Source: a virus
Virus record (IMG/VR): IMGVR_UViG_3300027747_004524
Coordinates: 1 to 64,000 of that record
DNA: 64,000 bases
Direction: 5' to 3' (one strand)
Shown here piece after piece: positions 1-64,000 of this stretch. The first letter of the stretch is position 1. Every line of letters begins with the position of its first letter. The position numbers were made by a program, and so were the translations under genes. The notes under the pieces were generated by a model. The model was not told the origin of the DNA. It did not search any database and saw only the letters and a program-made list of their open reading frames with translations.

Positions 1-310
1 GTGGTGGTGGTGGTGGTGGTGGCGGTGGCGGTGGTGGAACCGGTGGCGGTGGCGGTGGCTGGCACCCATCGTCACACTTGCATCCTGCCTCAAAAGTTTC
101 CTCGACCCAAGGACTTCCTATCAAAATGCATCCTTCAAAACTCCCTGTGAAACAAGGACAAGGAGGGCAACAATGGCAATCACATCCACACCATCCGCCT
201 GTTCCTTCGCAAGTCCACGGAGGCCCACAGGGCTCTCCTAGTTTCTTTAAAACTTTGCCTTCTTCATATGGTGGGGTTGGTATTGGGGTTGAAAATGGTT
301 CTTCTTCCAT
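1..310 (-). CDS. Cys-rich, polyproline-containing protein (runs off the window; not in ORF track)
   Basis: ATG at 310, 3 nt after the TGA of the upstream gene; reads MEEEPFSTPIPTPPY...CGCDCHCCPPCPC...CKCDDGCQPPPPPPVPPPPPPPPPP, open to base 1. Confidence 0.75.
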   Translation of the reverse strand, partial: MEEEPFSTPIPTPPYEEGKVLKKLGEPCGPPWTCEGTGGWCGCDCHCCPPCPCFTGSFEGCILIGSPWVEETFEAGCKCDDGCQPPPPPPVPPPPPPPPPPPP

Positions 311-313
311 TAA

Positions 314-577
314 TCATTTTTCGTTTCCGAAAAATCCCCGAGGATACTCTATTTTTACTTTCCCTTTTTCTGATGGATTTCCTTCTTCATCTTCTACCCA
401 CCATCTGACCTGCTCTACGGGTATGCCTAAATCATCCATGTGACACTTGTCTTCTTGAAATACAGGCATGTGATACTCTTTTCCCTCTATAAGGATTGCG
501 ACTTTGCACTCGTTCTTCAGGTTGTTAAAAAGCAAGCAGTTACCGCAAACCTTTTTTACGGGTTTCTTGTATTCCAT
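314..577 (-). CDS. hypothetical protein with CxxC (putative metal binding)
   Basis: ORF 314..613; likely start ATG 577 after GGAGA SD; CGNC...C...CH. Confidence 0.7.
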   Translation of the reverse strand: MEYKKPVKKVCGNCLLFNNLKNECKVAILIEGKEYHMPVFQEDKCHMDDLGIPVEQVRWWVEDEEGNPSEKGKVKIEYPRGFFGNEK

Positions 578-632
578 TTCATGTCTCCAACTGTTATAAT
601 AGTATGAACACAATCACCTTGGGGTCATAAAC

Positions 633-1259
633 ATGATTATCGGAGCAGCTGCACAGCTTAATTCTGGCAAGGACGTTCTTTGCGATTATTTGTTCAATAA
701 ATTGAATAATAATGAACAATGGAAAAGATCAGCTTTTGCTAATGCGGTTAAAAATGTTTATGAGAGGAGTTTTGGGGTTGATCGTGATTTTATTGAGGCC
801 TGGAAAAGAGACCCTAACCCACCTCCTGGAATGTTAATGAATGTTAGAAAAGGTCTCCAATTCATTGGTGATGGCTTTAGGCAAATAAAGTCTGATATTT
901 GGATTGATATAGTTTTTAGAGAGAATGAAAATAAAAACATTATAATTTCAGACTGTAGGTACATAAATGAGGCAAAAGCGATTAAGAACAAGGGTGGCAT
1001 AACAATATTGATGCACAGAGTAGGGTTCTTGAACGATGATCCCAACCCCTCAGAGGCTCAAATAAGGCCTATAGTAGAATTTTGCTTAAATAAGCTTAAT
1101 GATGGGAAGATACCAAATCTGGGATCAATCGCTCATTTAAACCCACCAGACGGTATTGAATATTATGACTTTTTCCTGAATAATGACGGCACACTGCAGG
1201 ACCTTTATCAAAAAATTGATAAACTACTGGTTCCTTTTATTCAGGGTATAACGAAATGA
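633..1259 (+). CDS. deoxynucleoside monophosphate kinase (phage gp1-like)
   Basis: N-terminal P-loop variant GAAAQLNSGKD, FANAVK, R..LQ.IGD..R, IISDCRY.NE, NDGTLQDL. Confidence 0.85.
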   Translation: MIIGAAAQLNSGKDVLCDYLFNKLNNNEQWKRSAFANAVKNVYERSFGVDRDFIEAWKRDPNPPPGMLMNVRKGLQFIGDGFRQIKSDIWIDIVFRENENKNIIISDCRYINEAKAIKNKGGITILMHRVGFLNDDPNPSEAQIRPIVEFCLNKLNDGKIPNLGSIAHLNPPDGIEYYDFFLNNDGTLQDLYQKIDKLLVPFIQGITK

Positions 1260-1373
1260 ACATATTTGGTTTCTTGAAAAGAAAGAAAACAGAAAAAAAA
1301 ATTGAAAATAGAAACAGGAGAATTAGGACTAGGTTTCCAAAGCCTACAGTGTACAACTATAGGGTCAACTTGG

Positions 1374-2021
1374 TTAAAGTTTAATACCTTTTTTCAATTT
1401 CTGTAGACCCACCTCTGTTAATACCATGAATTGATATCCTCTGGATTCACAAAAGTATTGGCAAGACGCCCATTTGGCATTGTTTTTAGGTAGCGTAGTT
1501 TGGTTCGATGGCTTAATTTCCCATATCTCTACCCTACCGTCGCTAAAAAACACTTGTAGATCTGGGTTGTATTCATGTACGTTTCCATTGAAAGAATAGT
1601 TCAGCTTAAACGGTTCTACTTCGTAGCTTATAACTTCCTGCATTGCCTCTAAGCATTCATATACTTCACATTCCATCCCTGACCTGTAATGTACTTCTTT
1701 GCCGTTCTTCGCAGAGTACATATAACCTTCTCTGAACTTGGTTTTCTTCTGTGATACTTGTCCTGTTTTTTTATCTTGATCTTTCCATATTGTTGCTCTC
1801 ATTTGGCCTTGTTTTGGTACTTGTTCTGTTCTGTGCTTACTCTTAAAGTGTTGACGCAGGTCTCTAACACAAGCACCGCACCGTTGCAATGGGCATTTTA
1901 CGTATTCTCTTCCTTCGTCATGGCTTTCAACAATATGATTGTTAAAGGTGCCAAAATCTTCAAAAGCAACTCCACATACAAAGCAAGTAAATTGTCTTTT
2001 GTCGTTCTTAGGAAAGAACAT
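1374..2021 (-). CDS. tandem C2H2 zinc fingers fused to TnsA-like/gp4-like PD-(D/E)xK endonuclease
   Basis: CFVC..HIVESH and CPLQRC..HFKSKH; then YRSGME...YEVEP...YNPDL...WEIKP. Confidence 0.75.
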   Translation of the reverse strand: MFFPKNDKRQFTCFVCGVAFEDFGTFNNHIVESHDEGREYVKCPLQRCGACVRDLRQHFKSKHRTEQVPKQGQMRATIWKDQDKKTGQVSQKKTKFREGYMYSAKNGKEVHYRSGMECEVYECLEAMQEVISYEVEPFKLNYSFNGNVHEYNPDLQVFFSDGRVEIWEIKPSNQTTLPKNNAKWASCQYFCESRGYQFMVLTEVGLQKLKKGIKL

Positions 2022-2298
2022 TGTCTATTTCCTCTTTTTCACAGACGTGAATATCCTTTATATCTTTTGCCGTAAATGTTTCATCCCCACCAGTTTTTAT
2101 ATTACGGCCTAGAAACTGTATGTTTTCTTTATCTGTGTTTATGTCTTTTATATCTTTTGTCTTTATTTTTGCGAACATTATTCGATCTTTTTCTTTTACA
2201 GCATAGTATTGGCCTTCTTTTTTGAAAAACATTGTAAAGCCCTCTTGTTCAAGGTCTTTTGATAACTGTTCTTTTAAGAAGTCATTCCACTTTTTCAT
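2008..2298 (-). CDS. hypothetical protein with CTS-like N-terminus (MKKWNDFLKE)
   Basis: ORF track 2008..2310; ATG 2298 gives the CTS-like start; TATAAATA on - strand at 2323-2330. Confidence 0.65.
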   Translation of the reverse strand: MKKWNDFLKEQLSKDLEQEGFTMFFKKEGQYYAVKEKDRIMFAKIKTKDIKDINTDKENIQFLGRNIKTGGDETFTAKDIKDIHVCEKEEIDNVLS

Positions 2299-2339
2299 TT
2301 TAGCTCGCATTTTTATGTGTTTTATTTATATATAGTATT

Positions 2340-2765
2340 ATGTTCAAGTTATGTAGTTTTAGAGCTTTTTTAGAAGAAGAGCAACCCGAGCCAAAGACTC
2401 CTAGTAGCAAGCAAGACTATTTTGCTGCTTTAGGCGATGAGGAGGGCATAGAGTGGAGCGATCTTGTAAAAACTATGGAAGGTGAGCCATGGATTTCTTC
2501 CCACTTTAGTTTGGGGGCCCCAGACAAAGAAATTATGTATAAATTGTCACCTTGGGAGATTGTCAAGGGTTCTTTAACTCCCAATGGAGCAGATATCAGG
2601 CTAAAGCAGCAAAGAGGTTCTAGAAGCTATCTTCAAAACAATAGACTTAATAAATCGTCTTATGAAGATAAAAAAAGGTATCATTTAAATAGAGAAGAAT
2701 TAACTAAGTTTTTAACCACAGGTTGGTCTCCAGCTGTTCAGGCTGCAAGTGGTCCACCTGCTTGA
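2340..2765 (+). CDS. hypothetical protein with CTS-like N-terminus (MFKLCSFRAFLEE)
   Basis: 141-aa ORF; TATATA 5 nt before ATG. Confidence 0.7.
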   Translation: MFKLCSFRAFLEEEQPEPKTPSSKQDYFAALGDEEGIEWSDLVKTMEGEPWISSHFSLGAPDKEIMYKLSPWEIVKGSLTPNGADIRLKQQRGSRSYLQNNRLNKSSYEDKKRYHLNREELTKFLTTGWSPAVQAASGPPA

Positions 2766-2815
2766 ACAAGTATTCATTTTACGTTATATTGGATTTCCCC
2801 GTCACGAGGTGAAGT

Positions 2816-3703
2816 ATGCCATATGATGTAATGAACAATTTAAGTCAAAGAACGATTAATTGTTTGGATCATGGTCACGTCACGCTTGTTGACGTTATGC
2901 CTCGTTTAGTTCCTGACGACCAAAAGACAGCCGACTATTGCATAGTTCAGTCGGCACGAGTCTCCTATGGCGATGGTACTAAGACCCTAAATGAAGATAG
3001 AGGGTTAATTAGGTACTTAATGCGTCATTTGCACACAACTCCATTTGAGATGTGCGAGTTCAAGTTTCATTGCAAGATGCCGATATTTATAGCTCGTCAA
3101 TGGATTAGACATCGAACAGCCAACGTTAACGAGTACAGCGGCAGGTATTCTATTTTAAAGGATGAATTCTTTATACCAGACACTGCTCGCCAACAGTCCT
3201 CTGTTAACAAACAAGGAGGAGATGCTAAGCTTGACAATACAACAAGCCAGCAGTTCTCTGATTATTTGTCTTCCGCTTGTGACTCTGCTTACTCTAAATA
3301 TGAAGAATTCTTAGAGAAGGGAGTTAGTCGAGAGCTTGCTAGAATATCCTTGCCTATCAACCTTTATACCGAATGGTATTGGAAGATTGACTTGCATAAC
3401 TTGTTTCATTTTTTGGCGTTGCGTTGCGACTCACATGCTCAATATGAAATAAGAGTATTTGCGGACGCTATGCTGGATTTGATTAGACCTATTGTGCCTT
3501 TATCTGTTGAGGCGTGGGAAGACTATCACCCCAATAGAGGAGGTGTAAAATTAACTAAGCTAGAGGTAGAAGCTATCAGAAAGACTCTATCCGATATTAA
3601 GGGACTAGACCTAGCACAGATTAATAGTGAAAATAAAAGAGAACAACAAGAATGGCTTACAAAAGCATCTAAGTTGGGTTTATACGAAAAGCTAGAAGTT
3701 TAA
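2816..3703 (+). CDS. thyX: FAD-dependent thymidylate synthase
   Basis: signature RHRTANVNEYSGRY; HTTPFE; SRELARISLP; HAQYEIR. Confidence 0.97.
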   Translation: MPYDVMNNLSQRTINCLDHGHVTLVDVMPRLVPDDQKTADYCIVQSARVSYGDGTKTLNEDRGLIRYLMRHLHTTPFEMCEFKFHCKMPIFIARQWIRHRTANVNEYSGRYSILKDEFFIPDTARQQSSVNKQGGDAKLDNTTSQQFSDYLSSACDSAYSKYEEFLEKGVSRELARISLPINLYTEWYWKIDLHNLFHFLALRCDSHAQYEIRVFADAMLDLIRPIVPLSVEAWEDYHPNRGGVKLTKLEVEAIRKTLSDIKGLDLAQINSENKREQQEWLTKASKLGLYEKLEV

Positions 3704-3704
3704 G

Positions 3705-5066
3705 ATGAGACATTCATTTAATGTTGGCGTCTTTGGTGACGCTATGATTGACGAATATTACTCAGTAAAGGTAAAGGGTGTATCTCCTGAATTCCCTATT
3801 CCTTCTATGCACTCTCATGATGCTGTTCCAATATCTTATCCAGGTGGAGCAGCAAACGTAATTAGGCAGTTTTGTTATTTTCCATGCATTAATCCTTGGC
3901 TGGTTTCTTTTATAGATGAAAATGCAAGGCGATGCTTTTCTGACCATTCAATTAATCTGGATCTATGTAGGCTAATTGATTCTGGGGTTCCTATAAAACG
4001 TAGATTTTATAGCGAAGGCTTTCCAACGTATAGGTGGGATGTTGAAAAGGAGAACTACGGTCTAGGGTCCGATGTACAGAATCATAGTATGGAGCTGTAC
4101 AAAAAATTTTTTTCTAATCTCTCTAATTTTGATGCTGTTATATTTTCTGATTATGATAAAGGTGTTTTTTCTTCAAACTTAAGTTATCCTCCTAAGAGTA
4201 TAATGACCGTTGTTGATTCTAAATCTAAAGATATAGACAAGTGGTACGGCTGCACAGTTTTTAAGCCTAATCTTAAAGAAGCTTCTGAGGTCTCAGGCAA
4301 AAGCAGTCCTATAGACGCTGGCATTTGGATAAAGAGTAGAATTAAATGCGACCATGTCGTAATCACGAACGCAGACAAGGACGTTACTGTGGTTTCCAAG
4401 GATGGTGTTGAAGTAATTGAGCCCTGCCGCACAATAGATGCTGTCTCTGTAATAGGAGCTGGGGACTGTTTTACTGCTATCTTAACTTTATCTCTTCTTG
4501 AAGGCATGAATATAAAAGATGCCGCAACTAGAGCTTGGAAAGCTGGCTCCTTGTATGTTCAAAATAAATATAATTCCCCAATAACGCCTTTGGATCTCTT
4601 AGGTGGTAAATATGTTGCTGATCCATCGCTTCTAAGAAATAGAAACTTTAAATTAGTATTTACAAATGGTTGTTTTGATTTAATTCATAAAGGCCATGTA
4701 CAAAACTTAAAATTCGCAAAATCTAAGGGCGATAAATTAGTTGTTGCTTTGAATGATGACGCGAGCATTGCTAGATTAAAACCCAACAGACCAATCCAGT
4801 GTTTGAATGATAGAATTGAGATCCTTTCTGCCTTAGAGGATGTGGACTTTTTGGTTTCTTTTTCTGAGGATAATCCTTTTAATTTAATACATGCTATTGA
4901 GCCTGATGTTTTAGTAAAAGGAAATGAATATCTCTTTAACGAGATCGTTGGGTATGGTATAGTAAAAGAAGCTTTCGTCTTTCCTATGGTTGATGGTTGT
5001 TCTACCACTAACTTGATAAGGAAGATGATAGAGTCGGAGCAAGCAGAACATTTTTCTTCAAAATGA
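3705..5066 (+). CDS. hldE: bifunctional heptose-7-phosphate kinase / heptose-1-phosphate adenylyltransferase (HldE/RfaE-like)
   Basis: PfkB domain (GDAMID, GGAANV, SDYDKG, KPN, GAGD) plus cytidylyltransferase-like domain FTNGCFDLIHKGH...LVKG. Confidence 0.9.
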   Translation: MRHSFNVGVFGDAMIDEYYSVKVKGVSPEFPIPSMHSHDAVPISYPGGAANVIRQFCYFPCINPWLVSFIDENARRCFSDHSINLDLCRLIDSGVPIKRRFYSEGFPTYRWDVEKENYGLGSDVQNHSMELYKKFFSNLSNFDAVIFSDYDKGVFSSNLSYPPKSIMTVVDSKSKDIDKWYGCTVFKPNLKEASEVSGKSSPIDAGIWIKSRIKCDHVVITNADKDVTVVSKDGVEVIEPCRTIDAVSVIGAGDCFTAILTLSLLEGMNIKDAATRAWKAGSLYVQNKYNSPITPLDLLGGKYVADPSLLRNRNFKLVFTNGCFDLIHKGHVQNLKFAKSKGDKLVVALNDDASIARLKPNRPIQCLNDRIEILSALEDVDFLVSFSEDNPFNLIHAIEPDVLVKGNEYLFNEIVGYGIVKEAFVFPMVDGCSTTNLIRKMIESEQAEHFSSK

Positions 5067-5078
5067 AAGGAAGCGAAT

Positions 5079-5366
5079 ATGATTAAGGTTGTTAAATTAG
5101 TTACCGGCGAGGATGTCGTGGCAGACATAGAGATTATTGATCAAAGTTCGGGCAAGGTGGTTGTTATGAAAAAGCCACAGAGATTTATGGTCACATCAGA
5201 GGGAGTCGGTTCAATTCCTTTGGTTCCTTTTTCTAATGATGAGACATACACGATTAGCTTTAATCATGTTTTGCTGATAGCAGATCCTGACCCGGATATC
5301 AAAAATGGCTATAACAGCCAGTTTGGTAGTGGAATTGTATTGCCTAATAAGGGCGTTCAAATATAA
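5079..5366 (+). CDS. small conserved-type phage protein (MIKVVKLVTGEDVVA), possibly Sm-like fold
   Basis: N-terminus resembles a family recurrent in T4-like phages; GGAAG SD. Confidence 0.5.
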   Translation: MIKVVKLVTGEDVVADIEIIDQSSGKVVVMKKPQRFMVTSEGVGSIPLVPFSNDETYTISFNHVLLIADPDPDIKNGYNSQFGSGIVLPNKGVQI

Positions 5367-5435
5367 TTTTCGCCTTTTCTTTAGCTTTTATGGCTGTTGA
5401 TCAAATTCAACAGCCATAAAAGCTATATATATTTT

Positions 5436-7028
5436 ATGAAAAAGACTTTGATAGGTTTATGCAATAACGTATTCTACCACGAAGAAAAAATAAGGCTTTG
5501 GTCCAAAAGCTTTAGAAATCATTCTGATGGGAACATTGTTCTCCTCGTCGCAAATATGTCCGAGGAGGACAAGCTAGCGTGTGATAGGCTGGGAATTGAT
5601 TTTGAAACTTGTACAATAGAAGACACTTATCATATAAATCATAAAAGACTGGAGCACATTAAATGTTGGCTCCAGAAATCTGATACTGACTTAGTTCTTT
5701 CTACTGACGTCTTTGATGTCTTCTTTCAAGGCGATCCCTTTGAGAAGCTTGATATAGATAATTACGATATTTGGGTTTCAGGAGAGGGCGTTAACGTTAA
5801 TCAGTGTCCATGGAACCATCAAAATGTTTCGGTCCTTTTTCCAAATAGTGTTGATAGCTGTCGGCCTAAAGAAATAATAAACTCTGGCATAATTGCGGGC
5901 AAAAGGCTTCCCATGATAAGCCTTTATGAAAAAATGATTGATTTGTGTGAAAACGTTAGCACAGACGCACACAATATAAAAGACCAAGCGGCTCTTATCG
6001 TTCTTGTGGGAGAGGACGAGATACCCAGGTTAAAGAAGTTTAATTTAGACGATGCTTGGGCTATGCATTGCCATGTTTCTGGTCCCTCCCATTTTTTTGA
6101 AGCTTGGGGATACAAGAACAATATAAAGTATGGTTTGCCTAAGATTGAAAATAATCTTGTTTTAACAGCCGATGGCAAACGATATGACCTGGTTCACCAA
6201 TTCAACAGAATCCCAATATGGGATAAAATAATAAAGAAGTCCATCTCTGTTAACAGCACCTATGTTGTTAGCTCATACTATAGGACGTTAGAAGGCGATG
6301 GTAACAATCAAATTAAAAAGTTTTCTAAAAATTTTGGCGAATCTTTTTACGTTTTGTTTGACAATCAAACAAACAAGGACCCAACAGAGGTATCAGAGAA
6401 GTATGAGTCTAATGTTTGTTCATATAACGATGAAGATTTTGCTAAGCATTCTTTCGACAAGCCTATAGATAGAAGTCACAGGTGGGGCAGCCATCAAAAC
6501 CCGAAGTATTTTTATGCTCACTATAGAATGCTAATGTTCTATTTGAACCATCCTAACTTTGATTATTATTGGTTCTTAGATGATGATATTTCTTTTGATG
6601 GAGATATCAAGGGCTTCTTAGATTCCTATAATTATTTGGATGACGATTTTATGGCCATACAAGCTTTTAAGAAAGAGGAATATTCTGAGTTTCCTAGGGT
6701 AAGTGTTCTTAATTCTAGGATGCTTGGTTCCCGTGGTGCTTGGTTGGGTTGGTGTCCTGGTCCTGGAGATAAATTCAAATCAGTTCACAGGCACTTTGGG
6801 TGCTTTTTCCCTATAACTAGGTTCTCCAAAAGAGCTTTGAATTATTTGTTTAGGATTCATGAAGAAGGCTATTACGGATACCACGAAGGATTTGTTCCTA
6901 CATCCTTGGCATCAGCTGGCTTTAAAGTTTCTAGTATGATGGATGAGTTCAACAATTTCTTTATCGAAAGTGATGTTAATTGTACACTTTATCATAAAGG
7001 AGCTAAGTTCACATGGGAATGGCTATAA
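5436..7028 (+). CDS. two-domain GT-A glycosyltransferase-like protein
   Basis: TDVFDVFFQGDPF..NSG..DQ..HQFNR domain plus a second domain with WFLDDD (DxD); likely ATG 5436. Confidence 0.7.
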   Translation: MKKTLIGLCNNVFYHEEKIRLWSKSFRNHSDGNIVLLVANMSEEDKLACDRLGIDFETCTIEDTYHINHKRLEHIKCWLQKSDTDLVLSTDVFDVFFQGDPFEKLDIDNYDIWVSGEGVNVNQCPWNHQNVSVLFPNSVDSCRPKEIINSGIIAGKRLPMISLYEKMIDLCENVSTDAHNIKDQAALIVLVGEDEIPRLKKFNLDDAWAMHCHVSGPSHFFEAWGYKNNIKYGLPKIENNLVLTADGKRYDLVHQFNRIPIWDKIIKKSISVNSTYVVSSYYRTLEGDGNNQIKKFSKNFGESFYVLFDNQTNKDPTEVSEKYESNVCSYNDEDFAKHSFDKPIDRSHRWGSHQNPKYFYAHYRMLMFYLNHPNFDYYWFLDDDISFDGDIKGFLDSYNYLDDDFMAIQAFKKEEYSEFPRVSVLNSRMLGSRGAWLGWCPGPGDKFKSVHRHFGCFFPITRFSKRALNYLFRIHEEGYYGYHEGFVPTSLASAGFKVSSMMDEFNNFFIESDVNCTLYHKGAKFTWEWL

Positions 7029-8404
7029 ATAGTCCTGTATTGGTGATGTCCCTCTACGATATAGGGAGGGATGGATGGAGTTCTTTTAGTTTGTCTTATG
7101 ACACTTATCTCCATTGGATGAGAAACACACTTTCTTTGAATTGCAAGATCGTCATCTACACAGAAGAAAAGTTCATAGAAGAAATTGAGGGATATAGAAA
7201 AGAGTTTGATCCTTCTTTTGAAAATACAGTTTTAATTAAAGAGCCCCTCGAACAGCTTTATTATTACAAGCACTATTATGATAAATTTTCTGACTTGATG
7301 AACTCAGAAGGCTTTAGAAACAAGACCCACTCTGACGTTCCTGAGATGATTCGTCCTCTCTACAACATTATTATGTTTAACAAAGTAGAGTTTTTGAAAG
7401 ATGTTAAGGATAAAAGATATTTTGACAATGACTTGCTAATGTGGGTGGACGCTGGTGGTTTAAGAGATAATATAGGTAAATACAAGGGTGAGATTTGGCC
7501 ATCCTTGGACAAGGTTAATCAGTTAGACAACTCAAAAGTAACTTTTTTTAGCCACTCAAAAAATATAATTGTCAACAACAAAGAGTCGCACGCTCTGTCC
7601 CAAGTCAGGTTCATTCAAGGAACTGCTTTTATGGCTCCCTCGAACCTAATAGACAACCTCGCCCAGGAGTTCAAAACAACAGTAGATGAATGCTTAGAAA
7701 ATGGATACATTGGAAGCGACGAAAAGATATTTGATATAACCTATTGTAAAGATCCTTCTAAGTACAATTTAATTAAATGTGACTGGAGAACATACTTTAA
7801 CATTCTAAAGCAAAATTCTCCTGATTTGTATGACAAGAAAGGCAATCAATCTAATAACGTTTTTATAGACTGCGGTTCTTATGAATGTTCTTCTTTACGA
7901 AAGAAAGTAGATGAGCTGGACATAGACTCCAGTTGGGACGTTCATGTATTTGAGCCAAATCCTATAGTGGATACGGAGAAATTTTCTAGTGCTTTTTCCT
8001 CCTGTAGGGTTAAGGTGCACAAAAAAGCTGTTTGGATTAGAGACGGTCGAACCATATTCAATCAATACGGCACAGACGGCAAAAATCAAGGTTCCTTGTT
8101 GGAGGAGACCGACGCTGGACGTTGGTATGGGAATTACTTTGGTAGTGTTATTGTGGAATCAATTGATATTTTGTCATTTATAAAGTCCTTTGATCCAAAT
8201 AAGGAAATCTATTTGTTCATGGATATAGAACATTCTGAATATAAGGTTCTGGAGCGTATGGTTAAGTTGGGTTGGCCTAATAACATAAAAAAACTCTGGG
8301 TAGAGTGGCATGACTCAAGGAATTCTGAGAATAGTAGAATTATAGAATTTGTAGAAAATGCCCTAAAAGAAACAAAGACAGAGTTTCACAGTACAAAAAT
8401 ATAA
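7013..8404 (+). CDS. HtrL/YibB-like glycosyltransferase fused to FkbM-family methyltransferase
   Basis: SLYDIGR..MFNKVEF..WVDAG N-domain; C-domain FIDCGSY..FEPNP..AVW..FMDIEHSEY. Confidence 0.75.
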   Translation: MGMAINSPVLVMSLYDIGRDGWSSFSLSYDTYLHWMRNTLSLNCKIVIYTEEKFIEEIEGYRKEFDPSFENTVLIKEPLEQLYYYKHYYDKFSDLMNSEGFRNKTHSDVPEMIRPLYNIIMFNKVEFLKDVKDKRYFDNDLLMWVDAGGLRDNIGKYKGEIWPSLDKVNQLDNSKVTFFSHSKNIIVNNKESHALSQVRFIQGTAFMAPSNLIDNLAQEFKTTVDECLENGYIGSDEKIFDITYCKDPSKYNLIKCDWRTYFNILKQNSPDLYDKKGNQSNNVFIDCGSYECSSLRKKVDELDIDSSWDVHVFEPNPIVDTEKFSSAFSSCRVKVHKKAVWIRDGRTIFNQYGTDGKNQGSLLEETDAGRWYGNYFGSVIVESIDILSFIKSFDPNKEIYLFMDIEHSEYKVLERMVKLGWPNNIKKLWVEWHDSRNSENSRIIEFVENALKETKTEFHSTKI

Positions 8405-8449
8405 TGTTGTTACTTAATTAGCTTGTACCCACACACAGGCTATTTTAAT

Positions 8450-9736
8450 ATGCAATCTTTGACTTCATTTATTAAAAAAAGTTTATCTAAGGACACTATA
8501 TTTGTCCAAATTGCCGCATATAGAGACCCACAACTTGTGCCTACTCTAAAGGATATGCTCCAACAGGCCAAAAACCCCAACGCCCTTTCTGTTGGGATAT
8601 CATGGCAGCATAGTAAAGAAGATGCGTGGGACAACTTATCTGAGTTTGAGAATGATGCAAGATTTAAAATTGTTGATATAGATCATAACGAGTCTAAGGG
8701 TGTGTGTTGGGCAAGAAATCTTGTTCAACAGCAATACGGTTCTGAAGCATACACTCTTCAAATAGACTCTCATATGAGGTTTGTTAAGGACTGGGATGAG
8801 ATTCTTATCAACATGGTTAAGGAACTACAAGCAAAGGGGCACAAGAAGCCTCTATTGACCGGATACGTTTCTTCTTTTGACCCAGATAATGACCCCAAAG
8901 GCAGGGTTCAACAACCTTGGCGTATGGTTTTTGACAGATTCACCCCAGAGGGGGTTGTTTTCTTTCTTCCAGAAGGAATACCTCAACACGAATCTTTAAC
9001 TGAGCCGATTGCAGCTAGGTTTTATTCGGCTCATTTCTGTTTTACTTTAGGTGCTTTTTGTAAAGAAGTTCAGCACAACCCCGACTACTACTTTCATGGC
9101 GAAGAAATTTCTATAGCTGCTAGAGCATATACCCATGGTTATGATCTTTTCCACCCTCACAAAATCGTTTGTTGGCATGAATATACTAGAAAAGGAAGAA
9201 CTAAACATTGGGATGACGATAAGTCTTGGTGGAAAAAGAACCAAGCTTGTCATCTAATAAACAGGAAGTTATTTGGAATGGATGGTGAGGCCCAAGAAGG
9301 GCATGATGGTCCTTATGGTTTTGGCAAGGAAAGAACCTTACGCGACTACGAAAAATACGCAGGTATTCTATTTTCAAAAAGAGGTGTTCAAAGATACACT
9401 TTAGATAAAAAGTACCCACCAAATCCTCCTTCGCAATCTGAAGAGGAATGGCTGGATAGTTTTTCTTTTGTTTTTAAGCATTGTATCGACGTTCAGTATT
9501 CTCAAGTTCCTGAAGATGACTACGATTTTTGGGTTGTTGTTTTTAAAGACGAAAATGGAACAGAGATATTCAGGAAGGATGCTGATATTAATGAGATTAA
9601 TGTAATGAAAAGGGACCCCGATAAATATTGCAAGATTTGGCGACAGTTTGATACTGTTGTTAGGCCTAAGTCATGGGTTGTATGGCCGCACAGCAAATCT
9701 AAAGGATGGTGCAATCAGATTAACGGCTCTATTTAA
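8450..9736 (+). CDS. GlcNAc-transferase, Gnt1 (Skp1-hydroxyproline GlcNAc transferase)-like
   Basis: TIFVQIAAYRD, LQIDSHMRF..WD, FHGEEISIAARAYTHGYD, HEY. Confidence 0.8.
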   Translation: MQSLTSFIKKSLSKDTIFVQIAAYRDPQLVPTLKDMLQQAKNPNALSVGISWQHSKEDAWDNLSEFENDARFKIVDIDHNESKGVCWARNLVQQQYGSEAYTLQIDSHMRFVKDWDEILINMVKELQAKGHKKPLLTGYVSSFDPDNDPKGRVQQPWRMVFDRFTPEGVVFFLPEGIPQHESLTEPIAARFYSAHFCFTLGAFCKEVQHNPDYYFHGEEISIAARAYTHGYDLFHPHKIVCWHEYTRKGRTKHWDDDKSWWKKNQACHLINRKLFGMDGEAQEGHDGPYGFGKERTLRDYEKYAGILFSKRGVQRYTLDKKYPPNPPSQSEEEWLDSFSFVFKHCIDVQYSQVPEDDYDFWVVVFKDENGTEIFRKDADINEINVMKRDPDKYCKIWRQFDTVVRPKSWVVWPHSKSKGWCNQINGSI

Positions 9737-10011
9737 TGAAAAAGCATAAGCTTATAAATAAAAAAATAAAAAAGCTTATAGATAAAAAGTGCAAGTTCTG
9801 TGATTGTTCTACTTATGAGCTTTTAGACGTGCATCGTATAATAGAGGGCAATAAAGGCGGTAAATACACAGACCACAACACTGTCACTGTTTGCTCGTTG
9901 TGCCACAGAAAAATTCATGCTGGCATTATAAAGGTTGATAGAAAGTTTTTTTCCACCGCTGGCTGGGTTTTACATTATTTTGATGAAAACGGTGTTGAAA
10001 AGTACGACTAG
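9736..10011 (+). CDS. HNH endonuclease
   Basis: CKFC..HRI..GG.Y..N..VCSLCHRKIH. Confidence 0.85.
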   Translation: MKKHKLINKKIKKLIDKKCKFCDCSTYELLDVHRIIEGNKGGKYTDHNTVTVCSLCHRKIHAGIIKVDRKFFSTAGWVLHYFDENGVEKYD

Positions 10012-10253
10012 TTGTTGTTTCTACTGTTGTATGGCTCGATGAGCGGAGCGGACAGAGCTAGTCCTGTCATTATTGGTTTGTTTAACTCCGTTAAATCTAT
10101 TACCTGTTTTACTTCTTTTTTACTGTCTATCATCTGCTCTGACGAACTTGCTGACAATAAGATTCTTCCGTTCCCTATGTCTTGGAGTATTATTTTATAC
10201 TGTCCAACTTCTACCGTTGCTTCTTTTTTTCTCCATTCTTTAAAGTCTATCAT
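10008..10253 (-). CDS. hypothetical protein with CTS-like N-terminus (MIDFKEW)
   Basis: 81-aa ORF translationally coupled to upstream gene (ATGA overlap). Confidence 0.65.
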   Translation of the reverse strand: MIDFKEWRKKEATVEVGQYKIILQDIGNGRILLSASSSEQMIDSKKEVKQVIDLTELNKPIMTGLALSAPLIEPYNSRNNN

Positions 10254-11608
10254 ACGGTCTGTTGGATTCCTTCTGATTTATAGTACTCTTGTATTGCCCT
10301 AATTAACAAAGACACTGTTTCTTTGATTCCCTTAGAGCGTAACTTGATCTTTTCTTTTGTTCCTCCCCACAATGAAAGGTAGACTGGTGAGTCTTTGCTT
10401 TCAAAGCCAAAGAACTTCAGAACTGTGAAGGCGACTGTCTCTGCGTCGTGTTCTGCTTCTGATCTTGTTATATCTGTTTTCTTTCCTACGAAGTGCATCA
10501 TTTTGTGTGCTATTTCGTGAATTAGGGTTGACGCTTTATTGATTCCATCAAACTTACTGTTTATTGTTACTCCGTGCTTAGTAGCATATCCTCCAAGTCC
10601 GTAGTTAAGATCTTTAAACTCTACAGGTATTTGATTGTCTTCGGCGTACTTTAGAACGCCAGCAATTATTCCTCCCAATTCTTCTACAGGCTCGTTGCTG
10701 TCTTGTCTCCACGAGTGTGGTTTATAAACAGATTTGGCACCAGCTTTTTCTATCGTGTCAGATATGTCATAGACGTATTCAACTGCGTAACTTTTCGGAA
10801 TTCCAAATTGTACTCTTTTCTTTATCTCTTTTTCTTCCCCAGTTGCCTTGTCTATTTCTTTTGATTTCACTATTCTTTGTCTTACGCCTACTGGCCTGAA
10901 TATTATCATGGCGTTTTTTTCTCCTTCTGGAGTTACTTGTCTGCCAAGTTCTAGCCATTTTGTTTTGCTTTGTACATCTGTTGCTTCTGGGTTTTGTGCG
11001 TAAATTAGCCACTGATTTCTAGCAGAGTACTGATAAAGCCTGCTTGCCATTTCTAAAAAGTCTTTTATTATTTTACTTTTTTTGGCTTCATCTACCATGT
11101 TGGCTACTTGATGAATTATTGTATCAAGCATTTGCTCTACTTTTTCGTTATCCTCTTTTTTACTTAGTTCTTTTACTGCTTCTAATTCTCCTTTTATTAA
11201 CTGATCAACTTTACTTCCTGTATAGTCTAAAGTTTTTCTGTTTTCTGCATCTGCTTGTGCTTGCTGGGCTTGTTTTTCTCTATCAGAAACTGCCTGTGCT
11301 TTTTTAGCTTGTCCCTGTGAAATGGCTGCTTGTCTATCCATATTGAACAGATCTATTTCTACCCCTACGCTTTTTAGCTCATTTTTTGCATTGTCATCTA
11401 GCTTTTCATATGCAAACCTAGGTAGGCTCCAGCTGAGATCTGGCTTGTAAAACCTAAATCCATATTTTTTAAGAACCTGATATATTTCTTTTGCGTTAAG
11501 TACAACCAAAAAGTCGTATTTTGGATCGTTTTGTTTTGTTGGGTTTGGCGTTAGGAGCGTGCTCGCGGTCTCCTCCGTTAACATCCATTCTTTAAAATTT
11601 AGTCTCAT
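10250..11608 (-). CDS. ArdC-like ssDNA-binding domain plus zincin-like metallopeptidase (polyvalent protein), CTS-like N-terminus
   Basis: YSARNQWLIYAQNPEAT..W..LGRQV (ArdC-N); LIHEIAH and EAEHDAETVAF (metallopeptidase). Confidence 0.85.
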   Translation of the reverse strand: MRLNFKEWMLTEETASTLLTPNPTKQNDPKYDFLVVLNAKEIYQVLKKYGFRFYKPDLSWSLPRFAYEKLDDNAKNELKSVGVEIDLFNMDRQAAISQGQAKKAQAVSDREKQAQQAQADAENRKTLDYTGSKVDQLIKGELEAVKELSKKEDNEKVEQMLDTIIHQVANMVDEAKKSKIIKDFLEMASRLYQYSARNQWLIYAQNPEATDVQSKTKWLELGRQVTPEGEKNAMIIFRPVGVRQRIVKSKEIDKATGEEKEIKKRVQFGIPKSYAVEYVYDISDTIEKAGAKSVYKPHSWRQDSNEPVEELGGIIAGVLKYAEDNQIPVEFKDLNYGLGGYATKHGVTINSKFDGINKASTLIHEIAHKMMHFVGKKTDITRSEAEHDAETVAFTVLKFFGFESKDSPVYLSLWGGTKEKIKLRSKGIKETVSLLIRAIQEYYKSEGIQQTV

Positions 11609-11654
11609 AATATGAATCCTTAGTACTATATATGTTTACATACGGAGGTTTGTA

Positions 11655-11957
11655 ATGATTTCATTCACAGAATGGCTGGCTAAAAAGGGCGTGGTCGAAA
11701 ATGACCTTTACGCCAAATATGATTCCCAAAAAACTGCTTCTGTTGCACAGGCTTTAGCCTCTTCTGGCAACAACCCAAACCCAGATATAATAGCTAAATC
11801 TGTAATGAACGATCCCAAATTAAAAGGAGCGACCCCAAAAGGCCTAAGGCCTGATATGGATTCTATCAAGGGAGAAATATCCTCTTCGTTAAAGAGAAAG
11901 CAGGATGATCTTAAGAAGTCCCAAATGGCAGCCCAAAATGGTCGTTCTGGCCTTTAA
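11655..11957 (+). CDS. hypothetical protein with CTS-like N-terminus (MISFTEWL)
   Basis: GGAGG SD; 100 aa. Confidence 0.7.
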   Translation: MISFTEWLAKKGVVENDLYAKYDSQKTASVAQALASSGNNPNPDIIAKSVMNDPKLKGATPKGLRPDMDSIKGEISSSLKRKQDDLKKSQMAAQNGRSGL

Positions 11958-12072
11958 AGAATGGCTGTACGGAATTAAGAGAGGACACACGCCAGGTAGG
12001 CTTATGTCTACATCTATAAAGCCTGCTAAGCCTTTTATTCCTAAAAGAAAAATAAAATAACTCTATTATTTT

Positions 12073-12654
12073 ATGATTTCTTATTTGGGTGAAGGATTGA
12101 ACATAACTATATCCTGTGACTATTTGCCTGGTCACAATTGGATGTCTTATTTATGTTGGTATTCGATTAACCAAAATTTACCTGATGCCAAGGTAAACAT
12201 TGTTTGTAAAAGGAACAACGTTTCTGGCACTATGTTTTTATGGACTAAAAAGATTGGAATACAATTTAAAATGTACAACGGTTCATCCTGTGAGGAAACT
12301 ATAGAGCTTAGACCAACTGTGATTGTTCCTCCATATTGTATGTGTGTTAGAGATTTTGAAGAATCTGGGTTTGATACAGGCACTATAAAAGAAGGTGATT
12401 TGCTCTATCTGAATGATACGGATTTAGTTTCAAAAGCCTCTTCCGATGATCCATCTTCTTTTTGTTCATACAAAAGAGGTTGGGGCCATTTTATCACGGC
12501 CGATTGGATACATAAGGAAGAATGTCCTTTGTATTTTTTGTTTGTGAAAAAGTTTTCTAAACAAGGTATGTCTTTAAACGAAAGAAAAATTGAAAGCTTG
12601 TGGAATGCTAGTCTAAAGTTGTTCCAAACGATTTCAGGAGGAGTTTTACAATGA
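12073..12654 (+). CDS. hypothetical protein
   Basis: 193-aa ORF in gene-dense context. Confidence 0.65.
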   Translation: MISYLGEGLNITISCDYLPGHNWMSYLCWYSINQNLPDAKVNIVCKRNNVSGTMFLWTKKIGIQFKMYNGSSCEETIELRPTVIVPPYCMCVRDFEESGFDTGTIKEGDLLYLNDTDLVSKASSDDPSSFCSYKRGWGHFITADWIHKEECPLYFLFVKKFSKQGMSLNERKIESLWNASLKLFQTISGGVLQ

Positions 12655-12965
12655 GAAGGTTTGATTTTGATGACGAAGATCCAGATAGAGAGGAAGTAGA
12701 AAGGTTTCTCAACTCCGACTCTCAAGAGTATTTAATTACACCTGAGGAGTATAAAGGAATATTGGAAGAAGAAATGGTTCTTTACGAGGCCAAATTTAGA
12801 GAGACATCACAGAAACTCAAGTATAAATTGCTACTCAATGCCATAGATCTTTCAAAAGGTTCCTTCTTGTGGAAATTTTATTCTTTAAATACTAGATTAA
12901 ATCATATAGAAAAGGTTTACAAAAAACTAAATCTTTTGTTGGAGTTAGAACAAGAAGAAAAATAG
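12651..12965 (+). CDS. hypothetical acidic protein
   Basis: ATGA-coupled; GGAGG SD. Confidence 0.7.
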   Translation: MRRFDFDDEDPDREEVERFLNSDSQEYLITPEEYKGILEEEMVLYEAKFRETSQKLKYKLLLNAIDLSKGSFLWKFYSLNTRLNHIEKVYKKLNLLLELEQEEK

Positions 12966-12972
12966 GTGATTT

Positions 12973-13308
12973 ATTCCAATCTATGACTTTCAGTGCCTTA
13001 GTTGCAATATTATTTTTGATGAATTTACGAGCTACGATGAAACAGGAGGGTATCCCTCTGTCATTTGCCCAAAATGCGGCTCAGATAAAAAAGAAAAATT
13101 AGCTTCCGCTTGCAACTTCAATTTTTCCAACCCTGTTGGCACAGACAGGTGGAATAGTGAGAATTCAGGGCATGACTACAGGTTTAAGCATAACTTGCCA
13201 TCTGTAATCGAGCAGCGTAAAAAAGCAGAGATCGCTTCAAAATCGCCCAATGCCCCCTATAATGAAATTAATGATTTAAACAAAAACGAATCCTGGGACG
13301 GAAATTAA
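12973..13308 (+). CDS. FmdB-family zinc-ribbon protein with apparent ATT start (not in ORF track)
   Basis: (M)PIYDFQCLSC..CPKCGS..; in-frame TGA at 12967-69 leaves ATT 12973 as the only plausible start; AGGTGAT SD upstream. Confidence 0.8.
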   Translation: MPIYDFQCLSCNIIFDEFTSYDETGGYPSVICPKCGSDKKEKLASACNFNFSNPVGTDRWNSENSGHDYRFKHNLPSVIEQRKKAEIASKSPNAPYNEINDLNKNESWDGN

Positions 13309-13325
13309 ATTTTCGATATTGGTTC

Positions 13326-13353
13326 TTGATCTAGATCTTTTTATTCCTATAAT
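13326..13353 (+). promoter_or_regulatory. sigma70-type promoter upstream of prkA
   Basis: TTGATC-16 nt-TATAAT. Confidence 0.6.
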
Positions 13354-13374
13354 TAGTTGGTACCGGAGGACAAT

Positions 13375-15456
13375 ATGACTGACACGCTAAAAGAAATCAT
13401 CAACAGTTTCAACAAAGAACAGTTTCAAACATTAAACACTGAAATGAGTTTCAGTGAATATTTGGACTTGGTCAAGCAAAAGCCTTCTCTGCTTAGAAAC
13501 TCATGGCAGAATATTTATGAAATGATAATGGAGAAGGGCAGCAAGACTGTCGAAGAATATAGAAAGACCTATGTTCACTATAACTTTTTTGACGACTGTG
13601 ATCTACCAATTGTCGGCTTGACTCCTATGAAGGATGCTCTAGTAAAGTTTATCAAGGGAGCCGCTGGTGGGTACGGCACAGAGCGAAGAATCCTTTTGCT
13701 TCACGGCCCAGTGGGAAGCTCTAAGTCAACAATATGCAGACTAATAAAGAGAGGTCTTGAAAGGTTCTCTAAGACCGATAACGGTGCTTGGTATTCCTTT
13801 AAATGGGTAAATCTACCCACAGGTGCAGATGGTATTTATAATGATACAACCTGCGAATGCCCCATGCACGAGCAGCCTCTCAAGCTATTACCACTGGAAG
13901 TGAGACTTCCATTTGTAAAGAAAATTAATGAAATATATGAAGAGTCCCTATCAGATGATAAAAGGTCTGATACTTACACTCTCAAGTGCAATGACGAGCT
14001 TGACCCATTGTGCAAGAAGTTCATGAATGCACTACTTAAGAAGTATGATGGAGATTTAGAAAAAGTTTTAGAAAATCACATCAGAGTTGTAAGGAAGGTT
14101 TACAGCGAATCAGACCGTTGCGGAATAGCAACCTTCCAACCAAAGGACGAGAAGAATCAGGATTCGACTGAGCTAACTGGAGATATAAACTTCCGTCAGA
14201 TTGGTAACTTTGGTTCGGATTCTGATCCAAGAGCATTTTCTTTTGATGGTGAATTTTGTGCTGGGAATAGAGGCCTGATTGAATTTATCGAGGTTTTGAA
14301 GCTCGACACAGCGTTCTTATATGATCTTCTTGGTGCAAGCCAAGAACAATCAATTAAGCCAAAGAAGTTCTCTCAGGTATCAATCGATGAGGCTATTATC
14401 GCTCATACGAACGATCCAGAGTTTCAAAAGCTAAAGAGCAATCAGTATATGGAAGCTTTTAGGGACAGAACCACAAAGATAGACGTTCCATATACTTTAC
14501 GTTGGTCAGAAGAACTAAAGATTCTTGAAAAAGATTATGGTTCTGAAAAGGTCAAACAACATATAGCTCCACACACTTTGGAAATCGCTGCTCTCTTCTC
14601 TGTTCTCACTAGACTTCATGACGATAAAGACGGAAAGATCACACTAGTAGAAAAAGCAGAATTGTATGATGGAAGACTACTGCCTGGTTGGACAGAAGAC
14701 TCTGTAAAAGAAATGAGAGATAAGTATCCTGAAGAGGGTATGTCTGGCGGTGTGTCTGTCAGATACCTACAGGACAAAATATCTAATTGCTTGGCTAACA
14801 ATCATGAATATGTCAATATGTTCATGGTTCTTAACGAGTTGAAAGAGGGCCTAGACAATTGCTCCCTTTTAACAAACAAGGAGCAAGTAGGTAGATATAT
14901 TTCTTGTGTAGATCTAGCTCTCAAGAAGCTAACAGAAATACTTAAAGCTGAGGTGCAAAAGGCACTGGTCGGAGACGAAGATGCAATTATTAGACTTTGT
15001 ACTAATTATATCGACAATGTCATGGCTTATATTAATAAGTCTAAGATCAAGGATCCGATCACGGGTCAAGACCGCAAGCCGGATGAAAGGCTTATGAGGC
15101 AGATAGAAGAAAAGATTCAGATACCAGAAACTGGTGCTGAAGACTTTAGACGCCAGATTGCTGCTTTTATCGGTGATCTAGCTCATAAGAACAAGCAGTT
15201 TAGATGGGATTCAAATCCTAAGCTTAAGAAGGCTCTTGAGGCCAAACTTTTCGAGGATGTAAAGGATACCATCAAGTTGTCCGCACTAAATGTTAGCGGT
15301 GCCACAGTTGTAGACAAAGACATCCAAGAAAAGATCGACGCAATAAAAACAAGACTCATAAAGCAGTATGGCTATAACGAGCGTTCTGCTACAGACGTTT
15401 TGGACTTTGTTGGCGGTATATTTGCTAGGGGGGACTTAGCCGAGTCGGAGGACTGA
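13375..15456 (+). CDS. prkA: PrkA/YeaG-family serine protein kinase (AAA+)
   Basis: LLLHGPVGSSKST, CPMHEQPL, FQPKDEKNQDSTELTG, NRGLIEFIE; GGAGGA SD before ATG 13375. Confidence 0.95.
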   Translation: MTDTLKEIINSFNKEQFQTLNTEMSFSEYLDLVKQKPSLLRNSWQNIYEMIMEKGSKTVEEYRKTYVHYNFFDDCDLPIVGLTPMKDALVKFIKGAAGGYGTERRILLLHGPVGSSKSTICRLIKRGLERFSKTDNGAWYSFKWVNLPTGADGIYNDTTCECPMHEQPLKLLPLEVRLPFVKKINEIYEESLSDDKRSDTYTLKCNDELDPLCKKFMNALLKKYDGDLEKVLENHIRVVRKVYSESDRCGIATFQPKDEKNQDSTELTGDINFRQIGNFGSDSDPRAFSFDGEFCAGNRGLIEFIEVLKLDTAFLYDLLGASQEQSIKPKKFSQVSIDEAIIAHTNDPEFQKLKSNQYMEAFRDRTTKIDVPYTLRWSEELKILEKDYGSEKVKQHIAPHTLEIAALFSVLTRLHDDKDGKITLVEKAELYDGRLLPGWTEDSVKEMRDKYPEEGMSGGVSVRYLQDKISNCLANNHEYVNMFMVLNELKEGLDNCSLLTNKEQVGRYISCVDLALKKLTEILKAEVQKALVGDEDAIIRLCTNYIDNVMAYINKSKIKDPITGQDRKPDERLMRQIEEKIQIPETGAEDFRRQIAAFIGDLAHKNKQFRWDSNPKLKKALEAKLFEDVKDTIKLSALNVSGATVVDKDIQEKIDAIKTRLIKQYGYNERSATDVLDFVGGIFARGDLAESED

Positions 15457-15457
15457 G

Positions 15458-15676
15458 ATGAACAATCATTGGCTAAGTTCTGTTAAAAAGAAAAAGCTCC
15501 TCAGGGCAATTGACGATGTTGGGATGGAGGTTTGGAGTTCAGATGGAACACTTGAGGATCTACTCAAGAGTTTGAATCGTGAACAAAGAAGCTTTCTCTT
15601 ATCAATGCAATTAGCTGATTTCTCTTGCGAAATAAACGATGAAACATTTCGTATAGAGCTAACCTTTCCCACCTAG
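15458..15676 (+). CDS. hypothetical protein inserted between prkA and yeaH
   Basis: 72-aa ORF starting 1 nt after the prkA stop. Confidence 0.6.
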   Translation: MNNHWLSSVKKKKLLRAIDDVGMEVWSSDGTLEDLLKSLNREQRSFLLSMQLADFSCEINDETFRIELTFPT

Positions 15677-15691
15677 TTAAGGAGGTGTACC

Positions 15692-16912
15692 ATTCCTCGT
15701 CGTATAGAAGAAGACCATAAAGACTTTAGAGATGTTGTATCCGGACGTATTAGAAAGGCTCTTAAAAAATTCATTAAGAGCGGCCAAATAGTACGTAACC
15801 GTGGTAAGAATGGCAAAGTCTCCATAACTATTCCTAAAATAGATATACCTCACATTGTCTTCGGAGACAGCGGCGAGGGCGTAGGAAGAGGTGCTGGAAA
15901 AGACGGAGACGTTATTGGCAAAGACCCTAAGCCGGGAAAAGGAAATAGTGCTGGGCAAGGGGATGCCGAAGGTATAACCATAAACCTTGATTTAGAGGAT
16001 GTCCTTAAGTTCATGCAGGACGAACTTAAGTTGCCCAACTTAAAGCAGAAGCCCAATGAAACGTATGATGAGATAAAGGTAAAGTATAACAATATATCCT
16101 TAGTTGGACCAGAGTCACTCAGGCACAACAGACGAACTCTTATGCAGACCCTCAAGAGGCAGGCTGCAGAGGGGACTTTGAACAACCTTTCTCATGTTCC
16201 GGGCTTAAAAGACCCTATAAGAATATTAAAACCAATCAACGAAGACAAAAGATACAGACAATATAACGAAATAAAAATTCCATCGAGTAACGCACTGATA
16301 GTGTTTGCCAGAGACGGTTCTGGAAGTATGGATGCAACTAAGTGCGACATAGTATCTGATATGTGTTGGTGGATCGATACATGGATTAGAAGATTCTATA
16401 CCAGAGTAGACAGGCTTTATGTCTGGCATGATTCTGCTGCTATGGAAGTAGACGAAGAGAAGTTTTATAAGTATCGCTTTGGTGGTGGCACCACCTGTAG
16501 CAGCGCTTTAAAGTTTATTTCAAAGCAATTTGAAAACCGCTATCCACCGAACAAATGGAACATTTATGTGTTTTATTTTACTGATGGTGAGAATTGGGAT
16601 GATGACAACTCTTTGTTTGTATCTACCCTTGCACAAGAGTTTACGCCAAATGTTGTCAACTTCACAGGCATTACCCAAATACTATCCACTATGCAGGGCA
16701 ATAGTGTAAAAAGCTTTGTTGATGATGCCATAAGAAATGGCACTTTGGACAGGGAATATGTAAGAACCGTTTCTATAGGCGAAGGTGGTACTCACTGGTC
16801 CTCTGGGCTTAGTGAAGAAGATCGTAATAAGCAAATTATTACCGCCATAAAGAAACTTCTTGGAAACGTTGAAGTCCCCGATGAGGAGTCCGCAAGCTTA
16901 AGCGAAGAATAA
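15692..16912 (+). CDS. yeaH: YeaH/YhbH (DUF444, vWA-containing) protein with apparent ATT start
   Basis: frame open from TAG 15674-76; AAGGAGGT SD then ATT CCT CGT CGT = (M)PRRIEEDHKDFRDVV; DGSGSM, GGTTCSSA, TDGENW motifs; 406 aa (track shows only the last 299). Confidence 0.9.
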   Translation: MPRRIEEDHKDFRDVVSGRIRKALKKFIKSGQIVRNRGKNGKVSITIPKIDIPHIVFGDSGEGVGRGAGKDGDVIGKDPKPGKGNSAGQGDAEGITINLDLEDVLKFMQDELKLPNLKQKPNETYDEIKVKYNNISLVGPESLRHNRRTLMQTLKRQAAEGTLNNLSHVPGLKDPIRILKPINEDKRYRQYNEIKIPSSNALIVFARDGSGSMDATKCDIVSDMCWWIDTWIRRFYTRVDRLYVWHDSAAMEVDEEKFYKYRFGGGTTCSSALKFISKQFENRYPPNKWNIYVFYFTDGENWDDDNSLFVSTLAQEFTPNVVNFTGITQILSTMQGNSVKSFVDDAIRNGTLDREYVRTVSIGEGGTHWSSGLSEEDRNKQIITAIKKLLGNVEVPDEESASLSEE

Positions 16913-16913
16913 T

Positions 16914-18512
16914 ATGTCAAACAAATTCATGCACGGTTCTCCTATTTTGTTAGGGGACAGCACTGTACCTGGAGTACAGCTTTCTAAAGAACTCAAAGAG
17001 TTAGCCCCCAAGATACTTCAGGCTTGCAGGGATTGGGGACTAGATTTTTATCCAACAGTAGTTCAGCTGCTTACTTATGATGAAATCAGCGAAATTGCTG
17101 CATATAACGGTTTTCCGGTTCGGTTTCCTCACTGGTCCTTTGGCATGGAGTACGAGGAGCTCCAGAGAGGTTATGAGTTTGGGATGCATAAAATTTATGA
17201 AATGGTCATAAATGTTAATCCCTGCTACATATATTGCCTTAGTAGCAACACTCTTTTGGATCATTTGACCGTAATTGCACATGCTACTGGTCATAATGAC
17301 TTTTTTAAGAATAACATTCATTTTAGTGCCACCGACACCAACATGTTGAACAAGATGGCAAATCACGGCACTAGAATTAGGAACTATATTGCCCGCTGGG
17401 GCAAAGAAAGAGTAATTGAATTCTTAGACTGGGTAATGAGGCTTGAGACCTTAATAGATGGTTCCGAAGCATGGGCAGAAAAAATCTCTAAAGATGTGAT
17501 AGTCACAGATCAAAGAAAGTATCGTCACCCTAGAAGGTTGACTGTTGGAAAGGATCGCATGTACATGGATCCTTTTATTAATACAAAGGAATTTAAAGAT
17601 AGAGAGAATGAACGCGTTCAAGAAGAAGACATAGCTGATGAGCTGGGTGTCTTTAAGGAACCTACTAAGAATATTCTAGGATATCTTAGAGACAATGCTC
17701 CTCTCAAGCCTTGGCAAGCGGACATAATCTCTATGTTGTATGATGAGGCCTTATACTTCTATCCTCAGAGGCAAACCAAGGTTTTGAACGAAGGCTGGGC
17801 CAGCATGACGGATAGCGTTATTATGGCTGAGCAAGGCTTTGTTTCCTTAGGCCAAAAAGGGCATGATTGTGGAATTATAGAATACTCCGATCACAAGATG
17901 GGCGTCCTAGGTGGCAAGTATTCTACAAATCCATATAAGCTGGGATACTACCTTCTCTCAGATATTAGGGAACGTTGGGACAAAGGCAGGTTCGGCACAG
18001 AGTGGGAGGACTGCAAGGATCTTCACCAAAAAGAAAATTGGGACTTAAAGACAAACCTTGGTAAAGAAAAGATATTTGAAGTAAGAAAGTATTATGATGA
18101 TCTTACTTTGATACATGAATTCTTTACAGAGGAGTTTTGCCGAAAACAAGAATACTTCCATTGGGTCCATTACCCTAACGGAGAATTCAGACTAGAAAGC
18201 AGAGACTACAAAGAAATAAAACGTCTTCTTATGAGAAGACACATAAACGGTGGTTTGCCTGAAATTAGATTGACTGAGCCAAATTATCGTGGCAAGGGAG
18301 CCATGATGTTAGAGCACACCTATGATGGTAGAACTCTTTATGAGCCGTATGTTTCTGATGTCTTGGTTGCTCTAAGAGCTATTTGGGGAAAAGACGTTTT
18401 CTTATCAACCAAAGATGTTGACGGGAATGAAAAGGTCTATTGCTGTTATGGAACAGACATAGAGCGTGATGTTGAAGTAATTTCTAGGGAGGAGCACCTA
18501 AAAGGTGATTGA
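16914..18512 (+). CDS. spoVR: SpoVR/YcgB family protein
   Basis: RFPHWSFG, KIYEMVIN, AHATGHNDFFKNN, QTKVLNEGWAS, NPYKLG. Confidence 0.95.
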   Translation: MSNKFMHGSPILLGDSTVPGVQLSKELKELAPKILQACRDWGLDFYPTVVQLLTYDEISEIAAYNGFPVRFPHWSFGMEYEELQRGYEFGMHKIYEMVINVNPCYIYCLSSNTLLDHLTVIAHATGHNDFFKNNIHFSATDTNMLNKMANHGTRIRNYIARWGKERVIEFLDWVMRLETLIDGSEAWAEKISKDVIVTDQRKYRHPRRLTVGKDRMYMDPFINTKEFKDRENERVQEEDIADELGVFKEPTKNILGYLRDNAPLKPWQADIISMLYDEALYFYPQRQTKVLNEGWASMTDSVIMAEQGFVSLGQKGHDCGIIEYSDHKMGVLGGKYSTNPYKLGYYLLSDIRERWDKGRFGTEWEDCKDLHQKENWDLKTNLGKEKIFEVRKYYDDLTLIHEFFTEEFCRKQEYFHWVHYPNGEFRLESRDYKEIKRLLMRRHINGGLPEIRLTEPNYRGKGAMMLEHTYDGRTLYEPYVSDVLVALRAIWGKDVFLSTKDVDGNEKVYCCYGTDIERDVEVISREEHLKGD

Positions 18513-18736
18513 TTAAAATGGAAAAGAAAACAGAAAAAAATGAATATCTTCTTACCGAAGAGTTTGTCGAGTTTTCACAGAAAATAGCTAAGATTTTTGA
18601 GTCTAAAAAGGCCAAGAAACTTGAACTCAAGACATTTTACGAGAAGATCCAAAATGAATTAAAAGTTTTGGAAGATGAGGCAAAACAGGCCGAGCAAGAC
18701 TTTGAAGCTTTTAAACAAAAGCAAGAAGAAGCTTGA
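18509..18736 (+). CDS. hypothetical coiled-coil protein
   Basis: 75-aa ORF, heptad-rich. Confidence 0.6.
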   Translation: MIKMEKKTEKNEYLLTEEFVEFSQKIAKIFESKKAKKLELKTFYEKIQNELKVLEDEAKQAEQDFEAFKQKQEEA

Positions 18737-18760
18737 CTCACAGACAGTTTTAAATAAAAT
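18733..18760 (+). promoter_or_regulatory. sigma70-type promoter
   Basis: TTGACT-16 nt-TAAAAT. Confidence 0.6.
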
Positions 18761-18781
18761 GTTCTGAACAAGGAGTTCAAA

Positions 18782-19021
18782 ATGAATCGTTTTGATTTAG
18801 AAGACCAGATTCAGGCTTGTTGGAACACAAAAGACGATATAGACCTTTTAGTTGAATCCATAACATCTAAGAGCTTCTCAGAAGAACAGATTTGTGACGC
18901 TTTAAGCGGCCTTTCACAGCTTCATGAAATGAGATGCCAACGTGTTTTTGAAACCTTTTCTTCTCTTGTCAAATGCGGCGACATATCAAGTCCTCAAGTA
19001 GAAGATATCTTAGGTAACTAA
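18782..19021 (+). CDS. hypothetical protein
   Basis: AGGAG SD; MNRFDLEDQI..CW..H. Confidence 0.7.
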   Translation: MNRFDLEDQIQACWNTKDDIDLLVESITSKSFSEEQICDALSGLSQLHEMRCQRVFETFSSLVKCGDISSPQVEDILGN

Positions 19022-19023
19022 CT

Positions 19024-19230
19024 GTGGAAGAAAAGATTAAAAAATTAGTTCTTGATAGATATGGAGTTGAGGTAACCAATCAAACTACAATCTCAGAGAT
19101 TGTAGAAGATAGTCTTAGCAAAATCGAGCTCTTGTTTGAGATAGAAAAAGAACTTGGTCGTTCTTTGCCTCAAGATGAGGTTATAGAAATTGAGACTTTT
19201 GGTGAGCTGATAGAGGTCTTAGAAAGGTGA
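19024..19230 (+). CDS. acyl carrier protein-like
   Basis: acidic 68 aa with EDSLSKIELLFEIEKE (DSL phosphopantetheine site) and IETFGEL. Confidence 0.75.
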   Translation: MEEKIKKLVLDRYGVEVTNQTTISEIVEDSLSKIELLFEIEKELGRSLPQDEVIEIETFGELIEVLER

Positions 19231-19418
19231 GCAACACTCTTCCTCTGGTCAAGATGAGCCAGTCCCATTATCGATCAGAGTATGGTTACTTCTTTCTAGA
19301 ATCAAGTGGCTGGTCTTTTGTTCCCTTCGAAAAGAATCTCAAAGAAAAAGATCTGATTATCATTCTTGAAACGTTAAAATGGATAGAAGAAGGATTGTTT
19401 GATGAGCAGAAATCCTGA
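19227..19418 (+). CDS. hypothetical protein
   Basis: GTGA-coupled ORF. Confidence 0.55.
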   Translation: MSNTLPLVKMSQSHYRSEYGYFFLESSGWSFVPFEKNLKEKDLIIILETLKWIEEGLFDEQKS

Positions 19419-19662
19419 ACTAGACCGTTGGAGCAAGAGCAACAGACGCTCCAAGATTACCCTTCTTCTTTTTTTACTGCTATTCCATGTTTCTCTGCCG
19501 TTTTTCTTTATGTCTTTGCCACCTAAGATTGTGTCTTTTTTTACATTCTTTTTTTTCTTTTTAATTTTACTGCCATTCTTGTATGAAGTTTTTAATGCCT
19601 TTATTTATGAGATTCTAGAAGGTGATTGGGATGGTGTGACAAATAGGTATTATAGGAAATAA
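19399..19662 (+). CDS. small two-TM membrane protein
   Basis: two hydrophobic Phe/Leu-rich segments. Confidence 0.55.
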   Translation: MMSRNPELDRWSKSNRRSKITLLLFLLLFHVSLPFFFMSLPPKIVSFFTFFFFFLILLPFLYEVFNAFIYEILEGDWDGVTNRYYRK

Positions 19663-19666
19663 TGTC

Positions 19667-28260: not shown

Positions 28261-28764
28261 TTATTCTAAGCTTATTTGTTGTGCACCGTTCATTATTGGA
28301 TTGTCTTCACTGTGTCCAACACTATCGGCTACATTGCCAGTCAAATTGGCCACGGTTACGTGATAGACTCTATTTGGTTCTATTTGAATGTTTGTCTGCT
28401 GTGCAAGTTCTTCCATGTATCTTTTAAGTGCTTCTTGTTCGACTACCACAGCAAAAACTGACTTTTTGCCATCTCTTTCTACTGAATAAATTTGGCTTGG
28501 ATTAAAAGTTATTTCTGTCTGCAAAGGAGGCAGAACAGCTCCTTTTAAAGGCTTTGCAAGCTGTTGGTGTAACATGGTTACATGTAGCTTGTCTTGTGGC
28601 AAAGGCTTCAAGTCAGGAAACTTTTCTAGAACTTTATTTTGTATTTCTACTATTTGGGTTGGATTTGGTTTGACCTTCAGTATACCAGTGTGCTCTGGTT
28701 GGTAATTTTCCTGAAGAATTCTAGATTTAACCCACTCGTTAAAAGAAAAATTATAGCTATGCAT
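28261..28764 (-). CDS. 2H phosphoesterase with CTS-like N-terminus
   Basis: two HxT motifs: KLHVTML and YHVTVA. Confidence 0.8.
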   Translation of the reverse strand: MHSYNFSFNEWVKSRILQENYQPEHTGILKVKPNPTQIVEIQNKVLEKFPDLKPLPQDKLHVTMLHQQLAKPLKGAVLPPLQTEITFNPSQIYSVERDGKKSVFAVVVEQEALKRYMEELAQQTNIQIEPNRVYHVTVANLTGNVADSVGHSEDNPIMNGAQQISLE

Positions 28765-30184
28765 TTTTTCCTTTCGTTTGAAGTAATTTAGCCATTTTTG
28801 ATTCTAGTTCTTTTACTTTTTGTTTGGCTTTCTGTAGTTCGGATTCAAGCTCTCGGACCTTTGCCCCTTCTGGTGTGTTCGAATATCCGCGAACCGCCGC
28901 ACGACGTGCCCTGCTCCCCCCGTCAGTGAATTTTCCGACTGTTCCTCTAGTATCGGTCCACTTTTTAGCTTCATACACGTCATCAGCCATCCCCATTTGT
29001 ACGAGTGTAACCATTTTTGCTTCTATTTCTTTTACTCTTTTTTTTGCATCTGCTAGCTGGATCTTAAGCTTTGAGTATGGTCTTCCATCTGTTCTTTTTT
29101 CTTCATCCGAAAATGGCTCTCTCATTGATGTTAGTCTTTCTCTTGCACTTTCTGGAGCATCTACACTCCCTAGTGATGCCATCATTCTAGGGTGCCATGT
29201 TGCTTCTTTTGGTAGAAATGGGTTTTCATTGCTATTTGGTCCCATGTTCATGCCCATTCCCATTCCTGCTCCTTCATGGTCTTCTTCGTCTCCCATGTCC
29301 ATGTCATCATGGCCTTCTTCATCTTCCATGTCTTCATGGTCTTCATGGTCATGGTCGTGGTCTTCACCTTCTTCGTCGCCCATTTCTTCCATGTCTTCAT
29401 GGTCATGGTCTTCATCGTCGTCCATGTCTTCATGATCGTGATCTTCACCTTCTTCGTCTTCCATGTCTCCGTCTTCGTTTTCGTAATCTTCATCTCCTTC
29501 ATGATCATGGTCTTTGTGGCCTTCTTCATCGCCCATTCCTTCCTCATCTTCTAAACCAACAGGCTCAGCGACCATTTCGTTAAACATTTTGTCAAAATTT
29601 GTTGAGTAGTTCTTACTTTCAATTAGCTTAGAAAGTATGTCGTATGATTCTGGAGTGTTGAAAACTTCCTTCATCAATCCTTCTAGTATCTTTCCTCTTT
29701 TAGCTTCTCTTACAAATGTGAGTAGGTTCTTTTTATTGCACTGACATGCTTCAACTAGTTTTTTTGCTGCTTCGTGTACACCTTCTGAGCAATTGCTTTC
29801 TTTCTTCATTCTTTTTGCAAGTTCTGCTATTGATAGGTTCTTTGTATCTTTTACCCATTCTGATACGCCTGTTTTGGGCCATGTTCTTGTTTCTTTTGAT
29901 TTTTCATCTACATTTGGTTGGTAAACTAGTTTTTGGTCGCCTTTGTAAACCAATCCGTTTTTGTCTTCTTTGTTTGGATCCTTTGCGTTCTCACCGTTTG
30001 AATAAGGACTTGCATCCCCAACTTGTCCTTTTCCACCACTTGAGCAACCGCAATCGGTTTTCTTCAAGGATTCCTTTTCTGGTTTTCTGGGTTGTTTCCC
30101 TTCAAAGTCTGCTACTTTTGCAACTTTTGGCTTTTCTACTAGCTTTTTGTTTTGATCAATGTATTCTTGAAAACTTTTGAACAT
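28757..30184 (-). CDS. CTS-bearing protein with long Asp/Glu/His/Met-rich low-complexity tract and C-terminal coiled coils
   Basis: MFKSFQEYID start; EDHDHEDM-type repeats at about 29270-29560; AAGGAG SD. Confidence 0.8.
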   Translation of the reverse strand: MFKSFQEYIDQNKKLVEKPKVAKVADFEGKQPRKPEKESLKKTDCGCSSGGKGQVGDASPYSNGENAKDPNKEDKNGLVYKGDQKLVYQPNVDEKSKETRTWPKTGVSEWVKDTKNLSIAELAKRMKKESNCSEGVHEAAKKLVEACQCNKKNLLTFVREAKRGKILEGLMKEVFNTPESYDILSKLIESKNYSTNFDKMFNEMVAEPVGLEDEEGMGDEEGHKDHDHEGDEDYENEDGDMEDEEGEDHDHEDMDDDEDHDHEDMEEMGDEEGEDHDHDHEDHEDMEDEEGHDDMDMGDEEDHEGAGMGMGMNMGPNSNENPFLPKEATWHPRMMASLGSVDAPESARERLTSMREPFSDEEKRTDGRPYSKLKIQLADAKKRVKEIEAKMVTLVQMGMADDVYEAKKWTDTRGTVGKFTDGGSRARRAAVRGYSNTPEGAKVRELESELQKAKQKVKELESKMAKLLQTKGKNA

Positions 30185-30228
30185 GGGGATTTTTCTCCTT
30201 TTGTGATATATATGGTGCTAAATTCAAT

Positions 30229-30257
30229 TTTACGAGCCCTAATTTGTGTGCTATAAT
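30229..30257 (+). promoter_or_regulatory. sigma70 promoter of tmRNA
   Basis: TTTACG-17 nt-TATAAT with extended TG; 9 nt before the 5' end of tmRNA. Confidence 0.7.
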
Positions 30258-30266
30258 GCTATTAAT

Positions 30267-30615
30267 GGGGTCGTAAAGGTATCGACGTAGTGATAGGAGG
30301 TATTGGTGGCACGTCGAGGTTGGTCGATGGCCTCGTAAAAATCGACTAAAGCCTTAACTGGCGAAGTTTCTTACGCAATGGCTGCCTGAGAAGGTATCCA
30401 CGAATCTAGGAAGCCACGCGGGAAGCGTCCAAAGATTCGTCGCAAAATCCTGCTGGTATCAAACTGGTCGGCTTAGTTTGGTATGAGAAAATAGGCCGAA
30501 AGACTCAAAGACCTTTGTTCATTGTGGTCAATGAAGTCTTATGAACAATGAAACAAACGTGTAGAAGCCATATCAAGTACGCTTACGGACAGGGGTTCGA
30601 CTCCCCTCGACTCCA
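30267..30615 (+). ncRNA. ssrA: tmRNA; tag (A)GEVSYAMAA at 30360-30389
   Basis: 5' GGGGTCG / 3' CGACTCCA acceptor with G3-U pair; T arm AGGGG-TTCGACT-CCCCT; TAACT then GGC resume codon; tag ends AA-TGA. Confidence 0.93.
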
Positions 30616-30617
30616 CT

Positions 30618-30655
30618 AAAGGGAGGACTACTAAAAAGTGGTCCTCCCTTTTTTT
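30618..30655 (+). terminator. intrinsic terminator after tmRNA
   Basis: AAAGGGAGGACTA/TGGTCCTCCCTTT hairpin plus T-run. Confidence 0.85.
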
Positions 30656-30686
30656 GTTAAATGTTTAGACAGTTGTTTAGGAAAAG

Positions 30687-30815
30687 TTATAAGCGACATC
30701 CCAGATCCTGATTAACTGTTATTGAGTAGTTACTTCCATTAATTGTGTAAAACGATTGATCAAAATGATTTTGATTTAATTGGTTTTCTAAAAGCCATTG
30801 ATTAAATGTTTTCAT
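30687..30815 (-). CDS. 42-aa peptide with near-canonical CTS (MKTFNQWLLE); not in ORF track
   Basis: MKTFNQWLLENQLNQNHFDQSFYTINGSNYSITVNQDLGCRL; TAGATA/TAAATA just upstream. Confidence 0.6.
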   Translation of the reverse strand: MKTFNQWLLENQLNQNHFDQSFYTINGSNYSITVNQDLGCRL

Positions 30816-30818
30816 AGT

Positions 30819-31838
30819 TTATCTATTTAACATATACGTTTTTCTTCCAAAATTTCCTGTGTTATCATCTTTGGAATTGTCTGACACCATGTTGATTTTG
30901 AATCCTAAATCATTCATATATTTTAATTGTTCGTATCCCTCTTTATCATTGTTTGTTTCTAAAAATATTGTTTTTGCAATCCTAGAGACGTTAAGATACA
31001 AGCCACGCCAGTTTTTAATCCATGATCCTAAAGAAAACAGGAAAGCTACATCGAACTCTTCTTTTATGTCAAGCGGCAGATTCAAGTCTTTTTTTTGAAA
31101 TTCAAGATTGTACGTAAATTGAAATATCTTTTTAAGTTGGTTTGCACAATCTATACATCTTTTGTCAAATTCTAAACCAACACCTCTTTTGATCTCAGTC
31201 AAGTGAAATAGCATTCCTCCATTGTTGCATCCTAGATCTAGCACTGTCTTGCCTTCGAAGTTGTAATATTTTTTTAGACTTTCTATTCTTTTCTTTGGTG
31301 TTCTTTGTCCTTTAAGGTTTATGTTTCCAATGTTAAAAGAATGATACCCATTTTCTGTTCTGTTGAACCACGGATTAGTTTGGTCGGACTTTCCACAAGT
31401 TTTTTTTATTTCTTTTTCTACAAAGTCTATTGAAAGACGATCAAAATACAAATCAAAATTATTTTCCTTCAACTGATCGGTTACCAACCTATTGTTTATA
31501 CACACGCAGATTCTATGAAGTCCATCTATTATTACAAATTTATCTAATTCTAAAGAGTGAAACACACTTATCTTTACTCTTTCTAGGTTTTTGATGTCCG
31601 ATGCTAGTTGAAGAAACTTTTCTTTACTTCGTCCATACTGTTCAGCTTCTTTGATGTACTTTTCATATTCTTCAAAATTGTTCGAAGATAGTGCTTTAAA
31701 ATTTACTGTTTCTTCAATTGGCACTATTTTGAACGATGGTGAGTTTTTGAATGCTTCATCTTTGAACTTGCAGCCACCAAAAGGACTTGATATGGTCAAG
31801 TTTTGGAGGGCAAATATTCTATTTAATTTTATGGGCAT
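30819..31838 (-). CDS. ParB/Srx-like domain fused to class I SAM methyltransferase
   Basis: FVIIDGLHRI; TVLDLGCNNGG..GLEFD. Confidence 0.7.
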   Translation of the reverse strand: MPIKLNRIFALQNLTISSPFGGCKFKDEAFKNSPSFKIVPIEETVNFKALSSNNFEEYEKYIKEAEQYGRSKEKFLQLASDIKNLERVKISVFHSLELDKFVIIDGLHRICVCINNRLVTDQLKENNFDLYFDRLSIDFVEKEIKKTCGKSDQTNPWFNRTENGYHSFNIGNINLKGQRTPKKRIESLKKYYNFEGKTVLDLGCNNGGMLFHLTEIKRGVGLEFDKRCIDCANQLKKIFQFTYNLEFQKKDLNLPLDIKEEFDVAFLFSLGSWIKNWRGLYLNVSRIAKTIFLETNNDKEGYEQLKYMNDLGFKINMVSDNSKDDNTGNFGRKTYMLNR

Positions 31839-31841
31839 GAT

Positions 31842-31870
31842 TTGACATTTGTCCCTCCATAGTCTATTAT
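31842..31870 (+). promoter_or_regulatory. sigma70 promoter of tRNA-Asn and the dnaE C-part operon
   Basis: TTGACA-17 nt-TATTAT. Confidence 0.7.
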
Positions 31871-31879
31871 AAAAGAAAT

Positions 31880-31951
31880 TGCTTGGTAGCTCAATGGTAG
31901 AGCAGCCGGCTGTTAACCGGCGGGTTATAAGTTCGAGTCTTATCCAAGCAG
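31880..31951 (+). tRNA. tRNA-Asn(GTT), no encoded CCA
   Basis: acceptor TGCTTGG/CCAAGCA; anticodon arm GCCGG-CTGTTAA-CCGGC; T loop TTCGAGT. Confidence 0.95.
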
Positions 31952-31954
31952 CTT

Positions 31955-32161
31955 ATGGAAAATTCTTTTGTATATCGTTTCTTTTTGGTCTTGGCCCGTA
32001 CTATAGACCATAGAGTTGGGAAGACAGATTCTGATGCACCTGACATACCTGTGTTGACCATGCAAGAAGCTTTGGTTTCTTTTTTTATCAAGTTTTTTAT
32101 TGTATTGGTCAATTTTATTACGTGTGCTTTTGTAATAGCAAGTATTATCCATCACTGGTAG
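31955..32161 (+). CDS. small hypothetical membrane protein
   Basis: 68 aa, C-terminal TM segment. Confidence 0.5.
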   Translation: MENSFVYRFFLVLARTIDHRVGKTDSDAPDIPVLTMQEALVSFFIKFFIVLVNFITCAFVIASIIHHW

Positions 32162-32165
32162 AGAT

Positions 32166-35100
32166 ATGTCAAAAGAAGATGAAGACCTTGAAGCATTGTG
32201 TGTTTCTTCTCTTAAAAACAAGAAGCTAGATAATGATCCTAATTTTTATAAAAGGCTTAGGTGGGAGCTTGAGGAGATCAAGGCAAAGAATAGGTCCAAC
32301 TATTTCTTAGATCTACACAAAAGAAAAGTTTTTTATCCAAGTAATGAGAATAACTTACTGACTTGTTGGCTTCTGGGTATCGTTTCTAGCGTTGATATCA
32401 ACAAAGAGCCTAAATGTGAGTATGGGGATTATCCCGATATCGACGTAGATTTTATTCCGGTTGTGAGAGAGTATTTAAAAAATACTTGGGCTCCTTCTAC
32501 TTTCGGTGAAGAGTACGTTTGCAACATAGGAAATTATACTACCTTCGGGATTAAGTCCGCTTTAATAGACATGGCTCGTGTTCATGGTGAAAGCCGTGAT
32601 GAAATTTTAGCCTTAACCAAGAACTTAGATGCCAAAGACGATGAAGGCAAGGCTATGACTTGGGACTCAGCCATGAAGCTGAATCCTGATCTTAAAAAGT
32701 ATTGTGACAGATATCCTGAGATAGCTGAGTCCGCGAAAAAACTTCTGAATAGAAATAGAGGAATGGGTGTTCATGCTGGAGGGTTGATAATATCTAACTC
32801 TCCACTGCCCGAACTAGTTCCACTTGTAAAAAGAAAAGATAACCCTCAAGCGTCTGCTTGGGTTGAGGGCTTGCACGGCCAAGACCTTCAGCCGGTCGGC
32901 CTTGTTAAATTTGATCTTCTAGTTATATCAAATCTGCTACAGATAGCTAAATGCTGCGAGTTAGTTAAGAACAGACATAACCTAAAGGGTATTTGTGCAT
33001 TAGAGGGACAGGCAGACTGGTCAGACGTTAAAGCCTGGCGAAACGACTCTGTTGCTTTAGAGATGGCAAACTCCGGTGATCTCAAAGGCATCTTTCAGTT
33101 TGATAGTGAAACTGTAAGAGGCATGTGCCAGAATGGTGGTGTGGACAGATTTGAAGATTTAGTTGCTTATACGAGTTTGAATCGTCCCGGTCCTCTTAAC
33201 ATGAAGATGCAGGAACGATACATCGAAAGAAAAAGGGGTCGGGAAGATTATTCACTACATTCTTTGATAGAACCCATATTAGGCGACACTTATGGGGTTA
33301 TGATTTATCAAGAACAAGTCATGAAAATCCTTAACGTGGTTGGAGAGATTCCTCTTAAGGATTGCGAGCTTGTTCGAAAAGCAATAAGCAAGAAGAAGAT
33401 AGATAGCTTCATAAAGTACAAAGAGATGTTTGTTCGTAACGGCCAAAAGAATTTAGGCGTTAACGAAAAAGAGGTTGAAGATCTTTGGCGAGCTATTGAG
33501 GCTTTTAGCGAATATGGTTTCAATAAATCTATGCACCAAGATACATATATATCTACGCCTAAAGGACTTAAGAAAATTTGTGATTTTCAAAAAGGGGACA
33601 TAGTTTATTGTATCGATGAATTAGGCAACACGGTAGAAACGGAAGTGGTCAATCTTCACTATCATGGGATCTTACAAGGTTATAAAGTAGAATTTGATGA
33701 TGGCTATAAAATAGTTTGCACTTTAGACCATAAGTTTCTCACACAAGAGGGACAGAAGCCTCTCCATGAAATTATATTGAATAAGACTTCTGTTCTTTGT
33801 GAAAAAGAATTTGGAGGAAATTATGCCGAAGAGAAGAGAAGATGGTTGGATGTCGAAGTGCAAAAAGAAGTTCCCCAGGCTAGAGATGTCTTGCTTCCAC
33901 AGCAGCACAGGAAGAATGACGTTAGAATGGTGGACCACCTTTCAGAACATGCTCCAATCTCCAATACCCGGGGTTTGGTGTCTAGGAAAATTGTACGAGT
34001 TGTGCCCGTGGGCGAACGACAAATGTACGATCTTGAAGTTTCCTGCCTAACACACAACTTTATTTTGCCAAATGGAGTAGTAACAAGTAATAGCCATGCC
34101 GTTGCTTATAGCTATGTCTCTGCATATCTTCTTTATCTAAAGTCTCATTATCCCCACGAGTTTTATACCAGCATACTTAGTTGTGAAACACTAAGCGACA
34201 AAATAAAAGAATACAAAATGGAGGCTAAACTCCATGATGTAAACGTGCTTCCTATAGAAGTTAATCGATCAAAGGTCAATTTTGATCTTCAAGGTGAAGA
34301 CATATACTTTGGACTATCCAACGTTAAAGGAGTAGGAGAAGCTCCCGCGAAGAGAATAGTAGACCTACAACCGTTCAGTGGGTTTGAAGATTTTCTAGAA
34401 AGATTTGGGACTGATGCCAACGTTCTCAAACCTTTAATTGGCCTTAGGTGTTTTAATGAAAGCGACCCGGTCACTTTGTGGAAGTTCTCAGAGTGTTATA
34501 AACTTTTTTCAAAAAGAAACGAAGACAAAAAGAAAAGGTACATTGCTGCTTTAGAAAAGTACGAAGAAGAGTTTAAGGAGCTTTTTCCTGAGGAGAGCAT
34601 AAGGCTTAGTGATATAAAAGGAGACTCTCCTTTTGAAGATCCTTATTGGATCAAGTACAATGCAGACGGCGACCAATTTATAGAGAAAAGAGTTGAGTGT
34701 GATAAAGATGATGAAGGAGCTTATGCAAAAGTCGTAAACACCCCAGTAACTTTGGATTGCGGTTTGACCATAGAGAAAGAGACTGTTAAGTACTATAAAA
34801 AGGTTAAAGTCAGAAGAAACTGGAATCGGTTAGTTGCTTTTAGATCGCTTTGGAACAAGAGAAACAAGTCCATTGAAAGGTATAAGCTCATATCAAAGGA
34901 CAGTCCAACGCTTGCAACTTTTGATCCATCAAAACACGATATTGATGGAAACCTTGAAGAAGAACTTAGCAACTTAGACTTTTGTGAAAATAAGTACTAT
35001 GGATTTAGCTGGATACATCCATTGGAGAACAGCCCAGACTATAGGGGCAATCTCACCTTTAACAATTTAAAAGCATCAGAAGACGTTGCTGTGGGGGCAG

Positions 35101-35399
35101 TAGAGATTAAGGTACTTAAGGCTACGAAAACAAAGAGTAAAAAAGGCACAGAATATTACCAAATTCAGGCCGAAGACGTCACAGGGCAATCGAACAAGAT
35201 AATAGTTTGGTTGGACGATTGGGAAAGATGGAGCGAGGAGCTTTCTCCAAACAATCTACTTAGAATAAGGCTTCAGCCGCCTTCTAATGGATTCGCTACT
35301 TTTACACTTGAATCGAACAGTAGCGGATTTAGATGGAAGGGCGTCAAAAAGTACCCTGACAAGAAGGACGATATTAGGATTGTTGTTCTTAGTAGTTAG
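32166..35399 (+). CDS. dnaE: DNA polymerase III alpha subunit, C-terminal part (palm, fingers, HhH, OB), intein-containing
   Basis: YPDIDVDF, GVHAGG, VKFDLL, GIFQF, RPGP, YQEQVM, YGFNK|SHAVAY, GLSNVKGVG, OB fold. Confidence 0.93.
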   Translation: MSKEDEDLEALCVSSLKNKKLDNDPNFYKRLRWELEEIKAKNRSNYFLDLHKRKVFYPSNENNLLTCWLLGIVSSVDINKEPKCEYGDYPDIDVDFIPVVREYLKNTWAPSTFGEEYVCNIGNYTTFGIKSALIDMARVHGESRDEILALTKNLDAKDDEGKAMTWDSAMKLNPDLKKYCDRYPEIAESAKKLLNRNRGMGVHAGGLIISNSPLPELVPLVKRKDNPQASAWVEGLHGQDLQPVGLVKFDLLVISNLLQIAKCCELVKNRHNLKGICALEGQADWSDVKAWRNDSVALEMANSGDLKGIFQFDSETVRGMCQNGGVDRFEDLVAYTSLNRPGPLNMKMQERYIERKRGREDYSLHSLIEPILGDTYGVMIYQEQVMKILNVVGEIPLKDCELVRKAISKKKIDSFIKYKEMFVRNGQKNLGVNEKEVEDLWRAIEAFSEYGFNKSMHQDTYISTPKGLKKICDFQKGDIVYCIDELGNTVETEVVNLHYHGILQGYKVEFDDGYKIVCTLDHKFLTQEGQKPLHEIILNKTSVLCEKEFGGNYAEEKRRWLDVEVQKEVPQARDVLLPQQHRKNDVRMVDHLSEHAPISNTRGLVSRKIVRVVPVGERQMYDLEVSCLTHNFILPNGVVTSNSHAVAYSYVSAYLLYLKSHYPHEFYTSILSCETLSDKIKEYKMEAKLHDVNVLPIEVNRSKVNFDLQGEDIYFGLSNVKGVGEAPAKRIVDLQPFSGFEDFLERFGTDANVLKPLIGLRCFNESDPVTLWKFSECYKLFSKRNEDKKKRYIAALEKYEEEFKELFPEESIRLSDIKGDSPFEDPYWIKYNADGDQFIEKRVECDKDDEGAYAKVVNTPVTLDCGLTIEKETVKYYKKVKVRRNWNRLVAFRSLWNKRNKSIERYKLISKDSPTLATFDPSKHDIDGNLEEELSNLDFCENKYYGFSWIHPLENSPDYRGNLTFNNLKASEDVAVGAVEIKVLKATKTKSKKGTEYYQIQAEDVTGQSNKIIVWLDDWERWSEELSPNNLLRIRLQPPSNGFATFTLESNSSGFRWKGVKKYPDKKDDIRIVVLSS
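33528..34091 (+). mobile_element. mini-intein (188 aa, residues 455-642) inserted at GFNK|SH of DnaE
   Basis: Ser1 (SMHQDTYI..PKG), block B CTLDHKF, block F MYDLEV, HNF..GVVTSN end, +1 Ser; removal restores GFNKSHAVAY. Confidence 0.92.
33823..34050 (+). pseudogene. out-of-frame ORF nested in the intein, possible remnant of a homing-endonuclease gene
   Basis: GGAGGA 33813-18 then ATG 33823; MPKRREDGWMSKCKKKFPRLEMSCFHSSTGRMTLEWW... Confidence 0.4.
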
Positions 35400-35441
35400 A
35401 TTTATTGGAAACTAACTTATTTATAGGCAAAAGGAAAAATT

Positions 35442-35939
35442 ATGAACCAAGAACTTGTTATAGATGAGAACAACTTTACACAGTACTTTAGAGATTGCAG
35501 AAATTGCCGTCCTGAAAAGGGAGACATTATGGCAAGATTCACTGCTATCGCTGAGTTCGTAGACGGCAGGATGAAGAAAGATATAATAGATCTTCTTTAC
35601 AACAAAGATAACAAGGTAAATGCAGCCATCCAGGTTATGAGGAAATTAGGCTGTGCCACAGAAAAAGATGCTATACGTATTTGTAAGGACATATGTCAAG
35701 ACCTGTTTTCTGGTATGAAACCTGAAGAAGTTGAGAGTAAAGTGTATAAATACCAAATGGAATCGTTCTATTATACGAAAAAGGAATTCGTACCATTAGA
35801 CGATCCCCATTGGTCCTTAATCGGCATAGCGAACTTAGATGAGTTCCTAGACAAGTCAGGCAACAAACTTAGAATGGAGTCGAAGTTAAATTCAAATCCT
35901 ACAAAGGAAGGGGATGAGCAACAACAGGAAGTTCAATGA
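35442..35939 (+). CDS. hypothetical protein
   Basis: 165 aa, AAGGA SD. Confidence 0.7.
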   Translation: MNQELVIDENNFTQYFRDCRNCRPEKGDIMARFTAIAEFVDGRMKKDIIDLLYNKDNKVNAAIQVMRKLGCATEKDAIRICKDICQDLFSGMKPEEVESKVYKYQMESFYYTKKEFVPLDDPHWSLIGIANLDEFLDKSGNKLRMESKLNSNPTKEGDEQQQEVQ

Positions 35940-36480
35940 AACGCTATATGTAACAACACCGTATAGACCAGAGCCAGGAAGCTTTGCAAGGTATAAGGGT
36001 TTTTCTGGAGATAAGTATAGAATACCACAGTGGCATTACTGCAGGGATATATTCCACCCACAGCTTTATAACTTAGATCTTTTTTTCTTTTCTCACGACC
36101 CTAATAAAAGCTACAATGTAGCTCGTTTTATGGAAAGATTAGAAAATATGGTGGATATAGACTTCCCATCAGAATACGGTCCAACACAGAGGAAATCTAT
36201 TATGTGGATTAGGCCTTCTGCTTGGTGGACCATAAGATCCATGAGAAGGTCTTTATTTACTATACTTTTGAGATGCGGTAACAGCTATTCGCCAAGCAAG
36301 AAGAATTTTGAGGAATCACTTTTCAGTGATCCTTATGCTCTTGCAACTAAATACGCCATAAAAAGGTTTTTAAGGGGTTATACGCTTTATACTGGAACAA
36401 AAAAAGGATGGTTAGACCAATTTTATGAGGTTAGACTTAATAAAAAGACAATAGATTCTTTGTTGGTAGAGCCTATATAG
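35914..36480 (+). CDS. hypothetical protein
   Basis: 188 aa, overlapping start. Confidence 0.7.
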   Translation: MSNNRKFNETLYVTTPYRPEPGSFARYKGFSGDKYRIPQWHYCRDIFHPQLYNLDLFFFSHDPNKSYNVARFMERLENMVDIDFPSEYGPTQRKSIMWIRPSAWWTIRSMRRSLFTILLRCGNSYSPSKKNFEESLFSDPYALATKYAIKRFLRGYTLYTGTKKGWLDQFYEVRLNKKTIDSLLVEPI

Positions 36481-36503
36481 TATTAACTAATTGGAGGTTA
36501 TTT

Positions 36504-37061
36504 ATGGGCGACATGATGGACGATATTAACAAGTTTGCTAAAATATGGGATAATGCTGTACAAAAAGGCATCTTCAATGCCCCTTCATTGCCTGCTAACA
36601 CAGAAGCAGAAAGAGAAGAAGAGACCGACAGAGGTACAGACTTTTTTGGTCAATATCTAGCAGACGATTACGACAGAGATAAGCCTTTAAATGAAGTTGA
36701 TACCAAATATTGGGCCATACTTTCTAGAAAAGCAGACCCGTTGAGTGAAGAGAATAATCCTTTAAAGACCGTTGTTAACGCCATAGGTACTTCTCAAAAC
36801 CCAGTATATCCTAATTCTGTAGGAAAGGACCAGGATTTAAACGTAACTCCAAACTGGGGGTCTGGCGGCAAAGAGATAGAAGAGCTAGAGAAACTAAAAG
36901 TAGAACTACATGAACTTGAATCAAAATTGAATTCTTTAGTTTCTAAAGATCAAGATTCAAAGGTTGAAGGGGTTCAATCCAAGATAGATTCCTTAAAAAA
37001 TGAAATAGACAAATTGAGTGATTCACTAGCGGGCAACAGGTTTGATCCTAAATCTGCTTAG
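36504..37061 (+). CDS. hypothetical protein with C-terminal coiled coil
   Basis: GGAGG SD; TATATAGTA upstream at 36474. Confidence 0.7.
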   Translation: MGDMMDDINKFAKIWDNAVQKGIFNAPSLPANTEAEREEETDRGTDFFGQYLADDYDRDKPLNEVDTKYWAILSRKADPLSEENNPLKTVVNAIGTSQNPVYPNSVGKDQDLNVTPNWGSGGKEIEELEKLKVELHELESKLNSLVSKDQDSKVEGVQSKIDSLKNEIDKLSDSLAGNRFDPKSA

Positions 37062-37090
37062 TTGACACTGAATTTCTAGTTGATTACAAT
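37062..37090 (+). promoter_or_regulatory. sigma70 promoter
   Basis: TTGACA-17 nt-TACAAT, 6 nt before ATG 37097 (possibly leaderless). Confidence 0.75.
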
Positions 37091-37096
37091 AGCTCC

Positions 37097-37510
37097 ATGC
37101 AAAATAGGGTATTTGATTTTATCATTTTAGGTCTTTGGATACTTATCGCTGTTGTTCTCTACGTTCAAGTTGACCTTGCTAAAAATGGCGCCCCCATAAT
37201 AGCCAAAAGCTTAAGCCTTAGTGAAGAAGAAATAGATATAAGAAAAATTTCTATTTTAGGCGATAATCTTTTTGATTTAGTTTTAGAGGATCAATCTAGC
37301 TCCATGTCTATTGTTGGAAAGATAGATTGTGATGCAATTAACTGCACAGATTCTGAGCTTAGAGACTTATTTAGAAAAGCAACTAAACCTAAAGCTGTTT
37401 TAATTCAAAAACAGAGCAATGATGTTTGGCTTTTAAAAATAAATTTTACCTTAGGTAATAAAAGAACTAGCTTAGGAAGTTGGCTGAACTCTCGCAGGGT
37501 AGACAAATGA
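37097..37510 (+). CDS. membrane-anchored hypothetical protein
   Basis: N-terminal TM helix. Confidence 0.65.
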   Translation: MQNRVFDFIILGLWILIAVVLYVQVDLAKNGAPIIAKSLSLSEEEIDIRKISILGDNLFDLVLEDQSSSMSIVGKIDCDAINCTDSELRDLFRKATKPKAVLIQKQSNDVWLLKINFTLGNKRTSLGSWLNSRRVDK

Positions 37511-38637
37511 AGAAGGAAGAAGAATCTGGAATCTCTATAAAAGAAAGACCTAAAAAGAAGATAAGAGAAACAACTGTTTCTAGGTGTCATAAATTCTTGT
37601 CTGATAAGATTAGCAAAGTTGTGTGTGAAAGAGGCCATGTCAAGGTTGCCGTTTTTACGCACCCCTCACCAGACCCAGATGCTGTTGGTGGTCTTATGGG
37701 TTTTGCTTGGATGCTTAAAAAATCTTATGAGAATTTAGAAGTAGATTGCTTTTACGATGGAATAATATCTCATCCACAAAACCAAAGAATGGTGAATCTG
37801 CTAGACCCAGATTTGAAGTTGTACACTGAGTGCGATCCGTCTTCTTATGACATTAAAGTTTCTATTGATGTAATTCCATCTCATGCTGCATGTCCTCCTA
37901 ATATTTCCTTTGATTTGGTTATAGACCACCATAAAGAAGCACCTAGCAATTCTTTTAAAGGACTTTATTTAAATCTTAAGGCAGGGAGTGCTTGCTCTAC
38001 GGTTTATCAGCTTATCAAACAACATGGCTTATCTTTTGAAGAGGACAATGATAACGACTCAAAGGTTGCCACTGCTTTGCTTGTTGGAATTATAATAGAT
38101 ACAGATTATCAAACTTCTGATGACACCTCTGAAATAGATCACAAAGCTTATAGCGAACTTTTCAACTTTCGCAATCCGGTTGCACTTAAACAGATAACAA
38201 AATTTAAACACCCTAGAGATTGGGTTCAAGCCAGAGCAAATGTTGCACAAAAAGCTCATGATAGAATAAAAGATGGAGTCTTGATTCATGGTATAGGTTT
38301 TATAACAAGTAGTAACCGAGATTTGATTGCAATTGTAGCGGATGAGATGCTTTCTTGGGAAAACGTAGAGACATCTGTCGCATTTGCTATAGTTGATGGT
38401 GTTCGGGTTGAAGGGTGTGTTAGAAGCACCAACGCTGCTTTGGCTGTCCCGTCCCTTTGCAAAGAGCTAGGCGGTAGTTACGGCGGAGGAGGGGGAAAAC
38501 TAGGAAAAGGTGCATATTATTTTAATCTTGGAAGCTTGTCATTAGACAACGATAGCGAGGATTCTTCCCGCGATAAGCTTTGGGAATGCTTAAATGATAG
38601 AGAGCTAAAAAGAGTATTCAAAATAATAAAGAAATAA
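37507..38637 (+). CDS. DHH/DHHA1 phosphoesterase (NrnA-like)
   Basis: THPSPDPDAVGG, IDHH, DTD, GGG..GKG. Confidence 0.9.
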   Translation: MKKEEESGISIKERPKKKIRETTVSRCHKFLSDKISKVVCERGHVKVAVFTHPSPDPDAVGGLMGFAWMLKKSYENLEVDCFYDGIISHPQNQRMVNLLDPDLKLYTECDPSSYDIKVSIDVIPSHAACPPNISFDLVIDHHKEAPSNSFKGLYLNLKAGSACSTVYQLIKQHGLSFEEDNDNDSKVATALLVGIIIDTDYQTSDDTSEIDHKAYSELFNFRNPVALKQITKFKHPRDWVQARANVAQKAHDRIKDGVLIHGIGFITSSNRDLIAIVADEMLSWENVETSVAFAIVDGVRVEGCVRSTNAALAVPSLCKELGGSYGGGGGKLGKGAYYFNLGSLSLDNDSEDSSRDKLWECLNDRELKRVFKIIKK

Positions 38638-38657
38638 TATGTTTACTCTTATAATTA

Positions 38658-38846
38658 GTGGCTAACTTTATTTTAAGATGCAACTTTTGCTCCTGGCTTA
38701 GGCTATCTAAAGGTCGTTCTGACGAATTGGATGACCTTAAAGAGGTAGTGTCTTCTTGCTCCAAATGCGGCAAGCCTAGACAGTTCCTTTGTCCCAGATG
38801 TGGCAACAAGGTCAAGATGTTCAGGGCAAAGAATGAAACTAATTAA
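38658..38846 (+). CDS. triple-CxxC zinc-ribbon protein
   Basis: CNFC, CSKC, CPRC. Confidence 0.65.
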   Translation: MANFILRCNFCSWLRLSKGRSDELDDLKEVVSSCSKCGKPRQFLCPRCGNKVKMFRAKNETN

Positions 38847-39990
38847 ACGGACCCTAAGAAATCTGGGGTGTGGCTCTCCTAGAGAAGAAGAAAAGGTCCT
38901 TAGCGATATAAAATTCGATAAATTCAAATTCACCAGCAGACAACCTCCTTCTGACAAGAAGGATATTCTGTTTATAAGCTGTTTTGGTGAGTTTGGCTGT
39001 GAGTCTATGGCTTTGATGTATTGCATACCTAGAATCGTTCAAGACACCAATTATTATACCATTTGTGTCGGTTGGCATGGCAGGGAGTATCTTTATAGAC
39101 ACTTGGTCGATGAATTTTGGGGCGTTAAAAAAGAGTATCAATGGATGAGGGAGTATTCAAATGGACTTAAAAACAGCTCAAAGAACATTGTTAATTTAGA
39201 GAAGAGCCTTTCAAAGTACGGCAGGCTGTGTAACCATTATCACTTCTCGGCCATATGCTTCCAGAATAAATGCAAGTCTTGTGGTAATGTTTGGTATAAA
39301 TCTAAACTTCCTTGTACTAAGTGCGGATCTAGCGACACAGAATGGGGAATACTTAATGATGTAAAGAGCAATAAGTCAAAAGCTATCAAGATCCCTTCGC
39401 CTAGTAAAGATTGTTTGGACCATGTAGCAAAGTACTTAAAAACAAATTCAGTCGGTATTTTCGCAAGAGGAAGAGCCTGTTGGGGCAGAAACTTAAGTAA
39501 AGACTTTTATGTTGAACTTATAAACTTTCTTAGATCAAAAGGGTATGATCCAATCTGGCTAGGAGAGAAACAGAGCATTCTTCCATGTCCTGTTTCTGAT
39601 GTAACAGACTTTAGCGTTACTGAAGATGCTTCAAAATTGGAACTTACATTAGCATTAATATCAAAATTGAAGTTCACCGTGCAGTTTTGGACTGCTTCTA
39701 CAAGACTAGCATCCATGGTTGACACTCCTTGGATATTGTTTGAGTCTCCTGACCAAATAGTAGGTAATGGTCAAGAGGGCTTAAGAATTGCCCTTACATC
39801 TGACTTTAACAAAAGGAAGCTAATTCTAGCACAATATAAGAACATTGCTGAGAATGAATCTATAGCTTTTAAGTACCTAGATCAGGCTATAAGCGATCTA
39901 GAGTCGAATAATTGGGACGATATCATAGGCCCTGTGGAGAATCCTGGTGTGATAAAAAACATGCTCCAGAAACAGGAGTCTTGGAGGTAA
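38833..39990 (+). CDS. GT9 (heptosyltransferase)-like glycosyltransferase with zinc ribbon insert
   Basis: GEFG, W..LI..L...G..P.WLGE, LELTLALISK, TASTRLASMVDTPW. Confidence 0.6.
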   Translation: MKLIKRTLRNLGCGSPREEEKVLSDIKFDKFKFTSRQPPSDKKDILFISCFGEFGCESMALMYCIPRIVQDTNYYTICVGWHGREYLYRHLVDEFWGVKKEYQWMREYSNGLKNSSKNIVNLEKSLSKYGRLCNHYHFSAICFQNKCKSCGNVWYKSKLPCTKCGSSDTEWGILNDVKSNKSKAIKIPSPSKDCLDHVAKYLKTNSVGIFARGRACWGRNLSKDFYVELINFLRSKGYDPIWLGEKQSILPCPVSDVTDFSVTEDASKLELTLALISKLKFTVQFWTASTRLASMVDTPWILFESPDQIVGNGQEGLRIALTSDFNKRKLILAQYKNIAENESIAFKYLDQAISDLESNNWDDIIGPVENPGVIKNMLQKQESWR

Positions 39991-39991
39991 A

Positions 39992-41128
39992 ATGAATTCA
40001 GTTGCTGACTTTTTAAAAAGAGCTGCCGATAGAAACGGCTTTAACAGAGAAAGGTTTGAGGAAAGAAGGATACCCACCGACTTTTCTGGAATTAGCATCC
40101 TTCCTTTTTTTGGGGATATAAGAAGTTCTTTTGTTCTTTCTTCCTTTTTGCTTTCGAGCTATAGGAAGCAGTTTAAGTCTTCTAAGTACTTTGTATTAGC
40201 ATCTTGGCCCGGAATGCAGAGTTTATTTCCCTACGTTGATGAGTATTGGTCTATCAACGACTTCTCACAGGTTAAAAGGTTCTATGAGGGGGCGGACGGT
40301 TTTTCTAACGATACTGATTTAAATACTATCTTTTCAAGAAACCTAAATGAATTTTTTCGAGATGTCATAAACCCCAAGTCTTTCTCAGAATTCTATATCA
40401 ATGGATTTAGAGATAACTTTTTTGATAAGTTCAAATCTGTTGAAAGGTTTTTGCCGTTTGTCGCTTCATCTGCTGTTCTTGGAAGAGAGTTTCTGAAGGA
40501 TCTTTCAACCTATCCTGGCTATAAGGTTTTTATACACCCATCATTTACTTTTAATAGATGGAATAATGGCAAGGCACAAATTACACCTTTGAGTAAAGAC
40601 TTTTGGCAGGAGCTTATTTCTTATTTGGTTTCAAACAACTGCACACCCGTGGTGTGGCAAAATTATCTTTCATATAACTTACAAGAAGAAACAAACAATA
40701 AATGCATATTTTTTAGAGAAAACGATATTTCTAGGGTTTTACCTGCAATGAGAGCTACCGGTCTTTGCCTAGATTTCTTTGGCTATTTGTCCTATTTTTC
40801 CCTTATGGCTAGATGTCCTTGTATCTCTTTTGACGAACGTCCGAGGTACTTTTTACAAAAGGACTATGAATTAGAGGACTTGTTTCCTTGTGTTAAAAAT
40901 AATCATATTTTTACGTTTTCTACTATATTAATTAACGGAAGTCCTTTTAACTGGAGAAATGATCTCTTTAAGATTGTTTCCTCTAAGATCGAAAAGTTGC
41001 TTCCAGAGGTTGATAGGGATTCGCTTCCTTCAACCGGCGAGTCTTTTGAAATCGTGTCTTACGACAAAGTTAGAGAGTTAAAACTTAGGAAGTTAGGCAC
41101 TAAATTGTTAAGAGTACCAAAAGAATGA
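39992..41128 (+). CDS. second, more divergent GT9-like protein (apparent paralogue of upstream gene)
   Basis: shared pattern FGD..VDEYW..DFWQELISYL..TP..L..MARCP. Confidence 0.5.
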   Translation: MNSVADFLKRAADRNGFNRERFEERRIPTDFSGISILPFFGDIRSSFVLSSFLLSSYRKQFKSSKYFVLASWPGMQSLFPYVDEYWSINDFSQVKRFYEGADGFSNDTDLNTIFSRNLNEFFRDVINPKSFSEFYINGFRDNFFDKFKSVERFLPFVASSAVLGREFLKDLSTYPGYKVFIHPSFTFNRWNNGKAQITPLSKDFWQELISYLVSNNCTPVVWQNYLSYNLQEETNNKCIFFRENDISRVLPAMRATGLCLDFFGYLSYFSLMARCPCISFDERPRYFLQKDYELEDLFPCVKNNHIFTFSTILINGSPFNWRNDLFKIVSSKIEKLLPEVDRDSLPSTGESFEIVSYDKVRELKLRKLGTKLLRVPKE

Positions 41129-41137
41129 GGAAAATAA

Positions 41138-41383
41138 ATGGTTAAAGTTTACCAGAAAGATCTCCCAGCAAATGCTAGTTCTCAAGATAGAGAGTACGCG
41201 TTCAAAAGGATGTTTTCTATATTTAAAAAGGCTGTTGTAGACGCTGGGATTCTTCAAGAATATAAGAAGAGAGAGTTCTATGAGAGTCCAGGTGAAAAAA
41301 GAAGAAGAAAAAAGAAGGAACAGCAAAATCAAATACTAAAGTCTAAGTTAAGAGAAAACTTTCCAGAAAGATACGGTGAATAA
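41138..41383 (+). CDS. rpsU: ribosomal protein bS21
   Basis: FKKAVVDAGILQEYKKREFYESPGEKRRRKK. Confidence 0.9.
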   Translation: MVKVYQKDLPANASSQDREYAFKRMFSIFKKAVVDAGILQEYKKREFYESPGEKRRRKKKEQQNQILKSKLRENFPERYGE

Positions 41384-41649
41384 TGAGTTCTAATAAGATT
41401 TTAAGTTTATCAATAGACACTGATTTTCAAGAGAGGGTCAAGAAAGAGGCCAAGAGGAAGGATGTTTCTGTTTCTAAGCTTATTCGTGACATTGTAGAAA
41501 AGAGTCTGCCTCCTGAATCAAACGATGGCACTGTTTACGATACGATAATTCTCAAAGTTCCCAGTGAGGCTAAGGCCGACTCTGAAACCCTGAATAATTG
41601 GCTTAAGCCAAGGGTCGAATTAATCGTAAAGAATTTAACTTCAAAATAG
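41383..41649 (+). CDS. ribbon-helix-helix (CopG-like) DNA-binding protein
   Basis: ILSLSIDT..ERVKKEAKRKDVSVSKLIRDIV. Confidence 0.7.
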   Translation: MSSNKILSLSIDTDFQERVKKEAKRKDVSVSKLIRDIVEKSLPPESNDGTVYDTIILKVPSEAKADSETLNNWLKPRVELIVKNLTSK

Positions 41650-41654
41650 AGCTA

Positions 41655-41682
41655 TTGATTTTTCAAATTTTTTTTGTAAAAT
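41655..41682 (+). promoter_or_regulatory. sigma70-type promoter upstream of def
   Basis: TTGATT-16 nt-TAAAAT. Confidence 0.5.
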
Positions 41683-41688
41683 GCAAGG

Positions 41689-42162
41689 ATGCAATACAGG
41701 CTAGTTGAACTCAAAGATATACCCCCCTCTACAAAAAATCCTTTGGAGAGCATGGGGCCAATAGAAATTTTTAAAATCTGTAACCAAATGGAAAAGGTCT
41801 GCAGAGACAATAATGGTATAGGTCTATCAGCGGTTCAGGTTGGGCTTCCCTTGGACCTTTTTGTTTTGAATAGAAATGAATCTTACGAGTACTATTTGAA
41901 CTGTAGATACGAACCAGCAGGAGATAAGGTTCATTCTATTGAGGGCTGTCTTTCTTTGCTAGATGAATCTGGTTCCATAAGAAGGTTTGAGGTTCAAAGA
42001 CACTCTAGCGTTATTGTAAAAGGCCAGCGTTTGAATGGAGTTGATGTCGAGGACTTTAATTCAACTGAAGTTGGACTCTATTCTATAGTTTTCCAGCACG
42101 AAATAGACCATTCTTTTGGTATCTTCATCAAGGACATAGGTAAAGAAATTTATCTCTCTTAA
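41689..42162 (+). CDS. def: peptide deformylase
   Basis: GIGLSAVQVG, EGCLS, QHEIDH. Confidence 0.95.
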   Translation: MQYRLVELKDIPPSTKNPLESMGPIEIFKICNQMEKVCRDNNGIGLSAVQVGLPLDLFVLNRNESYEYYLNCRYEPAGDKVHSIEGCLSLLDESGSIRRFEVQRHSSVIVKGQRLNGVDVEDFNSTEVGLYSIVFQHEIDHSFGIFIKDIGKEIYLS

Positions 42163-42163
42163 T

Positions 42164-42439
42164 ATGCTTAGTAAAAACCATCTCAAAGATGTTTGTTTGG
42201 TAGATAGCAACAACCACAATAAGTGCAGGTACTTAGCAGAAGACGAGAATGAAGCAGGAAAGTACCACTGTTTAAAAAAGTCGTCCAAGGCCAAGGATAT
42301 AGACATTGAGGTTCAAGACTTCTTAGCAGAAATGCAAATGAAAGGAAAAGACCCCAAAAGACAGAATGTTCCAATAGGGAACAATTGTTCTGGGTATGTT
42401 ATTCTTCGCAATAAAGAGCAGGGTTACGATAAAAACTAG
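42164..42439 (+). CDS. Cys-containing hypothetical protein
   Basis: 91 aa. Confidence 0.65.
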   Translation: MLSKNHLKDVCLVDSNNHNKCRYLAEDENEAGKYHCLKKSSKAKDIDIEVQDFLAEMQMKGKDPKRQNVPIGNNCSGYVILRNKEQGYDKN

Positions 42440-42936
42440 TCAATAACAGCCTGGTTCAAAATTTTGAATACTTGCTTTCCTTGTCCTGCTTTTATAGCAC
42501 TTTTTATTATGTCGTCATTTAATTCTACTAGGTTGTGTTTTGCAACCTCTTTAGCAATTATAGAAAGATTCTTCTCGCTTTTTATTGCTCTTACTCTGTA
42601 CCAAAGCGTTGCACCTACGATAAACATAGAAAATACAAGTATTAGTGATCCATCCCCTTGCAAAATTTGTATACCGCTATTCTCATTTCTAGATAATGTA
42701 CCGTTAATATTAAGCAATCCACTCTGTACTTCTTTTAATTGGCTGTTAATTAAGTCAAAGTCTTGTTTTAGTTTCCCTACTTCTGCCATCAGCCCGTTTT
42801 GGTTTGATTTAATCTCTTCTATTTTACCATTACTATTGTTTATTTTTTGTTGGTTTCTTGGGCTAAAGGGACTTACAGAACACCCAGAAAAAACCATTAT
42901 CGATAAAACCAAGCATAGAGCTTTTATTGCTTTCAT
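42436..42936 (-). CDS. lipoprotein with coiled coil and C-terminal TM segment
   Basis: lipobox VFSGC after hydrophobic signal; GGAGG SD before ATG 42936. Confidence 0.65.
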   Translation of the reverse strand: MKAIKALCLVLSIMVFSGCSVSPFSPRNQQKINNSNGKIEEIKSNQNGLMAEVGKLKQDFDLINSQLKEVQSGLLNINGTLSRNENSGIQILQGDGSLILVFSMFIVGATLWYRVRAIKSEKNLSIIAKEVAKHNLVELNDDIIKSAIKAGQGKQVFKILNQAVID

Positions 42937-43002
42937 ATTTCCTCCTTTGTTATCTATTGGATTTTTTGTCAAATCTTTTGCCTCTATTGGAGAAAATAGA
43001 CA

Positions 43003-43443
43003 ATGGCTAGTATAGACTTTTGTGATTGTGGGCTAGAAGAAGACTCCTTAGAAACCGCAGATTATAACCCAGATTTAGAGCGGCAGTTACTGTTATTTGC
43101 CACTAGTTTTGTTGGGGAGTTAAAATATATTGCTAAAAAGTATATGGTTGATTTCTTTGCTCAACAGAGCTTTCACCAAGGTGGAAAGATACCTTATGCA
43201 TTATTAAATGATAACTCTAATCTTTCTATGGTAATAAACTATGATATTATCAGAGGGGTTGATCTTGCCTACCATTCTTTAAAAACGCATGATGTTTCAC
43301 AAGATTACACAGATTCCCAAGAAGACATAAGGCTGGTTGTGGATATATTGAACAAACTTTCGGCAGCAAACATACCACAGCAGTTTGCTGGGGGTATGAT
43401 TATTTTGTATCTTAAGTTTGTTGAGGGGGTTCATATTGGTTAG
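43003..43443 (+). CDS. hypothetical protein
   Basis: 146 aa, GGAG SD. Confidence 0.65.
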   Translation: MASIDFCDCGLEEDSLETADYNPDLERQLLLFATSFVGELKYIAKKYMVDFFAQQSFHQGGKIPYALLNDNSNLSMVINYDIIRGVDLAYHSLKTHDVSQDYTDSQEDIRLVVDILNKLSAANIPQQFAGGMIILYLKFVEGVHIG

Positions 43444-43759
43444 CAAAAGAGATCTACTATTCTTAGCAGGTAATTTTGATGAAATTGATCTGCCTAAAGA
43501 AAAAAACTATCTTTTCAAATACTTTAGAAAAGAAATCCAACAGAAATTTATTAGATATTTCTTTGCGTTTAATAGTTTTGACAACTTTGTGGACCATACC
43601 GGCTTTTATTGTCAAACTAGATGGCTTAAAATACTCCACAATAAATTAATCAGCCTAGAGTCATTACATAGGGAAGCGAAATCTAATGTAGACCTAGAAA
43701 CTCTATTGAAGATAGAATCTGGAAAATATAAGATTAGGAGGAACGGTGGAAAACAATAA
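43418..43759 (+). CDS. hypothetical protein (start uncertain)
   Basis: 113-aa ORF. Confidence 0.6.
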   Translation: MLRGFILVSKRDLLFLAGNFDEIDLPKEKNYLFKYFRKEIQQKFIRYFFAFNSFDNFVDHTGFYCQTRWLKILHNKLISLESLHREAKSNVDLETLLKIESGKYKIRRNGGKQ

Positions 43760-44090
43760 ACCTTGGTTTGAAGGAAAAGCCACGCTGGGCATAAACACAC
43801 AGATAGACAGATGGCTTATCGCTGTAGACAAACTATCTAAGTCTATAGAAGAGCTCAAATCGGCAAAAGAGAAGTTTAAGCAAAAGATTTCCAAGTTAAA
43901 AACCCCCACAGGCAAGAGTAAGATAGATACCAAGGAAAAGCAGACGGAACCTTCAAAAGAATTAGAAAAAACAAAGTCCTCTCGAACAGACAAGAAAAAG
44001 CAAGACGTAAAAAAGAAAGACGAAAAGAAGCTTGAGAAACCTTCCGTAAAAGGTAAAAAGCAAAAAGAAGCCAAAGAAGATACTAAGTAA
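43746..44090 (+). CDS. Lys-rich hypothetical protein
   Basis: AGGAG SD, GTG start; very basic C-terminus. Confidence 0.65.
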   Translation: MENNKPWFEGKATLGINTQIDRWLIAVDKLSKSIEELKSAKEKFKQKISKLKTPTGKSKIDTKEKQTEPSKELEKTKSSRTDKKKQDVKKKDEKKLEKPSVKGKKQKEAKEDTK

Positions 44091-44506
44091 TGAATGCTGC
44101 CGACAATAAGATTGTTAGTCCAATAAAAAACGATCTGGTTTTTTCTGTCCTAGATAGTTGTGGGACACGTATATTTCTCGCTGCTTATAGTGAAGTTAAA
44201 GAGTTAAATGAAACTAGGTTCTTAAGTTGTAAAAATCTTTTGCCCCTTAGTAACTTGGTTTATGATTCTAAGTCTGATAATTATGTTGTTAGCTGTATTG
44301 GTTGTCTAGAAGTTGCAACCATACCAATAAGCATCATTGCCACAATGAAAAACTGTCCCGGTTGGAGTGTTAAGATTCCTTTGCCTGAGAAAATAATTAA
44401 AAGACATTTAAGCTTAAAACATAAGAGGGAAATAAAAAGCTTCCTCTCTAAATTTGATGTAAAAGTCTCTTCTTTTTACATTCAAATGTTGGACCCTAAT
44501 GTATGA
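44090..44506 (+). CDS. hypothetical protein
   Basis: coupled ORF. Confidence 0.6.
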   Translation: MNAADNKIVSPIKNDLVFSVLDSCGTRIFLAAYSEVKELNETRFLSCKNLLPLSNLVYDSKSDNYVVSCIGCLEVATIPISIIATMKNCPGWSVKIPLPEKIIKRHLSLKHKREIKSFLSKFDVKVSSFYIQMLDPNV

Positions 44507-44916
44507 ATCTGAATGAACCCGATTTCTTCTTAGGCCTTTGCTTTCTTTTTTCTTCTCTCTCAAAAGATAAAAGACCGCAAGCTTGCTTGGTTGTCAAAAA
44601 GAAGAGAATCATATCCTCAGGATTCAGCAGCGTAGATCTCTTGGGTCCGTTAGAAGGCAGTGCAGAATTTCTTGCTACGTGCAGTATTAGCGACTCACTT
44701 TCCAACTACGAGATTTATTTAGACCACACACCTTCAGTTGTAGTCCTTAATCATCTATCTCATTTTCTGCCTCGAAGAATTGTTTACTTTGAAACAAACC
44801 CTCTTTGTACCGAAGAGGCAAGCTTTACAAAATTTGAGTTCATAAGATTTCAAGGCAACATAAATTGGATTAGAGACAAGGTGGCTTTGATGAAGAGTTT
44901 TGATATTTTTAACTAA
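44503..44916 (+). CDS. degenerate dCMP/cytidine deaminase-fold protein (zinc ligands absent)
   Basis: ACLVV..RIISSGF..SAE..IYLDHTPSVVV..L..RIVY; HAE is SAE and PCxxC is PSVVV. Confidence 0.55.
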   Translation: MNLNEPDFFLGLCFLFSSLSKDKRPQACLVVKKKRIISSGFSSVDLLGPLEGSAEFLATCSISDSLSNYEIYLDHTPSVVVLNHLSHFLPRRIVYFETNPLCTEEASFTKFEFIRFQGNINWIRDKVALMKSFDIFN

Positions 44917-44930
44917 TGCATAAATACATT

Positions 44931-45608
44931 ATGAGCTGTTCAAACAACAACAATAGTGCCTGTTCTGACCAATGTGGCTGTCCTTCCGGGATTTGCCCAG
45001 ACTTCTTAATCAGAAGATATGACACCAAACCCGACTACAGGGTTCTTATGGAGGACTGCAATGGGCCTATGGACCTTACGGACTTAATTTTAGAGTCTAC
45101 CATGTGGGCAAAGTCCAAACTGAAAACGAACATAACAAGCACAGATACTGCCCTCTCTTTAGCCGACAACATAGGATTTAACCAAATAATAGTTGGCGAC
45201 ATGCTAATAATAGAAAGAACAAGAGGCTCAGAAAAAGTTCTCGTTACTTCCTTTGACGAGAACAATAAATTAGTTTATGTTGATAGGGGGCAAGACGGCA
45301 CCACAGCACAGGATTGGAGCAGAGGAAATCCAATTAAAATTGTTAAGTTTATGAATAGACCTTCAAAGGTAGAAATGGTTTACGAAGACATTTTAGAAAT
45401 AGATGGAACAACAACACAGAATGTTCTACAGGAAAGTTATTTTATTCATGAGTGGTCGCTCCCTGAGACAGACGCTCCTGGCTGCTATTACCTTGAGTTT
45501 AAACTCATGACACAGGTTTCTGCTCCTGATCAGTGGATCAGGCGTTTTCCTGCTGACAAAGAAGGCTTCTTGATCAAGATAACGGATACTTTTACCAGCG
45601 AGTCTTGA
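44931..45608 (+). CDS. putative virion structural protein (baseplate/BppU-like?)
   Basis: Cys-rich start, PDF.IRRYDTKP, D.PG.YYLEF; TAAATA 4 nt before ATG 44931. Confidence 0.5.
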   Translation: MSCSNNNNSACSDQCGCPSGICPDFLIRRYDTKPDYRVLMEDCNGPMDLTDLILESTMWAKSKLKTNITSTDTALSLADNIGFNQIIVGDMLIIERTRGSEKVLVTSFDENNKLVYVDRGQDGTTAQDWSRGNPIKIVKFMNRPSKVEMVYEDILEIDGTTTQNVLQESYFIHEWSLPETDAPGCYYLEFKLMTQVSAPDQWIRRFPADKEGFLIKITDTFTSES

Positions 45609-45610
45609 AT

Positions 45611-47158
45611 ATGCCATTGGTATCTGAATTTTTATGCGAAAGATTGGGAAACGCAGGCGTTAAGCACATTTTTGGTGTACAAGGCCCTTACATAAACAAT
45701 TTTTTAGATGTAATCTCTCAAAGTGACAGAATCAAGTTCATCAGTAACACTGATGAAAGCCACGCGGGCTTTGCGGCTAACGCGTACGCTAGATTTAATG
45801 GAATAGGCTGCGTTTGTGCTACTTACAACGTTGGTGCGTTAAAGCTGTGCAATTCGGTTGCCGGTGCTTACGCCGAAAGGTCGCCTGTTGTTATCATAGG
45901 CGGTTCCCCAGGTATGAAGGACAGGAATAAAGACTTTCTATCTAATCATTTGGTTGAAAGCTTTAGTTCTCAAAAAGAGATGTTCGACCACATTACCGCA
46001 CATAGTGTCGTTTTAGATAATGCAACAACAGCTGGCTGGAAGATTGATAACGCTCTCAATATTTTAAAAGAAACAAAGCAACCTGTTTATATCGAAATTC
46101 CAAGGGATGTTGCTTCACAACCTATAAAGTATGACGTTTATACGCAAGGCACCCCTAATAACGATAAAAGCGATGGAGCCAGTTTAAAAGAAGCTATAGA
46201 AGATGTCTCTAGCTACCTAAAATCTTCTAAAAATCCCGTTATAATTATGGGAGTTCAAATCACAAGGTTTAATCTTGAGGACTCTTTAATCAAGTTTGCA
46301 GAGAAGCATAATATCCCTATAGTTACAACCTTTTTGAGTAAGTCTTCTATTTGTGAAACCCATCCATTATTTTCTGGTGTTTATTTTGGCGAACAAACCC
46401 GTAATTTAGAGGTTAAGAATCGCGTAGAGTCATCAGACTGCTTGCTGATATTTGGAGAAATGCTAACTGATACTGGCTTTGGGTTTGTTACGCCCAAGTT
46501 TGACAACAGCAATACTATTTTTTGCTCTATAGAAAACTTAAGAGTTAAAAACCACATTTATTGTGGAATTAGGTTCATTGACTTTTGCAAAGACTTTTTT
46601 AGAATTGATTTAGGAAAAAAAGAATTTGTTTCTTCGACTAAGAGCAATAGAACAAAGTTTGTTCCCATAGAAGGACAAGGGATAAGTTTAAAAAGATTTT
46701 TTGAAAAATTGAATAGTATATTAGACGAAAACTTTGTTGTGTTAGCTGATATCGGTGAGTACATGCTTGATGCCGCTGAGCTTGTTGTGCCACATCATCG
46801 TTTTATAAGCTCTGCCTTTTACTGCAGCACTGGCTTGGCTTTGCCCGGTGCAATGAGCGTCCAACTGCTTAATGCGGGCATTCGTCCCTTAGTGGTTGTT
46901 AGCGAAGACTCTTTTCAAACTTCTTCTATGGAAATTAGCACCCTTGTACAAAATAATTTAAATCCAATAATTTTGGTTATCAATCAGAAAAAAAATTCAA
47001 TTAAAAGTTGGAATTACGAAAAAATATGTGATACAATTGGAGGAGTTGGTTATCTCGTAAACGATGAGACAGAGCTTGATAATGCAATTAACGCCTGTCT
47101 TAAGAAAAAGTCCTTATCCGTTATCAATGTTGTTCTCGATGTTTCATCTCAAGTCTGA
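45611..47158 (+). CDS. TPP-dependent alpha-keto-acid (pyruvate/indolepyruvate) decarboxylase family protein
   Basis: GVKHIFGVQG, TDESHAGFAANAYAR, GAYAERSPV; C-terminal GDG motif reads SED. Confidence 0.85.
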   Translation: MPLVSEFLCERLGNAGVKHIFGVQGPYINNFLDVISQSDRIKFISNTDESHAGFAANAYARFNGIGCVCATYNVGALKLCNSVAGAYAERSPVVIIGGSPGMKDRNKDFLSNHLVESFSSQKEMFDHITAHSVVLDNATTAGWKIDNALNILKETKQPVYIEIPRDVASQPIKYDVYTQGTPNNDKSDGASLKEAIEDVSSYLKSSKNPVIIMGVQITRFNLEDSLIKFAEKHNIPIVTTFLSKSSICETHPLFSGVYFGEQTRNLEVKNRVESSDCLLIFGEMLTDTGFGFVTPKFDNSNTIFCSIENLRVKNHIYCGIRFIDFCKDFFRIDLGKKEFVSSTKSNRTKFVPIEGQGISLKRFFEKLNSILDENFVVLADIGEYMLDAAELVVPHHRFISSAFYCSTGLALPGAMSVQLLNAGIRPLVVVSEDSFQTSSMEISTLVQNNLNPIILVINQKKNSIKSWNYEKICDTIGGVGYLVNDETELDNAINACLKKKSLSVINVVLDVSSQV

Positions 47159-47172
47159 GGTATTTATTAAAA

Positions 47173-47709
47173 ATGTCTTTTGAAGAAGACCTTCCTGTCA
47201 ACAGACAGATAAGAAGTCGCCAGGTTCGTGTAATTTTAGAAGATAGGCAGCTAGGCGTTTTTCCTTTTGAAAAAGCCTTAAAGATGGCGCAGGACGCCAA
47301 TCTAGACTTGGTAGAAGTTTCTCCTCCTATCAATGGCACCTCAGTCTGTAGAATAACAGATTATGGCAAGTTTAGGTACGAGAAACAATTAAAAAAGAAA
47401 GAGCAGTTGAAAAAACAACGAACCTCTCAGGTGAATCTTAAGGAACTTAGACTTAGACCTGTTATAGGAAAGCATGATATGGAAGTCAAAATATCACAGG
47501 CAAGGAAGTTTTTAGAGGACAACTCTAAAGTACAGTTCAATATTGTTTTCAAGGGACAACGTGAGATGTCTCACAAAGAACAGGGTTTTTCTGTTATTAA
47601 ACAAATTATAGAGAGCCTATCAGATGCTGGTTTGGTCGAAAGAAATCCTAGGCTTGATGGAAACTGTATAACTTGTGTTATTTCTCCTAAAGTTCAGATT
47701 AAGAAATGA
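47173..47709 (+). CDS. infC: translation initiation factor IF-3
   Basis: VNRQIR..QVRVI..QLG..ALKMA..LDLVEV..VCRITDYGKFRYE; KELRLRP..HD..K..FL..KV. Confidence 0.95.
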   Translation: MSFEEDLPVNRQIRSRQVRVILEDRQLGVFPFEKALKMAQDANLDLVEVSPPINGTSVCRITDYGKFRYEKQLKKKEQLKKQRTSQVNLKELRLRPVIGKHDMEVKISQARKFLEDNSKVQFNIVFKGQREMSHKEQGFSVIKQIIESLSDAGLVERNPRLDGNCITCVISPKVQIKK

Positions 47710-48668
47710 GCCAAGCTACTGCGTACAAACTTCTTAGAGAGATATCAGAGTCTGACGAAGACCTTGTCTATCGTATTATGGGCGATTTCGGTCTTGGTCT
47801 TAAAAGATTCGTTGGTGCTGCCGACTTAACCCATCCTGAACTCAATGCTCTTTTCGAAGAGTTTTATACTGAGGACGGTCTTTTCCTAGATAGATGTTTT
47901 GAATTCGTTAAAACAATTAAGTACGCTAATCAAAATGGCTTCTCTAGTTCAGCCGGAGTTTTTGAAGAAAAACTAAATTCTTTCTTTAGGGGAAAGTTAC
48001 TCAACAAGATGTCAAACATCAGGTTGCTGAAAAGTTCCTCTCAAAGGCGAGAAATGAGGTCTCTTAAAAAATATAAGGCGATAAACCTAGACTACCTTTT
48101 TTCTTCTGAGTTTTGGCACGATTATCCTGAGTGTTTCGACTATTATGAAAGAAATAGCTTACTATATGAACAGAAGGTGTCTGATCTTCTTAGCAAAAAA
48201 GATACATATCTTTCTTTAGGCTTTTATTCTTTAGCAGAAGAAGCTGATAAAGACATAAATGAAATAAAGAGATCCGCTGAGTCTCATTATGGTTTTCATC
48301 AAATTAAGTCCACAACAGCTTCTGTCATTCTAGCACGAATGCTTGGCTTTTATTTTGATAAACACGGGATCTTTGTAGAAGGCAAGCTAAAATATTGTCC
48401 TTTTATATGTCCTGTAGAAGATATATTGTATGATGTTCCTCCTGTTATAAAAGATAAAATTGCTTGTTTAGAAGGCTTACCAGAAGCTGATGGCAAACCA
48501 ATCTTTGACGTATTTGCACTTATAGTTCCCACATGTTGTGGTGCCGTTAAGATTCCTGATAAAGATCAAAAAGAAGCTTTAAGGTTTTTTGTAAAAAATA
48601 AGGTCTTTAAGTCTGTACTTGTTGGGGAAAAAAGTAACAAATTATATTTTATAGACCTTGTTTCCTGA
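47706..48668 (+). CDS. hypothetical protein
   Basis: 320 aa, ATGA-coupled. Confidence 0.7.
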   Translation: MSQATAYKLLREISESDEDLVYRIMGDFGLGLKRFVGAADLTHPELNALFEEFYTEDGLFLDRCFEFVKTIKYANQNGFSSSAGVFEEKLNSFFRGKLLNKMSNIRLLKSSSQRREMRSLKKYKAINLDYLFSSEFWHDYPECFDYYERNSLLYEQKVSDLLSKKDTYLSLGFYSLAEEADKDINEIKRSAESHYGFHQIKSTTASVILARMLGFYFDKHGIFVEGKLKYCPFICPVEDILYDVPPVIKDKIACLEGLPEADGKPIFDVFALIVPTCCGAVKIPDKDQKEALRFFVKNKVFKSVLVGEKSNKLYFIDLVS

Positions 48669-48701
48669 TTTATATTTTGTAGAATATTGTTGAGGTGAAT
48701 T

Positions 48702-50180
48702 ATGTTAAGAAATGGTTTTAATTACATTAACGGAAAGTTCTGTGAGCAGAGGAATGACTTTCCTAGCTTGAACCCCTCGGACGAATCAGCAATAGGATAT
48801 TTTCCGCAGTCCACTGTGGATGAGGTCAGTACAACAATACAGGTTGCTAAAACCGCATTCTCAAGCTGGAAAGAAATCTCAAGGTTAAAACGTGCTGAGT
48901 ACTTTTGGAACTTATGTAATATTCTTGAGAAAAGAATTGATTATGTATCAAAAGCGATATCGCTAGAAACTGGTAAGACGCTCAACGAGAGCAAAGCAGA
49001 AGCAATAGAAGCTTTGCATATGGCTCAATACTGTTTTGGAAAAGCAAGAATTAGCAACGGCGAGATAGTTCCATCAGAGATAGCAGAAAGAGATTGCAAT
49101 GTTATAAGGAAGCCTAAGGGGGTTGTGGCTATAATTGCCCCATGGAACTTCCCTTTTGCAATTGGTGGATTTTGGTGTGCCGGTCCTTCTCTGCTTGAGG
49201 GCAATACCGTTGTTTTTAAGCCTAGTGAGCTTACTCCTTTGGTCGGCCAAATAACCGCTGAACTTTTTCATGAAGCTGGTTTTCCCGCCGGGGTTTTTAA
49301 CCTTGTTCATGGCGACGGATCGGTTGGTGAGTCGATAGTTAAAAATGATCTTGTTGATCACATTTGCTTCACAGGAAGTGCTGAGGTAGGAAGACTTATA
49401 AGAATAGCCTGTGCAGAAAGTTGGCATAAGACTTGTAGTTGTGAAATGGGCAGCAAGTCTGCCGTTATGGTTTTTGATGACGCTGATTTAGATTTGGCAA
49501 TTCCTGCTTGTGTAAACAGTGCTTTTAAGCTTAGTGGACAACGTTGTGTTTCTTCGGGTCGTCTTCTTATACAAAGAAGCATACTTGAAGAGTTTAAGCA
49601 GAAATTTGTTGCTGAAGTCTCTAGGTGTCATGTTGGAGATCCCTTTGCTAGTGTCCCGGGCGTTTGTTCTGTCGCTTTTGGGCCTTTAATTAGCAATGAG
49701 CAAAAACTTCGTGTTGAAAGCTTCAACAAAATGGTTTTGGAAGATAAAGACTGCACCGTGCTTTATCACAATTCGACACCCGTAGACAAAGGGTACTTTC
49801 TCTCTCCTTTTGTTTACCAGTGTGAGTGGTCAGATAAGGCCTTTTTGAAGCAGGAGGTCTTTGGTCCTCATGTCGCCATAATACCTTTTGATACTATTGA
49901 GGATGCTATAAAAATATATAACGACACTGAGTATGGCCTTTCCTTGGGCGTGGTGACCAATGACTTTAAGAAAGCCAAGAGAGTCAGGGACAATTGTGAT
50001 TTTGGTTTGGGCTACTGGAATGGTGGAAGCATAGCAGCAGAGTCTCACCTTCCTTTTGGTGGAGTTAAAAAGTCTGGGAACGGTCAACCGTCTGCTGCTG
50101 GACTGTTCGACAGCATTGTCCATAAGGTTTCTTGGACCGTTAATTATGGTGAACTTTCTTTCCCACAAGGATTAAAATAA
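48702..50180 (+). CDS. NAD(P)-dependent aldehyde dehydrogenase
   Basis: IAPWNFP, FKPSE, FTGS, CEMGSKS, GQRCVS, EVFGP, PFGGVKKSG. Confidence 0.95.
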   Translation: MLRNGFNYINGKFCEQRNDFPSLNPSDESAIGYFPQSTVDEVSTTIQVAKTAFSSWKEISRLKRAEYFWNLCNILEKRIDYVSKAISLETGKTLNESKAEAIEALHMAQYCFGKARISNGEIVPSEIAERDCNVIRKPKGVVAIIAPWNFPFAIGGFWCAGPSLLEGNTVVFKPSELTPLVGQITAELFHEAGFPAGVFNLVHGDGSVGESIVKNDLVDHICFTGSAEVGRLIRIACAESWHKTCSCEMGSKSAVMVFDDADLDLAIPACVNSAFKLSGQRCVSSGRLLIQRSILEEFKQKFVAEVSRCHVGDPFASVPGVCSVAFGPLISNEQKLRVESFNKMVLEDKDCTVLYHNSTPVDKGYFLSPFVYQCEWSDKAFLKQEVFGPHVAIIPFDTIEDAIKIYNDTEYGLSLGVVTNDFKKAKRVRDNCDFGLGYWNGGSIAAESHLPFGGVKKSGNGQPSAAGLFDSIVHKVSWTVNYGELSFPQGLK

Positions 50181-50596
50181 TGTCAAATTTTGCAAAAGTA
50201 TCTAAAAGTGGCCTTATTGATTTTGCTAGGTTGATATACAAACAGGCTTTAAATGGCTATTGCGACTTAGAGGACTCTGTTTGTATAGGAGAAACTAATA
50301 GTTTTTTTAATTCGCTTGAAAAAGACTTTTCTATTTCTGTTGCCTCTTCAACTTCTAATATGACATTTATTTCATCTAATCCACAAAATTCGCAATACTT
50401 TGTCGGGTTTGACCCTTCATTTAGCTGCACAGTTGGACAAACCAACTATGTAATTGGGGAAGCAAACCCCACTGAACAACAATTGTTGCTTTTTAACGAA
50501 GCAGATTCTTCTGGGAATACTATTAATGAAGTTATAGGAAACGATGAAGAAATCCTCGTTGATAGCAATGAAGTTCATGTTTTTCACAATTTTTAA
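50180..50596 (+). CDS. hypothetical protein
   Basis: 138 aa, coupled. Confidence 0.6.
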   Translation: MSNFAKVSKSGLIDFARLIYKQALNGYCDLEDSVCIGETNSFFNSLEKDFSISVASSTSNMTFISSNPQNSQYFVGFDPSFSCTVGQTNYVIGEANPTEQQLLLFNEADSSGNTINEVIGNDEEILVDSNEVHVFHNF

Positions 50597-50607
50597 GAAA
50601 GGTTTAT

Positions 50608-50925
50608 ATGAGCGTTCCAAAGGTTGCGGGTGTTAAGCCAACAGGCTCCCAGGTTCTAGTAGAGATATTGACTCCCAACGAGTTGATGGGAACAAGTTTG
50701 GCAATTACAGACAAGGTAGATCTCAAGGTCCCACTCCAAGGTTATGTAAAAGCAGTAGGTCCTTCTTTCAAGGCAGAGTCTTGGGGCTATGACGTTGGAG
50801 ATAGGGTTCTTATCTCTGGGACTGGTGTAATGGCACCTAATTACGACAGTTCACACAGAGATAGATTTTTTATGGAGCCAACTTCTATAAAGAGCGTTCT
50901 ACTTGAACAAAATGAATCCGTATGA
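50608..50925 (+). CDS. GroES-like co-chaperonin
   Basis: VKPTGSQVLVE..QGYVKAVGP..VGDRVL. Confidence 0.75.
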   Translation: MSVPKVAGVKPTGSQVLVEILTPNELMGTSLAITDKVDLKVPLQGYVKAVGPSFKAESWGYDVGDRVLISGTGVMAPNYDSSHRDRFFMEPTSIKSVLLEQNESV

Positions 50926-51964
50926 AGTTCTTGGCCTTAAGAATTCTGCTTCGATAAAAGATGTAGAAAAAGCCTATAGGGATCTTGCAAAAAAGTATCA
51001 CCCTGACCTTAATCCGGAGGATACAGGTGCAGCGGACAAGTTCAAAGATGTTCAGTCTGCCTATGAGATTCTTAAAAAAGTAAAAACTTCTAACTCATCG
51101 GCTTTTGACTTTGATGAGCGGATGAAGTTCCGCTCCAAGTCAAAATTTAATGACAGTGTTGAAGTAGATTTAAATAGCTTCTTCTCTAACTCCCTATTCA
51201 GGGGAAGGAACATACAGTCAAAAGTAGAAGTTAACTTTTTAGAGGTTTTAACTGGTGTTAAAAAGAATATCAAGATAAAGAAGAAGACTGTTTGTTCTTC
51301 CTGCTCTGGTGAGGGGTTCACAGACTACGTATTTTGTGAACGATGCGAAGGCAAAGGAATTTCTCAGGTACTTCAGCCACCATTTTCTTTAAATCGTCCC
51401 TGTGGCTTCTGTGGAGGCACAGGAAAGATAAACGTTAAAAAGTGTTCTTCTTGCTCTGGCATGGGTTACTCTTCTTACGAAGAGGACTCGGTTGAGGTTA
51501 ACATACCACCGGGTGTGGAACATGGTACTTCAATAACTATTAGTGGAGGCGGGGAGCCTTCTCTTAAAGGCGGTGAAAGCGGTGACCTCATAGTCTTGGT
51601 TGTTGTAAAACCTGATCCTCTTTTTAAGAGGGATGGGGCATCAATCCTTTTAGAGGTTCCTGTTTCTTATACACAAATAGTTTTAGGTTGTTCTTTAACA
51701 ATTCCATGCGTTTCTGGCGAAAGAATTGTTTTGAAAGTTCCGCAATTTACTCAACCTTATTCCAAGTTTAGAGTAAGAGGCAAGGGTCTTCCTTACAAGG
51801 GAAATATTGGAGACATGATAGTTTCTTTAAGGCTTGAAGTTCCTAAAGAACTTGACGAAGAATACAAAAAGCATTTAGAAGGACTTTCTTTTTTTGAGAA
51901 AAAGTATATAACTCTTGGTAGAAGTAGCTGGAACGAAAAGTTTGGTGATTCACAAAAGGAGTAA
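50912..51964 (+). CDS. dnaJ: DnaJ chaperone
   Basis: J-domain PYEVLG..YHPD; four CxxCxGxG repeats; C-terminal IPPGV, GDL. Confidence 0.92.
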   Translation: MNPYEVLGLKNSASIKDVEKAYRDLAKKYHPDLNPEDTGAADKFKDVQSAYEILKKVKTSNSSAFDFDERMKFRSKSKFNDSVEVDLNSFFSNSLFRGRNIQSKVEVNFLEVLTGVKKNIKIKKKTVCSSCSGEGFTDYVFCERCEGKGISQVLQPPFSLNRPCGFCGGTGKINVKKCSSCSGMGYSSYEEDSVEVNIPPGVEHGTSITISGGGEPSLKGGESGDLIVLVVVKPDPLFKRDGASILLEVPVSYTQIVLGCSLTIPCVSGERIVLKVPQFTQPYSKFRVRGKGLPYKGNIGDMIVSLRLEVPKELDEEYKKHLEGLSFFEKKYITLGRSSWNEKFGDSQKE

Positions 51965-51968
51965 AATT

Positions 51969-52181
51969 ATGAGTACAAACAAGCTGGTTTATGTTTTTTT
52001 AGCTTTAACTGGTCTGATTCTGACTTTTAGTCTTGGGATCAACTTTTTTGTAGACAAGGTCTCAGACCGTGTAATCCAAAAGCTAAAACAGGATTATTCG
52101 CCTTCTCCGTATGGTCCAACCATAGATCCTGATAAGATAGATCTAAACAAGGTGAACATAAAGGTCGATCCTAGTTTATAA
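51969..52181 (+). CDS. small membrane protein
   Basis: TM segment; AGGAG SD. Confidence 0.6.
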   Translation: MSTNKLVYVFLALTGLILTFSLGINFFVDKVSDRVIQKLKQDYSPSPYGPTIDPDKIDLNKVNIKVDPSL

Positions 52182-52515
52182 TTCTACATGCTGTTATTTT
52201 TGAAGGATACACAGAGGTATCATTTCCAAGCCTTTGCATTGTTAGTTGCATAACTTTACCAATCAAAGGCGTTCCTTGTATTCTTTTAAATTCATCGTAT
52301 GTGAAGAATAGCTTTGACCCATCTTCTAGTTGCATATAAATTGGGTTTATTTTATCATTTAATATGGATATTTTAGACTTTTTTTCGACACTAGGCAGAC
52401 CTAGATCCAAGCTAGGCAGGTGTATCTTTTTTGCCCAAAGGAAGTTTTCCTCTATGCATAGAGACTTAACTTCTTGTATATTCTCTGATATCTCTAGGAA
52501 TTTGTTAAATTGCAT
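52171..52515 (-). CDS. hypothetical protein with CTS-like N-terminus (MQFNKFLE)
   Basis: 114 aa; ATAAATA on - strand at 52541-47. Confidence 0.65.
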   Translation of the reverse strand: MQFNKFLEISENIQEVKSLCIEENFLWAKKIHLPSLDLGLPSVEKKSKISILNDKINPIYMQLEDGSKLFFTYDEFKRIQGTPLIGKVMQLTMQRLGNDTSVYPSKITACRIIN

Positions 52516-52545
52516 GGTTTATTACTCTATTACTCTTAGATATTT

Positions 52546-52878
52546 ATGAAAAACTACAATATTTTATCTGTTTCATCTTTAGTCCCTCTGTCCGTAGAGA
52601 TCAGAGACGAACAAGACGCGGAACCACCAAAATTTTTGAACGTAAAAATAGACTATAGAAATGAGAAGGTTTATTTTGAAGATCCCCCTGAAGGTTTAGA
52701 CCTTAAGGCTCTGGAGAGGCAAATCATTGACTATTTTAAGCCTCCGGTAGTAGAAATTCCAAATGTCTATTATGACTATTTGGAGAAAGTTAAAGAAGTT
52801 AGATCGGGAAATTATGCTACTTCTTTTATGGACGATTATCAAATTAATGGAGAAAACAATGACAGTAGGGAATCCTGA
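52546..52878 (+). CDS. hypothetical protein
   Basis: 110 aa; TAGATA 3 nt before ATG. Confidence 0.6.
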   Translation: MKNYNILSVSSLVPLSVEIRDEQDAEPPKFLNVKIDYRNEKVYFEDPPEGLDLKALERQIIDYFKPPVVEIPNVYYDYLEKVKEVRSGNYATSFMDDYQINGENNDSRES

Positions 52879-53446
52879 GAACTTTAAGGTTCAAATTAAG
52901 ACCGGTCGAGACGAGGTGGACTCTCGTGTGCCCTGTGACTTTACGAATTTAACTTTGAAAAAATTATTTTCTTGGATAGATGCTCAGCAAGTTAGTAGCT
53001 TTTTAAAAGCTGAGCTGAAAAGAAGTGCTTCAAGATTTCCCCACCAAGCTCTTCCTGCCTGGCAAAGAGATTTTGATAAACATCTTTCAAAGGCACATTC
53101 TAGATTAAGAAAGAAAAAGAATTTATTGAAGCCTGAGGTTAAACCTCTAGAAGATAAGAAAGAAGATCTTTCAAGGCATGTTGAAATGAGGGCGTCCGAT
53201 TTTTCTGGTTTTGAGGATGAAGAACTAGATGAAGGGCTTGAAAATGAAGATTTGTTAGGTAATGAGCTAGAAGCAGATGGCCTTATAAGCAACGTAGAGA
53301 CGCCAACAGAGCTTGAAGCATCTGATCATGTTGAAGCATCTGATCATGTTGAAGCTTCGCAAAACTCTGATCCTGAGCCCATCATTGAGGTGGTGAACGA
53401 AGAGGGTTCTAGTGCTTTTGACGTTTGCAAGGAGAACAATATATGA
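52859..53446 (+). CDS. hypothetical protein with acidic C-terminus and EASDHV repeats
   Basis: GGAG SD; 18-bp tandem repeat 53313-53355. Confidence 0.65.
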   Translation: MTVGNPENFKVQIKTGRDEVDSRVPCDFTNLTLKKLFSWIDAQQVSSFLKAELKRSASRFPHQALPAWQRDFDKHLSKAHSRLRKKKNLLKPEVKPLEDKKEDLSRHVEMRASDFSGFEDEELDEGLENEDLLGNELEADGLISNVETPTELEASDHVEASDHVEASQNSDPEPIIEVVNEEGSSAFDVCKENNI

Positions 53447-53652
53447 AAGCTTTTGCAATCATATCCATTGCTAGACAAGTTGATGGAGAATATTGTGTAG
53501 TTAAAATAGAAAAGGCATACAAAGACTCTTCTTTTGCTGAATCCTATGCAAAAAACCTTTCCAAAAGATATGCCGAAACAATATCGACTCCAAATGGTCC
53601 AATAGATTGCGTTTGTGAAAGAGGCATTTTTGAGATCGATATAGAGGATTGA
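53443..53652 (+). CDS. hypothetical protein
   Basis: AAGGAG SD, ATGA-coupled. Confidence 0.65.
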   Translation: MKAFAIISIARQVDGEYCVVKIEKAYKDSSFAESYAKNLSKRYAETISTPNGPIDCVCERGIFEIDIED

Positions 53653-53702
53653 TCAACTTTTATTTTTTTGTTACAATTATTTGATACCAAGGAGAACCAA
53701 TC

Positions 53703-54440
53703 ATGAGCACCCCAATAACACCACATAATCCCCTAGAAGGCGACAGGCCAGAACTAAATATAAAACTGCACGAAAGTACAGATGAGCACGTTTCTATAAT
53801 TATTGTTCATAAAGACAGACCAGAATACTTGAACATATGCCTTCAATCTATTGCTGTTACCTCTTTCAACAATAATTACGAAATAATTGTTGTTGATAAT
53901 AATAGCGGCAAAGACTCACAAGACTTTTTATCAGACATAGAAAATGAAGTAAAGGTTGTTAGAAATGACACCAATCTTTATTGGTCTGGTGCCTGCAATA
54001 AAGGCGTTCAGGCAGCAGATAAGAACTCTAAGTACTATATTTTTCTTCATTGCGATGTTGTAATTCTAAACCCAGCTTGGATTGATCTTTTGATAAATGT
54101 TTCTGAAGCACAGCAATCTGGAGTGATAGGTGTTGACACTCAATCTTACATGATAAGCAACAAAAAAGTCGATTTTCTCCAAGATCATATCTTGTTGTTT
54201 ACTAAAGAAGCTTGGAAAGACGTTGGCCCCTGGCCAGAAGAACTGCCAATGATCGGTCATTCCTTTATCATGACCATGAAAGCTCAAGCTAAGGGTCACA
54301 AGCCGCAGGTGGTAAAGAACCCGATTATACACCATTACAGAATGTTTAGTCTAGATGTAAGCGAATTCGAGAGAATGACCGAACACGCTATGTCTCATAT
54401 TCCAAAACTTATGACCGATGTACAGTCGAGGGCAATATAA
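53703..54440 (+). CDS. glycosyltransferase family 2
   Basis: VSIIIVHKDR..CLQSI..YEIIVVDNNS..GACNKG..FLHCD. Confidence 0.88.
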   Translation: MSTPITPHNPLEGDRPELNIKLHESTDEHVSIIIVHKDRPEYLNICLQSIAVTSFNNNYEIIVVDNNSGKDSQDFLSDIENEVKVVRNDTNLYWSGACNKGVQAADKNSKYYIFLHCDVVILNPAWIDLLINVSEAQQSGVIGVDTQSYMISNKKVDFLQDHILLFTKEAWKDVGPWPEELPMIGHSFIMTMKAQAKGHKPQVVKNPIIHHYRMFSLDVSEFERMTEHAMSHIPKLMTDVQSRAI

Positions 54441-55106
54441 ATGAAACTACTTGTCAAAGACAACAACTACGCCGTTCTAGATTCGGTGCTAGATGATGCT
54501 TATTTTAAGCAATTCTGTCACTACTTTAACACCTTAGACTTTGCGTATCGCTCCCTCACAGGCTGGCAGAAGGTCTGGAGAATCTCAGACGGCCAGGTTT
54601 TAGCAGGCTCACCGTACTATGCTTCTAAAGGTCCTCATAACTGTATGATGGACGGAATGATAGAAGTTATAAACACATTGGCCACACAGCACTTAGAAAC
54701 CATAGTGGGAAAAAAGGGAGAAGATTGGGATGATTTTCTCTTAACGCCATACATATATCCTGTTAACACAAAGATATCATGGCATAATGACTATGGATAC
54801 TCAGCTGCTGCCATATTCTACACCCATAGTTTTTGGGATCCCCACTGGGGCGGTGAACTTTTTATTGCAAAGACTTCTCCGGAGTCGGACGCCAGACTCA
54901 CCTCTCAGCCATCCGATGCTATTGATCGATCATATATGCCAGAGCTATTAAATGAATATGGCCTTGGCCAATATATTTCTCCTCTTCCAAACAGACTTGT
55001 TTTTACAAAAGGAAAAGTTTGGCACGCCATCAACAGAGTTGATGCTTCTGCCGGTGATGCTCTTCGTCGTTCTGTAGTAGCCTTCTTTTACAAAAAGAAA
55101 GATTGA
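54441..55106 (+). CDS. 2OG-Fe(II) oxygenase, prolyl-4-hydroxylase-like
   Basis: SWHND, WGGELF, NRLV, WHAINRV..R. Confidence 0.85.
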   Translation: MKLLVKDNNYAVLDSVLDDAYFKQFCHYFNTLDFAYRSLTGWQKVWRISDGQVLAGSPYYASKGPHNCMMDGMIEVINTLATQHLETIVGKKGEDWDDFLLTPYIYPVNTKISWHNDYGYSAAAIFYTHSFWDPHWGGELFIAKTSPESDARLTSQPSDAIDRSYMPELLNEYGLGQYISPLPNRLVFTKGKVWHAINRVDASAGDALRRSVVAFFYKKKD

Positions 55107-55107
55107 T

Positions 55108-55455
55108 ATGCCCTACATTGAAAACAGCTTCAGAAAAAGACTTGATATACACATAGAGAAACTAGTGGACTCTTTGTTCAATGCTGTTTCGGAAAAGGAC
55201 ATATCAGAATTTGATGCAAATGATTTACTGAACTGTTCTGGTAATTTAAATTACGTCATGACCAGAATTTGTTCTTCTTTGCTCGTAAACAAACCAACGT
55301 ATGCTAAGGTAGCCATTATTACAGGCGTTCTTGAGAACGTTAAGCAAGAGTTTTACCGTAGAGTCGCTTCACCATATGAAGACAAAAAGATAGAGCAAAA
55401 TGGTGATGTAAAGGGTTATTTAAGCGAAGAGACGAATTTGTTCCATTCTTCGTGA
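55108..55455 (+). CDS. conserved-type phage protein (MPYI...PYEDxKIxxNGDV)
   Basis: LNY..TR..GVLENVKQEFYRRVASPYEDKKIEQNGDV pattern recurrent in phages. Confidence 0.7.
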   Translation: MPYIENSFRKRLDIHIEKLVDSLFNAVSEKDISEFDANDLLNCSGNLNYVMTRICSSLLVNKPTYAKVAIITGVLENVKQEFYRRVASPYEDKKIEQNGDVKGYLSEETNLFHSS

Positions 55456-55847
55456 TCGTGGATCCTAGGGCAATGATCCCCAGAATAGAAGCAAGCATAG
55501 GCCATACAAAATAGCTCTTCGTCATTTTGTTTTTGCCTATTTTTTGTTCCCTTAACTATCTTTGACCATTCTTTTTTCTTGCTTTTGTCTATTAGGTGTT
55601 CCCATACCATGTGTGCTATTTCGTGTAGCGTTGTGAACTTTCTTGAATAATTCCACGGTGCTGCTACCACTATTTTCTTCTTGTGCACATAGCCAATATG
55701 ATCCTCGTCCCCTTTTAGAGTGTTTTTAGGGGTATAGGTAAACTTAAACTTGTTGAGTATTTCTTGATGCTTCTTGGGAAGTGCAGAAATAAGCTGGTCT
55801 ACGTTTTCTTTTTCTTCTGCCTCTATAAAAAGCTTAAAATTCATCAT
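55416..55847 (-). CDS. zincin-like metallopeptidase with CTS-like N-terminus (MMNFKLFIEAEE)
   Basis: TTLHEIAHMVW..EELFC; TAAATA 4 nt before ATG. Confidence 0.7.
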   Translation of the reverse strand: MMNFKLFIEAEEKENVDQLISALPKKHQEILNKFKFTYTPKNTLKGDEDHIGYVHKKKIVVAAPWNYSRKFTTLHEIAHMVWEHLIDKSKKKEWSKIVKGTKNRQKQNDEELFCMAYACFYSGDHCPRIHDHEEWNKFVSSLK

Positions 55848-55899
55848 ATGGTATTTATGCTCCTGCAATCTTTTTACGCCTACATGGGTAAATACATAT

Positions 55900-64000: not shown

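Follow-up and report, generated by a model that had tools for sequence, protein, structure and literature searches.

Probable AUU initiation codons in two genes of a phage prkA locus

Results

Genes of the prkA locus

The analysed window comprises 64,000 nucleotides (positions 1 to 64,000) of the IMG/VR record IMGVR_UViG_3300027747_004524, which is 122.9 kb long and contains about 167 ORFs. The source of the locus is a huge freshwater phage and the locus encodes a PrkA stress module. The genes orf104, fmdB-like, prkA, orf72, yeaH and spoVR follow each other in this order with gaps of 7, 66, 1, 15 and 1 nt (Table 1), and the six look like one tightly packed + strand operon. Matches to promoter and terminator consensus sequences in positions 11500-19500 were no more numerous than in shuffled sequence. 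A start of PrkA at TTG 13357 is less likely than that at the ATG. No family match was obtained for orf104 and orf72 in profile searches. Megablast with the locus as query found nothing among annotated phage records, and the protein search returned distant relatives only, the best of them being an unannotated 595-kb metagenomic phage with 55% identity.

Table 1. Features of the prkA locus and the phage infC gene.
Feature	Positions	Strand	Remarks
orf104, upstream ORF, 104 aa	12651..12965	+	ends in TAG, 7 nt before ATT and overlapping the FmdB-like SD
SD of the FmdB-like gene, AGGTGAT, 7 nt	12964..12970	+	6-nt aligned spacing; in-frame TGA 12967-12969 inside
FmdB-family zinc-ribbon gene, 111 aa	12973..13308	+	start ATT 12973
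PrkA, AAA_PrkA and PrkA C-terminal domain	13375..15456	+	ATG behind GGAGG
orf72, conserved small ORF, 72 aa, N-terminus MxNHWL	15458..15676	+	TAG stop 15 nt before the YeaH ATT
SD of the YeaH gene, AAGGAGGTG, 9 nt	15679..15687	+	6-nt aligned spacing
DUF444/YeaH (YhbH)-family gene, 406 aa	15692..16912	+	start ATT 15692
SpoVR-family gene	16914..18512	+	ATG 1 nt after the YeaH stop
phage infC (IF-3), 178 aa, N- and C-terminal domains	47173..47709	+	start ATG

The FmdB-like protein scored 41.5 bits with NCBIfam TIGR02605 (cut-off 31.3), its residue 2 being aligned to profile position 2. The score with Pfam Zn_ribbon_8 (PF09723), 34.2 bits, was slightly below the cut-off of 34.4. The two CxxC pairs of the protein, CLSC and CPKC, are conserved, and no relative has a disrupted ORF. 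The YeaH-like protein scored 207 bits with DUF444 (PF04285, cut-off 27), and in the NF003711 alignment its residues 3-334 corresponded to the profile positions 3-327. Due to scores below the cut-offs of the NCBIfam equivalog models (313 vs 388), it is considered a family member and not an equivalog.

Start codons of the FmdB-like and YeaH genes

The start region of the FmdB-like gene reads TAG (12963-65), then TGA (12967-69, in frame) TTT ATT (12973) CCA ATC TAT GAC, and the next canonical start codon in this frame lies about 74 codons downstream of ATT. In the case of YeaH, the region reads TAG (15674-76, in frame) TTA AGG AGG TGT ACC ATT (15692) CCT CGT CGT, and the first canonical codon is ATG 16013, 107 codons downstream of ATT. 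According to the sequence-only reading that was followed up here, neither gene has an in-frame ATG, GTG or TTG from the upstream stop up to the conserved N-terminus. This is correct for both genes, and in 6/6 ATT loci the stretch from the upstream stop to ATT is free of canonical in-frame starts. The strong SDs that it had placed about 6 nt before ATT, AGGTGAT and AAGGAGGTG, are present, each at the 6-nt aligned spacing, the latter being longer than the SD of any other ORF in the record. The family profiles of both genes begin at the residue of the ATT start. In about 40 related phage loci, the codon homologous to ATT was determined to be ATG, GTG, TTG, or ATG one codon upstream. Eight other Met-Pro genes were found in the 122.9-kb record and they use ATG, as had been claimed.

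The scan for ATT starts behind an SD, proposed in the same reading, covered the 64 SD-like sites of at least 7 nt in the record. Only the SDs of the FmdB-like gene and YeaH have ATT at the 6-nt aligned spacing together with a long open frame and are unexplained by a nearby ATG. Among the approximately 167 ORFs, the only convincing ATT starts are those of the FmdB-like gene and YeaH, both within one six-gene cluster. A third candidate behind AGGTGAT at 18512, after spoVR, was rejected, the small ORF being started in relatives at an ATG two codons downstream.

The possibility of an assembly error was also addressed, and both ATTs were retained in contigs from two other studies. The contigs of run X2 (another study) covered both sites with 0 differences. 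The contig of run X3 (55 kb, from a third study) had 34 differences in 3.5 kb, none of them in either start codon or SD. ATT was also found in contigs from five other metagenomes. Judged from the frames, the SDs and the relatives, both genes probably have genuine AUU initiation codons that would lower the translation of FmdB-like and YeaH (probability about 0.8).

Conservation of ATT in related loci

The ATT of the FmdB-like gene is common to L002, L003, L004, L006 and L015, and the remaining relatives have ATG, GTG or TTG. The window, L002, L003, L004 and L006 form a clade (support 99/95), and the ATT and the AGGTGA SD are invariant across its five lineages. In L015, ATT was gained independently, as a second origin; L036, whose FmdB gene has ATG, groups with L015 via the identical YeaH copy L016. 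Within the clade, the pairwise dS was at least 1.5 or too saturated to compute, and dN was 0.09-0.40. The dN/dS values well below 1 indicate that the genes are under purifying selection and would therefore be expressed.

The ATT of YeaH is shared only with L002 (97% identity), and the other relatives have ATG, GTG or TTG, those at 82-86% identity having ATG or TTG. From this distribution, the ATT of YeaH appears to be recent. The conserved ATT expected in the sequence-only reading was found for the FmdB-like gene. For YeaH, the codons of the relatives at 82-86% identity correspond to a result that this reading had itself listed as refuting, namely ATG in close relatives. PrkA, SpoVR and the small ORF start with ATG in every related locus.

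The mean SD-antiSD energies of the FmdB-like gene were -9.7 kcal/mol at ATT starts vs -6.1 kcal/mol at ATG starts. The corresponding values of YeaH were -16.4 and -7.6 kcal/mol, respectively, and those of GTG and TTG starts were between or near the ATT values. A weaker start codon is accompanied by a stronger SD in these loci, with few independent events behind the relation (two in FmdB, one in YeaH).

Phage IF-3

The phage infC starts with ATG, as had been stated, and encodes an intact IF-3 scoring 88.7 bits with PF05198 and 92.1 bits with PF00707. Its residues R19, Q26, R60 and Y69 align with R25, Q33, R66 and Y75 of E. coli IF-3, which are fidelity and initiator-tRNA elbow residues. The combined mutation of R25, Q33 and R66 in E. 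coli increased AUU initiation about 5-fold (PMC9723500). An AUU or AUC autoregulatory start is absent from infC of the window, and of 10 related phage infC loci examined, at least 9 have an ATG; with the ATG start, the classical autoregulatory loop is absent. The discrimination of IF-3 against AUU, which the earlier reading took as known, is in agreement with published work showing selective depression (PMC5499595, PMC9723500), and the translation of AUU mRNA was selectively cut by half to more than 60% by excess IF-3 (PMC5499595). The AUU starts described here would in principle be IF-3-sensitive. Co-variation between IF-3 and ATT was sought and not found, most of the ATT-bearing relatives being fragments too short to reach the position of infC about 30 kb downstream, which makes this a weak comparison.

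Discussion

Proposed mechanism

The unusually long SD duplexes (7 and 9 nt) would help initiation at AUU, as would their aligned spacing of 6 nt, which is the optimum. As the preceding ORFs end 7 and 15 nt before the AUU codons, ribosomes that terminate there may also re-initiate. At short stop-start distances, an infC-like junction included, re-initiation accounted for about half of second-cistron translation (PMC3592434). Due to the mismatch of the initiator tRNA with the third base of AUU, an output several-fold lower than that from AUG would be expected by analogy with E. coli, where the reporter output from AUU was 6-8 times below that from AUG (PMC3592434). PrkA and SpoVR, both ATG-started, would in this way be made at higher levels than the zinc-ribbon protein and YeaH, the vWA-type partner. 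Any AUU start should be intrinsically sensitive to the ratio of IF-3 to ribosomes, to host and phage IF-3 alike. From these considerations we infer a reduced translation, upstream-ORF coupling and IF-3 sensitivity of the two genes.

Alternative explanations

It is highly improbable that initiation does not occur at ATT, the genes being decaying pseudogenes, read-through or frameshift fusions with the upstream ORF, or subject to another genetic code. In the window, orf72 and YeaH do share a frame with one TAG between them; however, in L002 the small ORF and YeaH lie in different frames (offset -230), and YeaH is preceded in frame by a TGA stop 20 codons upstream. In the FmdB-like gene, an in-frame TGA follows the TAG of orf104, and a fusion of these two ORFs by one frameshift is thereby precluded. 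These frames and stop positions ruled out fusion with the upstream ORFs, and an alternative code was ruled out by TAA, TGA and TAG all terminating long ORFs. The low dN/dS and the intact ORFs of all relatives speak against decay. Near-neutral drift, in which a change from ATG to ATT is tolerated via the strong SD and translational coupling and has no regulatory meaning, deserves more weight, and we regard it as possible although rather unlikely. At both positions, the phage family switches freely between start codons (ATG, GTG, TTG, ATT), the YeaH ATT is shared with one close relative only, and the ATT starts of a 381-kb relative, G005, are scattered over unrelated genes. Of the three third-base changes possible in ATT, only one yields ATG. 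That five lineages have kept ATT is therefore evidence of a working start and of no strong preference for ATG, but does not demonstrate selection against ATG, and the ATT state could be nearly neutral given a strong SD. Against drift stand the invariance of the FmdB ATT and its SD through saturated synonymous divergence, the two origins of ATT in this same gene, and the location of the longest SDs of the genome exactly at the ATT sites.

The sequence-only reading had further proposed that phage IF-3 levels could tune the two genes. Both ATT starts and the full two-domain IF-3 required for this are present, but a specific phage switch did not emerge. In such a switch, phage IF-3 made from an ATG start would escape AUU autoregulation, accumulate during infection, shut both AUU genes and shift the PrkA module over time, which we consider improbable. 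It would fit with the two IF-3 domains and the equivalents of the fidelity residues, with the ATG start of infC in the window and in the related loci, with the response to added IF-3, which among start codons is strongest at AUU, and with the presence of both convincing ATT starts of the record in one cluster. IF-3 is, however, family-wide and found also in relatives with ATG at both genes (G006, G008, G009, G012, G017, G020-G022, and G029, a complete 511-kb genome); ATT and IF-3 therefore do not co-vary. The YeaH ATT is, in addition, very recent. ATT starts also occur outside the prkA locus, as G005 has two further strong ATT-start genes, unrelated and elsewhere in its genome; when relatives of its amidotransferase-like ATT gene were searched, only the gene itself was returned. 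Slightly more doubtful still is that the AUU starts serve as a sensor of the phage's own IF-3, the non-autoregulated, ATG-started factor building up in the infected cell and gradually silencing the zinc-ribbon gene and YeaH while PrkA and SpoVR continue. If true, IF-3 sensing would provide a dormancy and stress module with a translational timer encoded by the virus.

Implications of the AUU starts

In this phage clade, gene callers accepting only ATG, GTG and TTG drop the zinc-ribbon gene and shorten YeaH by 107 residues, and the annotations of phage PrkA modules are therefore wrong unless ATT is allowed. On the preferred reading of genuine AUU initiation, a weak start codon has persisted over long divergence, with a stronger ribosome-binding site to offset it, which argues that the dosage of both partners of the AAA+ protein PrkA matters. 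A weak AUU start behind a strong SD is an already known way to make less protein. The occurrence of this locus together with a phage IF-3 that has no bacterial autoregulatory start offers a concrete handle on the role of phage-encoded IF-3, the link between them being hypothetical.

Comparison with known systems

The three-gene PrkA-YeaH-SpoVR module is known from jumbo phages, e.g. Ralstonia phage RsoM2USA, for which ATT starts are not reported (PMC8504454). Unlike RsoM2USA, the phage family described here has, in addition, a zinc ribbon of the FmdB type upstream and, between PrkA and YeaH, a small conserved ORF. IF-3 is encoded by huge phages with genomes of several hundred kb and was interpreted by the authors as redirecting host translation (Al-Shayeb et al. 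2020, PMC7162821; Iyer et al. 2021, PMC7824862); in the searched text of these two papers, no link is made between it and non-canonical start codons of phages. The idea of an IF-3 switch has its nearest precedent in sigR of Streptomyces, a stress-response gene whose GTC start was experimentally demonstrated to be repressed by IF-3 (PMC5472188), a non-canonical start making translation IF-3-dependent. sigR was studied by experiment in a bacterium with host IF-3, whereas in the phage the IF-3 is phage-encoded and its effect on the two genes is a predicted one. In E. coli, infC has an AUU start at the thrS-infC junction and is autoregulated by IF-3 (PMC5499595, PMC3592434). The AUU genes of the phage are a zinc-ribbon gene and a YeaH homologue, unlike infC, and their dependence on IF-3 is predicted. 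As in infC, AUU lies a few nt after the preceding stop, an SD is present, and the output would be expected to decrease as IF-3 rises. We know of no upstream-ORF coupling in E. coli pcnB. The AUU start of pcnB keeps the expression of the protein low, and the same start codon is found in the phage genes, in different proteins and a different organism.

Initiation position of the zinc-ribbon and YeaH genes

The window comprises the first 64 kb of an IMG/VR virus record of 122,854 bp, which originated from freshwater metagenomes. Its CheckV completeness of 25% indicates a fragment of a huge phage. The cluster at 12.6-18.5 kb consists of six genes.

Genes and ORFs of the window and of related phages
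Feature	Position	Strand	Remarks
Unknown 104-aa ORF	12.6-18.5 kb cluster, gene 1	+	
FmdB-family zinc-ribbon gene	cluster gene 2, ATT 12973	+	
C-terminal extension of the zinc ribbon	13120-13305	+	motif GTDRWNSE.SGHDYRF.HNLP
PrkA	cluster gene 3	+	
Small 72-aa ORF	15458-15676, between PrkA and YeaH	+	no Pfam/NCBIfam match
DUF444/YeaH gene	cluster gene 5, ATT 15692	+	
SpoVR	cluster gene 6	+	
Full two-domain IF-3 gene (infC)	47173..47709	+	
73-aa ORF, candidate ATC start	G000:C1:115276-115497 (outside the window)	-	
Class-II glutamine-amidotransferase-like gene (GATase_6)	L054:5769-6911 = G005:C1:45769-46911	+	ATT-TGT-GGx (I-C-G-I-A-G), behind GAGGTGA
180-aa ORF, no family match	L052:3113-3655, G005:C1	-	ATT-CCA behind AGGAG; next canonical in-frame codon +140 codons

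The sequence at the two starts was as the sequence-only reading had described it. The zinc-ribbon frame opens past the TGA at 12967-12969 and continues as TTT ATT CCA ATC TAT GAC; its Shine-Dalgarno sequence (SD), AGGTGAT, occupies 12964-12970, and the preceding ORF ends with the TAG at 12963-12965. The YeaH frame opens past the TAG at 15674-15676 with TTA AGG AGG TGT ACC ATT CCT CGT CGT, the SD AAGGAGGTG being located at 15679-15687. The first canonical in-frame codons downstream were found after about 74 and 107 codons in the zinc-ribbon and YeaH genes, respectively. In both genes the family profiles start at the ATT-encoded residue, residue 2 of the zinc ribbon falling on position 2 of TIGR02605 and residue 3 of YeaH on position 3 of NF003711.

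An assembly error was ruled out by contigs of run X2, from another sample and study, which span both sites with 0 differences. A 55-kb contig of run X3, from a third study, had 34 differences in 3.5 kb, none of them in either start codon or SD; the remaining ATT-bearing contigs came from five further metagenomes. As judged from sequence comparison, ATT was shown to be the initiation position of both genes.

Start codons in related phages

Forty related viral loci were fetched for comparison. At all loci, ATG is the start codon of PrkA, SpoVR and the small ORF. The zinc-ribbon ATT was common to L002, L003, L004, L006 and L015, with ATG, TTG or GTG in the remaining loci; no canonical start was found between the upstream in-frame stop and this ATT in 6/6 ATT loci. 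The start position of YeaH in the relatives was occupied by ATG (majority), GTG, TTG or ATG-TGY, and among the 40 loci its ATT was common only to L002 (97% identity).

In the YeaH tree, the window, L002, L003, L004 and L006 formed one clade (support 99/95), while L015 was placed outside it, beside L016. L036 and L016 have identical YeaH sequences, and the zinc-ribbon gene of L036 starts at ATG. These placements imply that the zinc-ribbon ATT was gained at least twice and kept across one clade. The YeaH ATT is of single and recent origin within this clade, its sisters (L002 excepted) having ATG (L003) or TTG (L004, L006).

Within the clade, the dN of the zinc-ribbon gene was 0.09-0.40 and the dS 1.5 or more, or not computable, which demonstrates purifying selection on a gene with saturated silent sites. 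Despite this saturation the ATT and SD were unchanged, which shows that the retained ATT is a functional start and ATG is not strongly favoured. Selection against ATG is not proven by the retention because only one of the third-base changes yields ATG. Both ATT-start genes were shown to be maintained by selection.

In the phage family of the window, the zinc-ribbon gene is always located immediately 5' of PrkA. Its C-terminal extension, strongly conserved among relatives, falls outside the zinc-ribbon profile matches, which end at about residue 52. The 72-aa ORF (N-terminus MxNHWL) is kept in about 20 related loci, always with an ATG start, and is possibly an accessory component, so far undescribed, of PrkA modules in phages. 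In L003, L006, L007, L013 and L014, the stretch separating PrkA from the small ORF contains GC-rich hairpins followed by T runs, about 250-270 nt 5' of yeaH. As possible terminators or attenuators, these may divide the locus into two units of transcription; nothing clearly equivalent was observed in the window.

SD strength and ATT starts genome-wide

The SDs of both ATT genes were exceptional. At 7 and 9 nt they rank among the longest in the genome: in the 122.9-kb record, the SD reached at least 7 nt at only 7/166 canonical starts and 9 nt at 0/166. Across the relatives, SD-antiSD pairing was stronger at weak starts, a trend with few independent events behind it. The mean values were -9.7 kcal/mol (ATT) vs -6.1 (ATG) for the zinc ribbon and -16.4 vs -7.6 for YeaH.

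A purpose-written simple ORF and coding-score scan was applied to the 122.9-kb record (~167 ORFs) and then to the 381-kb relative G005 (~524 ORFs), searching for genes in which a long coding stretch precedes any canonical start and the upstream stop is immediately followed by SD and ATT. The record yielded only the zinc-ribbon and YeaH genes; in G005, the zinc-ribbon ATT was joined by two more strong cases, the GATase_6 gene and the 180-aa ORF. Since the catalytic Cys of the GATase_6 gene must be residue 2, ATT is almost certainly its start, making it the third kind of ATT-start gene in the lineage. On these counts, ATT starts occur in roughly 0.6-1.2% of the lineage's genes and are not restricted to the prkA locus. 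Given two among ~167 genes, the chance of both lying within one six-gene cluster is roughly 3%, a post hoc figure for a clustering true only of the window and L002.

A Pro codon directly follows ATT (ATT CCN) in 4/5 independent ATT-start events (12973, 15692, L052:3655, L015:2943), small numbers with two events from one gene family; in these genomes Pro is otherwise the second residue for only about 6-7% of genes. The excess may reflect either a context effect or mere chance. The ATC start of the 73-aa ORF is a weak case: AGGTGA stands at 6-nt aligned spacing, ATC lies one codon past the upstream stop, and the next canonical start, a TTG with a weak SD, is 11 codons on.

The phage IF-3

The phage IF-3 aligned to solved bacterial IF-3s over its full length (E = 1e-37) and retains equivalents of E. 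coli R25, Q33, R66 and Y75; the R25A/Q33A/R66A triple mutation raises AUU initiation about 5-fold (PMC9723500). Bacterial infC is autoregulated through its AUU or AUC start (PMC5499595). By contrast, phage infC has an ATG start, both in the window and in at least 9/10 related loci (L042-L051). IF-3 was found in 10/32 related records, all 10 reaching about 30 kb past the prkA locus. Among them are records in which both genes start at ATG, and the complete 511-kb genome; IF-3 is therefore a feature of the phage family and not of its ATT-bearing members. The IF-3 N-terminus is short and acidic in the two ATT-clade phages (window, G005); other relatives carry a basic N-terminal extension of 15-25 aa.

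Discussion

In E. coli, the output from AUU is 6-8 times below that from AUG, and re-initiation accounts for about half of second-cistron translation at short stop-start distances (PMC3592434). In the light of these data the two ATTs are most likely dosage-setting weak starts with lowered output. The strong SDs and coupling to the upstream ORF would partly compensate for the weak codons, and the zinc-ribbon protein and YeaH would be kept lower than PrkA and SpoVR.

Added IF-3 selectively cuts the translation of AUU mRNA, the loss being half with rich-medium extracts and >60% with minimal-medium extracts, and nutrient limitation and ppGpp likewise penalise non-AUG starts (PMC5499595). IF-3 sensitivity of both genes would accordingly be an expected by-product of AUU starts. 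The specific link to phage IF-3, the levels of which were proposed to tune both genes, is hypothetical.

AUU initiation and its discrimination by IF-3 in infC are textbook knowledge. A Streptomyces stress sigma factor is controlled via a non-canonical start and IF-3 (PMC5472188), and IF-3 genes (PMC7162821, PMC7824862) and PrkA/SpoVR genes (PMC8504454) have already been reported in phages. To these known AUU starts, IF-3 control, phage IF-3 and phage PrkA/SpoVR, the two ATT genes are a well-documented addition.
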